Source of the DNA: a virus
Virus genome (UHGV): UHGV-1351982
Reading direction: 5' to 3' (one strand)
DNA length: 64,000 nt
Shown here: one piece after another, positions 1-64,000 of the stretch
How the letters are laid out: every line of letters starts with the position of its first letter
How positions within the stretch are numbered: position 1 is the first letter of the stretch
Made by a program: the position numbers and the translations under genes
The notes under the pieces: model-generated
The model's database searches: none
What the model was told of the DNA's origin: nothing
The model's input: the letters and a program-made list of their open reading frames with translations, nothing else

Positions 1-22
1 GTACAATTAGCTAAAATTGCAT

Positions 23-51
23 TTGGCAACTGCTCATAATTATTGTATAAT
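23..51 (+). promoter_or_regulatory. sigma70-type promoter (-35 TTGGCA, 17-nt spacer, extended -10 TGTATAAT), followed by a hairpin at about 79-104
   Basis: Hexamers read directly; same TATAATAT..ATAAATT leader motif as the other early promoters in this window. Confidence 0.45.
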
Positions 52-122
52 ATACACATAAATTTGAGAGAGAAAGTTTCGGATTGATAAGAAAGTCCGA
101 AGCAGAAAAATAAAAATTGTAC

Positions 123-152
123 TTGTCAAATCCTCCCGATTTAATGTATAAT
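123..152 (+). promoter_or_regulatory. sigma70-type promoter (-35 TTGTCA, extended -10 TGTATAAT) with conserved leader ATAAATTGATGAGAG before the ATG at 180
   Basis: Motif nearly identical to the leader upstream of the minus-strand gene starting at 58103. Confidence 0.5.
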
Positions 153-179
153 ATATACATAAATTGATGAGAGACAAAA

Positions 180-542
180 ATGAAATTCTTTGATTACGAG
201 AGAATTTACCTCTTAGCTAGAGGAAACTCCGACCTGATTGTCAAGCTATTTAATAGAATGCTTGCAGAGCCTGATGCTCACCAGTTACTGGTCGGTTCTT
301 CATTCATCTTGAATGAATCAACTATTGTTGATAACCCTTACAAATTGTCTAATAGACAACTGGCAGAATATCTAGGAATTCTAAGTCTACGAAATTATGC
401 CGAATATAAGTTTACAAACGATCCGAGTTTGGACATGCAATATGTTCCCATATGGATACCACGTTCTGTAATCGACACTAACCCACTAATTGCAATCAAT
501 AAATCGAAGATAATCTTTAAAGAGGAAATAAAATATGGCTAA
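180..542 (+). CDS. hypothetical early protein (120 aa)
   Basis: ORF directly downstream of promoter and leader; SD-like GAGAGAC before ATG; no recognisable motif. Confidence 0.5.
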   Translation: MKFFDYERIYLLARGNSDLIVKLFNRMLAEPDAHQLLVGSSFILNESTIVDNPYKLSNRQLAEYLGILSLRNYAEYKFTNDPSLDMQYVPIWIPRSVIDTNPLIAINKSKIIFKEEIKYG

Positions 543-1308
543 GTCTTGGGGCGAAACTACTGGCGGTTCTAACGATAAAATCGACTTCCTGAAATTCAAC
601 AACGGTGTAACTCGTGTTCGTATCGTTTCTGGTGTTCTTCCACGTTATGTCTACTGGCTGACTAACAAAGATGGTAATGCAGCTCCGTTTGAGTGCCTGC
701 GTTTCAACCGTACTAAAGAGAGCTTCGTTCGCGGTAAAGCTGACCCGATTCACGAAATGGGCTTCTTCGAGAAAGAGCTGGACAAAGATGGTAATCGTGT
801 TCCGCTGAAACCGAAGAAAAACTACATCGCTTTCGTTATCGACCGTTCTGATAACAAACTGAAAGTTATGGAAGTTAAAGCTACTATCCTGAAAGGCATC
901 CAGTCTATCATGAAGCAGCTGAAACTGTCCGACCCGTTCGATATCGATATTTCTATCGAGAAGAAAGGTAAAGGCTTCGATACTGAGTACGATGTACAGC
1001 AGATCGCAGCAATGCAGTTCCAGATGGCTCTGAAAGATCCTACTAGCGCAGAAGCTAAACTGCACGCCGCAGATGCCGATATTCTCGGTGAAGCTATGTG
1101 TGATGATACTGGTGAGTTCATCAAGTTTGAAAAAGTTCCTTCTCTGGAAGAAACCTACCCGGTTCCGTCCTACGAAGAGCAGAAAGAAGCTATTCTCGCC
1201 TTCATGGAAGGTCGTGAGAAGCAAGACGGCGGTGACGCTAAGTCTGGTGGTGATGCTGGTTCTCAGAAAGGCATCGACGCTGAAGCTGCTAGCGATCTGG
1301 ACGACTAA
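535..1308 (+). CDS. putative ssDNA-binding protein (T7 gp2.5-like)
   Basis: 257 aa with strongly acidic C-terminal tail (DGGDAKSGGDAGSQKGIDAEAASDLDD) typical of phage SSBs; sits in the replication/recombination block; assignment by resemblance only. Confidence 0.4.
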   Translation: MAKSWGETTGGSNDKIDFLKFNNGVTRVRIVSGVLPRYVYWLTNKDGNAAPFECLRFNRTKESFVRGKADPIHEMGFFEKELDKDGNRVPLKPKKNYIAFVIDRSDNKLKVMEVKATILKGIQSIMKQLKLSDPFDIDISIEKKGKGFDTEYDVQQIAAMQFQMALKDPTSAEAKLHAADADILGEAMCDDTGEFIKFEKVPSLEETYPVPSYEEQKEAILAFMEGREKQDGGDAKSGGDAGSQKGIDAEAASDLDD

Positions 1309-1317
1309 TAAACCAAG

Positions 1318-1342
1318 GGGAGCTACGGCTCCCTTTCTTTTT
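1318..1342 (+). terminator. rho-independent terminator (GGGAGC-TACG-GCTCCC then T-run)
   Basis: GC hairpin plus TTTCTTTTT immediately after the stop at 1308. Confidence 0.6.
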
Positions 1343-1347
1343 AACTT

Positions 1348-2325
1348 ATGAGAATACTATTTAGTGCTGATCATCATATCAAATTAGGACAAGATAAAGT
1401 TCCAAAGGAATGGCAGAAGCGTCGCTTCCTGATGCTAGGAGAACGGTTAAATGACATATTCCATAATCATAACTGTGATCTGCATATTGCTGGTGGTGAT
1501 ATTCTTGATGTTGCCGACCCATCGTCGGAAGAAATAGAACTTCTTGAACAGTTCATGTCAAGACTTGACCATTCAGGCAAGATCTTCACTGGGAACCATG
1601 AAATGTTAACTAAAACTATTTCATGTCTGTATCATTATGCAGGAGTTATTAATAAAGTAACAAACGGAAATTGGGAAGTCATTACTAAACCATATCGTTC
1701 TCCTGAATTTGATATTATCCCTTATGATGAAATCCACAAACCAAAGTGGAAACCATCTGAATCAAAACTATGTTTCACGCATGTTCGTGGTGAAATCCCT
1801 CCACATGTAAAACCAGAGATTGATCTAACGAGGTATAACTGTTATGACACTGTAATTGCTGGCGATTTACATTCTTATACTAATAGTCAAACTGTTGGTT
1901 CTACTAGACTTCTTTATCCAGGATCTCCATTAACTACATCGTTCCATAGAGAAAGAACAAAAGGTACAAATGGTTGTTTTATCATTGATACCGACACATT
2001 AAAAGTAGAATGGATTGAACTTGGTGACTTACCACAACTGATTCGTAAAACAATCGGAGTTGGTGAGGAAATGGAGCCTAGTGACTATGACCGTGTAATT
2101 TATGAAGTCACTGGTGACGTCGTTCAGTTAAAGTCTATTAAAGATTCCGATCTCTTAGATAAAAAGATTAACCATCGAGTTACTAAAGATGCTAAGTTAA
2201 ATCTTGTTGATCTTGATATGTTAGGCGAGCTTGAGCTTTACTTCCGTGAAGTTGAAAAGCTGTCTCAAGACGACATTGATAGAATCTTGGCTAGAGCTGC
2301 TAAATATGTCAAAGATTATAATTAA
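1348..2325 (+). CDS. D12: SbcD/Mre11-like nuclease subunit (T5 D12-like)
   Basis: Metallophosphoesterase motifs (SADHH, GGDILD, TGNHE, HVRGE); immediately upstream of the SbcC-like ATPase. Confidence 0.75.
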   Translation: MRILFSADHHIKLGQDKVPKEWQKRRFLMLGERLNDIFHNHNCDLHIAGGDILDVADPSSEEIELLEQFMSRLDHSGKIFTGNHEMLTKTISCLYHYAGVINKVTNGNWEVITKPYRSPEFDIIPYDEIHKPKWKPSESKLCFTHVRGEIPPHVKPEIDLTRYNCYDTVIAGDLHSYTNSQTVGSTRLLYPGSPLTTSFHRERTKGTNGCFIIDTDTLKVEWIELGDLPQLIRKTIGVGEEMEPSDYDRVIYEVTGDVVQLKSIKDSDLLDKKINHRVTKDAKLNLVDLDMLGELELYFREVEKLSQDDIDRILARAAKYVKDYN

Positions 2326-4144
2326 GACACTAAAATTCAGCAACGTTATGTCTTACGGTAAGGATATAGTAATTCATTTCGATAAGAATCCAGTTACTCA
2401 GTTAATCGGAGGAAACGGTCTAGGGAAGTCCACTATTGCTACTGTTATCGAGGAATTGTTCTATAACAAGAACTCACGTGGTATCAAGAAGGACGCCCTA
2501 TTCTCTTGGGGTTCTCCGAAGAAAGAGTATGATATGCACGCTTACTTCTCGAAAGATGAAGATGAGTATGAGTTGCATAAAGTAGTTAAATCAACTGCTA
2601 AGGTTACACTGATTAAGAATGGAGAAGATATCAGTGGACACACAGCAACTCAAACGTACAAGATGATTGAAGAGATTATGGGTGGTGACTTCCAAACATT
2701 CACTAAACTGATCTATCAATCTGTTGGTTCCAATCTAGACTTCCTCAAAGCAACTGATGCAACACGTAAAGCTTTTCTTGTTAATCTGTTCAATCAGGAA
2801 CAGTATAAAGAGATGTCAGAAACTATTAAGGCTGATCGTAAAGAAGTGGCAAGTACGTTAAGTAACTTGCAAGGCCAGATGGCCGTAATTACGAAGATCC
2901 TCAACGGAAAAGGCAATCTCGGAAGTTTACAAGAGCCAGTTGAAGTTCCAGAGTTTGATGAAGAACCATTAGCACAAGAACTTACTGAATCGAAAATTAA
3001 GGCGGCATTAGCCAAGTCACAAGAGGCTAATATTACTAAACTCCGTAATTTGGACAAAGCTGTACAAGTTGCCGAACAATCTTTCGAGCCTTTCAAAAAT
3101 TTCCCTGCGCCCACTGACCAATCTGAAGAGATCTCAAGTGTTACGCGTGACCTAACGATTGTTACCTCACGTGCGGGAGAAGTCAAGAAACGTTATCAGA
3201 AGTTTAAGCAAGAGGCTTCAAATACTGAATGTCCTACTTGTGGTACGCATCTTGATACAACTGCTGCTCAAAAAGCAATGGATATGGCTAGAACAGAATA
3301 TGATCCTCTGTTTAAAGAGAAACAATCTCTTGAAGCTACATTGGAGCAGTTAAAGAAAGAACAACTCGAGTACACTGCGTATACTAGAGCTAAAGATACT
3401 TTGGATAGGGCAGTAGCAGCTAGAGACGAGTTCAAAAATTCAATGAGTGATGCTTCTTTTGAAGAACTCAATGTGCAAATCCTACAGGTGCAAATCCGAC
3501 AATTAGAACAGGAAATCGCAGATGGACGTTCTAAAGTTGCAATTGCCAAAGAGCATAATGCAAATGTCGAATTAGCCAATGCAAAATATAAGGCGAAATT
3601 AGAACAGATTGAGAAAGCTGAGGCAGAAATGTCTGAGATAACGTCCAAACTGGATGGAGTATCAGAAGCTGTTGCTGATCTTGATATTCTGATCACTGCA
3701 TTGAAAAATCTGGTAGGATATAAATTAGAGCATAGTGTGAAAGTATTTGAGGAATTGATTAATAAATATCTTTCTATTATGACTGGTGGTAAGTTCGCAC
3801 TTGGATTTGAGCTTGATGAAACGAAATTACAAGTAGTAATCTTCAATGATGGGAACCGTACCAGTATGGAGAACTGCTCTACTGGTCAGCAAAGTAGAAT
3901 TAACCTAGCAACTCTGTTAGCTATTCGAATGCTGTTAACATCTATTAGTAAAGTTAATATTAATCTTCTGTTCCTTGACGAAGTTATTAGCTTTATTGAT
4001 ACGAAAGGACTTGATACTCTCGTTGAATTATTAAATGAGGAAGATAGTCTGAATTCTATCATTGTTTCTCATGGGCATACGCATCCATTAGCCCATAAGA
4101 TTACTGTCAAAAAAGATGCAGAAGGATTTTCCTACTTAGAATAA
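2306..4144 (+). CDS. D13: SbcC/Rad50-like recombination ATPase (T5 D13-like)
   Basis: Walker A GGNGLGKST, long central coiled-coil, signature CSTGQQSR, Walker B LLFLDEV; start placed at ATG 2306 (MSKIIIKTLKF) rather than the upstream ORF-track start at 2231 that overlaps D12. Confidence 0.75.
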   Translation: MSKIIIKTLKFSNVMSYGKDIVIHFDKNPVTQLIGGNGLGKSTIATVIEELFYNKNSRGIKKDALFSWGSPKKEYDMHAYFSKDEDEYELHKVVKSTAKVTLIKNGEDISGHTATQTYKMIEEIMGGDFQTFTKLIYQSVGSNLDFLKATDATRKAFLVNLFNQEQYKEMSETIKADRKEVASTLSNLQGQMAVITKILNGKGNLGSLQEPVEVPEFDEEPLAQELTESKIKAALAKSQEANITKLRNLDKAVQVAEQSFEPFKNFPAPTDQSEEISSVTRDLTIVTSRAGEVKKRYQKFKQEASNTECPTCGTHLDTTAAQKAMDMARTEYDPLFKEKQSLEATLEQLKKEQLEYTAYTRAKDTLDRAVAARDEFKNSMSDASFEELNVQILQVQIRQLEQEIADGRSKVAIAKEHNANVELANAKYKAKLEQIEKAEAEMSEITSKLDGVSEAVADLDILITALKNLVGYKLEHSVKVFEELINKYLSIMTGGKFALGFELDETKLQVVIFNDGNRTSMENCSTGQQSRINLATLLAIRMLLTSISKVNINLLFLDEVISFIDTKGLDTLVELLNEEDSLNSIIVSHGHTHPLAHKITVKKDAEGFSYLE

Positions 4145-4147
4145 AAC

Positions 4148-4630
4148 ATGGCCGTAGATAGTAGAGAGAAAGGTAAACGTGGGGAATATCAGGTAAGAGA
4201 TATACTACGTGAACGTACAGGTCTTGAGTGGGAACGTGTTCCAGGCTCTGGTGCTTTTGGCCAGAGCCATGGACTGAAGGGCGACATCTACCTTCCACCA
4301 CAAAGCGGACACATTAGTAAATACTGCTTCGAAGTTAAGTGGTATAAAGATGATAACATATCAAGTAATTTATTTAACGTTGGTGAATCCACTCTAGAGA
4401 AGTGGTGGCAGCAGTGTTCCCGTGAGGGTGAACAGATGAACTCCAAACCAGCCTTAATATTCAAGAAAGACAGAGGACAGTGGTTAATTGCTTTGGATAG
4501 CTCAGACCCGATGGTAGACAACTTAATGAGTCGTACCCATATGGTGTTAAATAAGAAAGACATGGAAATCGTAATCGGGTTATTCGAACCGTGGTTACAT
4601 CACGCATCTGTTGAGGACTTAATTAAATAA
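4148..4630 (+). CDS. hypothetical protein (D14 position)
   Basis: 160-aa ORF tightly packed between the SbcC-like gene and the flap endonuclease. Confidence 0.5.
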   Translation: MAVDSREKGKRGEYQVRDILRERTGLEWERVPGSGAFGQSHGLKGDIYLPPQSGHISKYCFEVKWYKDDNISSNLFNVGESTLEKWWQQCSREGEQMNSKPALIFKKDRGQWLIALDSSDPMVDNLMSRTHMVLNKKDMEIVIGLFEPWLHHASVEDLIK

Positions 4631-5505
4631 TGAGTAAATCCTGGGGAAAATTTATTGAAGAGGAAGAAGCTGAGCTGGCTTCTCGTCGCAACCTAATGAT
4701 TGTTGATGGAACTAACTTAGGCTTCCGCTTCAAACATAATAATAGTAAGAAACCATTCGCATCAAGTTATGTTTCTACAATTCAATCTCTGGCAAAATCC
4801 TATTCAGCTAGAACTACAATAGTTCTCGGTGATAAAGGAAAGTCTGTATTCCGTTTAGAGCATCTCCCTGATTATAAAGGGAACCGTGACGAAAAGTATG
4901 CACAACGTACAGAAGAAGAAAAAGCACTAGATGAACAGTTCTTTGAATATCTTCGTGATGCTTTCGAATTATGTGAAACCACATTCCCGACCTTTACTAT
5001 TCGTGGTGTAGAAGCAGACGATATGGCAGCTTATATTGTTAAGCTCATTGGTCATTTATATGATCACGTTTGGCTGATCTCTACTGATGGTGACTGGGAT
5101 ACCCTATTAACTGATCGAGTTTCTCGCTTCTCCTTCACCACACGTCGTGAGTACCATCTTCGTGATATGTATGAACACCATAACGTTGATGATGTTGATC
5201 AGTTTATCTCCCTGAAAGCAATCATGGGGGATCTCGGTGATAACATTCGCGGCGTTGAAGGCATTGGTGCAAAACGTGGTTATAACATTATCCGTGAATT
5301 TGGTAATGTTCTGGATATTATTGATCAACTCCCTCTGCCTGGGAAACAGAAGTATATACAGAATCTGAACGCATCGGAGGAGTTGCTTTTCCGAAACTTG
5401 ATTCTGGTTGATTTACCGACCTATTGTGTAGATGCTATTGCTGCTGTGGGTCAAGACGTATTAGATAAGTTTACGAGAGATATTTTGGAGATCGCAGGAC
5501 AATGA
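4630..5505 (+). CDS. D15: flap endonuclease / 5'-3' exonuclease (T5 D15)
   Basis: 291 aa; N-terminus MSKSWGKFIEEEEAE..NLMIVDGTNLGFRF matches my recollection of T5 exonuclease; FEN motifs; synteny. Confidence 0.85.
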   Translation: MSKSWGKFIEEEEAELASRRNLMIVDGTNLGFRFKHNNSKKPFASSYVSTIQSLAKSYSARTTIVLGDKGKSVFRLEHLPDYKGNRDEKYAQRTEEEKALDEQFFEYLRDAFELCETTFPTFTIRGVEADDMAAYIVKLIGHLYDHVWLISTDGDWDTLLTDRVSRFSFTTRREYHLRDMYEHHNVDDVDQFISLKAIMGDLGDNIRGVEGIGAKRGYNIIREFGNVLDIIDQLPLPGKQKYIQNLNASEELLFRNLILVDLPTYCVDAIAAVGQDVLDKFTRDILEIAGQ

Positions 5506-5948
5506 TTAAAATTAAACTAACTCATCCAGATTGCATGCCAAAGATTGGCTCTGATGATGCCGCAGGTATGGATCTGCGTGCGTTCTTCGGCACTAACCTT
5601 GCAGCAGATTTACGTGCTATTGCACCAGGCAAATCCCTTATGATTGACACCGGTGTTGCGGTGGAAATTCCGCGAGGTTGGTTTGGTTTGGTAGTTCCTC
5701 GCAGCTCTTTAGGTAAGCGTAAACTGATGATCGCAAATACCGCAGGAGTGATCGACTCAGACTACCGTGGTACTATTAAGATGAACCTTTATAACTACGG
5801 TTCTGAAATGCAAACTCTGGAGAATTTCGAGAGACTTTGTCAGCTAGTAGTACTACCACACTACTCAACTCATCATTTTGAAATCGTTGACGAACTAGAG
5901 GAGACTGATCGTGGAGAAGGCGGCTTTGGAAGCTCAGGAAGTAAATAA
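5502..5948 (+). CDS. dut: dUTP pyrophosphatase
   Basis: dUTPase motifs AGMDLRA, PRSSLG, GVIDSDYRG; 148 aa. Confidence 0.85.
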   Translation: MIKIKLTHPDCMPKIGSDDAAGMDLRAFFGTNLAADLRAIAPGKSLMIDTGVAVEIPRGWFGLVVPRSSLGKRKLMIANTAGVIDSDYRGTIKMNLYNYGSEMQTLENFERLCQLVVLPHYSTHHFEIVDELEETDRGEGGFGSSGSK

Positions 5949-6180
5949 TTATAACTATTCAGATCCTAATATGGTAGGCAATTTTGAGCAGTCAAATACT
6001 TATCATGTTGCAGTTGCTGAACCTAACCTGAATAATGTAGTTCTTAAGGTAGATCGTGAAGGTAACGTAATCCATTGGGATGAAGAAGCTTTTGTCGAAT
6101 TATGTAGTAAGTCTGATGATCCTACACTTAGAACTATGTTGGCAGTGTTTAACTTAGGTATTATTGCTGGAAGCAGATAA
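5911..6180 (+). CDS. hypothetical protein (GTG start, overlaps dut end)
   Basis: ORF only; ORF-track start is a GTG codon; weak. Confidence 0.3.
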   Translation: MEKAALEAQEVNNYNYSDPNMVGNFEQSNTYHVAVAEPNLNNVVLKVDREGNVIHWDEEAFVELCSKSDDPTLRTMLAVFNLGIIAGSR

Positions 6181-6184
6181 TAAT

Positions 6185-6218
6185 AAACCCCAGTGGATTT
6201 CCACTGGGGTTTTCTTTT
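6185..6218. terminator. bidirectional terminator hairpin (CCCCAGTGG-ATTT-CCACTGGGG, A-run before and T-run after)
   Basis: Perfect 9-bp stem between convergent genes ending at 6180 and 6217. Confidence 0.65.
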
Positions 6219-7431
6219 ACTTATCAAGTAATTGTTTTACCAATTTCTTAAGTTCATCAATTTCTTGCTGTTGCTTTTCAACAACTTCATTAAGTTCATT
6301 AAAAGCATTAACTAGGAGAGCGGTAACACCGCTATAACTTACACCTAAATACTCGCTGTTAGAGATTTTATAAACAGCCTCCGGCAAAACTGCCTGTACA
6401 TCCTGAGCTATTACACTTGCTTCCTCAGAATAAATAGAGTGTTCATCTTCATCAAGATTATTACGTTTAAAATAAGTATAACCCTTAATAGATTTAACTT
6501 TCTCTCTTGCTGTTTTAATCTCTTTTAAATTGGCTTTTAATCTAATATCAGAAGTGCTAACCCATTGAACGCAAGACGCATATCCAGCATCATTAAATGT
6601 GTAGATTGCACCTTTTATGTTAAAATGAGCCTCACAACCCCCGGCACTATATCTAACAACATCAAGGCCAGCAGCCCAGTCACCACCCCATCTAACTACT
6701 TTAAACACGTTTGAGGCAGCATCATCACCTGGTAATTCAACAAGAAGGCCACAAGCGCGATCGGCTTCAGCCTTAGCACGATTTGCCTCAGTAGTAGCAT
6801 CTACAGCCTTATCTCCTGCTTCTACAGCAGAACCAGCCGCATTAGTTTCTGATTCTTTAGCATTTAATTCTGATTGTTTAGCGGAAGCAGCATGTTCTCC
6901 AGCAGTTGTAGCAGCAGCTTCTGCACCTGCTTTTGCTGTTTCAGCACCAGTCTTAGCAGTTTCTGCAGCTGTCTGAGCTTGTTGAGCCGCAGTTTTAGCT
7001 TGTTCGGCAAGTCTACGACTGGTCTCCGCATTTTGAGCAGCTAATTCAGCAGAATTCCTGAATCCTTTAGATTCTTCCGCCGATGTAGCGGATGCTTCAG
7101 CACTCTTTTGTGACAGACCAGCTTGTCTCTCAGCTTCCGCGGCAGATGCCGCAGATTGAGTTGCAGATGTTTCAGAAGAAGTAGCATAAATTGCAGCTAG
7201 GTTCTCCGAGTCCTTAGCATTTGTTTCAGATTCTTTTGCTGCAATCTCAGAATCTTTTGCTGCCGCAGCAGAAGAAGCAGAGGCTTCTACAGCAGCAGTT
7301 AATTCACCAGCAGTAATAGAACTAATAGAATTACCTAAAACTACTGTATATTTAGGATACTTACTAGCAGTAGTTGTAGTGTCATCTATATTCAGAATCT
7401 GCTGTACAATAATTTTAGTTTTAAGTGCCAT
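6217..7431 (-). CDS. ltf: short lateral (L-shaped-type) tail fiber with C-terminal intramolecular chaperone domain
   Basis: Ala-rich repetitive N-terminal part; C-terminal about 130 aa with SDIRLK and EAVY.. motifs resembling self-cleaving intramolecular chaperone (S74-like) domains; position before collar/pb4 as in T5. Confidence 0.55.
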   Translation of the reverse strand: MALKTKIIVQQILNIDDTTTTASKYPKYTVVLGNSISSITAGELTAAVEASASSAAAAKDSEIAAKESETNAKDSENLAAIYATSSETSATQSAASAAEAERQAGLSQKSAEASATSAEESKGFRNSAELAAQNAETSRRLAEQAKTAAQQAQTAAETAKTGAETAKAGAEAAATTAGEHAASAKQSELNAKESETNAAGSAVEAGDKAVDATTEANRAKAEADRACGLLVELPGDDAASNVFKVVRWGGDWAAGLDVVRYSAGGCEAHFNIKGAIYTFNDAGYASCVQWVSTSDIRLKANLKEIKTAREKVKSIKGYTYFKRNNLDEDEHSIYSEEASVIAQDVQAVLPEAVYKISNSEYLGVSYSGVTALLVNAFNELNEVVEKQQQEIDELKKLVKQLLDK

Positions 7432-7853
7432 TATTGAGTTACTCCATCGCTGATGTATACTTTACCTTCCATAATACGGAAAGAACTGACTTCAGAGCCA
7501 ATTACATCACGAGTCATTAGGATATCATAATAACCAGCAAAACGTTGTCTTGGGTTATACTTATCACGTTCTTTAGATGCTTTTTCACCAATATTAGTAA
7601 CGTCTGCAACGGAAAGACTAATTGCAGCAGCACCTTGAGCAGCATCAATAACACGAGTTTTAAAGTTAGCTAGAACCTCGGCGTTCTCATCTAAACTAGA
7701 TTTAATAGTTCCTCGGAGTGAATATCCGGTTAAGTTAACAGGAACTTCTGTTGGTGGATATACACTGTCATCAACATCCATAAACTGCATGATAAGACCA
7801 TAAGGTACTTTCTCATCAACAACAATATCAATAACTCGGTTTTCTGTACTCAT
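7431..7853 (-). CDS. collar protein (T5 p132-like)
   Basis: 140 aa, position between ltf and pb4 as in T5; assignment by synteny and size. Confidence 0.45.
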
Positions 7854-7858
7854 TATAA

Positions 7859-9916
7859 TTACCTTATATGGATATACCCACTATTTAGGTCTATCTTCAT
7901 CTTGTAGTATGCTTCAGGGTTCCCTGATAACGCAGCATTTCTATCATAGATTATATTAACACCGATTTGTGATAAGAAGGCATTTCCTGCCACAATCTTA
8001 TCCGCAGTAACAGTTCCATTAACAATCATATTGCCATGAAGAACCATTGCAGGGTTAATCCATCCAGCTCCGTTCCATTGACGGGTAAATGCTGTTTGTG
8101 GAGCATTACTGTTAAATTGTGTTAGAACATCGTATTTAACCGGAGGTTTTCCAAAGTTATTTTGAAAGAATGCGTTAGCTTGTCCATCATCCCAACCGCC
8201 TAATCCAGGAATACCCATGGAGTACATCCCAGGACCACGCTGTCCATCATGTCCTATAGTACCTTCAGTACCACTCCATTGAACTACATCAGACCAGCTA
8301 GTACCTTCAAGAAGTTTGTCAGTAACTGGATCAAGTGTACCTGTAGTCGCATAGATATTTTGTGTCATATCTGTACGGTTAGGTGGAGTTTTTGACCAAC
8401 CAGGAGGTGGATAATCTTGTTCTAACGGTTTGGCCGGTAAAGATGTTGCTAACTTATAAACAAATACTATTTGCTTACCTTGTAAACCAGTTCCAATATC
8501 TACGTCACCATTTGGTGTTCCAATTACTACACCACTAGAAATACGCAGAGTAGTACCATCATAACGTATCCATTGTGTAGCATTACCAATGTCTAACTTA
8601 GCTTTGGCAGAGGTATTATCCATACCCATCCAAATACCAGAGTTATTATCCCCCCAGGATTTACCTTGAGTGTAAATTGCTGGGTTATCTTTACCAGACA
8701 AGTTAGTCATGATAAAGTTCGCAGCATTAATATCTCTAGTAATTACTTTACCATCAACGTTAACAACACGGTTTATAGGGTCAAAAGAAATAGGTGCTTT
8801 ACCTTCTTCATCTAGCAGACCAATGTTAATAGCACCAGTAGCTGCATCAATTAGGAATGTTTGTCTCCAGATTTCCCCATCTTTCATACTACCCTTAATA
8901 AAGGCATAGTTAACATCAATACCCGTCTCATTGACAAAACTATTATCTAGAGGAGTATCTTCATTCAGAATAAATGTTACAGGAGATGACTCTGTTATAT
9001 CTTGTTTGTTTGGTCCCCAGGCAATTGATGAAACCTTAAAGGTATGTTCAACTTTCCATGGGAATGATATAATCGTTGCAGCTCTGGCAGCACCCACGTT
9101 TATCTTTTGAGCTTTAGCCCATCCGGTTTTAGCGTATTCCTCGGAGTTTATGTAAGTAACCAAGAATTCACGAACGTTAGCACCAGCACCACGTTCCCAG
9201 TCCCACTCAATTCTAACATCATATCGTTCTTTACCATCAGCAATTCGTGCAGCTTTAAAAACAATATCGATAGGTGCAGTAGGAGGAACAAAATTATAAG
9301 CTACAGTTAGAATATTAGGGAACTCATAGTACCCAGAAGAATCAACTGTAACACCATCAGGCATAGTTACTTGACCAGATATTCTGATCTTATAATCTCC
9401 GATAGGAACTCCACCAAATTTAATAGTAGAACCTAAAGCCCCAATATAATATTTAGTCCATGGACTGTCTTCAGTGGCTGTACTTTTTAACTCAATAGTA
9501 CAGTAGCTTGCTTCACCAGTTGTTTCCACAACAACTATTGGTGCGCCCACCCCAACATCCACAGGTTCTGACTCAGATCTTGCTGCAACAATTATTGGCT
9601 TCTCTTTTGTTTTAAAGTTAGTTTCATTAGAGAGGTTAATACCAATTTTTGCATTTAAAAGTTCTGAGTCAATAATTGAGTCATAAAAAGCTCCCTGAAC
9701 CTGATAGGTAGTTGAGGGAGTTAAGTTATTGATCATAACAAAGAAAGTGTCGATTCCAGTGAAATCTCTCCTATCCACTTCTTCGCCAAGTTTAAGCCAG
9801 AATGATCTACCGATAACATCGTAGTCGGTATAGATAGAATGCTGGATATACGCCATAGTATATCCAGTCATAATACTATTTAAGACCATCTTGGCTGGTG
9901 CATTATTCGAAATCAT
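7859..9916 (-). CDS. baseplate/central fiber protein (T5 pb4-like)
   Basis: 685 aa (T5 pb4 about 688 aa); synteny upstream of pb3. Confidence 0.6.
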
Positions 9917-12766
9917 TTAAATAGATGCCCAATCCACAGATTGCTCGCCATTATCACCTTCTGCTCTTATACGGAAGCGTAACTTCCTATTAATACCTAG
10001 AGCATCCTCGTTATGAAGAGCATAGTCTGCCTTATTGTATATCAGTAGATAATCGTAGACATACTGATCTTCAATTCGTACACTTCTTAATAAACGATCT
10101 AGGTTATCGTAGATTTCGAGAGTGTAGAAGATTCCATCAATGATATCTTCTTCTGGAATTCTATCCCAGGCCAACTTAACGTCTGGTCCTACAAACTCCG
10201 ATGCATCTCCTGAAGCTGTGTTAGTAACCCTGAAATTACTAACGATGCTTAAGTTTTTAGCAGAGTTAAGTTCTACCGATAATGTTACAGGAGAACTTCG
10301 TCTACCATTAATATCTACAGCTCTAATCTCAAAGACTGCTAAACCAGCAGGTTCTCCAATAATTTCTTGGATCATTCGTAGATTTGGATTAGTTTCTAGT
10401 TGCTGTATGATATAAGGATCAGCATGCCCTGAATGAACGATGGAGTAATAAACAACGTTATTAGTTAAGCTAGGAAGCCAAGATAACTCACCATTCTTAC
10501 CAATAGATCCTACTTGTCCACCCGGTGTTGGTGTGTACATAAAGTCTCTAGGAGGCAGTACGTTATTACTAACATCAGGGATATCGTTACCACTATTATC
10601 AACCTGCTCGGAGTTAATGAATACATCCTCACCATACTCTTGCAGTGTAATATTAATCTTACCTTCTCTAGAGTTTTCAACTTCATCAACTAGGAAGTAT
10701 TTCTTATCCCAACCATAACGACCATATGTAAAAGCAATCGGATCGTTAGGCTCAATGCCTATGAAATGATATGGTAATGAGAATGTGAGAGTTCGTGAGT
10801 AACGAGACTTTTTCAGTTCTCTATCTGCAAAGCTACGTGCAGTATAGTAGTTAGTGATATTTGCAAAAGAAAGCTGAAGTTTTTTATCTAATCCTTTATC
10901 TTGTTCCTTAAATATAGAGTTAAAGAATGTAATGGAGTTAGTTTTCCAGCTTAATGCGGGATCTAATATAGAGGCTTGTACTGAGTTAAACTTATTTCTA
11001 CCAGTAGTATCTGATAGCTCCAGATCACCATAGGTATCTAAGAAGTCAATCTCTAATGGGGTGTTTGAGAACTTCTCAACAGTTATTCTATACTGTCCAG
11101 ATAAGTTGTTGATAGCACCGCCATAAGACTCTATTAATCCCTGCACGTTTTTAAATACTGACTCAGAGGTATCGAGAATAGTATTCATTTGAACTATTTG
11201 TCTATTCTCTCCTACAGCATCAGTCCATCCAACGTATCTCCAGTAGGGTTGCCAAGAAACCTGATAGGATTCATCAATGATATCCAGGATAGCTGCTTCT
11301 TGAATAAGTTGCTGGAGAGGGAACTGATCAATAGTGATATTAGCACCATAGCGATCAGAGGTTAGGTAGTCCAGAGTTTGCCAGATACCATTTAAGCTAG
11401 TCTTGTCAGCAGTTACTCTACCATCTGAATGATAGATCTTAATCTTCTTACCCTGAACTTCAGCACTAACTTCTGGAATTTCTGTTCTGTTTTCATTAAT
11501 AGTAAAGCGAACGATAGCATAAGCAGTATCTAACAGTTTATAACGAGAGTCCCAGTATTCCGGGCCATTCTCATTCATGTTCTGTAAATAGAAACCTTTC
11601 TCTTTTGCAATGTTAACTAGAACATCCGCAGCAGATTGATCTGCTTTACCATGATAAGTCCATATACGGATATCGCCATTACCATCATTATACTTATATT
11701 CCTGTCCATGAACAGAAGGTTCAGAGCTTGGCTGGCCTGAAGCAATACGTTGCATGGTATCACCAGCTACTTTCTTAGTACCAAAGCAAGTACGAGACTT
11801 ACTATCATTAGGATCAATACAGATCATTGGTACATCACCAAAGTAGAAATCTAGGAATCCATCAATCTCACCCTCACAGAAAGCGTATACTACATATACG
11901 ATATTAGGGTTATGCAGTTCAGTATCTGCGAATACTGGGATTCCAGGAATTTTCTGAACTCCGTACACTACTGGCAGGAATTTAGCAGCTAAGTTAAAAT
12001 CAAGATCTACTTCCTTAGTTACAGTCTCATAGTATTTCTTTAGGCTATAGCTTCTAGAAAGACCAAATAACTTTTTCTTAGATTGTAACTTATAACGTTC
12101 TTCCTGAACCTGATACTTAGCAAGAATAGAGATACTCTTGTTAGCGTGGAAGAACCCGTAGTCCTCTTGATATTCAGGTCGCTTAGCACCATTAGACGGA
12201 ACTAATTGTCCGGCAACAATCTCAAGCCCTCTATGGTCAGCATCATCTGTGAAACGTCCATTTACTCTATCAAAGTCATAGAATTGGTTTGAACAGTTCC
12301 ATGTAATAACGGATGTACTAACTCCCGAAGTACCAATGTTATCCTTAATACCACCACCAGTGATTTTACCACGGAAGTAAAGTAAAGGACCATTAGTGTC
12401 TGGATCTACAGGAAGAATGTTACCTTCTTCATCAATAACCGCTTGATGGATTGAGATAGATCTATCTAGGAAGGATACACCATTTTGGACTAGTTTTAAT
12501 ACTTCATCCTCAGCAGTACCTGTGATAGTAAAAGAAAGGCTACCAATGGAAAGTTTTCTATTTTGTTTATGTGTTGTTATAGACTTAACTTTACCGGATG
12601 TGTAAAGAATACCATTATAAATTACATCCCTAAAATAGTCTGTAAGATAAATGTATGCAGAACTTGATCCGGTAGAGCTTGGCAATTCAAGAGTAATAAG
12701 GCATGCAGTTTTTATTTTATTATTAGTTCTTAAATACTCTCTTGCACTGTCAAGAATTTTCTTCAT
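9917..12766 (-). CDS. baseplate hub protein (T5 pb3-like)
   Basis: 949 aa, same length as T5 pb3; synteny between pb4 and pb9. Confidence 0.65.
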   Translation of the reverse strand: MKKILDSAREYLRTNNKIKTACLITLELPSSTGSSSAYIYLTDYFRDVIYNGILYTSGKVKSITTHKQNRKLSIGSLSFTITGTAEDEVLKLVQNGVSFLDRSISIHQAVIDEEGNILPVDPDTNGPLLYFRGKITGGGIKDNIGTSGVSTSVITWNCSNQFYDFDRVNGRFTDDADHRGLEIVAGQLVPSNGAKRPEYQEDYGFFHANKSISILAKYQVQEERYKLQSKKKLFGLSRSYSLKKYYETVTKEVDLDFNLAAKFLPVVYGVQKIPGIPVFADTELHNPNIVYVVYAFCEGEIDGFLDFYFGDVPMICIDPNDSKSRTCFGTKKVAGDTMQRIASGQPSSEPSVHGQEYKYNDGNGDIRIWTYHGKADQSAADVLVNIAKEKGFYLQNMNENGPEYWDSRYKLLDTAYAIVRFTINENRTEIPEVSAEVQGKKIKIYHSDGRVTADKTSLNGIWQTLDYLTSDRYGANITIDQFPLQQLIQEAAILDIIDESYQVSWQPYWRYVGWTDAVGENRQIVQMNTILDTSESVFKNVQGLIESYGGAINNLSGQYRITVEKFSNTPLEIDFLDTYGDLELSDTTGRNKFNSVQASILDPALSWKTNSITFFNSIFKEQDKGLDKKLQLSFANITNYYTARSFADRELKKSRYSRTLTFSLPYHFIGIEPNDPIAFTYGRYGWDKKYFLVDEVENSREGKINITLQEYGEDVFINSEQVDNSGNDIPDVSNNVLPPRDFMYTPTPGGQVGSIGKNGELSWLPSLTNNVVYYSIVHSGHADPYIIQQLETNPNLRMIQEIIGEPAGLAVFEIRAVDINGRRSSPVTLSVELNSAKNLSIVSNFRVTNTASGDASEFVGPDVKLAWDRIPEEDIIDGIFYTLEIYDNLDRLLRSVRIEDQYVYDYLLIYNKADYALHNEDALGINRKLRFRIRAEGDNGEQSVDWASI

Positions 12767-13377
12767 AGACTTTCCCTCAAGGAAAGTGAAATACCAGTAT
12801 ATGTACCATTACTATTTAACGTAGAGCCGAAGCTGTCTCCGTTCATTAATTTAGTTCTAAATAGAATACCATTAAATACCGGTTTCTCACTACCCGTAGT
12901 AGTAATGAATAGATCAGGGTAAACACTTATATTCCAAGTATTTCCTACTGTGTTGATAGAAGTGATTTTGTACACTTTTGGGTGGTTGGACAATTTAAAT
13001 AAATCGCCTGGTTTAGGCAGTCCACGAAGTGTACCTTTAGTGTCCATAATAACTGTTGAACCTTTTTGTCCAGCAGGAATATTTACAGCACTAGTATCAC
13101 CACGAACTCGGAAAGCTTCATATTGTGGTAATAACACATCAATATAGCTACCTGTTCTTTTGTAATCTAGAATGAATGAATCTAATTTAGCAAATTCATC
13201 TGGGAATAATTCTGGATAAGAGATATTAATACCCCAATATTGAGCAGACACCTTAACCTCCCTAACTTTACCATTAGGTAATTCATCACGAATCATAGGG
13301 TCATTGTCTACTAAGTTAACGCTTTCAAAACCTAACCCTGATAGCTCTGGGTTCGTGTATGGGTCTGGTAGTCTCAT
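12763..13377 (-). CDS. distal tail protein (T5 pb9-like, Dit)
   Basis: 204 aa, same as T5 pb9; located between tape measure and hub. Confidence 0.6.
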   Translation of the reverse strand: MRLPDPYTNPELSGLGFESVNLVDNDPMIRDELPNGKVREVKVSAQYWGINISYPELFPDEFAKLDSFILDYKRTGSYIDVLLPQYEAFRVRGDTSAVNIPAGQKGSTVIMDTKGTLRGLPKPGDLFKLSNHPKVYKITSINTVGNTWNISVYPDLFITTTGSEKPVFNGILFRTKLMNGDSFGSTLNSNGTYTGISLSLRESL

Positions 13378-13403
13378 AGTTAATTTCTCCTCTTAATAAC
13401 AAT

Positions 13404-13432
13404 ATTATAATAGGATTGGAAAATTTTATCAA
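13404..13432 (-). promoter_or_regulatory. sigma70-like promoter (TTGATA-N17-TATAAT) upstream of the pb9-like gene
   Basis: Perfect -10 and near-consensus -35 on minus strand, followed by RBS AAGAGGAG and ATG at 13377. Confidence 0.45.
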
Positions 13433-13454
13433 GAAATTTTTATTTTTCCATAAA

Positions 13455-13480
13455 GAAAAGGAGGACATAAAGTCCTCCTC
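13455..13480 (-). terminator. rho-independent terminator after tape measure gene
   Basis: Hairpin GGAGGAC-TTTATG-TCCTCC followed by U-run on minus-strand RNA. Confidence 0.55.
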
Positions 13481-13485
13481 CAGTA

Positions 13486-16400
13486 TTAAGAATTACCAAG
13501 TGATTTCAGGGTGGTTCCATTCTCATTAAGAGCCTGTTCCACGGCATCCCTGAAAGCAGCACTATTGCTCGAAGCAAAATCTCGGAAGCTAGCCGCATCC
13601 ATCGTACTGATGTTCAGCACAATAGGTCTACCCGATGTGCCTTTTGAAGATCCTTTGAGTTCATCAGTAGGGGTAGCCTTCATCGGAACCATAGGAGTGA
13701 TTACTTCGGTACCATGCTCACCCATCTGGTAACTAACTCCAGGATACATATTACCACCTTCTGCACGAGGTACGAAAGAGTTAGCATTACCAATCCCTTG
13801 ATCTCCTCGAATATAAGAAAGTTCACCTGCGTTAGCCGACATAGAAACGTCTACATTCTTCTGGCGCTCTCCAAGAGTTAAGTAACCCGCTGTCTCAGCA
13901 CCAGAGTCTCCAATAGAAGACATACCAGATGCAGAGGATGCTTGAGCAAGAGCCATAGCACCTGCTAAACCAGCCGCAACCATCAGAGGAATAGAGAATG
14001 GATACGGAACAGCTGTTGCTGCTTGCATCACCGCTACTGCCGTCTGGATAATGATTTGCTTCTTAGCTGCATCTTGCTGGATCTTGAGCTTTTCAGCCTC
14101 TAACTTCTTGATCTTAGCTTTGGATTGCTCAGATTTACCATCACGTTTCTGTTCTGCTGCAATAGCTGCATCAATAGCACTTACCTGTTGACCAACACTA
14201 TACTGAATCATTGAAGACACAGTTTGCATACCAGCCGCTACTAGAGAAGTGGTATCCAGAGATCCTTGTGAGAACTGGATCATAGCGTTAGTTAGGTTAC
14301 CCATGCTTTGTGCTACAGCGGTTGCTTCGGAGTTCAGTTCAGACAGCTTAGAAATAGCCTGGTCATAGGACGCCATTCTATTCTGCATATCTGCGAAGTT
14401 TTTATCTTCTCCAGTTAATCCAGTAGTAGGAGTATACGTAGCCCCTACAGCCGCACCTACAGAAGACTGCATTTCTGCATCGCGCTGTACTCTTAAAGCT
14501 GCGAGCTGGGCTCTAGTTTCTGCTAGCTTTTTATTATACTCTAACTGAGCAGCAGCATTCCCTAAAGTTTTTTGCTTAAGGTCTTCGAATAGCTGGATTT
14601 GCTCCTTGATACGTTCCGCAGCTCCCATTAAAGGATTTGCGGTAAATTTCCTTTGTTGCTCCTCTTCCCTGCCAGCAGCCATTTCCCTTTGCTGATCCTG
14701 ACGGAATTTCCAGATTTCACGTTCAATTTGTGCCTGAGCACGTCTTGATTGTTCAGCTTCCTTATGCTTATCAACCTGTTTGGAGTACCATTCATACTTT
14801 TCTTTCTCGACAGTCAGTTCAAGGTTCAACTGAGCTAAACGATATTGAGTATCTGTCATAGTACGGTTATTCAGGAGAGCAATTTCACGATCAACACCAA
14901 GAATCTTATCGGTATAGTCCTTAACCTTCTTCTGGGCTTCCATACCCTGGTTAGTAATCTTGATACGTTCTAACTGAATCTTAGCTATTTCACCTTCGAT
15001 TGCTTTGTTACCTTTGTTAGTTTCTAGGACACGCTTAAGAGCTGCTTCCTGTTCTTCTAACTGTTGAATTTCCAAACGTCTACCAGCTTCCTGTGCTTTC
15101 TCTTTGTCCTTAGTCTGGTTATACACTTCGGCAATCTTCTGCTGAACTTCTAACTGATTCTTAGTCTCATTACCAGTTAATTTTACATAACCAGCAAGAG
15201 CTTGTGAAGCAGTCTTCATCTCACTAAGAGTATTATATCCTAAGTTCAGGCTCTTAACATACTCATCAGCATTTTTACCAGTACCAGCAGAAAGAGACTC
15301 AATAGTCTTAATCGTATCTGATAGGGATGCACTAGTTTTAGCCGCAGTATTAGTATTCTGAGCAATGTTCTGGATATCATTAGCTAAGTCGCTAGCAGTT
15401 TTCTTAGCTTGGTCATACGCTTTCTGCTGTTCTGTCAATCCTTTCAGAGTTGCAGAGTTAAAGTCATAAACCGCATCAGGATCATTCATATCCTTCTGCA
15501 GATTAATCTGCTTCTGAAATTCTGGATTAGCCTTAGCAGCCGCAGCACCCGCAGCTTGATATGCAGATTTCCATGCACCTAAATTATCGGTTGAATCAGT
15601 AACTTCCTTATCCAAACGTTCTACTTGGAGTGCCATAGCCGCAGTTTCAGCTACGAACTTCTTGTTTTCCTCAGAAGCACCAAGAGCCGCAGCACTTACC
15701 GGAACACCCTGAGCCACAGAACGAATTGCACCTGCAGTAAAGAAGTCAGCCTGTTCCATACGCTTGTCTAGATCAGCTTTTAACTTATTACGCTTTTCTA
15801 GAGATTCTTTATACATATCAAGAGCTTTATTATACCCTTCCTCAGAAGCGGAAAGACTTAAAGCTACAGCGCCAACGTTAGTTGGGTCAATCTGACGGTT
15901 AGTTTCTTCCTGTGCTCTAGCAGCAGAAGCTGAGATAGATGCTTGAGAAGTATAGAATACTGCGTTAATAGAATCAATTACCGGACCTAAATACTTAGCA
16001 GCAGCCTGTTGAACCTTTCTCAGTGCAGCATCAGCATTAGCAGCAAACTGTTCCCATGGAGTTGCGCGAAGTACATCATCTAGGTAGCCGAAACGTTTAG
16101 TAGATTCAGCGATTACTGCGTTAGCATATGCTTGTTGCTTCTGGAAAGTAGATAGACTATTAACGTTATATGTAATACCTGTGTTAGCAGCATTTAACTG
16201 TTTAACATAGTCAGCATAAGCATCGTTAAGACGTATAGTAACACCAAGTTCGTCCAGAAGTTCGATTTCTTGTTTAGATACACCCTTGATTACACGGTTA
16301 AGTGCATCAGTCATATCAACACCAAGAACAGCAGCAGCACGACGAGCTACTAGACCAAATTTATTAAGTTGTTCCGCATCGAATCCATATGCAGAAGCAG

Positions 16401-17166
16401 AGGATGCCTGTCTCATTGCTTCTTCGAAGGAGATTGCGTAACCAGCAGCCTCTTGTAGAGATCTAGCTAGAGTTTGTACCGGAGTACCTGTTTGAGTACC
16501 AACAATAGTACCAAACTTCTCAAGACGGTTTAACTGGTCACCCATCTTAAGCTGTTCAAATGCAGATTGTAGAACGAACACGTTAGATGCGATAGCAGCG
16601 TACATAAGAGGTAAACCACCACCCACTTTAGCCATAGCTGCGAAGTCACGAGTAGCACCACGTGCTGAGCCAGAAGTATTACCAATTGCACGACTAGCAC
16701 GTCCTGCAGCGGTAGTTGTATCATTAAAGCCTCTAGCAGTATTACCTAGGGCTCGGTTAGTATCATATAATCTATCTTGAACTTTTTCAGTTGCAGCAGC
16801 TACATCATTACCCATCGCCTTAACAGATTTACCAACATGTGTAAATCCAGACTCTAGCTTCTCAGATACCTCGATCATAGCAAGGGCAAGATCATCTAGC
16901 TTATCACCAATACCCTCAATGGATTTAGTGATACCAGCCATACCTCTGCTAGCCTGCATTTTAGTTAGACTTTTAGCTGCTCTATCCGCCGCCCTCTCAA
17001 TGGAGTAAAGAGTTTTGGGCATTTTTCCTAACTGCTCATTAGTCAGTTCGGAAGCGGCAGCAGCATTTTCTAACGCATCGGAAACGTTCTCAATAGATTT
17101 TGCAGTACGGGTTGCCCCTTTCTGCTTTACATCTATAAGTAGTTCTCGTATTAGCTTATCAGTCAT
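13486..17166 (-). CDS. pb2: tail tape measure protein (T5 pb2-like)
   Basis: 1226 aa, extensive coiled-coil/Ala-Gln-rich sequence, hydrophobic Gly/Ala-rich segment, position in tail module. Confidence 0.85.
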   Translation of the reverse strand: MTDKLIRELLIDVKQKGATRTAKSIENVSDALENAAAASELTNEQLGKMPKTLYSIERAADRAAKSLTKMQASRGMAGITKSIEGIGDKLDDLALAMIEVSEKLESGFTHVGKSVKAMGNDVAAATEKVQDRLYDTNRALGNTARGFNDTTTAAGRASRAIGNTSGSARGATRDFAAMAKVGGGLPLMYAAIASNVFVLQSAFEQLKMGDQLNRLEKFGTIVGTQTGTPVQTLARSLQEAAGYAISFEEAMRQASSASAYGFDAEQLNKFGLVARRAAAVLGVDMTDALNRVIKGVSKQEIELLDELGVTIRLNDAYADYVKQLNAANTGITYNVNSLSTFQKQQAYANAVIAESTKRFGYLDDVLRATPWEQFAANADAALRKVQQAAAKYLGPVIDSINAVFYTSQASISASAARAQEETNRQIDPTNVGAVALSLSASEEGYNKALDMYKESLEKRNKLKADLDKRMEQADFFTAGAIRSVAQGVPVSAAALGASEENKKFVAETAAMALQVERLDKEVTDSTDNLGAWKSAYQAAGAAAAKANPEFQKQINLQKDMNDPDAVYDFNSATLKGLTEQQKAYDQAKKTASDLANDIQNIAQNTNTAAKTSASLSDTIKTIESLSAGTGKNADEYVKSLNLGYNTLSEMKTASQALAGYVKLTGNETKNQLEVQQKIAEVYNQTKDKEKAQEAGRRLEIQQLEEQEAALKRVLETNKGNKAIEGEIAKIQLERIKITNQGMEAQKKVKDYTDKILGVDREIALLNNRTMTDTQYRLAQLNLELTVEKEKYEWYSKQVDKHKEAEQSRRAQAQIEREIWKFRQDQQREMAAGREEEQQRKFTANPLMGAAERIKEQIQLFEDLKQKTLGNAAAQLEYNKKLAETRAQLAALRVQRDAEMQSSVGAAVGATYTPTTGLTGEDKNFADMQNRMASYDQAISKLSELNSEATAVAQSMGNLTNAMIQFSQGSLDTTSLVAAGMQTVSSMIQYSVGQQVSAIDAAIAAEQKRDGKSEQSKAKIKKLEAEKLKIQQDAAKKQIIIQTAVAVMQAATAVPYPFSIPLMVAAGLAGAMALAQASSASGMSSIGDSGAETAGYLTLGERQKNVDVSMSANAGELSYIRGDQGIGNANSFVPRAEGGNMYPGVSYQMGEHGTEVITPMVPMKATPTDELKGSSKGTSGRPIVLNISTMDAASFRDFASSNSAAFRDAVEQALNENGTTLKSLGNS

Positions 17167-17186
17167 TTATTTTTCCCAATAAAAAA

Positions 17187-17211
17187 GGCTCTGGGCAAAT
17201 CACCCAGAGCC
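17187..17211 (-). terminator. hairpin GGCTCTGGG-CAAATCA-CCCAGAGCC in conserved intergenic element upstream of pb2
   Basis: 9-bp stem; same flanking 25-nt sequence CATTTATTTTTCCCAATAAAAAAGG recurs at 22186-22210. Confidence 0.5.
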
Positions 17212-17246
17212 AAGCCTCATCGTGGAACGCCCATTGGAGGAAACTT

Positions 17247-17615
17247 TTACTGAGCTCGAGATCTAGCATGCGGTTTAATGTTCGGAGTACGACCATTAGG
17301 TTTACTATGCTTCTCGGCTCTCTTACGAGCTGCATCTACAGCTTTCGAATCAAATATATTGATTATGTGTAGAACAAACTCTTTCTCTATGGGATCAGTA
17401 ATCCCATAGATATCAAATAAAACACCTAATGCACTTTTGTCTTTTCCTATAAATATAGGAAAATCGCCTGGTATGAAGCAGTCAATAAGACTATTATAAA
17501 TATTCATACTAGTAGATACAATAGGTGGAAAATCTTCGAGTTCAACAGGCATTGCCTTAGGATCAGGTTCAATACCAAGTGACTCACAAAGCATTAAATA
17601 TTGTTGTTTTGTCAT
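17247..17615 (-). CDS. putative tail assembly chaperone (downstream ORF)
   Basis: 122 aa between major tail gene and tape measure; its frame stays open 29 codons upstream of its ATG and overlaps the preceding ORF. Confidence 0.4.
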   Translation of the reverse strand: MTKQQYLMLCESLGIEPDPKAMPVELEDFPPIVSTSMNIYNSLIDCFIPGDFPIFIGKDKSALGVLFDIYGITDPIEKEFVLHIINIFDSKAVDAARKRAEKHSKPNGRTPNIKPHARSRAQ

Positions 17616-17676
17616 TTTAGATGCCGAGGATTTAATGCATTTATCAGCAAAATCGGCAACAGCATCTAGTAACTGC

Positions 17677-18081
17677 TTACGCTTTTGAGCTACGAAAAGT
17701 GTCTAAGTGGAACACTGTCTGGTTGATCCAAGAATCAAACGCAGCAGAGTTCTGCATAAGCATGATAGCGTTATCGCGACTAAATGGAACTTCAGTAGTA
17801 GGATCAGCCTCAGTTTCGATAAGCATCAGCTTCTCAACATCTCCAATCGTCAAGCCAGTCCAGCCAGCAATTGCAGTATCAACGAAAGCTTCAATAAACT
17901 TATCATCATCCTGAACCTGAATCATAGTACCGTTAACCCACTCGTCACGCTTAGCGGAAGAGATAACACGCTTAGACGCAGCACGAGACATGTAGTTCAG
18001 TTGCAGCTTGAAGTTAGGCATACCTGGGTAAGCCAGCTCAATAGTACGAGTTTCAAGGGTAATATCTTTTAAATTGATCAT
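17677..18081 (-). CDS. putative tail assembly chaperone (upstream ORF)
   Basis: 134 aa, acidic; canonical position of siphovirus chaperone gene pair. Confidence 0.45.
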   Translation of the reverse strand: MINLKDITLETRTIELAYPGMPNFKLQLNYMSRAASKRVISSAKRDEWVNGTMIQVQDDDKFIEAFVDTAIAGWTGLTIGDVEKLMLIETEADPTTEVPFSRDNAIMLMQNSAAFDSWINQTVFHLDTFRSSKA

Positions 18082-18977
18082 TTCTTTATTTCTCCAAAGA
18101 AGTCGATTCTTACCGGATCAGAGTCTGCAGTAGGGATTACATCCCATTCAACTCTGTATATATCCGAGAATTGTAGGCGTTTTGTTATACGTGCTGAAGG
18201 AAAATCAATCGAAATATGTTCATTTCGGATGGTTAATGGTATGTCAGTTTCGGGTTCAATATTATAAAACATATCGCCAGCAAATCGCTTGGTGTAGTAA
18301 AATGCAATTGTTGCCGAAGCATTCATTTCATTAACATAAGCTCTCTTATTATTATATATTTTGTTTATGTCAAATACGCTTTTATCTTCTCTCCAAGAAC
18401 ATTGTTGCTGGAATGACATAGAAGCGGATAAAAGAGCCGGTAAAACGTTACTGTTAGTAGATACTCTAGGAGGACTATATGACATAACTTCACCCTGAAC
18501 AATAGAACCAGCAGGAGTAAAAGTAGACACCTCAGAGAACTTACCAGATTCAATTCCTACGTTTAGAATAGGAACGCTTTTATCTAGAGAAAAGTCTACA
18601 GTAGATACATAGCAATTCTCAAAATACACACAGTTATTATCTTTATTAACTATGTATATATTAAACATTGTTGGCTCAATATTTGTACTATAAAGTGGTA
18701 GTAGGAATGTGTTACCCTCTCGGTCAAAGCCCATCCATTCAAAGAAGTTAGCTTCAGTAAGGGTATTACTAAAATTTATAGCCAGCGATATTGAAGATGG
18801 AGTTTGTGCATTAATAATAGAGTCAGCATAGTTGGTTCTACGATGTATAGTCCTACGAAGAGTTTTAAATTCCTCATAGGACGTATTGATATCGTAATTT
18901 GACAGGGCATCAAAATGATAAGCCCTGCCATCGTACTCAACTATAACTTTTGACTCCCTCATTAGAGAGTAGTACAT
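18078..18977 (-). CDS. minor tail protein (T5 p140-like)
   Basis: 299 aa immediately downstream of major tail tube gene; assignment by synteny only. Confidence 0.4.
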   Translation of the reverse strand: MYYSLMRESKVIVEYDGRAYHFDALSNYDINTSYEEFKTLRRTIHRRTNYADSIINAQTPSSISLAINFSNTLTEANFFEWMGFDREGNTFLLPLYSTNIEPTMFNIYIVNKDNNCVYFENCYVSTVDFSLDKSVPILNVGIESGKFSEVSTFTPAGSIVQGEVMSYSPPRVSTNSNVLPALLSASMSFQQQCSWREDKSVFDINKIYNNKRAYVNEMNASATIAFYYTKRFAGDMFYNIEPETDIPLTIRNEHISIDFPSARITKRLQFSDIYRVEWDVIPTADSDPVRIDFFGEIKK

Positions 18978-18981
18978 TTAA

Positions 18982-20391
18982 TTAGCCACCAGAAGCAGTA
19001 ACTGTAATGCTCTTAGTACCTTCTACACCAGAACCATCTTTAGCTACAGCTTTCACAGTAACTGCACCAGTCTTAGAAGCATCAGCGGTTAGTAACCCAG
19101 AAGTTGCATCAATAGTGGCAGCAGTACCAGAGGAAATAGACCAAGTTACTTCCTTATTAGTAGCTTCAGCAGGTAAAACATCTACAGTCATCTGAAGAGT
19201 TGCACTATTCTTGACGGAAGTTGCATCACCCGCAGATTTAACAGTAATACCTGTTACTTTTACTGGAGCTGCTTTACCACCGTCACCAGTTGCAATCAGA
19301 TTTGCAATAGTAGCTTTGGTGTACTTATTAGAGAAACCAAGATAACCTTCATCACCAGTATCCAGATCAGTAGGAATTGCTTTGAACTCTACAGAAGTAC
19401 CAAGTACATCGTCAGTCTCAATAGTTGGGATGTTTACGTGGGCTTGCTTAGCAACCAGAACAGCAGCAGGGCGCTCATCATCATATTCACCCCCAAGTAC
19501 TAGAGCGATTTCGAAACGGTTAACTACTTTCAGGGTCTTAATTAGATCTTTGTACAGATCCATAGAACCTAGAGCTTTATCGTTAAGATAAGCAGTTAGA
19601 GAACCAGTTAGTTCGAATGCACCAGTAAATGAACCGATTGGGATGTTAACACGGGACATAACGTTCGGAGTCAGGTAGGTGATGTTGTTGTTGATTGTAA
19701 AACTACCACCAGTGATCGGAATGTCATATGCCTTACCAGTATCCATATCCTTAATTTTGAGGATAGTCAGTTTGTTCTTGATATAAGAACCCTGGATAGT
19801 CATGTAAGTTTCATCATCAATACCTACAGTATCAGGATCAAATGGAGCAGCATCCAGAGGGATCAGCTGGTTACCATTACCTGACCAAGTTACACGACCG
19901 ATATCTTCGATATCAACGTTTACTTCAGCCTGGTTGATCTGGCAGGAATCGATGTAGCTCCATGCTTTATCAGTAAGGATGTAAATATGTAGCATTGCCA
20001 GTTCGTGGTATGCGTTATCCTTAAAGTTAACCATGAAGTTAGTTTCGTTAGTGTGTGCACCTGTATCACCATCTAGGTTGATAGGCTTACCACTAGAAAG
20101 AGCATGCCACAGCATGTAGTCCGGAACGATCTGCTTACTCGTAGTCTTGTCTAAGTAAGGCAGGATGTAAGTAGAGAAACTCCACTCAGCTGCGTTCAGG
20201 GAGTCGTTGAAACGTTTTGAACCACGAGTTGGACGCGGACCAGCTTCGTTAACAGTAATATCGGTTGAGTTACTGTCCTGACCCCAAGAAATATCATCTT
20301 GAACTAGAATCTCTTGCGTGTTTTCTTTGGTGTGACCAGACTTAACCGTAGACACGAAGATTCGAGTATTACGTAATAGTTGTAAAGACAT
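18982..20391 (-). CDS. pb6: major tail tube protein with C-terminal Ig-like (Big_2-like) domain (T5 pb6-like)
   Basis: 469 aa; C-terminal VTGITVKSAGDATSVKNSATLQMTVDVLPAEATNKEVTWSISSG.. is Ig-like; synteny. Confidence 0.75.
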   Translation of the reverse strand: MSLQLLRNTRIFVSTVKSGHTKENTQEILVQDDISWGQDSNSTDITVNEAGPRPTRGSKRFNDSLNAAEWSFSTYILPYLDKTTSKQIVPDYMLWHALSSGKPINLDGDTGAHTNETNFMVNFKDNAYHELAMLHIYILTDKAWSYIDSCQINQAEVNVDIEDIGRVTWSGNGNQLIPLDAAPFDPDTVGIDDETYMTIQGSYIKNKLTILKIKDMDTGKAYDIPITGGSFTINNNITYLTPNVMSRVNIPIGSFTGAFELTGSLTAYLNDKALGSMDLYKDLIKTLKVVNRFEIALVLGGEYDDERPAAVLVAKQAHVNIPTIETDDVLGTSVEFKAIPTDLDTGDEGYLGFSNKYTKATIANLIATGDGGKAAPVKVTGITVKSAGDATSVKNSATLQMTVDVLPAEATNKEVTWSISSGTAATIDATSGLLTADASKTGAVTVKAVAKDGSGVEGTKSITVTASGG

Positions 20392-20417
20392 TTATATATA
20401 TTCTCCTAATCTGTAAC

Positions 20418-20903
20418 TTATCTGCGTAATGCACGCTTAGGTGGCATATAACGCACTGTTACATTTATTTCCGCTAAACCATATGGGGCCAGTAGACCTT
20501 CATCTGTAGCTACTGAGGTGATGTTCATATCAGTTGCCTCACATGGGAAGGTCGATCCATTAGGTTTACTAACAGTATATTCTAAATTTCCACCTGTGTC
20601 AATGACGGTTTTTATGTCAGCTACGAGTTTTTCAAGTTGCTCTTGAATATCTGTTTTCTCTTTGTCATACACGAGGATTGGAAGTTCTAAAAACATCCAC
20701 TGTTGGCCTGAAGGAAGATACTGCCCAGTTTCAGTTCCGATATGGACTGCCACATAAGGAAATTCTCGGATTTCCTCAAATTTATAAGTTTGACGAGAAA
20801 CGTTTCCATAAAGGTTATTGAAATACTCGTCAGGTTGTGAACCATCCATTTGTGTGGCGATTCGGTCAACCACTGCTTGTGCAATACTTGTTCTGTGATC
20901 CAT
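20418..20903 (-). CDS. putative tail terminator/completion protein
   Basis: 161 aa directly upstream of major tail tube gene. Confidence 0.4.
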   Translation of the reverse strand: MDHRTSIAQAVVDRIATQMDGSQPDEYFNNLYGNVSRQTYKFEEIREFPYVAVHIGTETGQYLPSGQQWMFLELPILVYDKEKTDIQEQLEKLVADIKTVIDTGGNLEYTVSKPNGSTFPCEATDMNITSVATDEGLLAPYGLAEINVTVRYMPPKRALRR

Positions 20904-20906
20904 TTA

Positions 20907-21674
20907 TTAGGTTCCTTGATTAACCTTGATTTTATATCTAGAATGAATCAGGTCTCTTGCAGCTTTTGCGATTGCTTCCCCAATAAGTTTTTGAGGGTTT
21001 CGAGCGCCAGGGTAAGGTCGTAGAGAAAGTCTTCGATATGTAGAAACTGCGGGGTTGAACACAGAATAAGGACGAACCATATAATTATACGTCACATTCA
21101 GCTCTGGAGCACCTTTACTAGTTTCTGCATCACGTAGCATAACGTCTTTAATCTTTAAGGAGTTAGCAAAGCGACCAGTTCTGAACTTCAATGGTGCTCC
21201 TGCTTTTTTCATATCCTTGATTAAGTATTCCTTAGCTACTATCTCAAGAATAGCACGCATGTTACTATTCGATACGAAACGACCGGAAGCACCTGTTACT
21301 GCACCAGAATAGCCATCTTCAGTATCTCTAGGATCTCCAAAGTTTACCTGAACTCTACCGGTAGAACGTTTTTTACCAACAGCAGAACGTTTACCTGCGG
21401 TTGCTTGAATTAGATTCTCTAGAGCACCTAAATCACCAGAAAGATCTAAGTTAGAAGAGACGGCCTTCAATATAGATGCTGTCCTAACATTTAATAAGTC
21501 TTGAGATACTGGTTTTGAGAATTTGAAAGATACCTGTGCAACTGTACCATCTCTTGTAGGATCTTTCAAACCTGTCTCAACTGTATACACAACAGTATTC
21601 TTATTATTCTCAGATCGTCCTGCAGTATCTAGCTGCTCTTTAATAATTTGTCTAGCTAGATCAGAAAGAGCCAT
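20907..21674 (-). CDS. putative neck/tail completion protein
   Basis: 255 aa in head-tail joining region. Confidence 0.4.
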   Translation of the reverse strand: MALSDLARQIIKEQLDTAGRSENNKNTVVYTVETGLKDPTRDGTVAQVSFKFSKPVSQDLLNVRTASILKAVSSNLDLSGDLGALENLIQATAGKRSAVGKKRSTGRVQVNFGDPRDTEDGYSGAVTGASGRFVSNSNMRAILEIVAKEYLIKDMKKAGAPLKFRTGRFANSLKIKDVMLRDAETSKGAPELNVTYNYMVRPYSVFNPAVSTYRRLSLRPYPGARNPQKLIGEAIAKAARDLIHSRYKIKVNQGT

Positions 21675-22186
21675 TACACTCTCCTATAGACTTCGATGAT
21701 TGTACGAATATGCTCTGGAATACCAGACTTAGTATTGTTAAACGTAACTGTCTCACCACCAATAGTCTTGGCTTGACGATAATCTTGCTTATGCCAGTGA
21801 TCTACTAACAGACATGCTGCCAGTTTAAGATCTTCAGGCATTGGATTGAAACCACCTTGAGTATACTCTACATCCATGTATCCTTCAGGAGGATTAAACT
21901 TAAGGAGAATAACACCATCAGGATACAGTTTAAACTGTTCCGGGTCTATTTCATTCTCGTTAATAGTCATCTTTGTAATAGATGTGGCTGAGGGAGAACT
22001 CAGAAAATATTTTCTGCGAGTAGGTTTTGTGTTGATTAGCTGATCTATCGCATCCGCATCATCCATACCTAAAAGGCTAGTAATCAGCGTATTGGCAGCC
22101 TTAATCATCATGTCTACTCCAGATTCGATTTCAGGTCGTTTTAGGCTACCGTATAGTCTATAATCTTCAGCTGTGATGATTTGCAT
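21674..22186 (-). CDS. putative head completion/connector protein
   Basis: 170 aa directly downstream of major capsid gene. Confidence 0.4.
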   Translation of the reverse strand: MQIITAEDYRLYGSLKRPEIESGVDMMIKAANTLITSLLGMDDADAIDQLINTKPTRRKYFLSSPSATSITKMTINENEIDPEQFKLYPDGVILLKFNPPEGYMDVEYTQGGFNPMPEDLKLAACLLVDHWHKQDYRQAKTIGGETVTFNNTKSGIPEHIRTIIEVYRRV

Positions 22187-22206
22187 TTATTTTTCCCAAT
22201 AAAAAA

Positions 22207-22224
22207 GGAGAGCCGAAGCTCTCC
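22207..22224 (-). terminator. rho-independent terminator after major capsid gene (GGAGAGC-CGAA-GCTCTCC plus U-run)
   Basis: 7-bp GC stem followed by TTTTTTATTGGG on minus-strand RNA; plausible attenuation after a highly expressed gene. Confidence 0.6.
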
Positions 22225-22245
22225 TTATCGGCTGAAAAGCCTGTA

Positions 22246-23619
22246 TTAAGCAGCGTAAGCACCAGATACAACGCCGTTTTCGAAGTAACGTTGCAGGTTA
22301 ACACGCTGAGTAACGTAGTATGCGTCACGCTGTTTTCCAGCTTGGCGCTCACGTTCAACAGTAACAGCACGCTGACGCGGCATTACGAAGTTATCTTTGT
22401 AAACAATAACTGCGAATTCAGCGGAAGCAGCTTTAGCTGGGAAGTACTCAGAAACTACAACCGGTAGACCGTAAATACGACCAACCTGACCCTGCAGTTT
22501 AACAGCATCATTACCAACCTGGGCAACATCCTGCCATTCTTCATCTTCCAGCAGATCGTAGTAAGCATCCATAGATACGATCAGTACCAGTTTACTCAGT
22601 TTCAAACCATGACGGCCCAGTTTACGACGCAGCTTGGAGATAGTCTTAGCAGTTACCAGAACAGAACCGTCAGCTTTAGCTTCGGTAACAACCTTAGCAC
22701 CATCATCAGCAGCCAGTTTCAGCAGACCCTTAGGCTGACCAGTACCATTACCAGACATGAAAGCTTCTTCGATAGAAACAGCGTGTGCTTCGATCAGACG
22801 CTTACGCAGCAGAGGCAGCAGGGAGAAGATTGCATCTTCTTCAGTTTCATCAGTGATGAAGGATTTAGCAGCCAGCTTGTAAGTTTTGAAGCTGATTTCA
22901 GTCAGTTGACCTTTAACTTCGTCACCAACAGTTTCGTCAGTACCGAATTTGGAAGCGTCTACCCAAGTAGCACGACCAGCTTCTGGTTCAACGAGCATAG
23001 TAAGAATTTTGCTGGACATTGGCAGTTCATCGAACAGTGCACCAACTACCAGTTCCTTCTGCAGGTCACGGATAATACGGGTAGAGAAGATAGTTTCGTA
23101 TGCTTCGCTAGACATGGAAACGGAAGAAGAACCGTTAACAGCTTTAACGTGAGCCTTACCATGTTCAGTTTCGAATACGTCCTTCTCCATCATATAAGAC
23201 AGAAGAACCAGTTTCTCAACTTCATCCTCGAAAGCATCCTGAGTGCCATAAAGAGCTTTAGCTACGCTATCACCAACGAAGGAACGACCTTCACGAGCTG
23301 CCAACAGAGACTTGATTTCGTCCTGAAGACCAACGATGGTTTCCTGTTGCTTTTCTACAGTCTGTGCAAACAATTCTGCGCTCTTCTTAGACTTCTCGTC
23401 CAGGTTCTTAACCAGATCCAGAGCTTCTTCCAGACGCTTACGGTCTTCACCAACAGCTTTAGATACTAGGTCGTTCATACGAGCCAGTTCTTTTTCTTCC
23501 TGCTCTTCACGCAGACGCTTAGCTTCCGCAGCTTTCTGAGCAGCAGTCAGACCTTCCAGAGATTTAGCCAGATCACCCAGACCAAGTTCTTCCTTCAGCT
23601 TATTAATATCAATAGTCAT
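22246..23619 (-). CDS. pb8: major capsid protein precursor (T5 pb8-like)
   Basis: 457 aa; N-terminal coiled-coil delta domain (KLKEELGLGDLAKSLEGL..) followed by capsid body; downstream of protease. Confidence 0.85.
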   Translation of the reverse strand: MTIDINKLKEELGLGDLAKSLEGLTAAQKAAEAKRLREEQEEKELARMNDLVSKAVGEDRKRLEEALDLVKNLDEKSKKSAELFAQTVEKQQETIVGLQDEIKSLLAAREGRSFVGDSVAKALYGTQDAFEDEVEKLVLLSYMMEKDVFETEHGKAHVKAVNGSSSVSMSSEAYETIFSTRIIRDLQKELVVGALFDELPMSSKILTMLVEPEAGRATWVDASKFGTDETVGDEVKGQLTEISFKTYKLAAKSFITDETEEDAIFSLLPLLRKRLIEAHAVSIEEAFMSGNGTGQPKGLLKLAADDGAKVVTEAKADGSVLVTAKTISKLRRKLGRHGLKLSKLVLIVSMDAYYDLLEDEEWQDVAQVGNDAVKLQGQVGRIYGLPVVVSEYFPAKAASAEFAVIVYKDNFVMPRQRAVTVERERQAGKQRDAYYVTQRVNLQRYFENGVVSGAYAA

Positions 23620-23636
23620 TTTTAAATAATTCTCCG

Positions 23637-24269
23637 TTATTCTTTAACGTAGCCTAAAGCTATCGCAAGTTTTTCTAGTTCAGAAAGATTACGTTCTTGA
23701 GCTGGGACAGCCTTAGAACTTGTTGCAGTAAAAGATTTGCGCCATTCAGTGTAATCGTGGCCATTCATACTCTTAGCGAGGTTGAACGTTGAGTCCTGAT
23801 TACAAGGTACAGAAACTACCGAAACTTCGTATAGTTCTAAATCTTTAATAATAAATATGTCAGTAGCTTCATCCCATTCTGCGTCTAGGCAGCGGAATCC
23901 GATACTGAAGGTTTTCAGTACACCGTTTTTAATTAGTGAGAAGATAGCTGGATCAGAACTTTCATAAATCTCGCATTCAATTTCGAGACCCATTTCAGTA
24001 GGGTTAAGATCAATACACTTGCCGATTGGACGACGATGGTCGTGGCCGAAAAGAATAATCGGGTTTTTCATGTAGTTAGCAAGTGCATTAGACGTTTTCC
24101 ATGCCGAAGCAGGAATTACGTCACCAGCGCGATCTTTACTAATTGTATTAGCGAATCCACGGATTTTTACAACACCCTCTTTGGATTCGCTATCAATAGA
24201 CTTAATGTAAGCGTCTAAATGAACCGGTGCTGATTTTAACTTGTTATAGTCAATAGCAGCATTTGTCAT
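23637..24269 (-). CDS. pb11: prohead protease (T5 pb11-like)
   Basis: 210 aa with FGHDH motif of HK97-type prohead proteases; between decoration protein and capsid genes. Confidence 0.75.
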   Translation of the reverse strand: MTNAAIDYNKLKSAPVHLDAYIKSIDSESKEGVVKIRGFANTISKDRAGDVIPASAWKTSNALANYMKNPIILFGHDHRRPIGKCIDLNPTEMGLEIECEIYESSDPAIFSLIKNGVLKTFSIGFRCLDAEWDEATDIFIIKDLELYEVSVVSVPCNQDSTFNLAKSMNGHDYTEWRKSFTATSSKAVPAQERNLSELEKLAIALGYVKE

Positions 24270-24272
24270 TTA

Positions 24273-24755
24273 TTAAGCCTCCAGCGCAGGGTTGATAGTT
24301 GTTACGCACTCGTTAGAAGTAATAGAAGTAGATTTACTATCCGTTACAACAACTTTGTAAGTACCAGCATCTTCTGCAGCAGCTGTAGCTTTGTTGAAAT
24401 TAGGGCCAGTAACACCACTAAGTGGAGAACCGTCTTTAGTCCAAGCATAAGTATATGGTGCAGTACCACCAGTAACTGTTACGCCCAGATTAATTGCTGC
24501 ACCAGTATCAACAGCTAGAGTTTTAGCCAGATTCTTCGTGAAAGCTAGAGCCGGAACAACCGGAGCAGTAACTTCGTATGCTTCTTTGAACTTATTCCAA
24601 ACCTTGCGGTTGGTATGTGCAGTGGTCATTCCAAACTCTTTACGTAGAGTAGTGTAGTTTGGAACGAACTTGTGTGCTGCAACCGTAGCAAAGAAGATAT
24701 GAGATTCTGGCAGCTTTTCACCAAAAATGGCCTTTAGACCATCATAATCAATCAT
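24273..24755 (-). CDS. capsid decoration protein with Ig-like domain (T5 pb10-like)
   Basis: 160 aa; C-terminal TVTGGTAPYTYAWTKDGSPL..GTYKVVVTD is Ig-like. Confidence 0.6.
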   Translation of the reverse strand: MIDYDGLKAIFGEKLPESHIFFATVAAHKFVPNYTTLRKEFGMTTAHTNRKVWNKFKEAYEVTAPVVPALAFTKNLAKTLAVDTGAAINLGVTVTGGTAPYTYAWTKDGSPLSGVTGPNFNKATAAAEDAGTYKVVVTDSKSTSITSNECVTTINPALEA

Positions 24756-25969
24756 TCTTTATCCCCATCGGCAGTGCCTTGCGGTCTACCACCTTCTTGA
24801 CCAGATACACCTGTTGCAGAACCAGCAACGTTAGCAGGAATACGAATCTTATTCATCTGCTCATCATCTAAAGGTTCAAGGTTAAGCTCTTCACGAGCTT
24901 CGTTACCAGTCATGATACCGTTATTAACCAAAGAGGTTAAATGTTTAGCCTCAGCTTCTTTATCTGGCGTCAGTGCAGCTACTTCCTTAGTATTAGGAGT
25001 AACCTTGTAGCCAAAGAAGAAAGTAAGAGAACTAGTCAGCTTGTTCAGCATAGGAATGATAGTCATGTAATAGAACAATTCGATGTTTGGTCGAATGTTA
25101 GCATTATTACCACCATCAAGTAACACTTGCGGAACACCAAAGGCAAGACAGATGGATTTATTAAATCCTTCGATATCTTCCTTGAAGTCTAGATCTTTAA
25201 AAGAGGATATTTGGGAGTACGGTTTTGCTTTCATACCACCATCTAGAATCAGGACAGTAGACTGACCAGTACTAGGATTATAATCGAGTTGTAATTCTTC
25301 TTGTTTACGCTCACGCAATTTCTTGTTCAGGATTTCATCCGTCTCAAGAATAAGACCAATCACTGTGCCGTTATCGAGGAACTTCTCTTTAAAGTTAAGC
25401 ATTTTAGAACGCTTCTCAAGAGAGTCAATAACTGTAGCAACACGAGATTGTCCAGAAATTTGGGAGTTTGTGCCACACACGTAACTGTTATCCTTTATAA
25501 AGATAATCTCATCTACGCGATAGTCTATCTGGTTATTAAATATGAATTTTTTGATAAACTTATTGGCATCTGCCTCTACTTGCATTAGTGCAGCAGGGAC
25601 ATGGTAAAGTGCTGTGCCATCCCAATAGATGTATGCACAACCCTCAAAAAGTAGGTCAGTGACTACAAGTCTACGGAATGTGCTTATATCCATGAATGGA
25701 TTAGGTCGTACATTTAAGAGAGTGTCTAGAGTCTTTGCCTTGACGCCATTAGCGTACGTGACAATATTATATTTATCTCCGACAGTATAAGAACACTCCG
25801 CCGCACTATCGATAACCATGTTAGCAGTTCGGTTGAGAATCTCAATCTTACTGTAGGCTTGTCCAGTGGTAAATGGCTTACGGTTAGTGCGATGACTAAC
25901 TGGTTCCATGTCTCTTATAATACGTTGACCCGGATTTAGCTTTTCAGTAATCCAGCTTTTTAAACCCAT
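24752..25969 (-). CDS. pb7: portal protein (T5 pb7-like)
   Basis: 405 aa, downstream of terminase side of the head module; acidic C-terminus. Confidence 0.75.
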   Translation of the reverse strand: MGLKSWITEKLNPGQRIIRDMEPVSHRTNRKPFTTGQAYSKIEILNRTANMVIDSAAECSYTVGDKYNIVTYANGVKAKTLDTLLNVRPNPFMDISTFRRLVVTDLLFEGCAYIYWDGTALYHVPAALMQVEADANKFIKKFIFNNQIDYRVDEIIFIKDNSYVCGTNSQISGQSRVATVIDSLEKRSKMLNFKEKFLDNGTVIGLILETDEILNKKLRERKQEELQLDYNPSTGQSTVLILDGGMKAKPYSQISSFKDLDFKEDIEGFNKSICLAFGVPQVLLDGGNNANIRPNIELFYYMTIIPMLNKLTSSLTFFFGYKVTPNTKEVAALTPDKEAEAKHLTSLVNNGIMTGNEAREELNLEPLDDEQMNKIRIPANVAGSATGVSGQEGGRPQGTADGDKE

Positions 25970-26493
25970 TATAAGAACCTTGCGAATCCTGATTTAATTT
26001 CAGTCTTGACTTGTGTCTTTTCTTGAGGATTCTGTAGCTTTTCCTTTTGTTTAAGAACCCATACCTTCTGCTTATTAGCAGAGAAAAGGGGAGGTTCTTT
26101 AGTGTACACCTTATGTAATAGTTGGTGATGGTGGACACAAAGGGTAACAGTGTCATCTACTAGCTCATGCCTATATCTTTCATAGAATGCCGTCCTATTT
26201 GAGAGGACTGTTTCTTCGTCAGTGAAATCCAACTGGAGTTCTTTAGCAAATTTTTTAACTAGTAGAGACACTGTATGGTAATGATGAAGCTCTAATTCTT
26301 CACCACAACCACAGATTTCGCAGCGATCGGCTTTTTTATATTGACTTTTTATACCGTCTCGCATGAGTGATATAGCATCACGTTTATATTTTACATTTCC
26401 TGCCACAGTATTCTCCTCAACTGTATGAATATAGTATACATAATCATGTCGAATTTGTAAAGGGGATTTTAAAATGCAGGAATGGGATACCAA
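25969..26493 (-). CDS. HNH-type endonuclease-like protein
   Basis: Cys/His clusters CEICGCGEELELHHYH and LCVHHHQLLH; located between terminase and portal. Confidence 0.4.
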   Translation of the reverse strand: MVSHSCILKSPLQIRHDYVYYIHTVEENTVAGNVKYKRDAISLMRDGIKSQYKKADRCEICGCGEELELHHYHTVSLLVKKFAKELQLDFTDEETVLSNRTAFYERYRHELVDDTVTLCVHHHQLLHKVYTKEPPLFSANKQKVWVLKQKEKLQNPQEKTQVKTEIKSGFARFL

Positions 26494-26520
26494 CTGAGTA
26501 GTATCCCATCCTATACTTAT

Positions 26521-27837
26521 TTATTTCCCACGGGAAATTGAGTAAATTCCATAACGCAGTGCGTCACAAAGGTGAGAGTTCGCATCATGACGTGGTTTTT
26601 CACGTGATAATTTCTCTTCGCCTTCCTGGAAGTCCCACTTGTAGTTCGCTAGGGCGTGGATCAATGAGGTACATGAAGCATCTACGATGATCTTGCCTTG
26701 CTGGAACAGTGCTTGCAGACATGCCAAACCATCTAGGACAGATTTCTTAGCAGGTGCAGAAGCGATTTCATGTTCATATGCTAAGTCCTGACGGAACTGA
26801 GCAGCAGCGGAGTCTACAAATATACGATCAACATTATAACGATCTATGCAGTGTTGGATATAAGCAGCGTGTTGAGCTGTAGTCTTTTCAGCTTGCTGAT
26901 ATTCTTCCAGTACGTAATAAACATCAGTATCATAGTGATACTTGATAGTAAGAACTGCTGTAGGGTCACGATAACCAACGTCGATACCAAGTAATGTTTC
27001 GAAAGCCTCATCATCTTTAAAGAAGTGGCGCATACCTTTGAGGTCTTTAACATGTTCGATAGCATTGAAGGTGTCAAAGATCTGACCTTCGAATACAGAG
27101 AAGTCAGCCTCATATTCTTGACGGAAGTAGTTTTTACTAACAGTACGACGCGCTTCTTCGATATCGTTCAGATCAGCACGTGGGTTATCACGATATGTAC
27201 CATGAATAGATACCCAGTTAGGTAGCGTTTCGTTAAATCCTTTCTCATAGAACTCTTTAAACCAGTTACCACCACGAGGTGTGGAAATAAACAGAGCTTT
27301 AGAGTTTGGCTTATCTAGAGTAGGACGTAACTGAATATCGAAAGCTGCACCACCAACGTCGGAAATCGCTGCTTCGTCAAAAATGATGAAGTCATATGAA
27401 CGACCAACCGCGGAGTCAGCCTGCGCCGCAGAAGCCAGCTTAAAGAGAGAGCCGTTTGCTAGCTCAATCTCTTTATCTTTGGCGTTCTCACGTTCAGTCT
27501 GTAGTCCATACTTCTTAATAAGACCACGAATCTGTGACCAACCGATGTTAGCCAGTGAGTAGTTAGGTGCAACTACCAGCACCTTCACATTGGGTTCCAG
27601 AAGTTTTAGGAACCCAAGTGTATATGCGATGAATGACTTACCTACACGACGTGATACACATGCAGTCACGAAGCGGTGTCTTGGGTCTTCCAGCGCATTA
27701 ATGATTGCAATCTGAGGGGCATTAGGTGTAATTCCCTCTTGAGCTAGAATGCTAGAGACTGGCAGACGGAAGAATCGTTTGTCAATACCAAAGTCAATAA
27801 CATCTGTGGTGTTAATATAGTCTCTAGAGACTTTCAT
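26521..27837 (-). CDS. terL: terminase large subunit
   Basis: 438 aa; Walker A VSRRVGKS, Walker B FIIFDEA, C-terminal nuclease-like region (IDVGYRDP, VDSA). Confidence 0.85.
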   Translation of the reverse strand: MKVSRDYINTTDVIDFGIDKRFFRLPVSSILAQEGITPNAPQIAIINALEDPRHRFVTACVSRRVGKSFIAYTLGFLKLLEPNVKVLVVAPNYSLANIGWSQIRGLIKKYGLQTERENAKDKEIELANGSLFKLASAAQADSAVGRSYDFIIFDEAAISDVGGAAFDIQLRPTLDKPNSKALFISTPRGGNWFKEFYEKGFNETLPNWVSIHGTYRDNPRADLNDIEEARRTVSKNYFRQEYEADFSVFEGQIFDTFNAIEHVKDLKGMRHFFKDDEAFETLLGIDVGYRDPTAVLTIKYHYDTDVYYVLEEYQQAEKTTAQHAAYIQHCIDRYNVDRIFVDSAAAQFRQDLAYEHEIASAPAKKSVLDGLACLQALFQQGKIIVDASCTSLIHALANYKWDFQEGEEKLSREKPRHDANSHLCDALRYGIYSISRGK

Positions 27838-28319
27838 TATCTCTTACCTCCTCCTGCTAGAGCGGTAATAAGATTCATATAGTTTTCGTCACCACTTCCA
27901 GCAATAATATTATTCTGAATATTAGTCTGGTTAGCCGGAGTACGGGCTGCTGCCTTCACTTTCTCCAGTTCTACCATCATTTTCATTTCTTCCATCTTCA
28001 TCTTGTGCGCCTTCCAGAGAATATCCATGATATCCTGGTCAGAACCCATGCCAGTTTCTTCGAGTTCTTCCAACTTGCGCTTGATAACTTCATCAAGAAC
28101 TCCGAATAAGCGGTCACGATTACGGAAGCCGCTTTCCATAAAGATATCGTTAAGATAGTTTTTAACTTCCCCACGATTCATTATATCACGGAATGCAATC
28201 TCGGACATCCCAAGACTACGAGCAGCGGCAGGAACATCACTACCGCACTGTAAATAGGCTTCAATAACATCCATGCCTTCGGGAGACATGAGATCGGGAA
28301 CTAATACATCATTTGCCAT
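27837..28319 (-). CDS. putative terminase small subunit
   Basis: 160 aa directly upstream of terL with overlapping stop/start; HTH-like N-terminus. Confidence 0.45.
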
Positions 28320-28329
28320 ATATCCTCCT

Positions 28330-30111
28330 TTAGGTTAGGCGTTGAACTGTTACACGTAGTCTTGGCAAGAAAACAGCTGCCGCTTCTGCAGCGTGAATGA
28401 TAACACCCAACTCAACGTTGCCATTACCAAGGTTTTTAATAGTATAAATATATCCGTTCCTACGGAAAGCAAACTTATCAGGCCTACTAGCCCAAGTTTG
28501 TGTATAACTATAGGAAGTTGTACTGTGATAAGGTACTAGATATCCAGGTGGCAGAGTAAGAATCTGGTGGAATACACCATCACCAGCTGTATAACTTTGT
28601 TGACGTCTACCTTGTACCTGCCAAGCGCTACCGCCGTAAGTACGCACAGGCATTCCAGCAGTATTAAGATTACCCATAATAACTTCAGTAGTTAATATAA
28701 CGGTAGAGTGAGCATTAGGTAATCCTAACCAAACAGTGGCCAAAGGTGTATAGAAGTCACCAGCACCAGGGTAGGAAGGAGTTATATCATCACCAACATA
28801 AGTACTTGCAACGTTGCCTGGAAATAACCTGAGGGGTACAGTACTAGGACTCCACACAGGTCCATGTTCATTACCGATGGAGTTGGTATTAGTATCTACA
28901 TACCATTGTTTACCTACACCAAATTTATATAAGCTAATTTGAGAAGCTGCACCCCCATAGTTAACAGGAGACCACAACCCGCCATTACTAGAGCCGATAA
29001 ATTCACATCGTGCAGTATTATCACCAAAAACTCCGGTATACGCAGCGTTATTACCAACATACTCCATATCAGGGCGATAGCCTAAGTTTCCAAAGGCATT
29101 CTGGTTAATGAATTTATATCCTGTATTTGGTAAACTAACACCTTTAATAGTAAAGTTAGATGGAGATATTAGGATATCTGAACCGGTAAATGGATTACCA
29201 GAAACTCCCATACTACCATTAGAATAGCGCAGATTTAGCACATACCAAATAACCTTAGTTGGCGTAACGTTATACCAGTCCTGTACATATACCTTTCTAG
29301 CAGACTGAGCAGCCATATTAGAAGTAGAACCTCTACAAACATATATTTTTTTTGGATATGCAGGAGATTGGTAAAGAACGTTTACGTTATCTGGTAGTAC
29401 ACCTTTCTTACCTGCAAAGCCACGAATATTAGAATTACAAACATAAAACCAATCATGGCCTCTACCAGCAGAACCAACAGGCGCCTGCCAGTTAGGTTCC
29501 CAATAATCTGCGTTACCACCATCTAAAGGAACAGTAGAGACACCAGTTGGAAAACCCATAAGACTCCAGGCTCTGGCAATGGCTTCACCAGCAGAAACAC
29601 CACCAGGTCTAAAGATCTGGAAACCAGAGGACTGTAGTAAACTGCCTCCAGAACCTTGCCGAGCAATAGATTCCTCATGACCAAGACCACCATTATAGAT
29701 ATAGGTACCATGAGCTAAACTATCACCGATCGCAAAAGCAGATGTTACAGATAATTCAGCACCAGCACGTGGTTGGTCTTCAAAGAATGATAAGAACTGG
29801 CCAACCTGAGATTGTGTACCATTAAGGAAACCCCTATGAGTACCATTTATCTCAATAGCAGTTAATATAACTCTACCAGGATCATTGGATTTAATGTTTA
29901 TAATATCCCAAGGCATCTGAGTAACAAAGTACCCATTACCTGCATCACCTAGGGCAGCCTCATAAGTCCCATCAACTAGGACGAAGGGCATATCTGAGTG
30001 GAAGATACTATTAGTATTTGGAGAGTAGTGCTGATTTATATCACCACCATTAGCAGCGTTTAGAGATAATACAGTTTTACCATCACTAAATTTTCCTGCG
30101 AAAAAACTCAT
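28330..30111 (-). CDS. oad: receptor-binding protein (T5 pb5/oad-like)
   Basis: 593 aa; N-terminus [18 protein letters not shown]...IFHSDM resembles my recollection of T5 pb5; divergently adjacent to llp as in T5-like phages. Confidence 0.6.
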
Positions 30112-30136
30112 ACAATCTCCTTCTTTAAAAATGTAT

Positions 30137-30165
30137 TTGCTTAGATCCCTCTATTTTGCTATAAT
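30137..30165 (+). promoter_or_regulatory. early-type promoter (TTGCTT-N17-TATAAT) with ATAAATT leader upstream of llp
   Basis: Hexamers and spacing read directly; same family as minus-strand early promoters. Confidence 0.55.
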
Positions 30166-30194
30166 ATATTTATAAATTAAACAGAGGAACGATT

Positions 30195-30461
30195 ATGAAA
30201 AAGTTACTAGCTATCGTAGTTGCAGCAGTAGTGTTGACTGGTTGTGTGCCAGCTCCCGAGCCATTTTGTAGGGCATATGTGAAGTCTTATGGTCATGTTG
30301 GTGAAGAACACTACGCTTTAGATATTCGAGAAGCACGTACTGTGGGCTACCGATTCCCTAAAACTCAGTTACGCACTAAGTTTGGGTGGTGGGATTTGTC
30401 ACAGTTTGATCTCAAATATGGCGATTGCAAATTTAAACTAGAACAATCTGGTCACTTGTAA
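30195..30461 (+). CDS. llp: lipoprotein Llp-like (receptor-blocking superinfection exclusion)
   Basis: Signal peptide with lipobox LTGC; small; divergent from the receptor-binding gene as in T5. Confidence 0.6.
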   Translation: MKKLLAIVVAAVVLTGCVPAPEPFCRAYVKSYGHVGEEHYALDIREARTVGYRFPKTQLRTKFGWWDLSQFDLKYGDCKFKLEQSGHL

Positions 30462-30535
30462 TTAGTATAAAGTAAAAAGATCTCGAAGTAAACAAAAATT
30501 TTTATTTCTGGGATGAGGTACAGGTAGCAAACACA

Positions 30536-30850
30536 ATGCAAGATGAAGAAAAGTCCTTTCAGGAACCTGTTAACTTTGAAATAGATCCCAGGACTAAAGC
30601 AATACATGATGCGATTAACGAAATCATTCAAGACGTCATAGAAGATACAATGGAAGATGTGATGGGAACATCCTTCTTACTAGAAGAATCCGGCTTCGAT
30701 GAAGTAATGGATCTTATCGGGACAGTCATAATGGTTCGTGCAATTGCTAGGATATTCCAAATACCAGGACTACAGGAGAAGCAAAGAGATGTCAGACGAC
30801 AACAGAAGAAAGAACAGACGCGGGGAAGTGTACGAAAGTTGGATAAATAG
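30536..30850 (+). CDS. hypothetical acidic protein
   Basis: 104-aa ORF, acidic N-terminal half, basic C-terminus. Confidence 0.4.
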   Translation: MQDEEKSFQEPVNFEIDPRTKAIHDAINEIIQDVIEDTMEDVMGTSFLLEESGFDEVMDLIGTVIMVRAIARIFQIPGLQEKQRDVRRQQKKEQTRGSVRKLDK

Positions 30851-30923
30851 TTTCGGATTCGGGACTGTATTATTCTTTATCTTTGTACTCTTTTGGTTAG
30901 CGGCTATGGCGGGATGGTTATAA
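30738..30923 (+). CDS. possible small membrane protein (overlapping, uncertain)
   Basis: C-terminal hydrophobic helix GTVLFFIFVLFWLAAMAGWL; overlaps previous ORF in another frame. Confidence 0.25.
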   Translation: MQLLGYSKYQDYRRSKEMSDDNRRKNRRGEVYESWINSFGFGTVLFFIFVLFWLAAMAGWL

Positions 30924-31026
30924 TGGAAGTAGTAATTATTGCTTTACTAGTTGTGGTACTTATCGGGCAGTGCATCTTAGACAACCACTTAGCTCGTATC
31001 GAACGTAAGCTGCGGGGAGACAAATA

Positions 31027-31221
31027 ATGGATTGGTTAGGACTTATTACACTTGTAGTATGGCTTGTCTGGATTGTTGGATATATGACTTCACATCGTAA
31101 CCGTATACAGCGGCTAGAGGATAAAGTCACCCAGCTTAATATTAATATGGATAAGTTACTGGACTCCCAACGTAATGATCGGGCACGTATTCACCAACTT
31201 GAGAGGGAATTAGATGTTTAG
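31027..31221 (+). CDS. small membrane protein
   Basis: 64 aa with N-terminal TM helix LGLITLVVWLVWIVGY. Confidence 0.4.
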   Translation: MDWLGLITLVVWLVWIVGYMTSHRNRIQRLEDKVTQLNINMDKLLDSQRNDRARIHQLERELDV

Positions 31222-31441
31222 CTTTGTAGCTATCTTCATTATCGGGGTGCTTGCGGGAATCTTCGGAACACTCGGGGCTATTAACAAGCATCGTGAATAC
31301 GTTGCGGGAGTATCGCGGGAGCTTTCGGAAAGGGAGCGGAAGTTTGCGGAGAAACGTGCGGAGTTTGAGCGAGAGTGGTCGGATGGATCTCGGGCGTCGC
31401 AGAGGAGGTTTCGGGCTGATTCCGTGAGTTCTCCTAAGTAG
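31214..31441 (+). CDS. small membrane protein
   Basis: 75 aa with N-terminal TM helix FSFVAIFIIGVLAGIFGTLGAI. Confidence 0.4.
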   Translation: MFSFVAIFIIGVLAGIFGTLGAINKHREYVAGVSRELSERERKFAEKRAEFEREWSDGSRASQRRFRADSVSSPK

Positions 31442-31599
31442 CGCTAATTTGACTTTTGCCAAATCTCATAAGATTACACATGAAGGTGTGCCCAGAGGTT
31501 CCCTAGATGAGAATGAGTCTCATTACCGCCCCCTTACTTAGCAAGCTAATAGTCACACCATGTTATCATTACACAGTGTGACTATTTTATTTTTAATTG

Positions 31600-32334
31600 T
31601 TAGGCAACTTTTAATTTATCAATGAATTGTTGCGGTGTGGTACTATATTCCGCGCGTTCTTCCTCGGTCATACCTTCCCAACACATTTTTAAACGTTCGG
31701 CTAGGAATTGATAATCGTTATCATCATCAAGCGATTCATCAATAAAGGTTTCACCGATCAATGTTACGCCGATTGATAGGATATCGTTAACGGCTTGAGC
31801 ATCCAGCGTTTTAAATCCAGCACTTGCCGCCGCTGATAATACACCTTTATGATCATCAATCATTGTAAAATCAGCATTAGGATATAGCTGTTTAAACAGT
31901 TCAAAGTAATAAGATTTATATACAGCGTCTTTACTGTGGTATATTTCGCTAACCTTATTTGCATCAAAGTATTTATGTAATGTATCGCGGGAAAATACGC
32001 GAATATTACTATTTCCGCGCCCTCGCAAGCCTTGTTTGCGTAAATAAAAATAATCGCTTTTAGACATTAGGCGCGCGGTACAAATAATATTTAAAGTATT
32101 TGCATCATTCATACATTGGCGCATATATTCAACCAATGGCAATAAAGAATCCTGCATAATTAAATCATGCTTGCAGGCTTCGCGGGAATATTTATTTAAA
32201 TCTAAATTCCCATTATCATCAAAACAAGGCCCGACACGGTGCATTGAGTTAATGATTGTACCGTCTAAATCCCAAATCATAACGCGGGAAATATGCGGGA
32301 AAGTGCGGGTAATATTCATGTTGACTTGATTCAT
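31600..32334 (-). CDS. dmp: 5'-deoxyribonucleotidase (T5 Dmp-like, HAD-family)
   Basis: 244 aa, same length as T5 Dmp; HAD motif I VMIWDLDGTI near N-terminus. Confidence 0.6.
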   Translation of the reverse strand: MNQVNMNITRTFPHISRVMIWDLDGTIINSMHRVGPCFDDNGNLDLNKYSREACKHDLIMQDSLLPLVEYMRQCMNDANTLNIICTARLMSKSDYFYLRKQGLRGRGNSNIRVFSRDTLHKYFDANKVSEIYHSKDAVYKSYYFELFKQLYPNADFTMIDDHKGVLSAAASAGFKTLDAQAVNDILSIGVTLIGETFIDESLDDDNDYQFLAERLKMCWEGMTEEERAEYSTTPQQFIDKLKVA

Positions 32335-32421
32335 TTGTTACATTCTCCATTTAAGGGATTTAGGTTAATTCAATCTTGCCAGCTAATTATATTGGATTAG
32401 CTGGCAATGTTCAATTAACTA

Positions 32422-32814
32422 TTAATTAGTGAGGCCATACGCTAGCGCGTCACCAATAAAGCTAAGATCTTCACCATGTACGCTAGAACGAATCCCCGCG
32501 CAAGTGTAGACCATCGCGCTAGCTTCTGGATTGCAGACCGGACACGGCTTAACAACCGCAAACGCTAGACCGGATTTAAGCGCATCAATAATAATTGTTT
32601 GTACTGTTAAAGTATCAGCGTAAACACCTTTTGCTTTTGTATGGCTTGCCACTTTGCCGGTATCATAAGCAAAGGTAGTAACCTGCAAAACGTCGTTATA
32701 ATTCAGCAAATCGAAATTAACTTGCCCCGCCTCGACGTGATAACGTTCGCCATTAGAATAAACTAGAACGATGGAAGAAGTAGCGCGGTCAAAAGGAATG
32801 CTTTGGTTTTTCAT
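32422..32814 (-). CDS. hypothetical pre-early protein
   Basis: 130-aa ORF between dmp and A1-like gene. Confidence 0.4.
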   Translation of the reverse strand: MKNQSIPFDRATSSIVLVYSNGERYHVEAGQVNFDLLNYNDVLQVTTFAYDTGKVASHTKAKGVYADTLTVQTIIIDALKSGLAFAVVKPCPVCNPEASAMVYTCAGIRSSVHGEDLSFIGDALAYGLTN

Positions 32815-32846
32815 GTTTATGACTCCAGATTATTTAATTACGGGAT

Positions 32847-33125
32847 TTATTGAAAAAATACATTTAAAGATAAATCAGTTTTACGAAAATATGTTTCGTC
32901 GCCGTCTTTCCTTTCTTGATTAAGGTAATCGCCTGTCATTACCTGAATAGAATCTTTTCCGAAAAAGATCATATTTTCGCCAATATTACTATCCCATACG
33001 GCGTACATTCCCGCGTACATTCCACGGGTAACTAAATAAACGCAACTATCAAAAGACATTTCAGACCATGCAATATCTTCTAAACAATTGCTATCAGGGA
33101 TAGATATATTAATTTTACTAGCCAT
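32847..33125 (-). CDS. hypothetical pre-early protein
   Basis: 92-aa ORF. Confidence 0.4.
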   Translation of the reverse strand: MASKINISIPDSNCLEDIAWSEMSFDSCVYLVTRGMYAGMYAVWDSNIGENMIFFGKDSIQVMTGDYLNQERKDGDETYFRKTDLSLNVFFQ

Positions 33126-33177
33126 TTAATAAACCTTTTATTAATGGCGGTATATTTCAACCGCCGATTAAATTTAA

Positions 33178-34842
33178 TTATGCAAAGAATTTACCGTTCT
33201 TAAAGTCAATCAATGTTCTTTGACCGTTTGCATAGGTAATTAAATGCGTTTGCGTCCAGCTTGACGCGCCCACGTTGTAGCCCATATCAAGGGAACCAGC
33301 AACGCCAGCGGTATAAACGCCGCCGTAAATGCTAGCCGTATGAGTATGACCAGTGTTAAGGCGTCCCAACTTTTTAAACTGCTTAGGATTGCCCCGACTG
33401 CCGTTAATGCCATTGTGACCATGTACGCCGCATTCAATGCCAGCGATTTTAAACGACTGGTCAGTAGTCAGGAAAATAGCGTTAAATTCGCAACCTGCGA
33501 CACTACGCAAGGCGTAATCTAGCACGTTAAAAGTATCATCCTTTTCAGCAATAGCGGCGTATATAGCAGCGTTTAGACGGTGATACAATTCCGCGTTTGC
33601 GGGATCGTCTTTAATGTTAGCGTTACGATCATCTAACCAGCGGGATAAAGCTAAATCATGGTTAGATTCAACAATGATTGTTTGAGAGAAATCACGCTCC
33701 ATTGATTCTAATACGCGTCCAGTGTCGATAAGATCATCTAGAACCTTGTCACGTCCTGCGGCGTACTGTTTAGCAAGGAATACACCACTAGCGCGGTTGT
33801 GATGGTTACGCGATGTAAAATCATGCACATCATGAATAAACTGATATTTAGGCTTGAGAATATCAAGCAAGCTGTTTTCACTAGCCCATGAAGCAACGGC
33901 GCATTCATCATCTAATTTTTCGGCGTGAATATCACCATATTGCAAGCCTAGAACATGATCGGACGTTTCAAAACATCCGGTAGGCATAGCGCAAACATTC
34001 AAATCATAAAACATTCCGCTTTCGTCCATCGTTTCAAGCTGACGAACAAAAAATTCGCCGTCGTCGTCAAATTCTACCAGCAAAGCGCCGAAATTATGTA
34101 AAGCCTCGGCCTTTTGTCCTGCCTTTTGCTGGATATAGTTTTTAAGCGTAGCCGTTCCGGTTGAATACATACGGCGCACTACTTCACCTTTTAACGCTGG
34201 CACACTTTCAGCGGTAATTTTAGCGTGACCAATTGCCAGACCTTCAATATTTAAAGCCGTGGCGGTTTCTGCGAATCCTGAAAGCGGATAGTCTGCCGTT
34301 GGTAACACGTTAATTTCAGCCATGAAAGCAAAACGGCGATTATTTAAAAATACGTTTTTCTCGCAAATATATTTATTAAATGCGGGATCGTATTTAATGC
34401 CTTCGTTACCTTCTCCATTCTGGAAGCCGTTTTTATTGTAAATGAATTTACTAACCAGCAATTCACCGCCGATATATTCAGCGAATTTTTCCAGACTTGC
34501 TAAAAAGTTTTTATGCGGGAAAGTATTATTTTGAATCGACGTTAGAATAAAACGGCGACCGGATTTAACTTCCCACTGTTCCACGGTACTAGAAACAATT
34601 CCCGCCGCTTCGGGGCGATCATCATTTTTAATCGCCTTTTCAGCTTTTGCCGCTTTCGGTTTTGCTGGCTTATTTGCTTCCAACCAATCGCAAATTGCGG
34701 TTGAATGTTTCGTTGTATCGTAAACAGCTTTTGATATATCGTCGCAAACTTCCAGCTTAGTAGCGCGTAAACGTTTACCGTAGAAATTAAAATCAGCGGC
34801 AAGTTTAACGATCTGGGCTTGTTTTTCTGCGGAAATATTCAT
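33178..34842 (-). CDS. A1: A1-like pre-early protein with metallophosphatase motifs
   Basis: 554 aa (T5 A1 about 556 aa); calcineurin-like motifs GDIHAE and GHTHTASIYGG; in pre-early region next to dmp. Confidence 0.6.
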   Translation of the reverse strand: MNISAEKQAQIVKLAADFNFYGKRLRATKLEVCDDISKAVYDTTKHSTAICDWLEANKPAKPKAAKAEKAIKNDDRPEAAGIVSSTVEQWEVKSGRRFILTSIQNNTFPHKNFLASLEKFAEYIGGELLVSKFIYNKNGFQNGEGNEGIKYDPAFNKYICEKNVFLNNRRFAFMAEINVLPTADYPLSGFAETATALNIEGLAIGHAKITAESVPALKGEVVRRMYSTGTATLKNYIQQKAGQKAEALHNFGALLVEFDDDGEFFVRQLETMDESGMFYDLNVCAMPTGCFETSDHVLGLQYGDIHAEKLDDECAVASWASENSLLDILKPKYQFIHDVHDFTSRNHHNRASGVFLAKQYAAGRDKVLDDLIDTGRVLESMERDFSQTIIVESNHDLALSRWLDDRNANIKDDPANAELYHRLNAAIYAAIAEKDDTFNVLDYALRSVAGCEFNAIFLTTDQSFKIAGIECGVHGHNGINGSRGNPKQFKKLGRLNTGHTHTASIYGGVYTAGVAGSLDMGYNVGASSWTQTHLITYANGQRTLIDFKNGKFFA

Positions 34843-34951
34843 AACTAATTCAACTCCTATAAAGGGATAAAGATTAAAGCTGGCAATATTGCCAAATATA
34901 ACGCCTTGCCTGAAGTGAGGACAATTTAAAAGGCGTTATAATTTGCAACAT

Positions 34952-35176
34952 TTAATTAATCGGCATTAAACTAGAACAAAAGCCAAATACAATGCCAATT
35001 GTAAGAAAGATAATTGACATATATTTTTGAATGTTCGCGTTTTTGCGGAAATTATTTGCGGCGTAAACGTTATTAATTCCAATTATTGCCAGAATTGACC
35101 GCGTATAATTCAGAATAAAAGCGGCGGCAATAATAAATAAACCTAAAATAAACGCTTCGCTAGGATAAAAGATCAA
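34952..35176 (-). CDS. small membrane protein
   Basis: 74 aa, two hydrophobic helices. Confidence 0.35.
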   Translation of the reverse strand: MIFYPSEAFILGLFIIAAAFILNYTRSILAIIGINNVYAANNFRKNANIQKYMSIIFLTIGIVFGFCSSLMPIN

Positions 35177-35226
35177 GATTATTCTCCTTTAAGGGATAGC
35201 GGGGAATATTCCCCGCTAATTAAAAT

Positions 35227-35643
35227 TTATTCACCTGCGGCCTGTTTTACTTCCTCCGCTACGCCTAACAATTGCGCTACGGCGTCCAGCGTTTCCAGTT
35301 TTGCACTTTCCAGACTTGCCAAATCGTCGGCATCTTTTACAATGCCGCTATCAATGGCATGTTTAGCAATGACGCGCACATAGTGAGCTTTACGGACAGA
35401 GCTACCGCCGCCAACTTTACGCGGTTTATCGCTTTTCTGATAGGCTTTTGCACTGGCCAATTTAGAACGTACAGAAACAGGGGACGCAGCGCCAACGGCG
35501 GCGGCAATTTCTTTTAAGCCGTCACTATTCGCAAACTCAATCCCGCTTTTAGCAACCATTTCAGAGTACATAGAAACAGCTTTTTCGGTGTTTTCTTCGT
35601 TCCAAGAGAATTTTGCGGTTTTTTCGGTTTTAACGTTAGACAT
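35227..35643 (-). CDS. A2-like pre-early protein (putative DNA-binding)
   Basis: 138 aa immediately upstream of A1-like gene; size and position as T5 A2. Confidence 0.4.
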   Translation of the reverse strand: MSNVKTEKTAKFSWNEENTEKAVSMYSEMVAKSGIEFANSDGLKEIAAAVGAASPVSVRSKLASAKAYQKSDKPRKVGGGSSVRKAHYVRVIAKHAIDSGIVKDADDLASLESAKLETLDAVAQLLGVAEEVKQAAGE

Positions 35644-35743
35644 AATTTAATACTCCATTCAATTATTAATTAAGGGATTATGATTAACTAATGTTAATCC
35701 ATATATTCCCCATATTTCAGGGGAATATAAAAGTAACACTAAT

Positions 35744-35995
35744 TTATGCTATAGCTTGCCATTTATCATCTTTCTGAATGATCTTTACAACGTCGCCAGA
35801 TTTAACGCGAACATTATAAATAGGCTTGCTGTTGTTACTGCGTTCCGTTTCCGCATAGACCGCTTCAATCTTATCAAAGGGATCAAGCGCCGCACCTTTG
35901 ATACGTTCGGCTTTTCCGGTTAATTCATCAGTTTTAGTTACAAAAGGAATGAAAACAGATTGACCTACTTTCGGCGCGGTAATAACGTTTTGCAT
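35744..35995 (-). CDS. hypothetical protein
   Basis: 83-aa ORF. Confidence 0.4.
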   Translation of the reverse strand: MQNVITAPKVGQSVFIPFVTKTDELTGKAERIKGAALDPFDKIEAVYAETERSNNSKPIYNVRVKSGDVVKIIQKDDKWQAIA

Positions 35996-36159
35996 TTTTA
36001 ATACTCCGGTTTATTGGGGATTATTCCACAATAGCGCCTCGATACTTTGAAACGCTATTAGATTATAATCCGCTAGGAGTTAGCCTAAACATTACCATTA
36101 TCCAAATTTTTAAAGAGCAGTTACTACGGGGAACATCTTAAAACCTATCGGCTAGCGTG

Positions 36160-36378
36160 TCAAGCGTTTTTTAAACTTTTTTCGATTTGATGTGAGTTAT
36201 ATAAATCAATCATTATATTACGCCACACCATTTCCAGACCTTGCTGCTTACCTTTCTTGTATTGCTTGAATCTGTATTTTACAGATCGTTGCGCTACTGT
36301 CAACAAATTTTTTGTTCTGCTATCCAGTGGGCTAGCAGGTTTTGCACTAATCACTAAAGCGTTTTTTGATTTGATCAT
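36160..36378 (-). CDS. hypothetical basic protein
   Basis: 72-aa basic ORF. Confidence 0.35.
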   Translation of the reverse strand: MIKSKNALVISAKPASPLDSRTKNLLTVAQRSVKYRFKQYKKGKQQGLEMVWRNIMIDLYNSHQIEKSLKNA

Positions 36379-36760
36379 TATCGTCGATTCCTTATAATGT
36401 ATAAGTTTACCGCCGATAGGCTTTAAGATGTTCCCTAGTTTTTAAAGAGCATGGCGGTAAACTTCCCCGCCGTGTAATCTTGCGTTTCGTTTCCGTCCCG
36501 CCGTCCTACGAGATAAATAATAGGGGATTCCCGAAAATGGCGCAACCTTATTTTTGTAAAGAAACGTAAAGAAAACCACTACCCGCACCACGGCAAGCGG
36601 CGCACTAAGTTTAATGAAACAGGCGCGCGAATAACACTAAAACAACCACTTTAGCAAGTAATTTTTTCATTTATATCTGCTCTAGGGTACTTGACAAAAT
36701 CTAAAATCCTCGTGGTGAGGTTTTCTCGGTGTACCCCTTATGATTGCCTATCTTTTCCTT

Positions 36761-36798
36761 TGATGCGCTTAGAATCGCTTACAGAGCGTTTTAGACCC
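36761..36798. repeat. direct repeat copy 1 (TGATGCGCTTAGAATCGCTTACAGAGCGTTTTAGACCC)
   Basis: About 85 percent identical to 40503-40538 by eye. Confidence 0.6.
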
Positions 36799-37010
36799 TG
36801 TTAATAACTTATACAAAAAGCAAAAATGAAATTTAATGAGTTATCCACTTGATTTTTCAAAAAAGTATTTTCTGCTGTTATTTTTCATTGACAAATAAGT
36901 TTAGACGTGCATTGATTGGTTAGCAGACTAACAATCGCTAGGATAATAATCACGCTGGTGGATTGTAACAGCCGAAACAGTTAGCAGACTATTAATACTC
37001 TAAAAACCTA

Positions 37011-37041
37011 TTAGCCAACTAACTATTTCATATTATATAAT
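37011..37041 (+). promoter_or_regulatory. candidate promoter (-10 TATAAT with ATAAATT leader) about 430 nt upstream of the plus-strand cluster
   Basis: TATAATATACTTATAAATT matches the conserved early promoter/leader motif; -35 weak. Confidence 0.35.
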
Positions 37042-37099
37042 ATACTTATAAATTAAAGAGAAATAATAACTATAAGAAACTATCGGCTAAGTGAGAACC

Positions 37100-37222
37100 A
37101 CTATCATTTAGGTTATTCACAAAGTTATCCACAGCACAAAATAACTTGACGCAATAGGCGACGTTTTGGCGACTTATCCACAGACTTATGTACAGGTTAT
37201 CCTACTGTATAAATATACAGGG
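37100..37222. repeat. left copy of about 120-bp imperfect inverted repeat carrying two DnaA boxes (TTATTCACA 37113-37121, TTATCCACA 37125-37133), a third DnaA box (37174-37182) and a LexA-like box (37203-37222)
   Basis: Reverse complement of 40567-40690 aligns by eye; includes an identical 16-mer TTATCCACAGACTTAT. Confidence 0.6.
37203..37222. promoter_or_regulatory. LexA (SOS) box-like palindrome TACTGTATAAATATACAGGG
   Basis: CTGT-N8-ACAG core with AT-rich spacer, close to the E. coli consensus TACTGTATATATATACAGTA. Confidence 0.5.
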
Positions 37223-37469
37223 TAGAATGGTAGCAGTAACAACCGCAATCAAATTTAAGCGGCCTAGAACGCGCTACACGGCGTTTTCTCACTGCTACCC
37301 TTATTATAATAAAGCCTTGTGTACGCTTACAGAGAGCTAGAAATAGAAAACGCGCGGTTATCATAAAAACAGGCAGTAGGCAAGGAATAAAAAACCTTTT
37401 CTTTTTTCTTGCCCATAGTGAACAAATATCTATATCATTCACTCACCGATTAACGAGGGAGGCAAAGAA

Positions 37470-38489
37470 ATGTCTACTGTAAGAATTGCAGTGCCAGCAA
37501 ACGCAACTATTGTTAAAGGTAGTTTGCGCAACCTGCTAGATGGTAGTAGTGCGGCAAGTATTCAGCACACCGCTACTATTGTAGAAAAGATTCACGATGA
37601 AATTTTAGACAATAATGATACTCATTATTCAGTTGATGATTTCACGCTATTACTAGACCAGACAAGGGCGCTAGTAATTTTCAACCGTGATTATCACATT
37701 TTCCGTAATAGTCGGGGAACTGATATTGATTTTATCATTGTTGGTTATAGTGAGTCTCATAGTGGTTACATTGCGCGATTATATAACGTGCAAGAAAAGG
37801 AGCAGGTAACAGCAACAAAAGTAAATAATATCCGGCTGGATAGTGTCGGATCGTTATTAAATAGTATCTGGCGTGAATTATCCTCAAGCTATAAAGGTGC
37901 GGATAGTGACGCAATCGAAACAACTGGCGTATTGTGTTTTGAAAAGTCAACGGGTAACATGTTGATCCCTAGCGATTATTTAGGGTATGGGAATGAATCA
38001 AACGTTGCAAACGCTGGATTTACACTTTTCCCGCTTGACAATGTAACAAAACAGGCTGTAAACTCTCAAACTTCAAGCGCAATTGCGCAAACTACTGAAA
38101 ATAAAGGAAATAACACTATGTCTAAAGTAACCGCTATCGTTGCCGCTAATAAATCCGCCGCCGCTACCGCTGCAAAACTGGAAGCGGGTAAAGTAGCACT
38201 AACTCAGCTTACAAAAGTAGCGGCTAAAGCCCTGCCTTCTGGTATGGCTGGCATGTTCGCTAAACAGTATTTAGATACTCCGGTCGGGCGCGTTGTTGTT
38301 GCCAACTTGTTAAATCTGGCAATCGAACAATACGCACCGAATAACCAGAAAGCGCGAATTGTTGCTAAAGCCGCAATGGATGCCGCAATGCTGGAAGTGG
38401 TACAGAGTTTCAATATTTCTGAAATGATCGACAAGGCAATCGAGGGAATCAACATTGATGCTTTGACTGCTAATATTTCAGAAGAGTAA
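37470..38489 (+). CDS. hypothetical protein (339 aa), first gene of plus-strand pre-early cluster
   Basis: Strong RBS GAGGGAGG before ATG; own terminator hairpin after stop; no recognisable domain. Confidence 0.5.
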   Translation: MSTVRIAVPANATIVKGSLRNLLDGSSAASIQHTATIVEKIHDEILDNNDTHYSVDDFTLLLDQTRALVIFNRDYHIFRNSRGTDIDFIIVGYSESHSGYIARLYNVQEKEQVTATKVNNIRLDSVGSLLNSIWRELSSSYKGADSDAIETTGVLCFEKSTGNMLIPSDYLGYGNESNVANAGFTLFPLDNVTKQAVNSQTSSAIAQTTENKGNNTMSKVTAIVAANKSAAATAAKLEAGKVALTQLTKVAAKALPSGMAGMFAKQYLDTPVGRVVVANLLNLAIEQYAPNNQKARIVAKAAMDAAMLEVVQSFNISEMIDKAIEGINIDALTANISEE

Positions 38490-38498
38490 TAATAACAA

Positions 38499-38525
38499 GC
38501 GGGAATTAATTTTCCCGTTTTCTTC
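38499..38525 (+). terminator. terminator-like hairpin after the 339-aa gene
   Basis: CGGGA-ATTAATTT-TCCCG followed by TTTTCTT. Confidence 0.45.
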
Positions 38526-38547
38526 CCTTTTAGTTAGGAGACTAATT

Positions 38548-39039
38548 ATGTTTGGTAACAGAAATTATGGCAACCCTATTGAAGCACGATCCCTTAATCA
38601 TGACGCAATTGTATTCACTCATGCGTCTACCGGTTATTGTGGATCAGATGGGAATGATTATCATTTCGTTCCCGCTGGTGACGATATTGATGATCTATGT
38701 AATGAGGCAGGTTATGAAAATGCTTGCTCTTATGGTCTAGAAGTTATTGAAGTAGACGACGGCGAATATGAGGATAATGATAATATTGAATGCTCCGCTT
38801 ATCATTATCAGTTAAGTGAATCAGGTTGTTATATTGGCGGCGGCGATCCTATTAATTCCATCACTGAAATAATTATTGAAAATGGTGGCGTTTCGCTGAA
38901 TGGTAACAAGGCGTTACTATATGCAAACCGATTAAAGCAACTTGTATATATTCCTGATGGGAAAGAATGGGAAGAATACAACGTTCTAATTGCAGAATTG
39001 AAAAGCTGTTTCGGCGTGGAAGTGGTAGAAATAGTCTAA
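38548..39039 (+). CDS. strongly acidic hypothetical protein (163 aa)
   Basis: RBS TTAGGAGA; Asp/Glu make up over one fifth of residues with very few Lys/Arg, several Cys. Confidence 0.5.
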   Translation: MFGNRNYGNPIEARSLNHDAIVFTHASTGYCGSDGNDYHFVPAGDDIDDLCNEAGYENACSYGLEVIEVDDGEYEDNDNIECSAYHYQLSESGCYIGGGDPINSITEIIIENGGVSLNGNKALLYANRLKQLVYIPDGKEWEEYNVLIAELKSCFGVEVVEIV

Positions 39040-39054
39040 TGTAAAGTTTTGTAA

Positions 39055-39081
39055 AGGTCGCCCTAATCGGCGGCCTTTTTT
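39055..39081 (+). terminator. rho-independent terminator (GGTCGCC-CTAATC-GGCGGCC then TTTTTT)
   Basis: GC stem plus T6 immediately after the stop at 39039. Confidence 0.6.
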
Positions 39082-39146
39082 GTTATAATGCCTTTACACC
39101 GAAACGGTGGATTGAAAATTTTCCCTGATTTCTAGGAGGCGTTAAA

Positions 39147-39377
39147 ATGGTTGCTTTCTCTTCTTCTGACTCCCTTTTCACTGGTAAAGGTTGGGTATCT
39201 AATCGCTGGATCATTGATCAAATGGTTTCGGAATTTGGGATTGGTAAAACTTATGTTACCATTCAGGCGCTTTATGATAATGACAAGATTGACCAGCAAA
39301 CCGCCGGATTTTTGCTGGATACGCTGAAAGCGGAACATTGCACTAAAAAGCAAGCGGCAAAAATTGTTTTAATGTAA
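39147..39377 (+). CDS. hypothetical protein (76 aa)
   Basis: RBS CTAGGAGG; followed by hairpin GGGGCG-TTACTTTC-GCCCC. Confidence 0.45.
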   Translation: MVAFSSSDSLFTGKGWVSNRWIIDQMVSEFGIGKTYVTIQALYDNDKIDQQTAGFLLDTLKAEHCTKKQAAKIVLM

Positions 39378-39424
39378 TTAATAACGGGGCGTTACTTTCG
39401 CCCCTCATTCCCTTACTAGGAGTT

Positions 39425-39643
39425 ATGCAAATGTTAAAGAATGTTTCCCTTGCCCGTTCTAAAGGTTTTAAGCTGGTGGATGTTAACACCTTCGAGCGTC
39501 CAGATTGTAAAATCGAATATGTAGCACGCAACAAAAACCCTTTCCGTGTTACAGAAAAGAAATTTGACAAGCGCGGCAATTTGATAGCCGAAACGGTTAA
39601 ACACTTTGCTACTTTTTACGCTGCTTTTCGTGGGGTATTATGA
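39425..39643 (+). CDS. hypothetical basic protein (72 aa)
   Basis: RBS CTAGGAG; possible 33-aa hydrophobic ORF (39642-39743) overlapping its stop. Confidence 0.45.
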   Translation: MQMLKNVSLARSKGFKLVDVNTFERPDCKIEYVARNKNPFRVTEKKFDKRGNLIAETVKHFATFYAAFRGVL

Positions 39644-39752
39644 GATCCTTATATATTGCTCTAGCGTTTGCTACTGTTGGCGTTGTATGCTCATTCGCCG
39701 CATTTGTTTTAAAAATGTACATGATATTTTCCCAGCTTTAGGAGGTTGACAA

Positions 39753-40100
39753 ATGGTAATTTATGAGGGCAATCGTTTTGTTGCTAATTGCCGTCCGGCA
39801 TTGTTAGCAAACTATTTAAATCAGCTTTCACCAGTTTATAAAGGCGTGGTTAATATCTATGAAGGCAAAGCACATTATAAAATTTCTGCCGTTGTCGCTC
39901 GCGAGCTTGCCTTTCAGTTTCTTACTTTTAACTCATGCGATATTCAGGTTATGGGTGAGCCATTAGTCGCAGAAAATGAAAATGAATTTATTGACATTTT
40001 CCGCAAAGTATGTACAGAGCGCCTGATTATGAAGGGCGCGTATATTCAATCAACCGCTGAAAGTATTGAAACAGCGTTTCGAAAAATTGTAAATGAATAG
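39753..40100 (+). CDS. hypothetical protein (115 aa)
   Basis: RBS TTAGGAGG 8 nt before ATG. Confidence 0.45.
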   Translation: MVIYEGNRFVANCRPALLANYLNQLSPVYKGVVNIYEGKAHYKISAVVARELAFQFLTFNSCDIQVMGEPLVAENENEFIDIFRKVCTERLIMKGAYIQSTAESIETAFRKIVNE

Positions 40101-40226
40101 CTGGTGGCGAAAAACACAAAGCCATAAATCTAATAATACCGCTGGGAAACATTCCCAGCGTTTACGATTTGGTAATGGCTGCGTAATGATATTGATAATC
40201 ATCCTCATTCTAGGAGCGATGGCGTT

Positions 40227-40421
40227 ATGAGTGATAAAATTGTTGTAACTAAAACTACTGTTACCGTTGATACTTTCTTTGTGCCTGATACGCTGGAAAA
40301 TCGGCAATTAGTCGAGCGTGGCGATTATGACAAAGTGATATATGATGGGGATGGATACTATCAACATTTGGTAGACTCCTACGGCGAAAGCGAAAAGATC
40401 ACACATCGACTACCAGACTAA
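40227..40421 (+). CDS. hypothetical acidic protein (64 aa)
   Basis: RBS CTAGGAGC; terminator follows. Confidence 0.4.
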   Translation: MSDKIVVTKTTVTVDTFFVPDTLENRQLVERGDYDKVIYDGDGYYQHLVDSYGESEKITHRLPD

Positions 40422-40427
40422 TAATAA

Positions 40428-40457
40428 CGGGGCGCAACTATCGGCCCCGTCTTTTCT
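40428..40457 (+). terminator. rho-independent terminator (CGGGGCG-CAACTATC-GGCCCCG then TCTTTTCT)
   Basis: Strong GC hairpin and T-rich tail after last gene of plus-strand cluster. Confidence 0.6.
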
Positions 40458-40502
40458 GGCCTTCCTCAAATTTCCCCTTATTAAAATACCTCTTCCAAAA
40501 AT

Positions 40503-40538
40503 AAACGCGTTAGAATGCGTTACAGAGCGTTTTAGAGC
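40503..40538. repeat. direct repeat copy 2 (AAACGCGTTAGAATGCGTTACAGAGCGTTTTAGAGC)
   Basis: Matches 36761-36798. Confidence 0.6.
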
Positions 40539-40566
40539 TATATTAGAGTTATTCACTACGCAGGAA

Positions 40567-40586
40567 TACTGTATAAATATACAGTA
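40567..40586. promoter_or_regulatory. near-consensus LexA (SOS) box TACTGTATAAATATACAGTA
   Basis: Perfect palindrome TACTGTAT/ATACAGTA, 19 of 20 matches to the E. coli LexA consensus. Confidence 0.55.
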
Positions 40587-40690
40587 GAATAATCTGTTGA
40601 TAAGTCTGTGGATAACGCCTCAAAATCGCTAGGATTTTGTCAAGTCAAATCGTGCTGTTAATAAACCTGTGGATAACTTAAATAACAGTG
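40567..40690. repeat. right (inverted) copy of the about 120-bp repeat with LexA box (40567-40586) and two DnaA boxes TGTGGATAA (40607-40615, 40668-40676)
   Basis: Reverse complement aligns with 37100-37222. Confidence 0.6.
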
Positions 40691-40708
40691 TTTCTCACTT
40701 CGCTTTGT

Positions 40709-40852
40709 AAATGCGAGTCATTCTCATTATCATTCGCGTTTCCCTTCCTAAATGCAAATCATTCTCATTCGTATTCCGGTAGTCAAATGATAACTATTCT
40801 CATTCGCATTCAACTTCTCAAATGCGAATCAATCTCATTATCATTCGCATTT
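40709..40852. repeat. four tandem copies of a palindromic unit (AATGCGA..TTCTCATT..CATTCGC)
   Basis: Units at about 40709, 40750, 40785 and 40820; last unit has perfect 10-bp arms AAATGCGAAT/ATTCGCATTT. Confidence 0.6.
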
Positions 40853-40889
40853 CGGCAGGCAGGGCATTTTCTATTTGCCCTGCGCTTTT

Positions 40890-41489
40890 GTGCAAATCCG
40901 ACATTTGCCCCCACGGATTACGTGCCAGCGTGTATGTGCGAATCCGACAATTTTTGGTAGTGTGCAAATCCGACCCGAAATATTTTTATAGTGTGCGAAT
41001 CCGACAATGAATTTCCCTAAAAACTCCAGCAATCTCGAACTGCGATCGAATCCTGTGGGATATGCGCAAATCCGACATGAGTTTGCTAGGAGACAGATTT
41101 ATGGTTTCAGGAATATTTTTGTGACTTCGATGAGAGGGTGTGTAATTGTGTGAGTTTGGGGAGAAGTGCGAATCCGATGAGGTTTTGGGAGGAACTATGA
41201 GAGGAGCAGCGGTGTTGGTGCTTTAGCACCGATTTGCTGCGTTTTTGGGGATAATGTGAGATGTTTTGGGATAATTGGGCGTGGGGTGAGATAAAGTGAA
41301 ATTTTATTAGTTAAATGGGGCAAAATCGCTTGACAAGTGAAAATTCCTGTGTCCCTAAAAACTCAGGCAATCATGGGCCTTCGGCCCGAAATAATGCTGC
41401 TATTTTCAGGAGATTATGTGCTCATGAAAACTTAGGCAATTGTGCAAATCCGACCAGTTTTTAAACTTATATCAGTGTGCAAATCCGAT
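40890..41489. repeat. iteron-like array: 8 direct copies of GTGC(A/G)AATCCGA(C/T), all in one orientation, irregular spacing
   Basis: Copies at 40890, 40936, 40962, 40993, 41064 (variant GCGCAAATCCGAC), 41166, 41442, 41477. Confidence 0.7.
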
Positions 41490-42025
41490 AGCAATTTCCA
41501 GAAATGTGTTTTCAAAAAATGTTGTCTAGAAATAACCGCCCTCCCCATAACCGCCCTGTATTAACCGCCTATTGCTGGAGTTTCTAGGAACATGAAAACC
41601 GCCTGAGTTAATGGGAGTTTTCCTAGAAACTTAGGAGTCTAGAAGAAAGTGTTGTGCCATCCTAGCAGATGAGCGGCAACAGGTGTATCATCTTGAACGT
41701 TAATTTATCTATTTAACAGTATTAGTTTTTATATAAGTATAAGATCCCCAAGGGTTCTCATATAGAGCTTTGCCCCCGCCAGAAGGTCTCGTGATGTTTC
41801 TAGTAATCTTTATTAAATTACTTGTTGACTTGTCCTGTCGCTCCGTAACCTACGCTACAAGTCAGTAATTTAAGATTCCTGAACCACCACACCTTCTGTG
41901 TGGCAACTCTAAATGGTTAATTCTATTAACTCATAGAGTTATGATAACATACATTTAGCTATCTGTCAACGAGAGTTTGTATCTGAGTCTCGGTACAGGT
42001 ATTGTGCACCGAGACATGCAGGATC

Positions 42026-42913
42026 TTACAGTAACTCTTGGTATGCTTTTTGGTACGCCTCAGTGTTAGTAGGTGTATCTTTTGCAATAGTTATTAATTC
42101 ATCTGTGATCTGAATATTCGTATTATAACGTGAGTGGAACTCGTCAGGAATTTCTAGATACCTATTGATGAATGCTGCAGCAAGCGGTGAAGCTATACCC
42201 ATTTCTAGAACCCATCCAACTTGTTTCTCAAACTTCAAATAAGGAGATTCTGTTTGAATAGTAGAAGTTTTGGTTTCCTTGATTTCTTTTATTGGTAGGA
42301 TTGGATTTTCATAACGTGCTTCTTCAGGGATAGCAGATCTACGTTCTTTATAAATATAAGTCTCTAGATCCGATGCTTTAGACCCTGAATATACTGCAAA
42401 GACACTTGCTTTACCTTGTGATGCTCTAATTGGTAAATAGCAATTTGGATAACTTCTCAATGCATCGTGGAAAGGGCTTCCAGAATATTGATAACGCTCT
42501 CCATATAAATCATCAATGTTCATTCGTTCATCTTCGAAGATATGGAATGCACTAAATGAAGGTAGTGTGAAATATTCTGTTTCTAGCGCGCGAATTAAGA
42601 ATCGATGAGCATATGCACTAATCTTAATAACTGTGTAGGGTTTTTCTCCTTCTTTGAGAGCGTTACCCTTAGATGTAACTTGATAACGTTTTCCGAAGAA
42701 CTCTACTAAACGCTTCTCGTTTAAAGAGAGTGTAGAGTATAAACGTCCGTTCAGTCCTAGCAAGGTATCAAACATAAATGCTAGCTTATCTTTTTCTTCT
42801 TGGGTTAGTTCAGGAAATGGTAGGATCTTAGCATTTGGAATGTTATTTGTTTCCTTTGCCTTTCCTTTGCCAGCATTTTGTCTCAGTTTGTCTTTAAAAT
42901 TATAAGTACCCAT
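42026..42913 (-). CDS. hypothetical early protein (295 aa)
   Basis: ORF with coding-like composition; last gene of minus-strand early block. Confidence 0.5.
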   Translation of the reverse strand: MGTYNFKDKLRQNAGKGKAKETNNIPNAKILPFPELTQEEKDKLAFMFDTLLGLNGRLYSTLSLNEKRLVEFFGKRYQVTSKGNALKEGEKPYTVIKISAYAHRFLIRALETEYFTLPSFSAFHIFEDERMNIDDLYGERYQYSGSPFHDALRSYPNCYLPIRASQGKASVFAVYSGSKASDLETYIYKERRSAIPEEARYENPILPIKEIKETKTSTIQTESPYLKFEKQVGWVLEMGIASPLAAAFINRYLEIPDEFHSRYNTNIQITDELITIAKDTPTNTEAYQKAYQELL

Positions 42914-42982
42914 TGTATTTCCTTTTTAAGGTCAGATGACCTGCTTTTTATTTTAAAGCCTCCGTAGAGGCTTTTGTGTTAG

Positions 42983-43228
42983 CTACTTTTTGCGTGGTAT
43001 TACATCCACACATACTAGACCTAGTTGTTTAACAAGATCTGCTAAATAACAATGATGCAAGATTGCTTCTTTTGGTATTTTACTTACTAACTCAATAATA
43101 GTGCGTAGATCTTGTTGGTTAGCAAAGAAAACATGTCTGATTTCTTCTTTTAAATAAATACCAAACGTATCTGTATTAATAAGTTTTATACTAAAGTCTT
43201 CATGTTCATAAGAGAGCAGTGTATCCAT
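42983..43228 (-). CDS. hypothetical protein (81 aa)
   Basis: ORF, start overlaps upstream gene stop. Confidence 0.4.
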   Translation of the reverse strand: MDTLLSYEHEDFSIKLINTDTFGIYLKEEIRHVFFANQQDLRTIIELVSKIPKEAILHHCYLADLVKQLGLVCVDVIPRKK

Positions 43229-43890
43229 TAACGACCTCTAGCCTTATCTGCATCAATAGCTTCGAATACTTTCGTTAACATTTCTTCAAGCTCACCTTCT
43301 TTGCTAGGATTGCTCAAGCGAATAGTATATGAGTTCCTAGAAACTCCGGAGTCCTCGAACTGTTTCTGTGCTATCTCTTGGAACTTCTCGGTAGACCCCG
43401 TCCCACCATCCGCAATCTTTAGAGCATCAATTTTAGTACCGATTACCATTCCATTAGCTAGAATGGGTTCTCCACTAACTTCACCAAACTTATAAGACTG
43501 TGTGCTATTTACTACACCACCACACTTAATATTGTGCATATCCAACATTAATCTTTTATCAGAATTATTTAATATCGTGATTGGTCCCGACTGCCACGGA
43601 TCTCTAATAGTTACTGGAGTACTCGGGCGATTCACCTCAGTCTTCACGAGTTTGTATCCAGCGTCGATTAGTGAATTAATCAGATTATCAGCCGGGATGC
43701 GAGCTGTGCCAAAGATCTTACGAGCATTCATGAGTTTAGCCTGAAACTCTTTGCACGCCTGAAGATCAATGTGCAAAAACGACAGTTGCATAGATTTAAA
43801 TTGTACTGTAGCAGTCAGATCTTTAAAGCTATAATCCCACGTGTCGAGTTCGTGATCTGCAACTACTTTAATGGTTTGTTGTGTAAACAT
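43228..43890 (-). CDS. hypothetical protein (220 aa)
   Basis: ORF. Confidence 0.5.
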   Translation of the reverse strand: MFTQQTIKVVADHELDTWDYSFKDLTATVQFKSMQLSFLHIDLQACKEFQAKLMNARKIFGTARIPADNLINSLIDAGYKLVKTEVNRPSTPVTIRDPWQSGPITILNNSDKRLMLDMHNIKCGGVVNSTQSYKFGEVSGEPILANGMVIGTKIDALKIADGGTGSTEKFQEIAQKQFEDSGVSRNSYTIRLSNPSKEGELEEMLTKVFEAIDADKARGR

Positions 43891-44075
43891 TATCTATTCT
43901 CCAGTTTATCTAACAGCTTACGAGCTGCGATATTATGTTGTTTAATTTCTCGGTTAAGAATCTCATTCTCACTATTTAATTCTAGATTCTTAACATTAAG
44001 ACGACTGCATATAATTATCAAGCCTAGAATAGTTAAGAGTGAGCCGCCTAGTAGTACAAGAAGTAGTGTTTCCAT
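43890..44075 (-). CDS. small membrane protein (61 aa)
   Basis: N-terminal TM helix LLLVLLGGSLLTILGLIIIC. Confidence 0.35.
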   Translation of the reverse strand: METLLLVLLGGSLLTILGLIIICSRLNVKNLELNSENEILNREIKQHNIAARKLLDKLENR

Positions 44076-44076
44076 A

Positions 44077-44361
44077 TTAACCCCAGATTAGCATCCAACT
44101 TTTATCAAAGGTGGCTGCTCTATTAATTACTTCACGCATAGAGATACTATTATCTTCTACAGCTTCTATTACAAACTCATGCCCAAAAGAGTCTAGCAGA
44201 TATTCTTTACCATCAATCTTTACCTTAAATAGGGTAGGAACTAACGGATGATTATTTGGGTAAGGATTTGTACCTATAAAGACTTCATGCCTCCCCCACG
44301 TCGTCTTGAATAGTTTGTGGGAGAGTAGAGCTAAGGGGTTTGACCAGACTACGTACTCCAT
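44077..44361 (-). CDS. hypothetical protein (94 aa)
   Basis: ORF. Confidence 0.35.
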   Translation of the reverse strand: MEYVVWSNPLALLSHKLFKTTWGRHEVFIGTNPYPNNHPLVPTLFKVKIDGKEYLLDSFGHEFVIEAVEDNSISMREVINRAATFDKSWMLIWG

Positions 44362-44827
44362 CTTTCTTTAACTCCTGTTTTAACTTTTGATCTTTATTAT
44401 ACCAAATTATGTGCTCACCGTCAACTACAAATTTGTGGAAAGATGCTGGTACGGTGTACACTCCATATTCTGTTAAGCGTGTCACAACTTTATGGGCGCA
44501 TAATCGGCAACCGTGTCCTTCTAAGTGAGACCGTGCAGTTTGCAAGAAGTAACCATCGTGATCTGGACAATAGATTTCAACTTGCTGTTGCATCGTTCTA
44601 TACTTAACTCTTTCATACCCAAAGAACTTACCATGTGCTTCTACAGCTCTTCTAATAAAGATTAGATTAAGTGCATCTTGCTGAAAGTCTGGATGAAGTT
44701 GTTTGAGTTTAGTTCTATTAATAGATCCATCTGACTTAGTGAATCTATTTATAGGGAATTGTAGTGCTTCCTCATACAGTAATTCGTTTATTTTATCACG
44801 CATAGTATACACGAAAGGCCAGAACAA
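44285..44827 (-). CDS. hypothetical protein with Cys/His cluster (180 aa)
   Basis: CPDHDGY..HLEGHGCRLCAHK suggests a zinc-binding motif. Confidence 0.4.
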   Translation of the reverse strand: MFWPFVYTMRDKINELLYEEALQFPINRFTKSDGSINRTKLKQLHPDFQQDALNLIFIRRAVEAHGKFFGYERVKYRTMQQQVEIYCPDHDGYFLQTARSHLEGHGCRLCAHKVVTRLTEYGVYTVPASFHKFVVDGEHIIWYNKDQKLKQELKKDGVRSLVKPLSSTLPQTIQDDVGEA

Positions 44828-44847
44828 TTAAGTTCTGGCCTCTAGGA

Positions 44848-45297
44848 TTAGTGAAGTTGCTTGCCGTTTAAGGCCATATCAGCAGTTTCCAGAAGAGATT
44901 CGGTAATCTCACGAGAAACTAGATATTCATCAATTGAATGGCGGCGTTTATAGGCATAAGCATTAACAATCAGATCTAGAGCACCGAGAACATCATGAAC
45001 AGTTACTTCTTCATCATTATCTAGCTCTTCTTGGGTGATCTCAATTAATTGGCCCACTGCCATTAAAAGCCCAAGAATATCTGCTGTTTCACCTGCCACC
45101 AGCGGATTAGCACATCCTACTGTAAGATCGAAAGCATGATTGACAATTGACTGTCCATCAACGCTTCCTTCTTCAATCTGCTTCTCCAACTGCTTCATCT
45201 GCTCTAGCACTGGATTTTTCTTTTGTGTCATGGTAAAGATTTCCTGTATCAGTTGGAAGGAATGCCGATTGTGCCTTCGGCGGATGTTGTTTAGCAA
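44848..45297 (-). CDS. hypothetical protein (149 aa, start uncertain)
   Basis: ORF; 5' end overlaps the next ORF so the true start is probably downstream. Confidence 0.4.
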   Translation of the reverse strand: MLNNIRRRHNRHSFQLIQEIFTMTQKKNPVLEQMKQLEKQIEEGSVDGQSIVNHAFDLTVGCANPLVAGETADILGLLMAVGQLIEITQEELDNDEEVTVHDVLGALDLIVNAYAYKRRHSIDEYLVSREITESLLETADMALNGKQLH

Positions 45298-45640
45298 TCC
45301 AGTTGAGGATCAGTACACGGCTAGGAACGATATCGGTATTATACCAGAAGTCATGAACCCAATGTCGTGCATCTTCGAACTTACCGAACTTATATGCTTT
45401 CTTAAACAGTTCAAAACCAAAACAGTCAGGTGCAAAATCTACATCACGATAAGGAATTACCTTAGAACCAGTGAGATCTTGAATCGCTGCGTTAATCTCT
45501 GTATGCGAGAACTTCGTTTCATGGAAAGTATTAAAGAAGCGGTAATTAAAACGTCCGTTCGTTTCGACAAACAACTGGATGAATAAATCATTAAATTGGC
45601 TATCAAACCAGTAATTCTGTAATCTTTGCAGTGCTGTCAT
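45173..45640 (-). CDS. hypothetical protein (155 aa)
   Basis: ORF. Confidence 0.4.
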   Translation of the reverse strand: MTALQRLQNYWFDSQFNDLFIQLFVETNGRFNYRFFNTFHETKFSHTEINAAIQDLTGSKVIPYRDVDFAPDCFGFELFKKAYKFGKFEDARHWVHDFWYNTDIVPSRVLILNWIAKQHPPKAQSAFLPTDTGNLYHDTKEKSSARADEAVGEAD

Positions 45641-45837
45641 TTACGAACTCCATTTATTGCTGCGATAACGCCTTCATACATGAAAGGAAGAACTTGTGAA
45701 ATGTGGAAATCTTGAACTGTCCAACCAGCTTCTTGGTACATAATGTTAATGATTGCACAACTTAACATAAAGGCTGGTAGAACTATAAAGTAATCCCACG
45801 TTGCTTTCTGCAAGTTAGGGTTATAAAAATTAATCAT
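45637..45837 (-). CDS. small membrane protein (66 aa)
   Basis: Hydrophobic segment FIVLPAFMLSCAIINIM. Confidence 0.35.
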   Translation of the reverse strand: MINFYNPNLQKATWDYFIVLPAFMLSCAIINIMYQEAGWTVQDFHISQVLPFMYEGVIAAINGVRK

Positions 45838-45937
45838 CTATTTTTAAGTCTCCGTATTACTTTGGCCTGCTCAACGATTATGAAAACGGCAACCACTAAA
45901 CCGAAGATTAGGATTGCCGTAATAGTTGTTAAATCAA

Positions 45938-46270
45938 TCAAGGCAGACGCCAAACGTAATGGGCTGTCCAAAGTGTTTCTGGTTCATCGTCATGATGCAT
46001 CACTAGGGACTCTGGAGAATAACTATTAGCCAGTTCTTTACGAACCATTTCACGTTCTTCACCAGTTTCAATATTTTTAACAATCACTTTCATATTAAGA
46101 GGAGTTAACTCAGAAAGCGGTCGCCATAAGTCTTCCAGATCTGTTTTAGTTTTATTCTGGATGGATTGCAGTACTTCTAGTGTCTGAGGGTCTACGTTAA
46201 TAAACCCACATTCAGTAACAAAACCTAGAAACTCGTCCAGCAGGGTTAGTTCACTAAAATTAAGCTTCAT
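45938..46270 (-). CDS. hypothetical protein (110 aa)
   Basis: ORF. Confidence 0.4.
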   Translation of the reverse strand: MKLNFSELTLLDEFLGFVTECGFINVDPQTLEVLQSIQNKTKTDLEDLWRPLSELTPLNMKVIVKNIETGEEREMVRKELANSYSPESLVMHHDDEPETLWTAHYVWRLP

Positions 46271-46505
46271 CTTTCAGGATATCCTCGATCATGTCAGAAG
46301 ATTGCTGTAGTTCGTCTACAATGCGTCTAACGTCAGTTTTTGTTACTTTACCGGCCAACATCGTGAATAGCATAGCAACGATGATGATAGGAACCGGCAG
46401 AACAAACAGTGCTACTTTACCAACGTTCTTCGGAGTCCAGGTGTGATACTTAGTAACCAGAACACCAACAATAACCAGATAAAAAGCTAAGATAATTAAC
46501 ATCAT
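46260..46505 (-). CDS. small membrane protein (81 aa)
   Basis: Two hydrophobic helices. Confidence 0.4.
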   Translation of the reverse strand: MMLIILAFYLVIVGVLVTKYHTWTPKNVGKVALFVLPVPIIIVAMLFTMLAGKVTKTDVRRIVDELQQSSDMIEDILKDEA

Positions 46506-46783
46506 TTCTTAATCTCCGTGATTACCTGAGCGCGCAGGACTTTAATAGGAAGTTTAGTGTTACCAACAAGAGTTTCAATATTCGTTAGCTTTTCTTTAAG
46601 GAGATCTGAGCGTCTTTGCGTGTCCTCGATATCTTTTTCAGCAGCTATATATTTTTCCCAAAGCGCATTGTTGGTGGCCTTCATTGCTTCCATATTTTTA
46701 TTAGCATTAAGAATGCCAATGATTCCACCAATTGCTGCTAAAGTAGTGAGAACCAGCAATCCAATTAAAATTTCTGTAATCAT
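46502..46783 (-). CDS. membrane-anchored coiled-coil protein (93 aa)
   Basis: N-terminal TM helix then coiled-coil. Confidence 0.4.
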   Translation of the reverse strand: MITEILIGLLVLTTLAAIGGIIGILNANKNMEAMKATNNALWEKYIAAEKDIEDTQRRSDLLKEKLTNIETLVGNTKLPIKVLRAQVITEIKK

Positions 46784-47178
46784 TTAAATACTCCGTTGCC
46801 ACATTCAATATATGGGCTTATAGTTCTATAAAACGTGATTTTTTCTAAAGATTGGTCTATTGATTTACAAAATCTTTTGGCCTCTTCAATTTGATGCTTT
46901 ATTTCTTCCAAGTCTTTCATAACGTGTGCATCTTTTACTTCAGCACCGGAATATTTTGAGAGAGCTATATCAAACTCTGCTTGATTAAGCACAAGGTTTG
47001 CTTCTGCGAGCATTTTATTACGTTTTGCTTGTTCTTTGATTTCCGGGCTAATGTACACTTGTTCAAGAGCTTCTTTCTTCTCATGCTGATTAAGCATGAA
47101 GTCACTAACACCGAGTGTGATAGCTAGAGAGACTAGGGCATTCAGCCCTAGTACAAGTAAGAATTTTCCATTAGTCAT
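46780..47178 (-). CDS. membrane-anchored protein (132 aa)
   Basis: N-terminal TM helix. Confidence 0.4.
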   Translation of the reverse strand: MTNGKFLLVLGLNALVSLAITLGVSDFMLNQHEKKEALEQVYISPEIKEQAKRNKMLAEANLVLNQAEFDIALSKYSGAEVKDAHVMKDLEEIKHQIEEAKRFCKSIDQSLEKITFYRTISPYIECGNGVFK

Positions 47179-47429
47179 TATTTCTTACCTTTCAGTTGCT
47201 TAACTTCACGCTCAAAGGATGCTGCACGACGTTCGGCAGTTGCCTGATGCTCTTTCGCAAAACGTGCTTCCTGTTTTGTTAGGTTGAATGCCATAGCATT
47301 CTTGTTCAGAGAATCATACATTTTTTTCATTGCCGGAATAGACATCTTCATGAGCTGACCTTCAAAACCCTGCATATCGAGGAGAATTGCCAGAACGTTA
47401 GCCATTTCAGTTTTAGTCATGTTTTCCAT
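47178..47429 (-). CDS. hypothetical protein (83 aa)
   Basis: ORF directly downstream of promoter 47464-47492. Confidence 0.4.
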   Translation of the reverse strand: MENMTKTEMANVLAILLDMQGFEGQLMKMSIPAMKKMYDSLNKNAMAFNLTKQEARFAKEHQATAERRAASFEREVKQLKGKK

Positions 47430-47463
47430 TAGAATTTCCTCTCTCTCATTAATTTATGAACTT

Positions 47464-47492
47464 ATTATACAGAATTTTAAAGCTAAAAGCAA
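47464..47492 (-). promoter_or_regulatory. early promoter (TTGCTT-N17-TGTATAAT) with conserved leader
   Basis: Read on minus strand; leader TAAATTAATGAGAGAGAGG precedes ATG at 47429. Confidence 0.55.
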
Positions 47493-47509
47493 CTGAATTT
47501 TTTATTTAC

Positions 47510-47941
47510 TTACCAATCGTTAACGAAACCTGAGAACTCAGAAGCAAATACTAGCTCAAATTTCTCAGCAATTTCAGGATGATCTTTACAGATCAGTTCG
47601 ATACACTTCTCAGGTTCCATACCATCTTCTTCGGGGTCACCATAATACTTGTCCCAAAGATCGTCAGGAATAACTTGCTCAGCTAGATCTTGGAAGTTCA
47701 CTAACTGATAGCGTGGAGTATCCTCATTAATAAAGATCTCATGCAATTCCTCAGATACTTCTCCTTTATAATCGGAAATTAGCAGAGCATTGCAAGCAAA
47801 ACATTCCCACATCATCAAACGCTCAGAAATCGGGTTAGATTTGTCTTGAACATAGGACTGAAAGACTGCCTTAAAAGTAGCTTTAACTTGCTCAAACTTA
47901 TCTGCTGTTGCGATTAAAAGTGCTTTATCAATCTTTTGCAT
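47510..47941 (-). CDS. hypothetical protein (143 aa)
   Basis: ORF downstream of promoter 47971-48000. Confidence 0.45.
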   Translation of the reverse strand: MQKIDKALLIATADKFEQVKATFKAVFQSYVQDKSNPISERLMMWECFACNALLISDYKGEVSEELHEIFINEDTPRYQLVNFQDLAEQVIPDDLWDKYYGDPEEDGMEPEKCIELICKDHPEIAEKFELVFASEFSGFVNDW

Positions 47942-47970
47942 TTTGATTCCTTCTCATCAATTTATAAAGT

Positions 47971-48000
47971 ATATATACAGAAAACTAAGCGTTTTAGCAA
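47971..48000 (-). promoter_or_regulatory. early promoter (TTGCTA-N18-TATATA)
   Basis: Minus strand; leader TTTATAAATTGATGAGAAGG precedes ATG at 47941. Confidence 0.5.
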
Positions 48001-48102
48001 ATGAAGTTTTAAAATAAAAGGCCTAAGCCTAGGCCTGTAAAGAAAGAGATAAGGACTACTATCCCTATTGCTATAAATAGCTCACGAGCCATTCCATCAA
48101 AA

Positions 48103-48687
48103 TCAAACATCATATACTCCCATCGCTAAATCTCCAGCATCAATTTCAGATACCACACCAGTTACAGGATCAACAATTTTATTCCACGTCTGAAACTTGC
48201 CAGATACAATATCCTCTAGAGGAATTGGAGTCTTACTCATCTCAAAGGAGACGTTGATATAGCGTTGGTCACGTACAGAATTAGTGTGCACGTGCCCGTG
48301 AATGTTCAGCTTACCCCGAAGTTCCTCTGGATGTAAAGGACAGTGAGATAGCCAAAACTTCTTGCCACCACCAGTCTGCTTACCTAGAGCTTGAATATCA
48401 TCATAAACGTCTACAAGATCTTTAATACGCAGACCCTGACGCTCAGCATCATGGTTGCCCATGATTAACTGGTTAGGCACGTTGTGGATAACCGACTTCA
48501 ATTTGGCCAATCCTTCACGTCCCACGGCACTATCTCCTAGCAGTACAAGTTTTGTACGCTTGCCAATGTGCTTGGACAAAGTATCCAGAATATATTCGTC
48601 ATGCTCTTTCATGTTCTTAAACCACGGACGGAAGCGAAGAGTTCCAGGGTGGTCTAAGTGCAACTCCGACCAGAATTTAACTTTCAT
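48103..48687 (-). CDS. metallophosphoesterase (calcineurin-like)
   Basis: Motifs LLGDSAVGR, IMGNHDAE, GHVH; 194 aa. Confidence 0.6.
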   Translation of the reverse strand: MKVKFWSELHLDHPGTLRFRPWFKNMKEHDEYILDTLSKHIGKRTKLVLLGDSAVGREGLAKLKSVIHNVPNQLIMGNHDAERQGLRIKDLVDVYDDIQALGKQTGGGKKFWLSHCPLHPEELRGKLNIHGHVHTNSVRDQRYINVSFEMSKTPIPLEDIVSGKFQTWNKIVDPVTGVVSEIDAGDLAMGVYDV

Positions 48688-48893
48688 TATTTATTCCTTA
48701 CACATGTGGATGTAATAGTTATGGTATCCCAGAATGGGCCTTTTGTGATCCCAATCTGGATACTAGAATTATCTAGTTTACCATTAGCCACATCGCATAG
48801 CTGTTTGGTATCTTCTGCGGTGAATCGCATACTATTATCATAAGGATTACATCCAGCTAACAGAAATATGGATAAGAATACCAGCTTTTTCAT
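48687..48893 (-). CDS. small lipoprotein (68 aa)
   Basis: Signal peptide with lipobox LLAGC. Confidence 0.4.
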   Translation of the reverse strand: MKKLVFLSIFLLAGCNPYDNSMRFTAEDTKQLCDVANGKLDNSSIQIGITKGPFWDTITITSTCVRNK

Positions 48894-48895
48894 TA

Positions 48896-49192
48896 CTACC
48901 TCTGTTTAGTTAACCAATACATATGGTGCTCATATTGATAGCGATTCCACTTATCTTTAAATTCATTCATATGATTAAAGATATGTTTGGCTAAATCGTT
49001 AGCATTCTCTAGTGTTTTAGCATAAAGTTTTACTGGTTCGCTATTTTCATATGAGATAATAATAAAGAGCCTATTATCTTCTTCAAATGAGGGGGATATA
49101 GATCGTATCCCCTCAACATCAATAAAGCCAGCCCAGCCTAGAGACTCAAAGTTACAATACTTAGTAATTGTTGGTATAATAGGTTTTTCCAT
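48896..49192 (-). CDS. hypothetical protein (98 aa)
   Basis: ORF. Confidence 0.4.
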   Translation of the reverse strand: MEKPIIPTITKYCNFESLGWAGFIDVEGIRSISPSFEEDNRLFIIISYENSEPVKLYAKTLENANDLAKHIFNHMNEFKDKWNRYQYEHHMYWLTKQR

Positions 49193-50070
49193 TACAGAAT
49201 CCTCTGTACACCACAGCTATCATTTTTGTCCGTGGTAAATGTCATAATCTTACCGGCTTCATCATTAACTTGCGCAACCGTCAACTGCCCGTTGAAAACA
49301 CCGCCAGTATCGAGATAAACACGGTTCTTGTACAGAATTGGGTAAGGAACACCAGTGTGACCATGGAATACGAAATCTACACTTTCAACTTCTGGTACTT
49401 CCACAGTCAATTCATCTTTAAATCCTGCATAACGCTGGAAATAGGGATGCTCTGCACCTTGCTTAGACAGATGAAAACCAATTTCCTGAATTACATCACG
49501 ATCCCACAGATACGGCTCAATGTAATAGCTAGGATGATCATTGGGATCATTTTCACTTGCAGCGATATGATCAATAATATCATCCCAATTAGGTGTATGT
49601 ACATCGAATCCAGCATCTTTATACTGAAACGGTATTCCGCCATGAACAACACCGTATTTCTTGCCACGATGGAGTACGGTCATGAATACAGGCATTTTAG
49701 CTGCCATATCTTCTGCGATACCTTTAATTGTATCGGTATCCAGATCATTCATTGCCCACATTCCACCATTATACATCCAGTTGGCGTAGTCACCAGCAAT
49801 CATAAACTGATCATGGTTGCCACGAACGCTACGGAAGCGTGGGTTATATAAGAATTTGGCTAGAACCTGTAAGTTCTGCGGGCCACGGTCGATCAGGTCG
49901 CCAACACAGACAACATAGTCACGCTTTTCTTTATACCCTGCTAGTTTAAGAGCATCTTCCAGCATATCATTACAGCCGTGAATATCTCCTACGAAGAACA
50001 GGTTAACATCATCTGGTACTACTAACATTTCGTGCAGGTTAAATTCTTTTTTCATTATCGAGTCATCCAA
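49192..50070 (-). CDS. Ser/Thr protein phosphatase (PPP-family, lambda-PPase-like)
   Basis: Motifs GDIHG, GDLIDRG, GNHD in canonical order; 292 aa. Confidence 0.7.
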   Translation of the reverse strand: MDDSIMKKEFNLHEMLVVPDDVNLFFVGDIHGCNDMLEDALKLAGYKEKRDYVVCVGDLIDRGPQNLQVLAKFLYNPRFRSVRGNHDQFMIAGDYANWMYNGGMWAMNDLDTDTIKGIAEDMAAKMPVFMTVLHRGKKYGVVHGGIPFQYKDAGFDVHTPNWDDIIDHIAASENDPNDHPSYYIEPYLWDRDVIQEIGFHLSKQGAEHPYFQRYAGFKDELTVEVPEVESVDFVFHGHTGVPYPILYKNRVYLDTGGVFNGQLTVAQVNDEAGKIMTFTTDKNDSCGVQRIL

Positions 50071-50435
50071 TTAGTGTGTTTTTCAGCTTCTGTATCGTTT
50101 GGCTCAAAGACAACGTGACAGTCTACTGCTTCCCAGAAAGATTGACGGATGATAGCATTTTGTTCTGCAATATCCAACTCTTCCCATTCTTCAAGTGTTT
50201 CTAGATCTGTATCAACTTCGGTATCACAGCCCACCAGCCCCAAAGTAACAACAATAGTAACACGGCCTTCACGTTCTTCGGGATAAGCCTCAGCATATTC
50301 CCAAGCAGCTTGCTCAACATAATATTCTTGCTCCTTTTCAGGCAGTGACTTATATTTTTCTTCTGTGATTCCCATTTCTACAGCACGAGTACCACAGACC
50401 ACGTTGTTATGTATTATAAGATATGCGTAATTCAA
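50055..50435 (-). CDS. hypothetical acidic protein (126 aa)
   Basis: ORF downstream of promoter 50467-50495. Confidence 0.4.
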   Translation of the reverse strand: MNYAYLIIHNNVVCGTRAVEMGITEEKYKSLPEKEQEYYVEQAAWEYAEAYPEEREGRVTIVVTLGLVGCDTEVDTDLETLEEWEELDIAEQNAIIRQSFWEAVDCHVVFEPNDTEAEKHTNWMTR

Positions 50436-50466
50436 TGTGATACTCCTCCCATCAATTTATACATAT

Positions 50467-50495
50467 ATTATATCAAAATTTTTAGCAGAAAGCAA
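50467..50495 (-). promoter_or_regulatory. early promoter (TTGCTT-N17-TATAAT)
   Basis: Minus strand; hexamers read directly. Confidence 0.55.
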
Positions 50496-50500
50496 GTAAT

Positions 50501-50528
50501 AAAAAAGCCTAGTCAGCTAAGACTAGGC
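50501..50528 (-). terminator. rho-independent terminator (GCCTAGTC-AGCTAA-GACTAGGC then U6)
   Basis: 8-bp stem; U-run on minus-strand RNA after thioredoxin-like gene. Confidence 0.55.
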
Positions 50529-50536
50529 TTTGGGTA

Positions 50537-50827
50537 TTAATCCTCTGGATTATCTTCCAGGAAGTTTTTGATTGCATCGTGCATAGTTTCTTTACGAAGC
50601 TGACGACCAATCAGAATGTGGTTGGCTTCCACACGACCATTCGGGAGACGATCTGCTAAAACTACTACAGGAACCTGACGAACGCCAAATTTCTGCATAA
50701 GTTCTGTGTTATCAGTCTCTTTATGAACTTCTAGACTGTAATCCTGTACTACTTTATCGAATACAGGCTCAAACATTTTGCATGGATTGCAGGTAGATCC
50801 CTTTAATAGATATACTAATTTACTCAT
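50537..50827 (-). CDS. thioredoxin/glutaredoxin-like protein
   Basis: 96 aa with CNPC active-site-like motif near N-terminus. Confidence 0.5.
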   Translation of the reverse strand: MSKLVYLLKGSTCNPCKMFEPVFDKVVQDYSLEVHKETDNTELMQKFGVRQVPVVVLADRLPNGRVEANHILIGRQLRKETMHDAIKNFLEDNPED

Positions 50828-51230
50828 GTTTATTAATGGCCTCCAAAAATGCCTTCATCACTTTAACAGTTGCAGTGCTAAGATCTAAGGTAGCACCTAA
50901 GCACTCAGATACAGCAGCCTGATAAGGGGCCTTTAGCCTGCCTTCCGGTACTTGTACTTTCTTATAGGTTTTCTTTTTGACTTTATCCAGCATCGTTTCA
51001 AGAACATTGAGAGGCAACTTCTGACCTTCAATATTCACGCCAAGCTCTTCCATTAGCATGGTATTTAAGTCAATACGAGTAAGTTTCTTGCCCTTGCTAG
51101 ACATACGAATTCCCGCCTTTTTCTCAAGTTTTGCACGCTCTGGTGAATCGAGGTCACGTAATGCGATGTTCAATTCATACGGAGCCATATTGTAATGGTT
51201 AGCCATCTGAGTATAGTAACGATCTGACAT
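50820..51230 (-). CDS. hypothetical protein (136 aa)
   Basis: ORF downstream of promoter 51264-51292. Confidence 0.4.
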   Translation of the reverse strand: MSDRYYTQMANHYNMAPYELNIALRDLDSPERAKLEKKAGIRMSSKGKKLTRIDLNTMLMEELGVNIEGQKLPLNVLETMLDKVKKKTYKKVQVPEGRLKAPYQAAVSECLGATLDLSTATVKVMKAFLEAINKHE

Positions 51231-51263
51231 TTGTGAAACTCCTCTGATTCAATTTATACAAAT

Positions 51264-51292
51264 ATTATATAAAAATTTCAGCGTAAAGTCAA
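51264..51292 (-). promoter_or_regulatory. early promoter (TTGACT-N17-TATAAT)
   Basis: Minus strand; leader TTTGTATAAATTGAATCAGAGG precedes ATG at 51230. Confidence 0.55.
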
Positions 51293-51305
51293 CTACTTTT
51301 TTATA

Positions 51306-51722
51306 TTAATGTGCTTGATGTGGGAATCTCTTCCTAACTAAGTACATTGTTATTGGATATATTGAATACATAAGTATAGGGGAGAAAAGGGTGAAATAAG
51401 CCGTGACTCCCCCAGCTAACATTAGTGGTATCAATGCTAGAGTAAGGGCCATAAGAATCATACCGAATGAGACAGCCAGGGCTACTGTGATGCAGTTCTC
51501 TAACTCCATCCAAAGCCAACAATATTTCGTATTCCTCTGGCAGTTGCATTTGCAAACGCCGAATGTGCCCATAATTATATACTCTAGCCCATGAACGACT
51601 TTCTTTAATGTATCATTTTGGGTAACTAGTGCGACAACAGTGAGAATTATCATTAAGATGAAAACTACTAGGCTTATTTTCCATATTCCTAGTAATATCA
51701 TAGTGAATAGTTCTGCAAACAT
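51306..51722 (-). CDS. integral membrane protein (138 aa)
   Basis: Multiple hydrophobic helices; next to endolysin/holin, so possibly a lysis accessory. Confidence 0.4.
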   Translation of the reverse strand: MFAELFTMILLGIWKISLVVFILMIILTVVALVTQNDTLKKVVHGLEYIIMGTFGVCKCNCQRNTKYCWLWMELENCITVALAVSFGMILMALTLALIPLMLAGGVTAYFTLFSPILMYSIYPITMYLVRKRFPHQAH

Positions 51723-51797
51723 GGCTTTCTCCTATCATTAAGTTTTTAAAGCCCCCTTTGCTTTAAAAGGCGGGAATTACCCCGCCTTGATTTATTA

Positions 51798-52211
51798 TCA
51801 GACTAATTCTACGTGACCACCGTCGTAAGTACCACGATCGATCTCATCATGATAATCACCAGAACTATTCCAGTCGGCACCAAAACGAAGTTTGACACCA
51901 AGTTCCTTACCCGCTTGTTCAAAAGCCTTCTTAACAGCCCAAAATGCTTCCAGATCTTTCCAATCAATCTTACCATTAATATATGGTGCAAAATCGATAG
52001 CGTCTCCAGTTACATGCTTACTTTTGCTAGGGTCTTTCAAGAATGAAGTACCATTAGCAATATTTTGGGCACTTTGTGCTACTGTACGAATACCCTGTAC
52101 GATTGTGAAATCATACGGGGATAATTCTAAAGCCCTACGAGCTACCTTCTGTAGCTCGGGCTTAACAGTTGCTAATTGTTTTTCGCTATTTTTACCAAAT
52201 TTAAAACTCAT
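51798..52211 (-). CDS. lys: endolysin, L-alanyl-D-glutamate peptidase (M15-type, T5 endolysin-like)
   Basis: 137 aa, same size as T5 endolysin; Zn-peptidase motifs HVTGDAIDF and DGGHVE. Confidence 0.75.
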   Translation of the reverse strand: MSFKFGKNSEKQLATVKPELQKVARRALELSPYDFTIVQGIRTVAQSAQNIANGTSFLKDPSKSKHVTGDAIDFAPYINGKIDWKDLEAFWAVKKAFEQAGKELGVKLRFGADWNSSGDYHDEIDRGTYDGGHVELV

Positions 52212-52864
52212 ATAGATCTACCTAATGATCTTTGCTGTGGTGAGCAAAGCTTTGTTAAGTACTCATTAAATTGTTCCGAGTCAGCTGTATCTACGGGTTT
52301 ATCCTTCCAGGCAATACCTATGTATCCAGCATAGATATTATTTAGGTTGAAATACGGACAAGTGTAGACGTAATTAAAAGTAACGTTCTTAAACGCGGGT
52401 ATATTTGACCCCATATATTTATTTACTTTTACACTTAAATCCGAAGCGTAGTTAAAGCCTTCCAGGTGACGTCTATAAAGTTCAGACGTCTTGTTTACTG
52501 CTTTATCGGCCAAGTCAGCCCTATCCAATTGCGCATTGCTTTCCCATGCAATAATGTTCGAATAATCGTTTATAGCATCGGGTTTATACTTGACTACAAA
52601 AACAGCATCCGCACCCGTCTGAGAGAAAAGAACCATACTCTTTTCTCGTGCTACATTAGGAAAGTTATCTATCCTTTGGGTTTGAACATCCTGTAAAACC
52701 GCAGACGTGGAGAAAGTCTTTAAAAATGACATCACCTCGCTAGTGTTACTTACAAACAAGAAAATAATGACAGCAACTAAGATAGTTAGCAGACGTTTTA
52801 GTAGCGAAGCTGGATCTTTCGCTTCTTGGAGCAGTACCGTTAATAGTTGTAGAAACTTTTCCAC
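52208..52864 (-). CDS. putative holin
   Basis: 218 aa with N-proximal TM helix LTILVAVIIFLFV; immediately upstream of and overlapping the endolysin. Confidence 0.5.
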   Translation of the reverse strand: MEKFLQLLTVLLQEAKDPASLLKRLLTILVAVIIFLFVSNTSEVMSFLKTFSTSAVLQDVQTQRIDNFPNVAREKSMVLFSQTGADAVFVVKYKPDAINDYSNIIAWESNAQLDRADLADKAVNKTSELYRRHLEGFNYASDLSVKVNKYMGSNIPAFKNVTFNYVYTCPYFNLNNIYAGYIGIAWKDKPVDTADSEQFNEYLTKLCSPQQRSLGRSI

Positions 52865-52980
52865 TTGTAACCTCCTCTAACCATTACCATTATACTAACT
52901 CTAGAGGAAAATTACAATGTGTTTTTAAAGTTCACTTCTGGAGCACAATTTTTTGTCGTTGTCAAGAAGAATTTTAGGCA

Positions 52981-53010
52981 AAAGAAAAGCCAGAGTCGTT
53001 AAACTCTGGC
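52981..53010 (-). terminator. rho-independent terminator (GCCAGAGT-TTAACG-ACTCTGGC then U-run)
   Basis: 8-bp stem after the stop of the ClpP-like gene. Confidence 0.55.
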
Positions 53011-53020
53011 TTAAAACTAC

Positions 53021-53503
53021 TTACACTTCTCCATGTTCTTCTGGATGCGGAGCTTGAGCTCTACTATATTGCTCTTTGCGATAATTCGCCAAAATTTCAA
53101 TACGCTTATTGATTTCTTTGCTGTTGAGGTAGATATTCTTATTCTCTTTTACCATATCCTCGATCTCGTCAATAGAGAAGAACGGGAAGTAAACATCGAG
53201 CATCATATCTTCTACAAACTGGTTGTAAGATTCATAGGCTTTCTTGATTTCTTGACCTTTCTCACAGAATCCGCCAGAGAACGTATGTCCCATAAGCGTA
53301 GCATGTGGATGTACAACCCAACCGTGGCAAGACAGGAAGATTGTGCAGTAAGCAGAAGCACTAGGACCGAGCAGGTGTCCAATAACCGTTCCACGACAGT
53401 TAGCGATTAAGTTAGATAGCTGTGCAGCAGTATCAACATAACCACCAGGCCCATTAATCATCAGATTAATTTCATCATCTTCACCAGCCTGCATCAGTAT
53501 CAT
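53021..53503 (-). CDS. ClpP-like serine protease (N-terminally interrupted, see findings)
   Basis: Aligns by eye to ClpP core: INLMINGPGG (YINSPGG), GPSASAY (Ser site), MGHTF (His site). Confidence 0.55.
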   Translation of the reverse strand: MILMQAGEDDEINLMINGPGGYVDTAAQLSNLIANCRGTVIGHLLGPSASAYCTIFLSCHGWVVHPHATLMGHTFSGGFCEKGQEIKKAYESYNQFVEDMMLDVYFPFFSIDEIEDMVKENKNIYLNSKEINKRIEILANYRKEQYSRAQAPHPEEHGEV

Positions 53504-53631
53504 CGATAGATCACGATACTCATCTGGTGAACCTAATTCTTCGTCAAAGAAAAGGTATATTCGTTAGATTGGCGAACAGTGTGAAACAGGTTAGTCTTTT
53601 CTTCTTTCTTATTAGTCATAGTGATCCTTAA

Positions 53632-54384
53632 TTATCCAACTAGTGGTTCTAGCTCTAAGTCACAGAAGTGGTACACATCGGTACGAAGTGCATCAAGTCC
53701 GTTGAAGGTATTCTCAAATTTATGAGAAATGTATTTTTCAGGAATACCGCTTTCAGACGGGTGATCTGTCTCGATGCGATACTTATTAGTAATACCAGAT
53801 TCAACCTTAATAAGCATGGAATCCATATCTAGAGTATTGGTTTCCATGATTAGCTCTCCCTCATTGGGGAAACGCACATCGGTAACGATTGCGACGTCTG
53901 GGTCGTCTTTATCGATGGATTGCTCCAGAATTATGAGCCAAATGCGTTCATGCACCAGCTGCCTTCCTAACTCAGTACCTACAAGCTGTAGCATTTTTCT
54001 TGGGGAGATAAACACGCTATATAGCGCATCATCAGCTTGCCCAATCAATTGCTGAGGATCAAGGTATTTTCCTTCAAAAATCGGCCAAACGTACGAGAAG
54101 TCCTCAAACTTATCGATACCATACTTAAACCATACGTCTCTAGCTCGCTCCAATTGAGATTGTGTGACCATAAACCATTGGTCAATCTCTTTTCCCCTGC
54201 GCTCTCCCAGAAACTCTGGAGTTACCCCGAGGATTACGGATGCAAGTTCGTAAACGGGTTTAGCAAAACTGTAACGACGGGATAAACACGTTGGGAACGT
54301 GTCATTACACCAGTCAATCATTAATTCTGCAACGGTATCTTTTCCCGCACCAGCCTCACCATGTAAACCGACTAATACTGACAT
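53632..54384 (-). CDS. dnk: deoxynucleoside monophosphate kinase (T5 Dnk-like)
   Basis: 250 aa; P-loop GLHGEAGAGKDT at N-terminus; size matches T5 dNMP kinase. Confidence 0.6.
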   Translation of the reverse strand: MSVLVGLHGEAGAGKDTVAELMIDWCNDTFPTCLSRRYSFAKPVYELASVILGVTPEFLGERRGKEIDQWFMVTQSQLERARDVWFKYGIDKFEDFSYVWPIFEGKYLDPQQLIGQADDALYSVFISPRKMLQLVGTELGRQLVHERIWLIILEQSIDKDDPDVAIVTDVRFPNEGELIMETNTLDMDSMLIKVESGITNKYRIETDHPSESGIPEKYISHKFENTFNGLDALRTDVYHFCDLELEPLVG

Positions 54385-54737
54385 TAATCTTTCCTATTTG
54401 TAATGGGTGGATAGTAAACTAAGCAACGTTTTTCTTGTAAATCTTGACGATAGAAGCAAACCATACCGGTCAGTCGTGAAATGTAAGAGTAAACTGCTTC
54501 CTCGCATTTTGCTTTTGCATTCCAATCTTTGTAAGGTACAACAACTACTACGCCATCTTCACCATTTGTAGCTAATTTCTTTTCGAATTTGAAATCAAAG
54601 CTACACGGCTGAAGTCCTTTAGGCCAGTCAACATGAGCTTGCTTTAACTCATGAGATGGCTCTGGTTTTATTTCTTCTGCACAGCCTGTGATTGTGATTG
54701 CGGCTGCGAGCAGTACTCCAAGTTTCCAGTTAAACAT
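54384..54737 (-). CDS. lipoprotein (117 aa)
   Basis: Signal peptide plus lipobox ITGC. Confidence 0.45.
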   Translation of the reverse strand: MFNWKLGVLLAAAITITGCAEEIKPEPSHELKQAHVDWPKGLQPCSFDFKFEKKLATNGEDGVVVVVPYKDWNAKAKCEEAVYSYISRLTGMVCFYRQDLQEKRCLVYYPPITNRKD

Positions 54738-55117
54738 GCTAATCTTTCCTCGAACTCTTTATTCTGCTTTTTAGCAATTAATGTTACCAATCCAGGCTTT
54801 GCAGCGATAACATCCTGACGACTAAGAGCTTTATCTAACTGCTTAATCTTTTTGTCTAGATCTGCTTGTGAAATATTATTCATTGTGAAGTACTGATTCA
54901 TTAGAGTCTCACGAAGTTCACTCTCAGTTTTCACTTTATTAAGAGAAGTCTCTAGAGTGGAGATCTTTTTAGTCGCAACTGCAAGATCTCCCGCTAAAGT
55001 TTCAACCTTATTTACTAAATGATAAGCACCGAATCCGATACCTATCGCAAGACCAGCTCCCAGGATATACCACTTACCTTGCCATATTCCTGAAAGAAGT
55101 TTTTGTATCAAATCCAT
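54668..55117 (-). CDS. membrane-anchored coiled-coil protein (149 aa)
   Basis: N-terminal TM helix; overlaps the downstream ORF. Confidence 0.4.
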   Translation of the reverse strand: MDLIQKLLSGIWQGKWYILGAGLAIGIGFGAYHLVNKVETLAGDLAVATKKISTLETSLNKVKTESELRETLMNQYFTMNNISQADLDKKIKQLDKALSRQDVIAAKPGLVTLIAKKQNKEFEERLACLTGNLEYCSQPQSQSQAVQKK

Positions 55118-55772
55118 GTGCTGCTAACCTGTCTTTATCTGATACGGTAATCATATCAGGCTCACCAGTTCCTAGTACACCGAAGATATACTGTTCGAGA
55201 ACTTGGTGTAAACGGTATAAGTTACTTTCAATTTCCTGCCACGGAATACCTGACTGGTGGAAACGAATGTTTGTCTGAATTACGAAGTTACGAACATCAT
55301 CGTTATCGTTCTTCTTAATACCTTTCACATACGCAATTGGTACGCGCAGTTCAGATAAGATACGTTCTGCTTTAGGTTTTGCTTCAACCAACATATCTCG
55401 CATGGTTTCACGAACATCACCACGATTCTTATCTAGTAAGTAAGAACGGGCATGTAATCCCATTTCTTCCATTTTATCAAATACAGCATCGATGTTGAAC
55501 GTTTTGAAACTGAATGCCGGATGCCAGCAGGACAGCTCATGTAACCAGTAAACTTCACCTGCAATAAATAGCGGATTTACTGAGTATTCGAAATCACCAC
55601 GGAAGGATAAGGAACCCTCACGAAACACCTGACGATTATGAACGATATTCTTTTCTACATCGTCAGTTACTTTTACCAGCAGCTCTTCAGTTTTACGCTC
55701 CCAGACACGATCTGGATCAAATAAACTATTCTGCAAATCGTATACATCATTGAACTTTGAAATGATTCTCAT
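55074..55772 (-). CDS. hypothetical protein (232 aa)
   Basis: ORF downstream of promoter 55804-55832. Confidence 0.45.
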   Translation of the reverse strand: MRIISKFNDVYDLQNSLFDPDRVWERKTEELLVKVTDDVEKNIVHNRQVFREGSLSFRGDFEYSVNPLFIAGEVYWLHELSCWHPAFSFKTFNIDAVFDKMEEMGLHARSYLLDKNRGDVRETMRDMLVEAKPKAERILSELRVPIAYVKGIKKNDNDDVRNFVIQTNIRFHQSGIPWQEIESNLYRLHQVLEQYIFGVLGTGEPDMITVSDKDRLAAHGFDTKTSFRNMAR

Positions 55773-55803
55773 AAATTATCCTTTTGCCTCAATCTATAAA
55801 CAT

Positions 55804-55832
55804 ATTATACAATACTTGTGGCATCTGAGCAA
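55804..55832 (-). promoter_or_regulatory. early promoter (TTGCTC-N17-TGTATAAT)
   Basis: Minus strand; hexamers read directly. Confidence 0.5.
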
Positions 55833-55917
55833 CTGAAATTTTATTACAAAAATAGCCCAGTCGCAAAATTGCAGGCTGGGCTTTGTCATTATTATTCTTG
55901 CTAGGAGGTGATTATCA

Positions 55918-56307
55918 TCACTCTTGTTTACTTAATTCTCTAGCACGACGTAGCGATCCAGCGGTTCTCCATAATTTAATGTCGTCAACAACTTCTTTGT
56001 AGGGAGCAATAGTAAGACCTAGCGGCCCCGCTACCAACAGTCCAAAGAAACCAATTACACGCATGTAAAGCAAGCATTCTTTGGGAGTCATTGACTGGAC
56101 AGCCTGTCTTTCCTCAGCACTGTCGAACTCGTGTTCTTGATCGTCTAAACGTAGGTACTTAATAAACCATTCAGCAGAATATTCATCCAGATGACGAATA
56201 ACTGCAATAGCATAGCCTAAACCAATAATAAACCATGCTGCTACAATGAATAAAATAAAGCTCATGATATCTCCAATTAAAGTTGAGGTCAGCGACCAAC
56301 TCACCAC
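55918..56307 (-). CDS. membrane protein (129 aa)
   Basis: Two hydrophobic helices. Confidence 0.4.
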   Translation of the reverse strand: MVSWSLTSTLIGDIMSFILFIVAAWFIIGLGYAIAVIRHLDEYSAEWFIKYLRLDDQEHEFDSAEERQAVQSMTPKECLLYMRVIGFFGLLVAGPLGLTIAPYKEVVDDIKLWRTAGSLRRARELSKQE

Positions 56308-56381
56308 TTACCGCACTAAGGGGCACGACTCCCTTATCCGTAACAGTTGCAGGTGACGCAACTCGGTCCTACGCGAGTTCT

Positions 56382-56666
56382 TTACTTGCTCTGCATTTCA
56401 GCACGGAACTTTTTCATCTTACGAGTTTTACGGAAGAAGAAATAAGTAGCTACTAGCCCGAACAAGGTGTCCATGATAAGCATACCTGACATAATGAATT
56501 TGAACATCTTTTCATCGTCAAATTCTGCTAATTCTGGTGGACGATATTTGTTTATAACATAAAGAATAACATCTTTATTTTTAGAGATATACAGATCATC
56601 AATCAGACTGTAAATCGCGACAACCGCACCAATAACAAACCACAAAGCAAATGGAGAGATAATCAT
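56382..56666 (-). CDS. membrane protein (94 aa)
   Basis: Hydrophobic helices. Confidence 0.4.
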   Translation of the reverse strand: MIISPFALWFVIGAVVAIYSLIDDLYISKNKDVILYVINKYRPPELAEFDDEKMFKFIMSGMLIMDTLFGLVATYFFFRKTRKMKKFRAEMQSK

Positions 56667-56956
56667 TTAAGATCCTTTTCGTCAATTAAAATAGTAACAA
56701 ATAATGGTACACAACCTGGGCATAAATCTTTGCCAAACTTTTCCATTACATCCCAAAGTGGTAAAGTAATCATACCATTCTTAACTCTAGGATCTGTATA
56801 CTCAGCTATTCGTTTATTTGCAAAATCGGTAGCTAAATCTGAATTATGCTCATAGCTATAATCAGTCCAGAATTTAGTGTGATCCTTTCTAAGATACTCT
56901 AGTACAGCATCAGTTGCTGGAATCTGTACTAGACTGTTGAGATTTAGCTCTTTCAC
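56663..56956 (-). CDS. hypothetical protein (97 aa)
   Basis: ORF. Confidence 0.4.
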   Translation of the reverse strand: MKELNLNSLVQIPATDAVLEYLRKDHTKFWTDYSYEHNSDLATDFANKRIAEYTDPRVKNGMITLPLWDVMEKFGKDLCPGCVPLFVTILIDEKDLK

Positions 56957-57407
56957 GTTCTTCTCTCCGACGTTTGCGTTCTTTCATCATGTAAGCTGCT
57001 ACAACCTCATGGTAGTAGTCGTTAATGTTGCCTTCTGGCAAGAAATGTTTAATTGTTTCTAGCTGACAGATAACACGGTAAAGATGTTTATTTGGCAAAC
57101 ATAATTTCATGCCCATAACAAATCCAGAGAAACCTGGAACACTGAACATGGGTTGGGCTTCTACGTTGCCCTCGGGATTGATACTAAGTTCAATCGAGAT
57201 ACCCATTTTCATACTATAAAGCTGACAACCCTCACCATTACCAAATCTTGACCAAACAGTGAAGTCCTCATCGATTTGATCTTGGATTTCTTCAATCGCA
57301 AGTTTAATTCTAGGATCTAAATTAGTCATCTTCACCTTCAAAGTCGCAATCATAACGACAAGTAAACGAATCGGAATTGTTAGAACGTTGAGTAGTGATT
57401 TCACCAC
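56910..57407 (-). CDS. hypothetical protein (165 aa, start uncertain)
   Basis: ORF; N-terminus overlaps upstream gene. Confidence 0.4.
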   Translation of the reverse strand: MVKSLLNVLTIPIRLLVVMIATLKVKMTNLDPRIKLAIEEIQDQIDEDFTVWSRFGNGEGCQLYSMKMGISIELSINPEGNVEAQPMFSVPGFSGFVMGMKLCLPNKHLYRVICQLETIKHFLPEGNINDYYHEVVAAYMMKERKRRREERERAKSQQSSTDSSN

Positions 57408-57621
57408 GTTTGCTAACAGTAACAGCCGGAGTAGAGAAGTTTTTATTAGTATAGATCTCTACTTTGCCATTACGTTCTTTAATATCACGCACTTTACCAT
57501 ATTCGGTGGTAATACCGTTCTGCTGAACTTTAATATTACCATTTTTCATAGAAACTTTGGTGGATGCCAGAGAACCGAAACTAACTGCTGAAATTACTAG
57601 AGCAATAATAAGTTTACGCAT
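57322..57621 (-). CDS. secreted/periplasmic small protein (99 aa)
   Basis: Signal peptide MRKLIIALVISAVSFGSLAS. Confidence 0.4.
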   Translation of the reverse strand: MRKLIIALVISAVSFGSLASTKVSMKNGNIKVQQNGITTEYGKVRDIKERNGKVEIYTNKNFSTPAVTVSKRGEITTQRSNNSDSFTCRYDCDFEGEDD

Positions 57622-57895
57622 AATGCAACTCTCTTAGTTTATTCGTGATAGCCTGTAGTACGCCTTCTCGACTAGTATCTATAGTTACACCGATAGAGTC
57701 TCCAGTCACATACACTTTACACCTATTAGGGCCTTCACTAATTATTAATGCCACTGTAGTTATATTTATAGAACAGTCCTTATAATTAGAAGTTCTAAAG
57801 GTAACGAAAGGAGAACAGAAATTACTCATCTTCATCATCCTCCTTACAGTCACGGCATACATCATAATCATTGAAAGAATGTTCGTGAGCTTCAC
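57614..57895 (-). CDS. hypothetical protein (93 aa)
   Basis: ORF. Confidence 0.35.
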   Translation of the reverse strand: MKLTNILSMIMMYAVTVRRMMKMSNFCSPFVTFRTSNYKDCSINITTVALIISEGPNRCKVYVTGDSIGVTIDTSREGVLQAITNKLRELHYA

Positions 57896-58103
57896 ACCAC
57901 CAAGAACAAGAATCGCACAAGAAAATTTCTGTTTTCTCTATTGCCTGTCCAAGCAGTTCGTCTGCTTCATCTTCTGTGATTTTCAAACTACAAACATCAG
58001 CAATACGTTTAACAATCATTCTGCCTGCTTCATGATAGGACATACAAGTCCCAGCAACATCATGCTCAAGAACATGGACAGCGCAGTCTAAGCGAGTTTT
58101 CAT
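57822..58103 (-). CDS. Cys-rich small protein (93 aa)
   Basis: CDSCSWWC..CRDC motifs; first ORF after promoter 58134-58161. Confidence 0.4.
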   Translation of the reverse strand: MKTRLDCAVHVLEHDVAGTCMSYHEAGRMIVKRIADVCSLKITEDEADELLGQAIEKTEIFLCDSCSWWCEAHEHSFNDYDVCRDCKEDDEDE

Positions 58104-58133
58104 TTCAAAGCCCTCTCATCAATTTATATAAAT

Positions 58134-58161
58134 ATTATATCAAGAAAAGAGGGTTTTAGCA
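58134..58161 (-). promoter_or_regulatory. early promoter (TTGCTA-N17-TGATATAAT) with conserved leader ATAAATTGATGAGAGG
   Basis: Minus strand; leader nearly identical to the plus-strand one at 153-172. Confidence 0.55.
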
Positions 58162-58179
58162 AATGAATTATTTACGAAA

Positions 58180-58575
58180 TTAGTCGTAGCACCACCATAA
58201 CCCCCGCTTACGCAGATCATGATCGCGATTATAGTCGTAATTTTCTGGATCTTTCATCACATGATGAAGTTCACGACGGTTTCCCTGACGAACCATTTTG
58301 TTAGAATGCCACTTAACGTTCCTACTAACAGAATCCCACCAGTGCCCATCTTTCTTCTCGTTACGGATGATATTTTCCTGAATCTCCTTCTCAATTTCAT
58401 CCCAAGTTTTAGCCCATGCTTCATTGGATCGAACTTGATAATACTTCCACTGCTTACCATCCCTATCCGTGTAGATATACGGAATACGGATATTAGTGCT
58501 ATGAAAGTTATAAGTAGAACGATGTGAATCACGCCAGTGACGATTTCCAGATTGTTTACGATATGTACGGCTCAT
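58180..58575 (-). CDS. hypothetical basic protein (131 aa)
   Basis: Trp/His/Arg-rich ORF. Confidence 0.4.
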   Translation of the reverse strand: MSRTYRKQSGNRHWRDSHRSTYNFHSTNIRIPYIYTDRDGKQWKYYQVRSNEAWAKTWDEIEKEIQENIIRNEKKDGHWWDSVSRNVKWHSNKMVRQGNRRELHHVMKDPENYDYNRDHDLRKRGLWWCYD

Positions 58576-58633
58576 ATTACCTCCATTAAGTCTTTTAAAT
58601 TAACTTAATGTGGGCGAACTTCAAAATATAACA

Positions 58634-58819
58634 TCAGTAATCTCCGTTGTCGTTGTATACTACCCCACTGCTAGGGAGTTCTTCTATTGTCACATTCTCG
58701 AATTCTATAGAACTTCTATGGTTTCTGGCCAGTTCGATTGCTTCTTCCGCAGTTTCCGCAATAACAATAGCTGTACCACCCAACCACAGGCCTTTATAGT
58801 CAACTCTAAAAATTTTCAT
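58634..58819 (-). CDS. hypothetical small protein (61 aa)
   Basis: ORF. Confidence 0.35.
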   Translation of the reverse strand: MKIFRVDYKGLWLGGTAIVIAETAEEAIELARNHRSSIEFENVTIEELPSSGVVYNDNGDY

Positions 58820-58885
58820 TTTGAAAATCCTGCGTATATAAGAAAACCCCAGACTACTTATTCAATAGCTGGGGTTTATTATTAA

Positions 58886-59185
58886 TTAGATAATTTCGAC
58901 AATATCCTGGGTTACAAACCCGTCGAATTCATCAGAGATACCACCTGTAAAGGTGATGCCCATAATCATTGCATCCATTTTTCTTATCTCCGATATTTTC
59001 ATGCCTGCTTTACTATTTTTATAGTATTTGCGAGGATTTCCACACATCCAACAAGAACAGATGCAAGGAGTGGTAGTGATAATGCCCAAACGTTTAGGAC
59101 TTTCCTCGTGTGGGAAGACTGTCCAATACTTTTTGCGATTGTTTTTCACACGTTGACGGTGATGACGCCTTAATGCTCTGTCCAC
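58886..59185 (-). CDS. Cys-cluster protein (99 aa)
   Basis: TPCICSCWMCGNPRK metal-binding-like cluster; directly downstream of the GrcA-like gene. Confidence 0.4.
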   Translation of the reverse strand: MDRALRRHHRQRVKNNRKKYWTVFPHEESPKRLGIITTTPCICSCWMCGNPRKYYKNSKAGMKISEIRKMDAMIMGITFTGGISDEFDGFVTQDIVEII

Positions 59186-59266
59186 TAAGTTCTCCTAAAA
59201 CTTGGGAGATAAATGGAGTTTGCTCGACTACTTTGCGTAGCTGGGAGAAATCGTATCCAAACCCCA

Positions 59267-59635
59267 TTATATCGCCTGAGTAAATGTACGACTAATAACG
59301 TCGTTCTGTTGTTCACGCGTCAGTGCATTAAATCGAACAGCATAGCCAGAGACACGAATGGTCAACTGAGGGTATTTTTCAGGATGTTTCTGTGCATCCA
59401 AAAGCTGATCACGACTTAACACATTGACATTTAGGTGCTGACCGCCCTCGACCTGAGGAACTACTTCAACATCTACGATGCGAAAGGCTTCAGGATCAAA
59501 GTGAGGTGTGATACCTTCTAGATCTTCAACTAGAACTTTTTGTTTAAGTTCACCATCTTTAGAGTATAATTGAATGATCTGATTGTCATGAACAAGGTTA
59601 ATTACGCCGGATTTAAGGTTTTGGTATGCTTTCAT
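59267..59635 (-). CDS. grcA: autonomous glycyl radical cofactor (GrcA/YfiD-like)
   Basis: 122 aa; C-terminal [12 protein letters not shown]...[33 protein letters not shown] matches my recollection of E. coli GrcA including glycyl-radical signature RVSGYAV. Confidence 0.75.
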
Positions 59636-59818
59636 TAGATCTCCCTGATGTTAGAATTTGGCTCAGCTTTTTGTTAACCCAGAAGCAAGATAAAAACTGG
59701 GAGGCAGGCTGTTTATTAAGTGAATACCCGATAATCGCTCGTAGTCCGGCTTGTGGATTGATAGTCCCATTCAGTTTAATAAACACAGAGATCTGGCACA
59801 AAGGCCTGATCTTATCTT

Positions 59819-59894
59819 TGGTAGTTAGTAGTGGATTTGAACCACTGTAGTCGCTCCGTATGAAGGAGGTGCATAACCTCTCTGCCAACTAACT
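59819..59894 (-). tRNA. tRNA, anticodon CAU (Met or Ile2), encoded CCA
   Basis: Manual fold: acceptor AGTTAGT/ACTAACT, T-arm AGTGG-TTCAAAT-CCACT, anticodon loop TTCATAC. Confidence 0.5.
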
Positions 59895-59990
59895 ATTATG
59901 TTTTACTAGACTAAGTAAGTATTCTTTATACTCTTTAGACCAATTAGCTTTTTTAAACTTTCCTGGACGCATAGTCTTACTTCCTAAATT

Positions 59991-60067
59991 TGGTACTCCG
60001 GGAGGGATTTAAACCCCCGATCTCTCGGTTATCAGCCGAGTGCTTTAGATCGCTAAGCTACCGAAGC
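59991..60067 (-). tRNA. tRNA-Ile (GAU), encoded CCA
   Basis: Manual fold: anticodon arm CTCGG-CTGATAA-CCGAG, T-loop TTTAAAT, acceptor GCTTCGG/CCGGAGT. Confidence 0.55.
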
Positions 60068-60068
60068 A

Positions 60069-60275
60069 TTAACATTTAATTGCAGAACGTTTACCATTTC
60101 TAGGCGCACCTGGAAGTCGTGCACGTTCTGCCATTCTTCGCTTAATCTTTGAGATATTTTCTAGTGTTTGTTCTTCAGGCTTAATACCTGAAACACTACA
60201 CCACTGATTACCATCCCATGCGGTAATGATCATAACACCATTGCCCATAATCTTTTCTGTGAAAGTAATTCTCAT
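60069..60275 (-). CDS. hypothetical small protein (68 aa)
   Basis: ORF between tRNAs. Confidence 0.35.
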   Translation of the reverse strand: MRITFTEKIMGNGVMIITAWDGNQWCSVSGIKPEEQTLENISKIKRRMAERARLPGAPRNGKRSAIKC

Positions 60276-60568
60276 TATAACAACTCGTCTAAGTAAGAGG
60301 TATACTGGTATTTAGCTTCACCAGTTTTATCTACTTCGACTTCTGTTCTAGGTACTTTTCGTACCAGACCGTGAATCATCTTATATTGAATAGATTTAGA
60401 TGGTTCGTGATCTTTAGGAAAGACCTGCTTAACTGTAACTACTTTAAATCCCTCACGTGGTGTTAGTACAACAACTTGATCACCTTCTTTGATTTTCCAA
60501 GACTCAGGAAATTCATAAGTGTAGCGTTGACCACCGGTAAGGAATATAACAGAAAGATAACGTTTCAT
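60275..60568 (-). CDS. hypothetical protein (97 aa)
   Basis: ORF after promoter and leader. Confidence 0.4.
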   Translation of the reverse strand: MKRYLSVIFLTGGQRYTYEFPESWKIKEGDQVVVLTPREGFKVVTVKQVFPKDHEPSKSIQYKMIHGLVRKVPRTEVEVDKTGEAKYQYTSYLDELL

Positions 60569-60598
60569 TTGGTTTTCCTCTCATTAATTTATATAAAC

Positions 60599-60627
60599 AT
60601 TATATCAAGAAATAAGAGGAAAGGCAA
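60599..60627 (-). promoter_or_regulatory. early promoter (TTGCCT-N17-TGATATAAT)
   Basis: Minus strand; conserved leader before ATG at 60568. Confidence 0.5.
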
Positions 60628-60642
60628 ATGAATTTTTAAATT

Positions 60643-60717
60643 TGGTGCTCCCACCAGGAATCGAACCCGGTTCAGATGCTTACAAGGCAACTGCATCGCC
60701 AGCAATGCTTTAGGAGC
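60643..60717 (-). tRNA. tRNA-Thr (UGU), encoded CCA
   Basis: Manual fold: D-stem GCAT/ATGC, anticodon loop CTTGTAA, T-arm CCGGG-TTCGATT-CCTGG. Confidence 0.55.
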
Positions 60718-60884
60718 AATAAACCCGTTATTTCAACGGGATTTCTTTTTCAAATACAGGAGACTTATCAGACATTACTGTCATAGCCAACTGCTGTAGA
60801 AATTCGAATGAGAGTTTTAAACGTTCTTCGCCCAACTCAACCTCAACGCGCTTCATTCGTTTATCTACCTTTATCTTTAGATTA

Positions 60885-61106
60885 TCAGCCATCTTCGGGT
60901 TCTCTTTGCTCAGCTATTGCTAGCCAGTCTGGTAAAAGAAACTTAGTACGAAATTCTTCATATGTTTCTTCCGGATGAAAGCTATAGCCTTGCTTTTCAT
61001 CATTTAATAAAACCGAACCGTCTTCCTGCTCATAAGCTCGGTATGTTTCACCAATAATTAAAACTCGCCTATTAGGATTTTTATTACGAAACTCAAAAAC
61101 GTCCAT
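60885..61106 (-). CDS. hypothetical small protein (73 aa)
   Basis: ORF between tRNAs. Confidence 0.35.
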   Translation of the reverse strand: MDVFEFRNKNPNRRVLIIGETYRAYEQEDGSVLLNDEKQGYSFHPEETYEEFRTKFLLPDWLAIAEQREPEDG

Positions 61107-61121
61107 AACGTTTCCTTAAAT

Positions 61122-61196
61122 TGGTGCGGGATACGAGAGTCGAACTCGTGTCTACTGGTTGGAAGCCAGTTATTCTAGCCACTGAACTAATCACGC
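61122..61196 (-). tRNA. tRNA-Gly (UCC), encoded CCA
   Basis: Manual fold: anticodon arm ACTGG-CTTCCAA-CCAGT, T-arm ACGAG-TTCGACT-CTCGT. Confidence 0.6.
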
Positions 61197-61203
61197 ATTC
61201 GTT

Positions 61204-61279
61204 TGGCTGGAGAAGGAGGAATCGAACCTACCATTAACGGAGTCAAAGGCCGTTGTGCTAACCATTACACTACTCTCCA
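61204..61279 (-). tRNA. tRNA-Gln (UUG), encoded CCA
   Basis: U1-A72 pair and G73 as in E. coli tRNA-Gln; anticodon loop CTTTGAC. Confidence 0.5.
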
Positions 61280-61285
61280 AGTATT

Positions 61286-61361
61286 TGGCTGGGATGCCAC
61301 GGATCGAACGTGGAACCTTCGGAGTCAGAGGCCGACGATCTGCCAATTGATCTACATCCCA
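61286..61361 (-). tRNA. tRNA-Gln (CUG), encoded CCA
   Basis: U1-A72, G73; anticodon loop CTCTGAC; T-arm CCACG-TTCGATC-CGTGG. Confidence 0.5.
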
Positions 61362-61369
61362 ATAATTTT

Positions 61370-61570
61370 TTATTCTTCAGGAACCGTGGCTATTGGATCT
61401 GGTTCTTCTAGACGTTTACCATTATGATCGACACGAATAATGCCACAACCTTCACAGATTACAACAGCACCATAGCCTTCTTTAACTTCGGCTTCTGTAA
61501 TCAGACCAGATAAATCACCAGTATCTTTGCCCCACATATCAATAGAGCATTCTTTGCAGAAATCAGCCAT
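61370..61570 (-). CDS. small zinc-ribbon-like protein (66 aa)
   Basis: CKEC ... CEGC paired Cys motifs. Confidence 0.4.
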   Translation of the reverse strand: MADFCKECSIDMWGKDTGDLSGLITEAEVKEGYGAVVICEGCGIIRVDHNGKRLEEPDPIATVPEE

Positions 61571-61594
61571 ATTTTAGTTCCTGTATAAGTTAAT

Positions 61595-61669
61595 TGGTGC
61601 ATCCTCAGGGAATCGAACCCCGATCGTAAAGTTCGTAGCTTTACATTCTTTCCGTTGAAATAAGGACGC
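61595..61669 (-). tRNA. tRNA-Arg (ACG), encoded CCA
   Basis: Manual fold: anticodon arm TAAAG-CTACGAA-CTTTA, acceptor GCGTCCT/AGGATGC. Confidence 0.5.
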
Positions 61670-61675
61670 AATATT

Positions 61676-61752
61676 TGGGGTGGCTAGTGGAATTCGAATC
61701 CACATAGGCCTGATTCACAATCAGGATCATTAACCAATTATGATATAGCCAC
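61676..61752 (-). tRNA. tRNA-His (GUG), encoded CCA
   Basis: Manual fold: D-stem TCAT/ATGA, anticodon arm CCTGA-TTGTGAA-TCAGG, T-arm GTGGA-TTCGAAT-TCCAC, C73. Confidence 0.6.
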
Positions 61753-62116
61753 AATTGAAAACCATTGAGGAGTAGCGAACTCTCTACACTAGAAGCTTGC
61801 ATGCTCATACCTAGTGATTAGACCTAGCAAATAGGCGCTACAAGTAACGACCCTAAGTGGTAGACTCAAACAGACAATGATTTTCAATTGTGGCGGCTCT
61901 CCGAAACTCATCACACTAACAACTAGTTGATTACTTCTGGATTCTCGCCCAGAAAATTCTCTAGAAAGGTGCACCGTTACTCTTTGAGCCATTGATGATG
62001 GGATGGTCTCTCATCCCCACTAACTACTTAATCCTTACGATTCGTCGGTTAGCACGAGCAGCAACCCTTCATATATAATTTATAGTGCCCAGAAGGTCAT
62101 TAGAAGCACTTTATCA

Positions 62117-62246
62117 AGAAGTAGAAGGACTCGAACCTTCAAGAGATAGACCATTTATCTCAGCCTCGTTTTCGGGTATCTTATGAGGAGTGGATGTTCC
62201 CCTTACGCCCTTTAGGAAGCCCCGTCTACCGATTCCGGCATACTTC
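62117..62246 (-). ncRNA. tRNA-like structured RNA (about 130 nt; T-arm and acceptor pairing but no canonical cloverleaf)
   Basis: GAAGG-TTCGAGT-CCTTC T-arm, acceptor-like pairing GAAGTAT/CTACTTC about 115 nt apart, internal 6-bp hairpin GAGATA-AATGGTC-TATCTC; no long ORF. Confidence 0.3.
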
Positions 62247-62255
62247 AAGAATTAT

Positions 62256-62459
62256 TTAAAACTTGTAACCTTTGGGAACCTTATCTTTAACACCGATATA
62301 CTCAGCTTGGATGTAGTATGTTGGCACATGATCTTTAGGTAGATCTTTATTTACATCATTAACTTCCATCAAGGCTTCGGCCTCGGTGTCAAATGGGCGA
62401 TACCAGATTTCACCACCCCAGCCACGTTCACTTTCAGTATACTTAACAATGTGTTTCAT
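62256..62459 (-). CDS. hypothetical small protein (start trimmed to MKHIVKY)
   Basis: ORF-track start at 62510 would overlap tRNA-Ser; internal Met at 62459 has upstream AGGAAAAC. Confidence 0.35.
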   Translation of the reverse strand: MKHIVKYTESERGWGGEIWYRPFDTEAEALMEVNDVNKDLPKDHVPTYYIQAEYIGVKDKVPKGYKF

Positions 62460-62477
62460 AAGGTTTTCCTTATTAGT

Positions 62478-62567
62478 TGGAGGAAGGTAATGGAGTCGAA
62501 CCATCACCATATCGCTACAGCGGGCAGGTTTTCAAGACCTGTTACATACCACTATGTCCTACCTTCC
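62478..62567 (-). tRNA. tRNA-Ser (UGA), type II with long variable arm, encoded CCA
   Basis: Perfect acceptor GGAAGGT/ACCTTCC, anticodon arm CAGGT-CTTGAAA-ACCTG, variable hairpin CGCT-GT-AGCG. Confidence 0.6.
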
Positions 62568-62794
62568 AGTATTTGTTCTACTTCTTTGCGTAGATCTTCT
62601 GGATTATCATGATAGGTTGTTTGCCATACATAAATAACCCCGGCATCACATGCTTTATCAAAGATTTCTCGCTCAGGAAGTTTCATCCCCATTGCATACT
62701 TGATATGTAACTCTAGAGCTTGCTTACTAGGGAATGTATGACGCAAGAAAAACTTATCATTAGCTAAATCCAACATCATAATTTTGACTTTCAT
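62552..62794 (-). CDS. hypothetical small protein (80 aa)
   Basis: ORF; 3' end overlaps tRNA-Ser 5' end by about 16 nt. Confidence 0.35.
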   Translation of the reverse strand: MKVKIMMLDLANDKFFLRHTFPSKQALELHIKYAMGMKLPEREIFDKACDAGVIYVWQTTYHDNPEDLRKEVEQILEGRT

Positions 62795-62815
62795 TTATAT
62801 CCCCTATTAGTTGTT

Positions 62816-62907
62816 TGGCGGAAGAAGAGAGATTCGAACTCTCAAGCCTGCTTTCACAAGTCAGCCACTTTCCAAGCGGTTTTCGTCACCTATCGATTTG
62901 CTCTTCC
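62816..62907 (-). tRNA. type II tRNA, probably tRNA-Ser (GGA), encoded CCA
   Basis: Acceptor GGAAGAG/TTCTTCC, T-arm GAGAG-TTCGAAT-CTCTC, candidate anticodon loop TTGGAAA; D-arm atypical. Confidence 0.4.
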
Positions 62908-63081
62908 GTAGATCTCAGGATTAAATCATAAACTTCATTAGCGGATACTGGAAGTATGAGATTATACATCTTTTGGTCATACCTCTGACCATACTCTATA
63001 AACACATACTCTTTAGTTAATGTATTAACAGCTAACCAGATATCAGTTATAGGAGTTTTCATCATGAGTTAATCTAATGTT

Positions 63082-63162
63082 TGGTAGGGATGGAGGGACT
63101 CGAACCCACACCCGAAGACTAGAACCTAAATCTAGCGCGTCTGCCAATTTCGCCACATCCCC
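63082..63162 (-). tRNA. tRNA-Leu (UAG), encoded CCA
   Basis: Anticodon arm CTAGA-TTTAGGT-TCTAG, extended variable arm, acceptor GGGGATG/CATCCCT. Confidence 0.5.
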
Positions 63163-63169
63163 ATTTTAT

Positions 63170-63388
63170 TTAGTTAGAAATAAATAATAATCCCGCAACA
63201 ATGGAACCTACGCCACTGAATACCATTATCAGCATAGCTTCTAAGCTGATAAAGCGGACAGTATATGGAGCGCCCCAAGAATAATCAGTAAAGAAAGTTT
63301 TCTTTTCTTTAGCTAAATCTTTAACAGTTCTAAAATAGATAGCTAGTGCTAAAGCTGCAAGAACTACAGAGGCTGCTAAGAATACCAT
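63170..63388 (-). CDS. small membrane protein (72 aa)
   Basis: Two hydrophobic helices. Confidence 0.35.
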   Translation of the reverse strand: MVFLAASVVLAALALAIYFRTVKDLAKEKKTFFTDYSWGAPYTVRFISLEAMLIMVFSGVGSIVAGLLFISN

Positions 63389-63407
63389 ATTATTTCCTTA
63401 ATTTGTT

Positions 63408-63483
63408 TGGTGGAGTCACTCAGAATTGAACTGAGTTCCACTGCTTGCAAGGCAGTAAGTTTAACCAAATAACCTATGACCCC
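63408..63483 (-). tRNA. tRNA-Cys (GCA), encoded CCA
   Basis: Anticodon arm ACTGC-CTTGCAA-GCAGT, T-arm CTCAG-TTCAATT-CTGAG. Confidence 0.6.
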
Positions 63484-63488
63484 GAATT

Positions 63489-63562
63489 TGGTGGAGAAAG
63501 AGGGAGTTGAACCCTCGTCTTCTGCGTGCAAAGCAGATGTTCTACCATTAAACTATATCCCC
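63489..63562 (-). tRNA. tRNA-Ala (UGC), encoded CCA
   Basis: Anticodon arm TCTGC-TTTGCAC-GCAGA, T-arm GAGGG-TTCAACT-CCCTC. Confidence 0.55.
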
Positions 63563-63824
63563 AAAATCTTTAAGTTTACTAAGGCTATTAGCTCGGTGTG
63601 CGTAATACCCTCGGCAATTAGCCATGCGAGGATACCCGCTCTCCACAAACCCGATACACTATTCAGTTGCCGCTGAATCTAGTGGACTAATCTAGAACTT
63701 CTTGCAAAGTATCCCCCGCCATTAGGGGTCTAATTGCAACCGTGCTTTTTGGCAGCCAGTCCTAGGTCGAGCTAATACCTTAGTGAACTTTGATGAGGAT
63801 TTCTCCTCATCAATTTATATAAAT

Positions 63825-63857
63825 ATTATAACAAGAAATTAAGCATCAAGCAAGTAC
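63825..63857 (-). promoter_or_regulatory. early promoter (TTGCTT-N17-TATAAT) reading into the leader and tRNA cluster
   Basis: Minus strand; conserved leader ATAAATTGATGAGGAG follows, but no ORF start. Confidence 0.5.
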
Positions 63858-64000
63858 ATTTTTGCAGATTTCTTGTATTTCCTTAACGTCACTAACGAAA
63901 AGGTAATCAGAGCTTCCAGAGTGCATACTCTGCATAACCACACCACCATCCGGTGCATCATCTTTCAGAGTAATTCCTAACCAGAACTCGGCAAAACTAG

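What the first reader, a model, noticed from the sequence alone, without database searches (positions are those of the whole stretch)
53021..53620. ClpP-like protease gene with an apparent frameshift at its 5' end
The ORF 53021-53503 aligns to the ClpP core, but the conserved first strand (RIYLFF, compare ClpP RVIFL) lies upstream of the annotated Met in the same frame and is cut off by a TAA at 53564-53566. A 28-codon ORF starting at ATG 53617-53619 (MTNKKEEKTNLFHTVRQSNEYTFSLTKN) overlaps in another frame. Restoring one base near 53563-53566 would give one continuous protein (..HTVRQS-RIYLFFDEELG..). This is either an assembly indel, a real pseudogene, or a -1 programmed frameshift.
Basis: seen in the sequence. 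Interest (0 to 1): 0.45.

Follow-up and report, generated by a model that had tools for sequence, protein, structure and literature searches.

The report
Frameshifted Clp-like protease gene, T5-like phage
A conserved phage gene for a ClpP-shaped protease is broken here by the loss of one T from a run of five, an ordinary private frameshift (probably a real recent mutation, possibly a sequencing error) and not a programmed recoding signal.

Summary
The window comes from a T5-like Salmonella/E. coli phage (Epseptimavirus). The gene between the dNMP kinase and holin genes is the family's "Clp-like protease". It is one 600-nt, 199-codon ORF in Sepoy, Stitch and IrmaTschudi, and matches as a single full-length piece in T5 and every other sampled relative. 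Here it is 599 nt.

The true junction is ...RQSNEYTFFFDEELG....

- **Rarity:** no GenBank phage record tested (0 of 144), IMG/VR contig, JGI metagenome contig or GTDB genome carries the T4 allele.
- **Second sighting:** a separately assembled run (Logan SRR5677825) carries it.
- **Assembly quality:** no other real gene in the 64 kb is frame-broken, and four control homopolymer differences are shared natural polymorphisms.

I therefore favour a real, recent loss-of-function allele (about 0.7) over an assembly error (about 0.25). Programmed frameshifting is rejected: there is no slippery heptamer, no conservation and no notable downstream structure.

The intact protein has a ClpP fold with Ser89 and His112, and Asn162 where ClpP has its catalytic Asp. 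Its function is unknown. Two other frame-breaking alleles exist elsewhere (T6 at the same run; a GT duplication). Interest is low.

The parts
53625..53629 (-). Shine-Dalgarno sequence (AAGGA) of the Clp-like protease gene, 5 nt before the start codon
   Evidence: Read directly. The same site is annotated as a ribosome_binding_site in Sepoy and Stitch.
53617..53619 (-). True start codon (ATG) of the Clp-like protease gene
   Evidence: The annotated CDS in Sepoy, IrmaTschudi and Stitch starts at the aligned ATG.
53551..53619 (-). Codons 1-23 of the gene (MTNKKEEKTNLFHTVRQSNEYTF) in the original frame. In the window this frame runs on to a premature TAG at 53533-53535, giving the 28-codon ORF.
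   Evidence: tblastn with the Sepoy protein gives HSP 1-23 at 53619-53551 in frame -2.
53550..53553 (-). The lesion: a T4 run where all tested database relatives have T5 (A4 against A5 on the + strand). This one-base deletion causes the frameshift.
   Evidence: Alignment A1. blastn indel list. 0 of 144 phage records share T4. This is the only run of 5 or more in the 600-nt gene.
53024..53548 (-). Codons 25-199 of the gene in the shifted frame, holding the ClpP-fold core. Stop codon TAA at 53021-53023.
   Evidence: tblastn HSP 23-199 at 53554-53024 in frame -1, 98.9% identity to Sepoy. Pfam CLP_protease match.
53564..53566 (-). TAA that closes the long ORF's frame upstream. It is an out-of-frame triplet inside codons 18-19 of the real gene and has no biological role.
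53501..53503 (-). Internal ATG (Met40 of the intact protein) that ORF finders take as the start of the 160-aa ORF. No Shine-Dalgarno sequence precedes it.
   Evidence: In the alignment of homologues this Met is internal.
53354..53356 (-). Codon of Ser89 (GPSAS*A), the counterpart of the ClpP nucleophile
   Evidence: It aligns with GQAAS*AG of Coxiella ClpP. Invariant in homologues.
53285..53287 (-). Codon of His112 (LMGH*T), the counterpart of the ClpP catalytic His
   Evidence: It aligns with MIH*Q of ClpP. Invariant among intact homologues.
53135..53137 (-). Codon of Asn162, at the position of the ClpP catalytic Asp (E. coli Asp171). Asn in the closer (T5/Eps7-like) homologues, Asp in more distant family members.
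   Evidence: HMMER alignment nkNiyl / NRDYFL. Family alignment. The position of Asp171 was checked on the E. coli ClpP sequence as I recalled it.
52987..53012 (-). Intrinsic terminator hairpin plus T-tract directly after the gene
   Evidence: A terminator is annotated at the same place in Stitch.

Best explanation
This is the T5-family 'Clp-like protease' gene. It is an early-region gene that normally encodes a 199-residue protein of about 23 kDa with a ClpP fold. The protein keeps the ClpP Ser and His (Ser89, His112) and has Asn162 where ClpP has its catalytic Asp. In this genome one T has been lost from the gene's only 5-nt homopolymer (T5 to T4, window 53550-53553, codons 23-24). Ribosomes starting at the normal ATG 53619 therefore stop after 28 codons. 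The remaining 176 codons lie in the -1 frame with no start signal of their own. Any product restarted at Met40 would lack the core beta-strand 20-25 and part of helix 32-44, so the allele is most likely null. I judge the deletion to be a real, very recent mutation carried by this phage lineage, not an assembly error and not a programmed recoding signal. Shown here: the gene's identity, the exact lesion, that the allele is absent from every database relative tested and was found again only in one separately assembled run, the fold, and the conserved residues. Inferred: that the lesion exists in the phage DNA, that the allele is null, and that the gene is dispensable under the conditions this phage grew in. 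The protein's substrate and role are unknown.
For: Gene identity: relatives at 98-99.6% DNA identity annotate one 600-nt CDS from the same ATG to the same stop. PHROG 1827 matches at E 1.3e-88 over the full length. Synteny is i-/o-spanin, dNMP kinase, clp, terminator, holin, endolysin.
Lesion: alignment A1 shows T4 against T5. tblastn splits the Sepoy protein into residues 1-23 and 23-199 in adjacent frames.
The N-terminus is real coding sequence: distant homologues align from residues 18-20. The AF2 model of a 92%-identical orthologue has strand 20-25 at pLDDT about 93. Foldseek top hits are all ClpP (probability 1.00, TM 0.6-0.7).
Purifying selection: pN/pS is 0.00-0.13 among intact orthologues. 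The repaired window gene differs from Sepoy at a single residue, K187R, so there has been no decay.
Favouring a real allele over an error:
(i) A separately assembled run, Logan SRR5677825 contig 1436, is 100% identical to window 53291-54458, T4 included. Another contig of that run differs from the window by 3 SNPs in 2638 nt, so it is a different dataset or population.
(ii) Of 172 Sepoy ORFs of 70 aa or more, this is the only real gene that is frame-broken in the window. The one other flagged pair is an unannotated antisense ORF. The window holds 215 runs of 5 nt or more.
(iii) Four other isolated homopolymer differences from Sepoy (17249, 32337, 37389, 39148) are shared with other GenBank phages (115 records at >=99% identity; 36; ungapped best matches). 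The assembly therefore does not systematically undercall runs.
(iv) The gene is independently broken elsewhere: T6 at the same run in Logan ERR11042459_276, and a GT duplication before the Ser89 codon in Salmonella phage KKP 3953.
Expression of the full-length orthologue: BF23 ORF45 'Clp protease' (22.9 kDa predicted) was detected by mass spectrometry in purified virions, with its function stated as unknown (PMC10644984).
Against: No reads were available, so presence of T4 in the DNA is inferred. A one-base change in homopolymer length is the classic sequencing error. The T4 allele is absent from all 144 GenBank phage records that match the site, and from IMG/VR, JGI metagenome contigs and GTDB genomes. 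Both length variants of this run (T4 and T6) were found only in automatic Logan assemblies, never in curated genomes. That is also what platform-specific homopolymer error would produce. The two T4 sightings could come from the same laboratory, stock and platform. Strong purifying selection on the gene makes a surviving null allele somewhat unexpected in nature.
Confidence: 0.7

Rival explanations
1. Sequencing or assembly artefact: the phage really has T5 and an intact 199-codon gene, and the assembly dropped one T in the homopolymer.
For: A one-base homopolymer deletion is the commonest consensus error. The allele is private: 0 of 144 GenBank records, 0 in IMG/VR, 0 in JGI metagenome contigs and 0 in GTDB genomes. 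The window seems to come from an unpolished automatic Logan assembly. The only other length variant of this run (T6) is also from a Logan contig. Apart from the indel the gene is pristine.
Against: The same T4 appears in a second, separately assembled run whose phage differs from the window by SNPs elsewhere. No other real gene among 172 compared ORFs is frame-broken, despite 215 runs of 5 nt or more. Four control homopolymer differences are genuine shared polymorphisms. A k-mer graph assembler keeps the majority path, so T4 should be the majority in the reads (my inference about the assembler, not tested here).
Confidence: 0.25
2. Programmed -1 ribosomal frameshift (or transcriptional slippage): the two-frame layout is functional and the full-length protease is made by recoding at the overlap.
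For: The geometry is right. A -1 shift anywhere between 53564 and 53536 would join the two frames, and the 0-frame ORF has a strong Shine-Dalgarno sequence and ATG.
Against: None of the nine in-frame heptamers in the overlap (AAC GAA TAT ACC TTT TCT TTG ACG AAG AAT TAG) has the X XXY YYZ form. A slip of tRNA-Phe from UUU to CUU mispairs (read). A T4 run is far too short for RNA polymerase slippage (established knowledge). The downstream RNA fold is unremarkable (z = -1.77, 11 of 200 shuffles fold as well). Above all, the arrangement is not conserved: every annotated relative examined has a single ORF, and all 60 sampled tblastn matches are one piece.
Confidence: 0.02
3. The short form is genuine: a 160-residue protein starting at Met 53503 is the natural product, and the upstream similarity is accidental.
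For: ORF callers produce it. The exact 160-aa sequence is in the protein collection from one Logan contig.
Against: No Shine-Dalgarno sequence precedes ATG 53503. All orthologues start 39 codons upstream. Residues 18-39 are conserved in distant phages, with D26, R36 and L38 invariant or nearly so. In the model these residues form a confident core strand and helix. The other short database forms examined are contig-end truncations or frameshifts.
Confidence: 0.02

Closest known systems
T5-family 'putative Clp protease' (phage T5 AY692264 gene at 21160-21753; BF23 ORF45; Sepoy_047; Stitch gp41; IrmaTschudi bas28_0156; PHROG 1827)
   Same: Orthologue. After repair it is 88-99.5% identical in protein sequence, with the same length, the same start and stop, and the same neighbours (dNMP kinase upstream; terminator, holin and endolysin downstream).
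   Different: The window copy lacks one T in the T5 run and is split into a 28-codon ORF and a start-less 176-codon remainder. The family's function is unknown. The BF23 paper found the protein in purified virions (PMC10644984).
Bacterial ClpP (peptidase family S14; E. coli ClpP, PDB 1yg6; T. thermophilus 6hwn)
   Same: Same alpha/beta fold (Foldseek probability 1.00, TM 0.6-0.7 over about 160 columns). Pfam PF00574 matches above threshold. The nucleophile Ser and the catalytic His are at the aligned positions.
   Different: Only 16-23% identical. It scores far below the NCBIfam ClpP equivalog cut-offs (15 bits against 308). Asn replaces the catalytic Asp in this clade. The first 19 or so residues are low-confidence in the model; their resemblance to ClpP's N-terminal axial-loop sequence was not compared. 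No evidence exists for a 14-mer or for ClpX/ClpA docking, so the 'ATP-dependent' label in database annotations is unsupported.
ClpP-related phage head-maturation proteases (NCBIfam NF045542; PHROGs 1684 and 94)
   Same: Detectable sequence similarity (E 2e-20 to PHROG 1684; 40.6 bits to NF045542).
   Different: Below the family cut-off (40.6 against 120 bits). The gene sits in the early region, not next to the capsid gene. The phage has its own S78-type prohead protease at 23637-24269, beside the major capsid gene.
Ordinary homopolymer-slippage frameshift alleles (pseudogenes or sequencing indels)
   Same: A one-base length change in the gene's longest homopolymer, private to one lineage, with no compensating change.
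   Different: Nothing distinguishes it, except that the same run also occurs as T6 in another lineage.

Membership tests
T5-like phage Clp-like protease (PHROG 1827) | Full-length sequence match to the family profile | tested here: met
   The repaired protein matches at E 1.3e-88, residues 1-198 on profile positions 5-201 of 202.
T5-like phage Clp-like protease (PHROG 1827) | Conserved position between the dNMP kinase gene and the holin-endolysin pair | tested here: met
   for the window. for Sepoy, IrmaTschudi and Stitch.
T5-like phage Clp-like protease (PHROG 1827) | Single uninterrupted ORF of about 199 codons | tested here: not met
   599 nt against 600 nt, T4 against T5 at 53550-53553. 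The window copy is a frameshifted allele of a family member.
ClpP / peptidase S14 (Pfam PF00574) | Profile match above the Pfam gathering score | tested here: met
   31 bits against 20.2, E 2.8e-7.
ClpP / peptidase S14 (Pfam PF00574) | ClpP alpha/beta fold | tested here: met
   AF2 model of orthologue P0001 (92% identical) has pLDDT 82. The 50 best PDB hits listed are all ClpP, probability 1.00.
ClpP / peptidase S14 (Pfam PF00574) | Catalytic Ser and His at the canonical positions | tested here: met
   Ser89 and His112 align to the ClpP Ser and His and are invariant in intact homologues.
ClpP / peptidase S14 (Pfam PF00574) | Catalytic Asp (E. coli Asp171) completing the triad | tested here: not met
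   Asn162 in the window and the closer (T5/Eps7-like) homologues; Asp in the more distant family members.
ClpP / peptidase S14 (Pfam PF00574) | Orthology to bacterial ClpP (NCBIfam equivalog TIGR00493 or PRK00277) | tested here: not met
   15.1 bits against a cut-off of 308.6, and 19.6 against 249.
ClpP / peptidase S14 (Pfam PF00574) | Double-heptamer barrel that docks a Clp ATPase (the 'ATP-dependent' property) | not testable with these tools
   No oligomer modelling or biochemistry was possible. The annotation 'ATP-dependent' is inherited by name only.
ClpP-related head maturation protease (NF045542) | Score above the family cut-off and a location in the head-morphogenesis module | tested here: not met
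   40.6 bits against 120. The gene lies in the early/lysis region. A separate S78 prohead protease lies at 23637-24269 next to the capsid gene.
Programmed -1 ribosomal frameshift site | Slippery heptamer X XXY YYZ in the 0 frame within the overlap | tested here: not met
   None of the nine in-frame heptamers between 53564 and 53533 fits (read).
Programmed -1 ribosomal frameshift site | Two-frame arrangement conserved in relatives | tested here: not met
   Relatives have one ORF. 0 of 144 records share the T4 allele, and 60 of 60 sampled tblastn matches are single-piece.
Programmed -1 ribosomal frameshift site | Stable stimulatory RNA structure just downstream | tested here: inconclusive
   MFE -26.1 kcal/mol, z = -1.77, 11 of 200 shuffles fold as well. 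Nothing stands out.

The most novel reading that the evidence does not exclude
The single T5 run near the 5' end of the Clp-like protease gene may act as a recurrent on/off mutational switch in T5-like phages. It was seen as T4 (this lineage, two runs) and as T6 (another lineage), and a GT duplication breaks the gene elsewhere in KKP 3953. That would mean loss of this otherwise strongly conserved protease, which in BF23 was detected in purified virions, is repeatedly tolerated or even selected under some conditions such as laboratory propagation or particular hosts or defences. The T6 allele also happens to create the RF2-type 'CTT TGA C' +1 shifty stop, which could allow leaky full-length expression.
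Probability: 0.1. Interest if true: 0.4.

Novelty: already known. Interest (0 to 1): 0.12.

Why it matters
It matters mainly for annotation. The 160-aa ORF an ORF caller finds here is not a short ClpP variant. The locus should be annotated as a frameshifted copy (pseudogene, or 'low-quality sequence') of the 199-aa Clp-like protease. It should not be counted as a recoding site.

If reads confirm the T4 allele, it would be natural evidence that this conserved T5-family protease of unknown function is dispensable for propagation. That is a small but useful pointer for anyone trying to find out what the protein does.

Tried and rejected
A repair at 53563-53566 giving HTVRQS-RIYLFF was rejected by the alignment with Sepoy, Stitch and IrmaTschudi.
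- **Programmed -1 frameshift or transcriptional slippage.** Rejected: no slippery heptamer, the run is too short, the downstream fold is unremarkable, and the arrangement is not conserved.
- **Error-prone assembly.** I tested whether the assembly is generally poor at homopolymers. I listed all indels against Sepoy and ran tblastn with 172 Sepoy ORFs. Only this gene was hit, plus an unannotated antisense ORF. A one-base difference inside the 57-aa Sepoy_009 'gene' (window 36473) was set aside because that ORF looks non-coding.
- **Control homopolymer sites.** All four turned out to be shared polymorphisms.
- **Other short database forms.** P0015 (153 aa) is a contig-end truncation or chimeric contig, so it is not informative. 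P0010 (163 aa) sits on a 1,016-bp contig and was taken, without checking, to be cut by the contig end; P0004 and P0006 (191 aa) start at the normal N-terminus.
- **Literature.** A search for SRR5677825 found nothing. A search for 'Clp-like protease' with phage found nothing relevant.
- **Head-maturation protease reading.** Rejected: the score is below the cut-off and a separate S78 protease is present.

Full report
**What the window is.** DNA searches place the region in the T5-like phages of Salmonella and E. coli (Demerecviridae, Markadamsvirinae, genus Epseptimavirus). An 851-nt query around the finding matches 442 phage records, the best at 99.6% identity. No record is identical over larger stretches; the best is about 94-95% over 24 kb.

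The gene order on the minus strand is as follows:

| Element | Window coordinates |
|---|---|
| i-spanin | 54668-55117 |
| o-spanin | 54384-54737 |
| dNMP kinase | 53632-54384 |
| the gene in question | 53021-53619 |
| intrinsic terminator | 53012-52987 |
| promoter-like site | 52917-52889 |
| T-type holin | 52208-52864 |
| M15 endolysin | 51798-52211 |

Sepoy, IrmaTschudi and Stitch have the same order, which is also where the two spanin labels come from.

**Checking the observation.**
- The 160-codon ORF 53021-53503 exists and matches Pfam CLP_protease.
- Its frame is open upstream to a TAA at 53564-53566.
- A 28-codon ORF starts at ATG 53617-53619, behind an AAGGA ribosome-binding site, and overlaps in another frame.

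**Where the break really is.** In Sepoy, IrmaTschudi and Stitch the annotated CDS is one 600-nt ORF of 199 codons. It runs from the ATG that aligns with 53619 to the stop that aligns with 53021. The window is exactly one base shorter. The alignment places the difference in a T-run of the coding strand: ACC-TTTT-CTTTGA here, ACC-TTTTT-CTTTGA in the relatives. That is window 53550-53553.

The intact protein reads ...HTVRQSNEYTFFFDEELGSPDEY.... 'RIYL' is an out-of-frame reading of the NEYT codons, and its resemblance to the ClpP strand 'RVIFL' is a coincidence.

tblastn with the Sepoy protein reproduces the split: residues 1-23 in frame -2, residues 23-199 in frame -1.

**The N-terminus is real coding sequence.** The family extends well beyond close relatives. 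tblastn finds 1305 phage records, including T5 itself (88.9%), Pectobacterium, Klebsiella, Vibrio, Proteus and Providencia T5-like phages (37-57%), KVP40, Pbunavirus-type Pseudomonas phages and Rheinheimera phages. The distant alignments begin at residues 18-20, upstream of the break.

In alignments of database homologues, D26, R36 and L38 are invariant or nearly so. An AlphaFold2 model of a 92%-identical orthologue has mean pLDDT 82 and pTM 0.77. It shows residues 20-25 (EYTFFF) as a beta-strand in a block with pLDDT about 93, followed by helix 32-44. A protein starting at Met40 (ATG 53503) would lack both. No Shine-Dalgarno sequence precedes that ATG.

**What the protein is.**
- The model's best PDB matches are all ClpP (Foldseek probability 1.00, TM 0.6-0.7, about 160 aligned columns).
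- The HMMER alignment to Coxiella ClpP puts Ser89 (GPSASA) on the nucleophile and His112 (LMGHT) on the catalytic His. Both are invariant in intact homologues.
- At the position of the ClpP Asp (E. coli Asp171, position checked) the window and its closer (T5/Eps7-like) homologues have Asn162. More distant members keep Asp.
- It is not an orthologue of bacterial ClpP: 15 bits against the 308-bit equivalog cut-off.
- It is not the head-maturation protease. It scores below the NF045542 cut-off, and the phage has its own S78 prohead protease at 23637-24269, next to the capsid gene.
- Among intact orthologues pN/pS is 0.00-0.13, so the gene is under purifying selection.
- The only functional information I found is on BF23. 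[quoted passage not shown]

**Programmed frameshift?** A -1 shift between 53564 and 53536 would be needed. The 0-frame sequence there is AAC GAA TAT ACC TTT TCT TTG ACG AAG AAT TAG.
- None of its in-frame heptamers has the X XXY YYZ form, and a slip of tRNA-Phe from UUU to CUU mispairs.
- Four T are too few for RNA polymerase slippage.
- The downstream RNA fold is unremarkable (z = -1.77).
- The arrangement is not conserved. None of the 144 records matching a 76-nt probe across the site has T4; all of the 30 listed matches, including the 22 that tie for best, carry one extra base.
- All 60 evenly sampled tblastn matches are single-piece.
- Exact-pattern scans find T5 five times and T4 never in IMG/VR, and T4 never in JGI metagenome contigs or GTDB genomes.

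I reject recoding.

**Real mutation or artefact?** This cannot be settled without reads, but four results bear on it.

1. *Is the assembly error-prone?* The window was compared with Sepoy over nearly its whole length. Of 172 Sepoy ORFs of 70 aa or more, this is the only real gene that is frame-broken. The one other hit is an unannotated antisense ORF. The window has 215 homopolymer runs of 5 nt or more.
2. *Controls.* Four other isolated one-base homopolymer differences from Sepoy (17249, 32337, 37389, 39148) lie outside coding sequence. At each of them other GenBank phages carry the window's run length. At the first two sites 115 and 36 records fall in the >=99% identity band, and at the other two the best matches are ungapped. 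They are natural polymorphisms, not undercalls.
3. *Second sighting.* The exact 160-aa product and the exact dNMP kinase occur in the protein collection only from Logan assemblies, the longest contig being 101,664 bp. A separate Logan run, SRR5677825, has a 1,168-nt contig that is 100% identical to window 53291-54458, T4 included. Another contig of that run differs from the window by 3 SNPs in 2,638 nt. It is therefore a different dataset or population that shares the allele.
4. *No decay.* Apart from the indel, the gene differs from Sepoy's protein at a single residue, K187R, so the event is very recent.

Against a real allele, both length variants of this run were found only in automatic Logan assemblies, never in curated genomes. 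The two T4 sightings may also share a stock and a platform. My estimate is about 0.7 real, 0.25 artefact.

**Other broken copies.** Salmonella phage KKP 3953 (OR067837.1) has a GT duplication just before the Ser89 codon. This yields a 136-aa product whose tail is the alternative frame.

Logan contig ERR11042459_276 belongs to a distinct lineage with several SNPs. It has T6 at the very same run. No GenBank record (0 of 199) or IMG/VR contig has T6.

The T5 run is the only run of 5 nt or more in the gene, so it is the expected slippage hot spot. In the T6 allele the original frame ends ...EYTFFL-TGA with 'CTT TGA C', the motif of the RF2 (prfB) +1 frameshift site (my knowledge). I saw no Shine-Dalgarno-like stimulator upstream. 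It is recorded as a curiosity only.

**Verdict.** This is an ordinary private one-base deletion in a known, conserved T5-family gene. It is most likely a real, recent null allele, possibly an assembly error, and not programmed recoding. Novelty: already known. Interest is low.

Noticed in passing
L016:1212-1217 (Logan ERR11042459_276), aligned with window 53550-53553: A different T5-like phage lineage has T6 at the same homopolymer, which also breaks the gene. In that allele the original frame ends ...EYTFFL-TGA with 'CTT TGA C', the RF2/prfB-type +1 shifty stop. No GenBank record (0 of 199) or IMG/VR contig has T6.
   Followed up: partly
L006:434-844 (Salmonella phage KKP 3953, OR067837.1), aligned with window about 53360: An independent frameshift of the same gene: a GT dinucleotide duplication (cctaGTGTgctt) just before the catalytic Ser codon, giving a 136-aa annotated 'hypothetical protein'.
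   Followed up: yes
window 53135-53137 (Asn162 codon): The window and its closer (T5/Eps7-like) homologues have Asn where ClpP has its catalytic Asp171. More distant members (Pectobacterium DU_PP_V and several unnamed metagenomic/Logan homologues) keep Asp. Whether the Asn form is an active Ser-His peptidase is unknown.
   Followed up: partly
window 31413-31491: The window runs straight from sequence matching the right end of the Sepoy record (late genes, llp region) into Sepoy position 1 (dmp, A1, A2 pre-early genes). The source assembly therefore reads through the genome ends, with the terminal repeat collapsed or in circular form.
   Followed up: no
window 41698-43226 (ORF 42026-42913, - strand, 295 aa): This segment has no counterpart in Sepoy. 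The only place returned by an exact look-up of its 295-aa ORF was a contig of Logan run SRR5677825, with no Pfam hit on record. It sits at the edge of the terminal-repeat region.
   Followed up: no
window 54384-55117 and 51798-52864: The lysis genes are split. The i-/o-spanin genes lie upstream of the dNMP kinase and Clp-like genes. Holin and endolysin lie downstream, behind a terminator (53012-52987) and a promoter-like site (52917-52889). The Clp-like gene is thus the last gene of the upstream transcription unit.
   Followed up: partly
window 36442-36591 against L004:4931-5104 (Sepoy_009): A one-base difference breaks the 57-aa ORF annotated as Sepoy_009. The ORF's arginine-rich, low-complexity translation suggests it is not a real gene.
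   Followed up: partly
window 23637-24269: A separate S78-type prohead protease (Pfam Peptidase_S78, E 9.6e-19) lies next to the major capsid gene (22246-23619). The Clp-like protein is therefore not the capsid maturation protease, despite PHROG hits labelled 'head maturation protease'.
   Followed up: yes

What the first reader, a model, noticed from the sequence alone, without database searches (positions are those of the whole stretch)
59267..59635. Phage-encoded GrcA/YfiD-like glycyl-radical protein
The 122-aa ORF ends with a sequence matching my recollection of E. coli GrcA, including the glycyl radical signature RVSGYAV and the flanking [12 protein letters not shown] and [12 protein letters not shown] blocks. 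In E. coli GrcA acts as a spare part that repairs oxygen-damaged pyruvate formate-lyase. A phage copy would be an auxiliary metabolic gene supporting fermentative energy metabolism during infection in low-oxygen gut conditions. It lies at the head of the tRNA cluster, a typical accessory hotspot.
Basis: partly seen in the sequence, partly recalled or inferred. Interest (0 to 1): 0.6.

Follow-up and report, generated by a model that had tools for sequence, protein, structure and literature searches.

The report
T5-like phage GrcA spare-part protein
This is the T5-like phage copy of GrcA/YfiD, a small protein that carries a replacement radical site for the host's oxygen-damaged pyruvate formate-lyase; it is real and conserved, but it is already annotated and a phage example (T4 Y06I) was characterised in 2001.

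Summary
A 122-aa ORF lies at 59267-59635 on the minus strand. Its C-terminal half is a glycyl-radical domain (Pfam E=4.7e-18) with the exact PFL loop RVSGYAV (Gly97). That half is 78-85% identical to the C-termini of E. coli GrcA, PflB and TdcE.

The ORF is the orthologue of T5 gene T5.056 and sits in the same place next to tRNA-Met. It occurs in essentially every E. coli/Salmonella T5-like phage record (439, against 441 carrying a core marker gene). It is under strong purifying selection (dN/dS 0.06).

The spare-part reading is well supported by homology. Phage T4 Y06I and E. coli YfiD are the two biochemically validated members of this kind. No activase was found in the phage DNA examined, so activation by host PflA is inferred.

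Three refinements apply:
- The gene lies at the transcriptional downstream end of the tRNA cluster, not its head.
- It is an old phage-resident gene, not a recent capture (about 72% nucleotide identity to E. coli paralogues, phage-like GC).
- Its first ~44 residues are barely similar to other GrcA N-termini.

Verdict: already known, low novelty. The T5-type protein itself appears untested.

The parts
59267..59635 (-). CDS of 122 aa (stop codon included): T5.056 orthologue, a GrcA/YfiD-type autonomous glycyl-radical protein
   Evidence: ORF. It shares 114/122 aa with T5.056. Full-length match to phrog_1209, E=5.9e-47. dN/dS against T5.056 is 0.06 at dS 0.64.
59270..59452 (-). C-terminal glycyl-radical domain (residues 62-122), equivalent to PflB 698-759
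   Evidence: Pfam PF01228 matches residues 62-103. phmmer alignments to 6owr and 1h16. The AF2 model has helix 75-83, hairpin 92-95/98-101 and helix 107-117. Top Foldseek hit is YfiD 6owr, E=3e-6. 32 invariant columns across 71 homologues.
59336..59356 (-). Glycyl-radical loop RVSGYAV (residues 94-100); Gly97 codon GGC at 59345-59347
   Evidence: Position; codon read. The heptamer RVSGYAV is the peptide that E. coli PFL-AE activates, whereas RVCGYLG (class III RNR) is not activated (review PMC13450708).
59453..59635 (-). N-terminal half (residues 1-61): T5-type-specific, conserved, predicted beta-rich region
   Evidence: AF2 predicts strands 2-6, 12-16, 19-26 and 29-37 at pLDDT ~84-91. dN/dS is 0.09. 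Residues 1-44 are not similar to E. coli GrcA (784/1000 shuffles score as well) and only marginally similar to other phage members.
59641..59646 (-). Shine-Dalgarno AGGGAG, 5 nt upstream of the ATG
   Evidence: Read directly from the sequence.
59819..59894 (-). tRNA-Met(CAU), the last tRNA of the cluster, immediately upstream of the gene in the direction of transcription; same neighbour as in T5
   Evidence: ARAGORN, Rfam, T5 annotation.
60599..60627 (-). Best sigma-70-like promoter upstream (TTGCCT-17-TATAAT with TG), at the position of T5 early promoter P11; inferred source of the transcript that runs through tRNA-Ile and tRNA-Met into the gene
   Evidence: Consensus scan, 10/12 matches. The number of promoter-like sites in the region is not above the shuffle expectation. 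Placement is by analogy with T5 P11. This is an inference.

Best explanation
[quoted passage not shown] The gene is probably expressed early, on the same leftward transcript as the phage tRNAs. The proposed mechanism has three steps. When oxygen destroys the Gly734 radical of the host's pyruvate formate-lyase and cleaves the chain there, the phage protein docks onto the cleaved enzyme. The host activase PflA (PFL-AE, radical SAM) then abstracts a hydrogen from Gly97 in the RVSGYAV loop. The C-terminal ~60 residues take the place of the lost PflB C-terminus and restore conversion of pyruvate to acetyl-CoA and formate (the same could apply to the paralogue TdcE). This would matter to the phage because T5-like phages destroy host DNA and shut off host synthesis (my own knowledge of T5 biology). 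An infected cell then cannot remake the 170-kDa PFL dimer or induce its own grcA, so a 14-kDa phage-made spare part keeps fermentative ATP and acetyl-CoA supply going during micro-oxic episodes. Shown here: the domain, the loop, conservation, selection and synteny. Taken from the literature: the mechanism for YfiD and Y06I. Inferred: that the T5-type protein does the same, and its timing and benefit.
For: Glycyl-radical domain with E=4.7e-18. GrcA models are the top NCBIfam hits. YfiD and PflB are the top PDB hits, with 78-85% identity over the last 60-62 residues and an identical RVSGYAV loop. The loop is the exact heptamer activated by PFL-AE, and TdcE, which has the same loop, is also activated by PFL-AE (PMC13450708). 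T4 Y06I and E. coli YfiD are validated spare parts (PMC8683613). T4-like homologues align to the whole query at ~52% identity. The predicted fold of the C-terminal half matches the YfiD NMR structure. No PflA-like gene was found in the window or in the parts of the closest relative PSa2 that were examined, so a host activase is needed. dN/dS is 0.06 overall and 0.024 in the radical domain. The gene is present in 439 records, against 441 carrying the dNMP-kinase marker of E. coli/Salmonella T5-like phages. GC of 0.40 equals the window's, and there is no host-like nucleotide patch. The close relative PSa2 also encodes anaerobic NrdD, which fits a phage adapted to low oxygen.
Against: No experiment on the T5-type protein was found. 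It scores below the curated GrcA equivalog cut-off (118 against 170 bits), although validated T4 Y06I does too (151). In YfiD the N-terminal half is needed for binding cleaved PFL and for efficient radical installation (PMC8683613). In the T5 type, residues 1-44 show no significant similarity to YfiD and only marginal similarity to other phage members, so docking and regulation may differ. In-vivo benefit to any phage is undocumented in the papers read.
Confidence: 0.8

Rival explanations
1. Same protein family, different target or regulation. The T5-type protein mainly serves TdcE or intact-but-inactive PflB. Alternatively, its distinct N-terminal beta module lets it be activated and loaded without the 'only on cleaved PFL' safety mechanism described for YfiD.
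For: Among the E. coli paralogues the C-terminal 62 residues are closest to TdcE (52/62 against 47-49), and tdcE is the best E. coli blastn hit. The N-terminal 44 residues are unlike YfiD's yet strongly constrained and confidently predicted as four strands. In YfiD the N-terminal half governs binding and activation.
Against: The TdcE advantage is 3-5 residues out of 62, and other phage proteins are equally close (52/60), so it is within noise. TdcE and PflB share the loop and the activase. The AF2 alignment included bacterial GrcAs, and a predicted ordered N-terminus does not prove order in solution.
Confidence: 0.12
2. Decoy or inhibitor. The protein soaks up host PflA or occupies PFL to redirect or dampen host fermentation rather than repair it.
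For: It carries a perfect PFL-AE substrate loop. No experiment shows rescue by the T5 type.
Against: The whole radical domain, not only the loop, is near-invariant: 32 invariant columns and dN/dS 0.024. That includes the parts that pack into the PFL barrel, as expected for a working replacement. The homologous T4 protein restores activity.
Confidence: 0.05
3. Inert relic: a fragment of a host pflB, tdcE or grcA 3' end picked up by the phage and not functional.
For: Many records annotate it as 'pyruvate formate-lyase' although it covers only the last ~8% of that enzyme.
Against: Intact ORF with an SD sequence. dN/dS is 0.06 at dS 0.64. It is present in practically all E. coli/Salmonella T5-like records at the same locus. 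Composition is fully phage-like.
Confidence: 0.01
4. Spare part for the phage's own anaerobic ribonucleotide reductase NrdD.
For: The closest relative, PSa2, encodes NrdD, another oxygen-sensitive glycyl-radical enzyme.
Against: No similarity to the phage NrdD (BLASTP E=16). NrdD's loop is RVCGYLG, the heptamer that PFL-AE does not accept, whereas this protein has the PFL loop.
Confidence: 0.01

Closest known systems
Bacteriophage T4 Y06I (gene vs.6), 120 aa
   Same: Phage-encoded small glycyl-radical protein of the same length class. It shares the MKAYQ start and an identical RVSGYAV loop, with 47/62 identity in the C-terminal half. T4-like homologues align to the whole query at ~52% identity. 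It is validated as activated by PFL-AE and as rescuing oxygen-cleaved PFL.
   Different: The last 60 codons of T4 are 98% nucleotide-identical to E. coli grcA, a recent host-derived patch with sharp borders; the T5 type has no such patch. The N-terminal halves share only 17/51 identities. The genomic contexts differ (vs cluster against tRNA cluster).
E. coli GrcA/YfiD (127 aa; PDB 6owr; TIGR04365)
   Same: Same architecture: a standalone ~14-kDa protein with a C-terminal PFL-type radical domain. Identity is 49/62 over that domain, phmmer E=2.4e-29, and the fold matches.
   Different: The score is below the equivalog cut-off (118 against 170). Residues 1-44 are not detectably similar. The YfiD N-terminus is reported disordered, whereas here four strands are predicted. 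The gene is phage-encoded and AT-rich.
C-terminal glycyl-radical domain of PflB / TdcE (formate C-acetyltransferases)
   Same: Residues 61-121 align to PflB 698-758 without gaps. TdcE is the closest E. coli paralogue (52/62).
   Different: It lacks the ~700-residue barrel and the catalytic Cys418/Cys419. It cannot be a formate-lyase on its own, so the common record name 'pyruvate formate-lyase' is a misnomer.
GrcA-like proteins of jumbo and Vibrio phages (e.g. Klebsiella phage K64-1, Salmonella phage SE_PL, Vibrio phage D479)
   Same: Closest non-T5 relatives of the radical domain (52/60), sharing the 'DAQ' signature that is absent from the four E. coli sequences compared.
   Different: Their N-terminal halves are clearly homologous to bacterial GrcA N-termini (hhalign probability 99%, E=4e-19). 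The T5-type N-terminus is not (probability 0.35% against bacterial; 78% over 14 columns against other phages).

Membership tests
[quoted passage not shown] | Small standalone protein (~120-130 aa) whose C-terminal half is a PFL-type glycyl-radical domain | tested here: met
   122 aa; PF01228 at residues 62-103; aligned to YfiD 53-126 and PflB 698-758.
[quoted passage not shown] | Radical loop RVSGYAV with the conserved Gly, the PFL-AE recognition sequence | tested here: met
   RVSGYAV at 94-100, Gly97; invariant in 71 homologues; heptamer specificity from PMC13450708.
[quoted passage not shown] | Score at or above the curated NCBIfam equivalog cut-off (170 bits) | tested here: not met
   118.3 bits, matching only residues 54-121. 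The validated T4 Y06I also fails (151.1) while E. coli GrcA scores 234. The cut-off therefore defines bacterial equivalogs rather than function.
[quoted passage not shown] | N-terminal half homologous to that of YfiD (needed there for cPFL binding and activation) | tested here: inconclusive
   hhalign of T5-type against bacterial N-termini gives probability 0.35%. An HMM built from non-T5 N-termini scores the T5-type N-terminus second among 5001 sequences, driven by residues 45-58. For residues 1-44, Smith-Waterman p is ~0.002-0.1 against most of the phage members tested (one showed no similarity) and 0.78 against E. coli GrcA. The shared MKAYQ start and the full-length phrog_1209 match argue for distant homology.
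[quoted passage not shown] | Activated by PFL-AE and restores activity to oxygen-cleaved PFL | not testable with these tools
   Biochemical property; shown for YfiD and T4 Y06I only.
Phage GrcA-like family phrog_1209 | Full-length match to the family profile | tested here: met
   E=5.9e-47, residues 1-122 against profile positions 1-121 of 121.
Pyruvate / 2-ketobutyrate formate-lyase (TIGR01255; PflB, TdcE), the name used in many phage records | ~760-aa ten-stranded barrel with the catalytic Cys-Cys pair; score at or above 994 bits | tested here: not met
   Only profile positions 683-743 of 744 are matched, at 84 bits against a cut-off of 994; the protein is 122 aa.
Class III ribonucleotide reductase glycyl-radical domain | Loop RVCGYLG and similarity to the NrdD C-terminus | tested here: not met
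   BLASTP against the PSa2 NrdD gives E=16; the NrdD loop is RVCGYLG whereas this protein has RVSGYAV.

The most novel reading that the evidence does not exclude
The T5-type protein may be a distinct sub-class of spare part. Its first ~44 residues form a conserved, folded beta module unrelated in sequence to the disordered YfiD N-terminus that gates binding and activation. The phage version might therefore be loaded or activated under different rules, for example without needing cleaved PFL, on TdcE, or faster than host GrcA. It may also have a second partner.
Probability: 0.15. Interest if true: 0.45.

Novelty: already known. Interest (0 to 1): 0.2.

Why it matters
It shows that a lytic gut phage keeps a host fermentation enzyme working through oxygen exposure, which is a clear example of an auxiliary metabolic gene. 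That principle has been established since T4 Y06I (2001), and the T5 gene has long been annotated. What remains open is modest. Nobody appears to have tested the T5-type protein, whose N-terminal half differs from the two characterised members. Its near-universal retention in E. coli/Salmonella T5-like phages suggests a real fitness effect, and anaerobic or micro-oxic infection assays could measure it.

Tried and rejected
1. A structured RNA or degenerate tRNA in the 183-nt spacer (59636-59818) that T5 lacks. There was no Rfam match at E<=0.1, the fold z-score was +0.5, and the only promoter-like site was weak, 9/12.
2. A phage-encoded activase. tblastn with E. coli PflA against the window and PSa2 21.9-80 kb gave nothing below E=3.
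3. A radical-SAM reading of the neighbouring ORF. A CxxxCxxC scan flagged ORF 58886-59185. It is a 99-aa protein of the T5.055 family, found only in T5-like phages, with no Pfam or PDB match and a conserved TPCxCSCxMCGNPRK Cys4 motif. It is too small to be an activase, and nothing links it to one.
4. A spare part for phage NrdD: rejected.
5. Recent capture from an E. coli host: rejected for this gene, although it holds for part of T4 vs.6.
6. A TdcE-derived origin. The TdcE advantage is matched by other phage proteins, so it is not supported.
7. A PflB-derived N-terminal half. The family profile aligns to PflB only from residue 694.
8. Literature on the T5-type protein: searches returned nothing relevant.
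9. PMC6754787 (the YfiD NMR paper) is not held in the library.

Full report
**Observation.** The window has an ATG-initiated ORF at 59267..59635 on the minus strand, encoding 122 aa. An AGGGAG Shine-Dalgarno sequence lies 5 nt upstream (sequence). The radical glycine is Gly97, within RVSGYAV at residues 94-100.

The similarity is far beyond chance:
- Pfam Gly_radical: E=4.7e-18, 66 bits against a gathering score of 22.
- NCBIfam: the GrcA models (TIGR04365, GrcA3, GrcA2) are the best hits, followed by formate C-acetyltransferase.
- PDB: best chains are YfiD 6owr (E=2.4e-29) and PflB 1h16 (E=1.7e-26), aligned without gaps over residues 61-121.

**Where it sits.** All 13 tRNA genes in the window (59819-63562) are on the same minus strand. 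The ORF therefore lies at the downstream end of the tRNA cluster in the direction of transcription, directly after tRNA-Met.

The window is a T5-like phage of the Epseptimavirus type. The 2-kb region is 97% identical to Escherichia phage PSa2, 96% to Salmonella phage bastian and 95.5% to EPS7. T5 itself has the same gene in the same place. That gene is T5.056, 369 bp, next to tRNA-Met and annotated 'putative acetyltransferase-related protein' by its match to InterPro IPR001150. It shares 114/122 residues with the window protein.

By analogy with the T5 annotation, the gene lies in a leftward unit. This unit starts at a P11-like promoter, whose best local sigma-70 match is at 60627-60599. It then runs through two small ORFs, tRNA-Ile and tRNA-Met. 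This is an inference, because promoter-like sites in the region are not more numerous than in shuffled sequence.

**Distribution and selection.** tblastn finds the protein in 1,584 phage records. Of these, 439 are at >=80% identity (T5-like phages of Escherichia and Salmonella). About a thousand are at ~52% identity over the full length (T4-like phages), and there are also jumbo, Vibrio and Aeromonas phages. A core marker from the same window, dNMP kinase, is found at >=60% identity in 441 records. The gene is therefore essentially universal in this phage group.

It is absent from the syntenic tRNA-to-dnk interval of a Klebsiella Sugarlandvirus. Only 32 kb of that genome was examined.

Against T5.056, dS is 0.64 and dN/dS is 0.06 (0.09 for codons 1-60 and 0.024 for codons 61-122). 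Both halves are under strong constraint, so this is not a relic.

**Origin.** The radical-domain codons are 70-74% identical at the nucleotide level to E. coli grcA, pflB and tdcE, with 42-47% identity at third positions. The gene's GC (0.40) equals the window's. This is an old, phage-resident gene with no detectable recent host donor.

The closest radical domains outside the T5 group belong to other phages (52/60). E. coli TdcE is equally close (51/60), so the apparent TdcE affinity (52/62; tdcE is the best blastn hit) is within noise.

T4 vs.6 is different. Its codons 61-120 are 98% nucleotide-identical to E. coli K-12 grcA (97% at third positions). The borders are sharp, at the EGGQ codons and at the stop codon. 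That indicates recent exchange with the host gene.

**What is known about the kind.** The literature states that YfiD of E. coli and Y06I of phage T4 are the only validated spare-part proteins. PFL-AE installs the glycyl radical on them, and the activated protein complexes with oxygen-cleaved PFL to restore activity (Wagner et al. 2001, as summarised in PMC8683613).

The YfiD C-terminus duplicates the PFL radical domain. [quoted passage not shown]

PFL-AE activates the heptamer RVSGYAV but not the class III RNR loop RVCGYLG. It also activates TdcE, which has the same loop (PMC13450708). The window protein has exactly RVSGYAV.

**Structure.** AlphaFold2 was run with a 71-sequence alignment and gave mean pLDDT 78.
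- The C-terminal half has helix 75-83, a hairpin at 92-95/98-101 with Gly97 at its tip, and helix 107-117.
- Foldseek's only hit at E<=0.001 is the YfiD NMR structure (E=3e-6, TM 0.75 on the target). Radical domains of other glycyl-radical enzymes follow.
- Residues 62-72, the strand that packs into the PFL barrel, have low confidence, as expected for a part without its partner.
- Residues 1-37 are predicted as four strands at pLDDT ~84-91.

The alignment included bacterial GrcAs, so this prediction does not prove order in solution.

**The N-terminal half is the unusual part.** N-termini of other phage members are clearly homologous to bacterial GrcA N-termini (hhalign probability 99%, E=4e-19). 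The T5-type N-terminus is not: probability 0.35% against bacterial sequences and 78% over 14 columns against other phages.

A profile built from all non-T5 N-termini ranks the T5-type N-terminus second among 5001 sequences (itself plus 5000 shuffles). That score is driven by residues 45-58. Residues 1-44 give Smith-Waterman scores with p~0.002-0.1 against most of the phage members tested, largely from the shared MKAYQ start; one phage member and E. coli GrcA (p=0.78) show no similarity.

The full-length phrog_1209 match and the full-length tblastn alignments to T4-likes still favour distant homology. The family profile aligns to PflB only from residue 694, so the N-terminal half is not detectably PflB-derived.

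**Partners.** No PflA-like gene was found in the window or in PSa2 21.9-80 kb, so a host activase is required.

PSa2 also encodes the anaerobic ribonucleotide reductase NrdD. Its loop is RVCGYLG and it has no similarity to this protein (E=16). That rules out a role as an NrdD spare part.

The ORF immediately downstream (58886-59185, T5.055 family) carries a conserved Cys4 motif that superficially fits CxxxCxxC. However, it is a 99-aa protein restricted to T5-like phages, with no family or structure match. It is not an activase.

**Membership.** The protein meets the architectural and loop criteria of the GrcA kind and belongs to the phage family phrog_1209. It falls below NCBI's GrcA equivalog cut-off (118 against 170 bits). 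So does the biochemically validated T4 Y06I (151 bits), whereas E. coli GrcA scores 234.

It is not a pyruvate or 2-ketobutyrate formate-lyase, although many records use those names. Only the last ~60 of 744 profile positions are present.

**Verdict.** The gene kind has been known since 2001. The gene was annotated in T5 through its glycyl-radical domain and is named 'autonomous glycyl radical cofactor' in many relatives. An identical protein sequence is encoded in Salmonella phage vB_SalS_SA001 (100% identity).

I found no experimental work on the T5-type protein in the held library. The residual interest lies in its divergent but constrained N-terminal half and its near-universal retention.

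Noticed in passing
L005 (phage T4, NC_000866.4) 6561-6740, minus strand = vs.6 codons 61-120: The C-terminal 180 nt of T4 vs.6 (Y06I) are 98% identical to E. coli K-12 grcA (97% at third codon positions). The similarity begins exactly at the EGGQ codons and ends at the stop codon, and the flanks are unrelated. This looks like a recent gene-conversion or recombination patch from the host, unlike the T5-type gene.
   Followed up: partly
window 59636-59818: A 183-nt AT-rich spacer separates tRNA-Met from the ORF start; in T5 the same gap is only 13 nt. There is no Rfam match and no unusual folding (z=+0.5), and the only promoter-like site is weak (59677-59648, minus strand, 9/12).
   Followed up: yes
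window 58886-59185 (minus strand): The ORF just downstream (T5.055 family, phrog_4499, 99 aa) has a very basic N-terminus (RALRRHHRQRVKNNRKK) and an invariant Cys4 motif TPCxCSCxMC(G/M)(N/S)PRK. It is found only in T5-like phages and has no Pfam or PDB match. It is possibly a small metal-binding nucleic-acid-binding protein; its function is unknown.
   Followed up: partly
L007 (Escherichia phage PSa2, OL770310.1) 20448-22322: The closest relative encodes anaerobic class III ribonucleotide reductase NrdD (loop RVCGYLG). No NrdG-type or PflA-type activase is annotated nearby or detected with a PflA query. These phages would thus carry two glycyl-radical proteins that both appear to depend on host activases. 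NrdG itself was not used as a query.
   Followed up: partly
public records listed: Annotation of this gene is inconsistent and often wrong. Names include 'pyruvate formate lyase', '2-ketobutyrate formate-lyase', 'putative formate acetyltransferase', 'putative acetyltransferase-related protein' and 'hypothetical protein'. A 67-aa truncated call (P0033) in Citrobacter phage YZU-L1 is named 'ribonucleotide reductase subunit'.
   Followed up: no
L008 (Klebsiella phage pKMKP103, Sugarlandvirus) 1-31983: This more distant member of Demerecviridae has no GrcA-like gene between its tRNA cluster and dNMP kinase (tblastn E>3, no R[VI][SAC]GY motif). The gene may be specific to the E. coli/Salmonella branch. 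The rest of that genome was not examined.
   Followed up: partly
window 63350-63562 (minus strand): Two tandem tRNA-Ala(UGC) genes lie at 63408-63483 and 63489-63562. A sub-threshold Rfam 'tmRNA_permuted' hit spans them (26.8 bits against a gathering score of 47, E=0.012). It is most likely a chance consequence of the tRNA-Ala-like sequence.
   Followed up: no

What the first reader, a model, noticed from the sequence alone, without database searches (positions are those of the whole stretch)
62117..62246. tRNA-like element too long for a canonical tRNA
Within the tRNA cluster, a roughly 130-nt segment has a good T-arm (GAAGG-TTCGAGT-CCTTC) and acceptor-like pairing between ends about 115 nt apart, with a strong internal hairpin, but no standard D or anticodon arm and no encoded CCA, unlike all 13 neighbouring tRNAs. 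It could be a tRNA interrupted by an insertion, a degenerate tRNA, or a small stable RNA of unknown function.
Basis: seen in the sequence. Interest (0 to 1): 0.4.

Follow-up and report, generated by a model that had tools for sequence, protein, structure and literature searches.

The report
T5 RNA1: tRNA-shaped stable phage RNA
This is this phage's copy of "RNA1", a small stable RNA already annotated in phage T5: a leucine-tRNA-shaped molecule whose anticodon loop is replaced by a conserved 48-base arm, so it cannot decode, and its job is still unknown.

Summary
The element is real and lies on the minus strand at about 62249..62117. It aligns end to end with the T5 feature rna1/RNA1, annotated as "tRNA-like stable RNA with unknown functions", and sits in the same place: after tRNA-Ser(UGA), before RNAI, RNAIII and tRNA-His.

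About 490 T5-like phage records carry it, and no bacterial genome does.

Across 29 distinct homologs, a seven-helix structure is 99.4% paired, and 13 of 34 pairs show compensatory changes. The structure has:
- a 6-bp acceptor stem;
- an anticodon-type stem extended into a 60-nt arm with an almost invariant apical loop, ACAUCCAC;
- a 6-bp variable-arm hairpin with loop AAUGGUC;
- a T arm.

No CCA is encoded, although all 13 neighbouring tRNAs encode one.

Replacing the distal 48 nt with a 7-nt loop makes ARAGORN call an ordinary 91-nt class II tRNA. A covariance model of the element hits tRNA-Leu genes best.

It is not an intron-containing tRNA, a pseudogene, a tmRNA or a protein gene.

Most likely the tRNA body lets the host tRNA machinery excise and stabilise the RNA, and the long arm is the working part, with an unknown partner. 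A viable T5 deletion removes it, so it is dispensable in the laboratory.

The entity is already known; the function is still open.

The parts
62112..62250 (-). Whole conserved block: the ortholog of T5 RNA1. The tRNA-shaped body runs 62247..62117. The conserved flanks are UCUUG on the 5' side and CUUGAUA on the 3' side.
   Evidence: End-to-end alignment with T5 rna1, NC_005859 30501-30644. Covariance model R1 scores 174 bits in the window and 172 bits in T5. About 490 T5-like phage records hold it.
62241..62246 (-). Acceptor stem, 5' strand (GAAGUA)
   Evidence: Pairs with 62118-62123. Four of the 6 pairs show changes on both sides. The Klebsiella-phage versions have a wholly different sequence (AUGCCG/CGGGGU) and still pair at 5 of 6 positions.
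62118..62123 (-). Acceptor stem, 3' strand (UACUUC), followed by UUGAUA and no CCA
62222..62238 (-). D arm of class II type: stem CCG/CGG, loop GAAUCGGUAGA
   Evidence: Nearly invariant in 29 homologs. ARAGORN draws it as the D arm once the long arm is shortened. RNAalifold offers an alternative hairpin, UGCCG/CGGUA, from the same bases.
62162..62221 (-). Long arm, 60 nt, in place of the anticodon arm. P1 pairs 62216-62221 with 62162-62167; P2 pairs 62208-62210 with 62174-62176; P3 pairs 62198-62202 with 62185-62189. Two A-rich internal loops separate the helices.
   Evidence: P1 has 3, P2 has 2 and P3 has 3 pairs with compensatory changes, and 98.6-100% of cells are paired. RNAalifold predicts the same helices independently.
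62190..62197 (-). Apical loop ACAUCCAC of the long arm. It is invariant apart from one A/G position.
   Evidence: Alignment A2, columns 60-67
62143..62161 (-). Variable-arm hairpin GAGAUA-AAUGGUC-UAUCUC: a 6-bp stem and a 7-nt loop conserved in 28 of 29 homologs.
   Evidence: The pair at columns 99/111 occurs as A-U, U-A and C-G. ARAGORN places the hairpin as the long variable arm.
62124..62140 (-). T arm GAAGG-UUCGAGU-CCUUC
   Evidence: The terminator scan also picks it up, as a chance look-alike.

Best explanation
The segment is the ortholog of phage T5 RNA1. It is a non-decoding small RNA derived from a leucine-type (class II) tRNA.

Shown here:
- It keeps the acceptor stem, D arm, long variable arm and T arm of a tRNA.
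- The anticodon loop is replaced by a conserved 48-nt extension, giving a 60-nt rod with two A-rich internal loops and an almost invariant 8-nt apical loop.
- It encodes no CCA.
- It has a U.U at the 1:72 position and U at the discriminator position.

Inferred:
- It is transcribed with the tRNA cluster as part of a polycistronic precursor.
- The host tRNA machinery (RNase P and the 3' trimming enzymes) recognises the tRNA-shaped body, cuts the RNA out and leaves it metabolically stable. This would be a natural version of the engineered 'tRNA scaffold'.
- The long arm, and perhaps the conserved variable-arm loop, is the working part. It would bind a partner, protein or RNA, that is not yet identified.
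- The function is accessory. It is not needed for growth on laboratory E. coli, so it most plausibly matters in particular hosts or against particular host responses.
For: Identity:
- T5 RefSeq annotates rna1 'RNA1, tRNA-like stable RNA with unknown functions' between tRNA-Ser1(UGA) with a small ORF and RNAI/RNAIII/tRNA-His.
- The window segment aligns with it end to end, in the same gene order.
- Model R1 scores 174 bits in the window and 172 bits in T5.

Structure:
- 99.4% of cells are paired, 13 of 34 pairs are compensatory, and 0 of 500 shuffles reach this.
- RNAalifold predicts the same helices independently, apart from the D region.

tRNA body:
- With the distal 48 nt swapped for a 7-nt loop, ARAGORN in default mode calls a 91-nt class II tRNA with all arms in place.
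- The best non-self hits of R1 are tRNA-Leu genes: 41 bits in the window, 39.7 in T5 and 31.6 in T4. Ser, His and Tyr follow.

Selection on the RNA:
- About 490 records hold it.
- The loops are almost invariant while the stems covary.
- In Klebsiella phages the flanks are unrelated, but the core is 92% identical.

Not coding: the overlapping 44-codon ORF is broken by stops or a frameshift in most homologs.

Scaffold principle: tRNA bodies carrying an insert in place of the anticodon stem-loop are processed and kept stable in E. coli (PMC3753655).

Dispensability: the viable T5 deletion 29191-32442 covers RNA1 at 30501-30644 (PMC11464382).
Against: - No expression, end-mapping or binding data can be obtained here. 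That the T5 RNA is 'stable' rests on the record's annotation only.
- No partner was identified. The complement of the apical loop, GTGGATGT, occurs 7 times in the window against 1.4 expected. One of the 7 is the element itself, and the others lie mid-ORF on both strands with no common position.
- The 5' end annotated in T5 (CUU-GGAAUA...) lies 3 nt upstream of the acceptor stem, and the annotated 3' end 13 nt downstream. Processing may therefore not be strictly tRNA-like.
- The strongly conserved D and T arms would also fit a role for the tRNA body itself as a mimic, not just as a scaffold.
Confidence: 0.55

Rival explanations
1. tRNA mimic or decoy. The tRNA-Leu-like body is itself the active part and titrates a host tRNA-binding factor, such as a defence nuclease, a synthetase or a modification or processing enzyme. 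The long arm mainly keeps the RNA off the ribosome.
For: - The D and T arms and the elbow nucleotides are almost invariant.
- The body resembles tRNA-Leu.
- T5 tRNAs are known counter-defence tools: tRNA-Lys acts against PARIS (PMC11464382).
Against: - The loops of the long arm are as conserved as the tRNA body. A mere spacer would not need that.
- Nucleases that act on the anticodon loop would find no anticodon loop.
- Of the three cloned segments of the T5 deletion 29191-32442, only the one with tRNA-Pro/fMet/Lys/Val rescued infection of PARIS+ cells. RNA1 is therefore not the PARIS suppressor.
- U at the discriminator position and U.U at 1:72 differ from what E. coli LeuRS requires (A73; my own knowledge, not tested).
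Confidence: 0.2
2. Processing 'punctuation' element. The tRNA shape exists only to direct RNase P and 3' cuts that free neighbouring RNAs (tRNA-Ser, RNAI, or the upstream small-ORF mRNA). The excised RNA has no function of its own.
For: - In many phages it abuts the CCA end of tRNA-Ser within 2-3 nt.
- In T5 it is annotated as contiguous with RNAI.
Against: - Punctuation needs only an acceptor/T minihelix. It would not need a 60-nt arm with covarying helices and nearly invariant loops.
- In Klebsiella phages the element lies in a different neighbourhood and is still conserved.
Confidence: 0.1
3. Degenerate tRNA gene: a dead tRNA-Leu copy drifting neutrally.
For: - No anticodon loop and no CCA are present, and tRNA finders miss it.
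Against: - It is kept in about 490 genomes at 79-100% identity.
- 13 of 34 pairs show compensatory changes and 99.4% of cells are paired.
- The inserted arm is conserved.
- T5 annotates it as a stable RNA.
Confidence: 0.04
4. Functional tRNA with an intron in the anticodon loop, removed to give a decoding tRNA (Phe or Leu).
For: - ARAGORN in intron mode reports 'tRNA-Phe(aaa), 41-nt intron' in the window and 'tRNA-Leu(taa), 40-nt intron' in T5-type copies.
Against: - The predicted anticodon and intron position differ between homologs: aaa, taa and aac, at positions 33-39.
- 40-48 nt is far shorter than the bacterial self-splicing group I introns known in tRNA genes (my own knowledge), and no Rfam intron family matches.
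- No CCA is encoded, unlike every real tRNA of the cluster.
- T5 annotates a 144-nt RNA.
Confidence: 0.03
5. Small protein gene: the 44-codon ORF at 62114-62248 (minus strand), annotated as 'hypothetical protein' in many GenBank records.
For: - The ORF exists in the window.
- Many records place a hypothetical protein over this stretch.
Against: - It starts with TTG.
- The frame holds stop codons in most homologs, and a 1-nt indel separates the sequence types.
- The substitution pattern follows RNA pairing.
Confidence: 0.01

Closest known systems
Phage T5 RNA1 (gene rna1, locus tag T5s03, NC_005859 30501-30644), 'tRNA-like stable RNA with unknown functions'
   Same: - It is the ortholog: end-to-end alignment at about 79% identity, with the same helices and the same nearly invariant loops.
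- It holds the same position, between tRNA-Ser(UGA) and RNAI/RNAIII/tRNA-His.
   Different: - The acceptor stem, P1, P2 and P3 carry compensatory substitutions.
- A 1-nt indel lies in the internal loop.
- In this window an unrelated small ORF (62259-62459) precedes it in place of T5.063.
- An extra 114-nt conserved element separates it from RNAI.
Class II tRNA-Leu (the phage's own tRNA-Leu(UAG) at 63082-63162; T5 and T4 tRNA-Leu)
   Same: - It shares the acceptor stem, a 3-bp D stem with a GGAAUYGGUAGAC-type loop, an anticodon-type stem, a long variable arm and the T arm.
- tRNA-Leu genes are the best non-self hits of the RNA1 model (31.6-41 bits).
- ARAGORN accepts the trimmed body as a class II tRNA.
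   Different: - There is no 7-nt anticodon loop; 48 nt stand in its place.
- No CCA is encoded.
- It has U.U at 1:72 and U at the discriminator position.
- The variable-arm loop has 7 nt.
- It is not found by ARAGORN in default mode or by Rfam RF00005.
Phage T4 species 1 RNA (rnaC, 139 nt) and species 2 RNA (rnaD), small stable RNAs of the T4 tRNA cluster
   Same: - They are also encoded inside a phage tRNA cluster and annotated as small stable RNAs.
- Their roles are still unknown (PMC3014915; PMC9697503).
- The predicted fold of rnaC has the same layout: a terminal stem, a long rod-like arm, a long hairpin and a GGGUUCGAAUCCC T arm.
   Different: - There is no detectable homology: model R1 gives 6.7 bits, E = 5, on rnaC.
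- The rnaC fold shows no D arm.
- The rnaC fold is a single-sequence prediction, not tested by covariation here.
Phage T5 RNA2 (rna2, T5s06), the second 'tRNA-like stable RNA' of T5
   Same: Its predicted fold is also an acceptor-like stem, a D-like hairpin, an extended central arm, a small hairpin and a CAGG-UUCGAAU-CCUG T arm. It has the same annotation class.
   Different: It is not a detectable paralog; only the T loop matches R1, at 5.7 bits. It lies outside this window.
Engineered 'tRNA scaffold' RNAs (Ponchon and Dardel)
   Same: The design is the same: acceptor stem, T arm and D arm are kept, and the anticodon stem-loop is replaced by a hairpin insert. This makes the RNA recognised, precisely processed and stable in E. 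coli (PMC3753655).
   Different: Those RNAs are artificial. For RNA1 the processing and stability are inferred, not measured here.
tmRNA and bacterial YrlA (Y RNA-like) tRNA mimics
   Same: They are non-decoding RNAs with a tRNA-like module.
   Different: - There is no ARAGORN tmRNA call and no Rfam match at E up to 10.
- tmRNA lacks a D arm of this kind and carries a coding region and pseudoknots.
- In YrlA the RNA ends lie in the long stem, not in the acceptor stem (my own knowledge).

Membership tests
T5 RNA1 (rna1) orthologs | Sequence and structure homology to NC_005859 30501-30644 | tested here: met
   It aligns over the full length. Model R1 scores 174.4 bits in the window and 172.2 bits in T5.
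T5 RNA1 (rna1) orthologs | Position in the tRNA cluster, downstream of tRNA-Ser(UGA) and upstream of RNAI, RNAIII and tRNA-His, on the same strand | tested here: met
   The window differs by an unrelated small ORF upstream and a 114-nt extra element downstream.
T5 RNA1 (rna1) orthologs | Accumulates as a stable small RNA in infected cells | not testable with these tools
   Only the T5 record's annotation says so. No expression data are available for this phage.
Canonical tRNA (Rfam RF00005 / ARAGORN) | Cloverleaf with a 7-nt anticodon loop, recognised by tRNA models | tested here: not met
   There is no ARAGORN default call and no RF00005 match even at E up to 10. A 48-nt extension replaces the loop.
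Canonical tRNA (Rfam RF00005 / ARAGORN) | Acceptor stem, D arm, T arm and (for class II) a long variable arm in tRNA register | tested here: met
   ARAGORN draws all of them once the distal arm is replaced by 7 nt. The helices are supported by covariation.
Canonical tRNA (Rfam RF00005 / ARAGORN) | Encoded 3' CCA, as in every tRNA of this cluster | tested here: not met
   All 13 tRNAs end in CCA. The element continues UUGAUA.
Intron-containing tRNA | A consistent anticodon and intron position across homologs, and an intron of a known self-splicing or enzyme-spliced type | tested here: not met
   ARAGORN in intron mode gives Phe-aaa, Leu-taa or Val-aac, with introns at positions 33-39. No Rfam intron family matches.
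tmRNA | tRNA-Ala-like acceptor/T domain plus a tag-peptide reading frame and pseudoknots | tested here: not met
   ARAGORN in tmRNA mode finds none, and Rfam finds none.
T4 species 1 RNA (rnaC) family | Detectable sequence and structure homology to T4 rnaC | tested here: not met
   Model R1 scores 6.7 bits, E = 5, on L053 2902-3010. Only the overall layout is alike.
Protein-coding gene ('hypothetical protein' in many records) | An open reading frame conserved across homologs | tested here: not met
   Stops or a frameshift occur in most of the 29 homologs.

The most novel reading that the evidence does not exclude
RNA1 is a natural 'tRNA-scaffolded' effector RNA. A phage turned a tRNA-Leu gene into a carrier that host enzymes excise and stabilise, and its nearly invariant long-arm loops (ACAUCCAC and the A-rich internal loops) bind and neutralise a specific host factor, for example a tRNA-directed defence nuclease or another RNA-binding defence protein. 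Together with T5 RNA2 and T4 species 1 RNA, it would then define a class of phage anti-host RNAs built on tRNA bodies.
Probability: 0.12. Interest if true: 0.75.

Novelty: already known. Interest (0 to 1): 0.33.

Why it matters
As an object it is not new. T5 RNA1 is annotated in the reference genome, and this is its ortholog.

It still matters in two ways.
- It is unannotated, or mis-annotated as a 'hypothetical protein', in almost every T5-like genome listed by the searches, so the comparative structure here can correct those records.
- Its function has stayed unknown, as has that of the analogous T4 RNAs. Phage tRNAs are now recognised as counter-defence tools. A strongly conserved, non-decoding, tRNA-Leu-derived RNA with a conserved 'payload' arm is therefore a well-defined candidate for pull-down and host-range experiments.

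Tried and rejected
- **Rfam:** a whole-window scan at gathering thresholds, and a scan of 61700-62520 at E up to 10. Only chance matches appeared over the element (mir-2780, 14 bits).
- **ARAGORN:** default and tmRNA modes gave nothing. Intron mode gave a 'tRNA-Phe(aaa)' with a 41-nt intron. I rejected this because the call changes between homologs.
- **Single-sequence folding energy:** not significant (z = -0.99).
- **Host origin:** blastn of the element against 5,426 E. coli genomes found no match at E up to 10.
- **Paralogy with the phage's class II tRNAs:** pairwise alignment gave only generic similarity of about 70%. The covariance model ranks tRNA-Leu first.
- **Homology with T5 RNA2 and T4 rnaC/rnaD:** none detectable.
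- **Wider distribution:** two-loop pattern scans of IMG/VR, metagenome and GTDB genome contigs returned only T5-like contigs plus three chance hits (L041, L051, L052). blastn with the most divergent copy (Pectobacterium phage DU_PP_V) found the same set of about 490 records.
- **Antisense target search:** GTGGATGT is over-represented (7 against 1.4 expected), but the sites share no consistent context.
- **Own promoter or terminator:** promoter-like sites are not enriched. The one just upstream (62278..62251) is absent where the RNA abuts tRNA-Ser. The only terminator-like hit is the T arm itself.
- **Literature:** no held paper describes T5 RNA1. The 2018 T5 deletion-mutant paper is not held.

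Full report
**1. What is there**

All 13 tRNA genes that ARAGORN finds in the window lie on the minus strand between 59819 and 63562. Read on that strand, the flagged segment is:

5'-UCUU GAAGUA UG CCG GAAUCGGUAGA CGG GGCUUC CUAAA GGG CGUAA GGGGA ACAUCCAC UCCUC AUAAGAUA CCC GAAAAC GAGGCU GAGAUA AAUGGUC UAUCUC UU GAAGG UUCGAGU CCUUC UACUUC UUGAUA-3'

- No CCA follows the acceptor stem, whereas every one of the 13 tRNAs ends in CCA.
- ARAGORN in default mode, Rfam at gathering thresholds, and Rfam at E up to 10 all fail to call a tRNA or any other family here.
- The minimum-free-energy fold of the single sequence is no better than that of shuffled sequence (z = -0.99). The single sequence alone therefore proves little.

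**2. It is the ortholog of a known RNA**

blastn against 50,697 phage records finds the segment in about 490 records. All are T5-like phages (Demerecviridae) of Salmonella, Escherichia, Klebsiella, Citrobacter, Shigella, Yersinia and Pectobacterium, at 79-100% identity.

In nearly all of the records listed, the stretch is unannotated or carries a 'hypothetical protein'.

The T5 reference record is the exception. Between tRNA-Ser1(UGA) plus a small ORF (T5.063) and tRNA-His, it annotates three misc_RNAs:
- rna1, 'RNA1, tRNA-like stable RNA with unknown functions' (30501-30644);
- rnaI;
- rnaIII.

The window segment aligns end to end with T5 rna1 and is followed by clear RNAI and RNAIII homologs and then tRNA-His.

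Pattern scans of IMG/VR, metagenome contigs and one genome per bacterial species returned only T5-like contigs, plus three unrelated chance matches. blastn against 5,426 complete E. coli genomes found nothing.

**3. Structure**

I aligned 29 distinct homologs (A2). They comprise three main sequence types, the Klebsiella (Sugarlandvirus) form and Pectobacterium phage DU_PP_V. I then scored a seven-helix model on the alignment.
- 99.4% of 986 cells form standard pairs.
- 13 of 34 pairs change on both sides.
- 0 of 500 shuffles reach the observed values.
- When the 3' partners are slid by 1-3 columns, pairing falls to 41-52%, with at most 3 compensatory pairs.

RNAalifold independently predicts the same helices. 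The one difference is the D region, which it draws as an alternative hairpin from the same invariant bases.

The helices with compensatory changes are:
- the acceptor stem, in 4 of 6 pairs; the Klebsiella copies use a completely different sequence, AUGCCG/CGGGGU, and still pair at 5 of 6 positions;
- P1, P2 and P3 of the long arm, in 3, 2 and 3 pairs;
- the variable-arm hairpin, in 1 pair that occurs as A-U, U-A and C-G.

The D and T stems hardly vary, so covariation says nothing about them either way.

The unpaired parts are the most conserved. The apical loop ACAUCCAC is invariant apart from one A/G position. The variable-arm loop AAUGGUC is the same in 28 of 29 sequences. Single A and U residues of the two internal loops are invariant.

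**4. The body is a class II, leucine-type tRNA**

- When the distal 48 nt of the long arm are replaced by any 7-nt loop, ARAGORN in default mode calls a regular 91-nt class II tRNA. It has a 7-position acceptor stem (U.U at 1:72), U8, a 3-bp D stem, an anticodon stem, a long variable arm and a T arm.
- I built a covariance model from A2 (R1) and searched the window, 14 kb of T5 and 8 kb of T4 with filters off.
  - It scores the RNA1 copies at 142-174 bits.
  - The best non-self hits are tRNA-Leu genes: 41 bits for the window's tRNA-Leu(UAG), 39.7 for T5 and 31.6 for T4.
  - tRNA-Ser, His and Tyr follow.
- Plain pairwise alignment with the phage's class II tRNAs shows only generic similarity of about 70%. 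The descent from tRNA-Leu is therefore likely but old.

**5. What it is not**

- **Not an intron-containing tRNA.** In intron mode ARAGORN produces Phe(aaa), Leu(taa) or Val(aac), with 40-41-nt 'introns' at positions 33-39, depending on the homolog. No Rfam intron family matches. T5 annotates a 144-nt RNA.
- **Not a tmRNA**.
- **Not a protein gene.** The overlapping 44-codon ORF holds stops or is frameshifted in most homologs.
- **Not a decaying pseudogene.** The inserted arm itself is under RNA-level constraint.

**6. How it probably works**

The shown facts are:
- a tRNA-shaped body;
- no anticodon loop;
- no encoded CCA;
- a conserved extra arm;
- a position inside a tightly packed, same-strand tRNA cluster, often only 2-3 nt after the CCA of tRNA-Ser, with no convincing promoter or terminator of its own.

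From these I infer two things.
- The RNA is made as part of the polycistronic tRNA precursor.
- The host tRNA-processing enzymes release it, and its tRNA fold protects it from decay.

This is the principle exploited by engineered tRNA scaffolds, in which the anticodon stem-loop is replaced by a hairpin insert (PMC3753655). On this reading the long arm with its nearly invariant loops is the functional payload.

The partner is unknown. The complement of the apical loop is over-represented in the window (7 against 1.4 expected). One copy is the element itself, and the rest sit mid-ORF on both strands with no common context. I do not count this as a target.

The RNA is dispensable in the laboratory. 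The viable T5 variant with deletion 29191-32442 lacks the RNA1 interval. Of the three cloned pieces of that deletion, only the piece with tRNA-Pro/fMet/Lys/Val restored growth on PARIS+ cells (PMC11464382; coordinates). That points to an accessory, probably host-dependent, role that is not PARIS suppression.

The main rival is that the tRNA body itself acts as a decoy for a tRNA-binding host factor. I cannot exclude this, and I rate it at about 0.2.

**7. Comparison with known RNAs**

- **Membership:** it is a member, as an ortholog, of T5 RNA1.
- **Analogs, not detectable homologs:** T5 RNA2 and T4 species 1 RNA (rnaC). Their predicted folds have the same layout of terminal stem, long arm, hairpin and T arm, but R1 does not detect them. 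The roles of T4 RNAC and RNAD are also still unknown (PMC3014915; PMC9697503).

**8. Verdict**

The entity is already known and annotated in T5, and its function is an old open question. What this analysis adds is a covariation-supported structure, the leucine-tRNA origin of the body, the exclusion of the intron, pseudogene and protein readings, and the distribution.

Interest is modest: a specialist would recognise the RNA. It could rise if the payload-arm hypothesis is tested.

Noticed in passing
window 62003-62116 (minus strand): The 114 nt or so between the RNA1 and RNAI homologs are absent from T5, beppo and HildyBeyeler. They are themselves a conserved, never-annotated element, found in 71 phage records (36 Klebsiella, 26 Salmonella, 4 Escherichia, 1 Aeromonas, and others) at 76-100% identity. 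On 6 diverse copies RNAalifold predicts hairpins in which 15 of 22 pairs keep pairing through changes on both sides. There is no Rfam match, and blastn found no similarity to the T5 tRNA-cluster region that holds its annotated stable RNAs. In Klebsiella phage Roth37 it occupies the tRNA-Ser/tRNA-His gap, which holds RNA1 in T5. It looks like a further, undescribed structured small RNA of the tRNA cluster.
   Followed up: partly
window 61891-61990 and 61753-61886 (minus strand): These are homologs of the T5 stable RNAs RNAI and RNAIII ('stable RNA with unknown functions'), directly upstream of tRNA-His. RNAI has paired ends (GGCUC...GAGCC) followed by an encoded GCCA, like a tRNA 3' end. The ends of both RNAs are highly conserved, while the middle of the RNAIII homolog is diverged and longer than in T5.
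   Followed up: partly
window 62259-62459 (minus strand): A 67-codon ORF (MKHIVKYTESERGW...) lies between tRNA-Ser(UGA) and RNA1. T5 has a different, unrelated ORF (T5.063) at the same place: BLASTP gives no alignment. Many relatives have no ORF there at all, with RNA1 abutting tRNA-Ser. The slot appears to be a variable cassette.
   Followed up: partly
public records of T5-like phages (hits H1-H130): RNA1 is annotated as an RNA in T5. In the records listed it is otherwise unannotated or covered by a spurious 'hypothetical protein' CDS. The record of phage SUT_E1620 also carries an implausible two-piece 'tRNA-Gly' feature spanning 3.8 kb across this region.
   Followed up: no
window 9555, 20693, 39476, 43002, 48706, 53305: GTGGATGT, the exact complement of the RNA1 apical loop, occurs 7 times in the window (one copy is the element itself) against 1.4 expected; 0 of 100 shuffles reach 7. 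Three sites share the longer form TGTGGATGTA. All lie inside ORFs, on both strands, with no common position. This is unexplained and probably compositional.
   Followed up: partly
L053 2909-3047 (T4 rnaC) and L004 6960-7084 (T5 RNA2): The predicted folds of T4 species 1 RNA (z = -4.6) and T5 RNA2 show the same layout as RNA1: a terminal stem, a long central arm, a hairpin and a canonical T arm. This suggests that tRNA-bodied stable RNAs arose more than once in phage tRNA clusters.
   Followed up: partly
window 63408-63483 and 63489-63562; 61204-61279 and 61286-61361: There are two adjacent tRNA-Ala(UGC) genes and two adjacent tRNA-Gln genes (UUG and CUG). T5 annotates a single tRNA-Ala at the corresponding place and marks its second tRNA-Gln as a pseudogene.
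   Followed up: no
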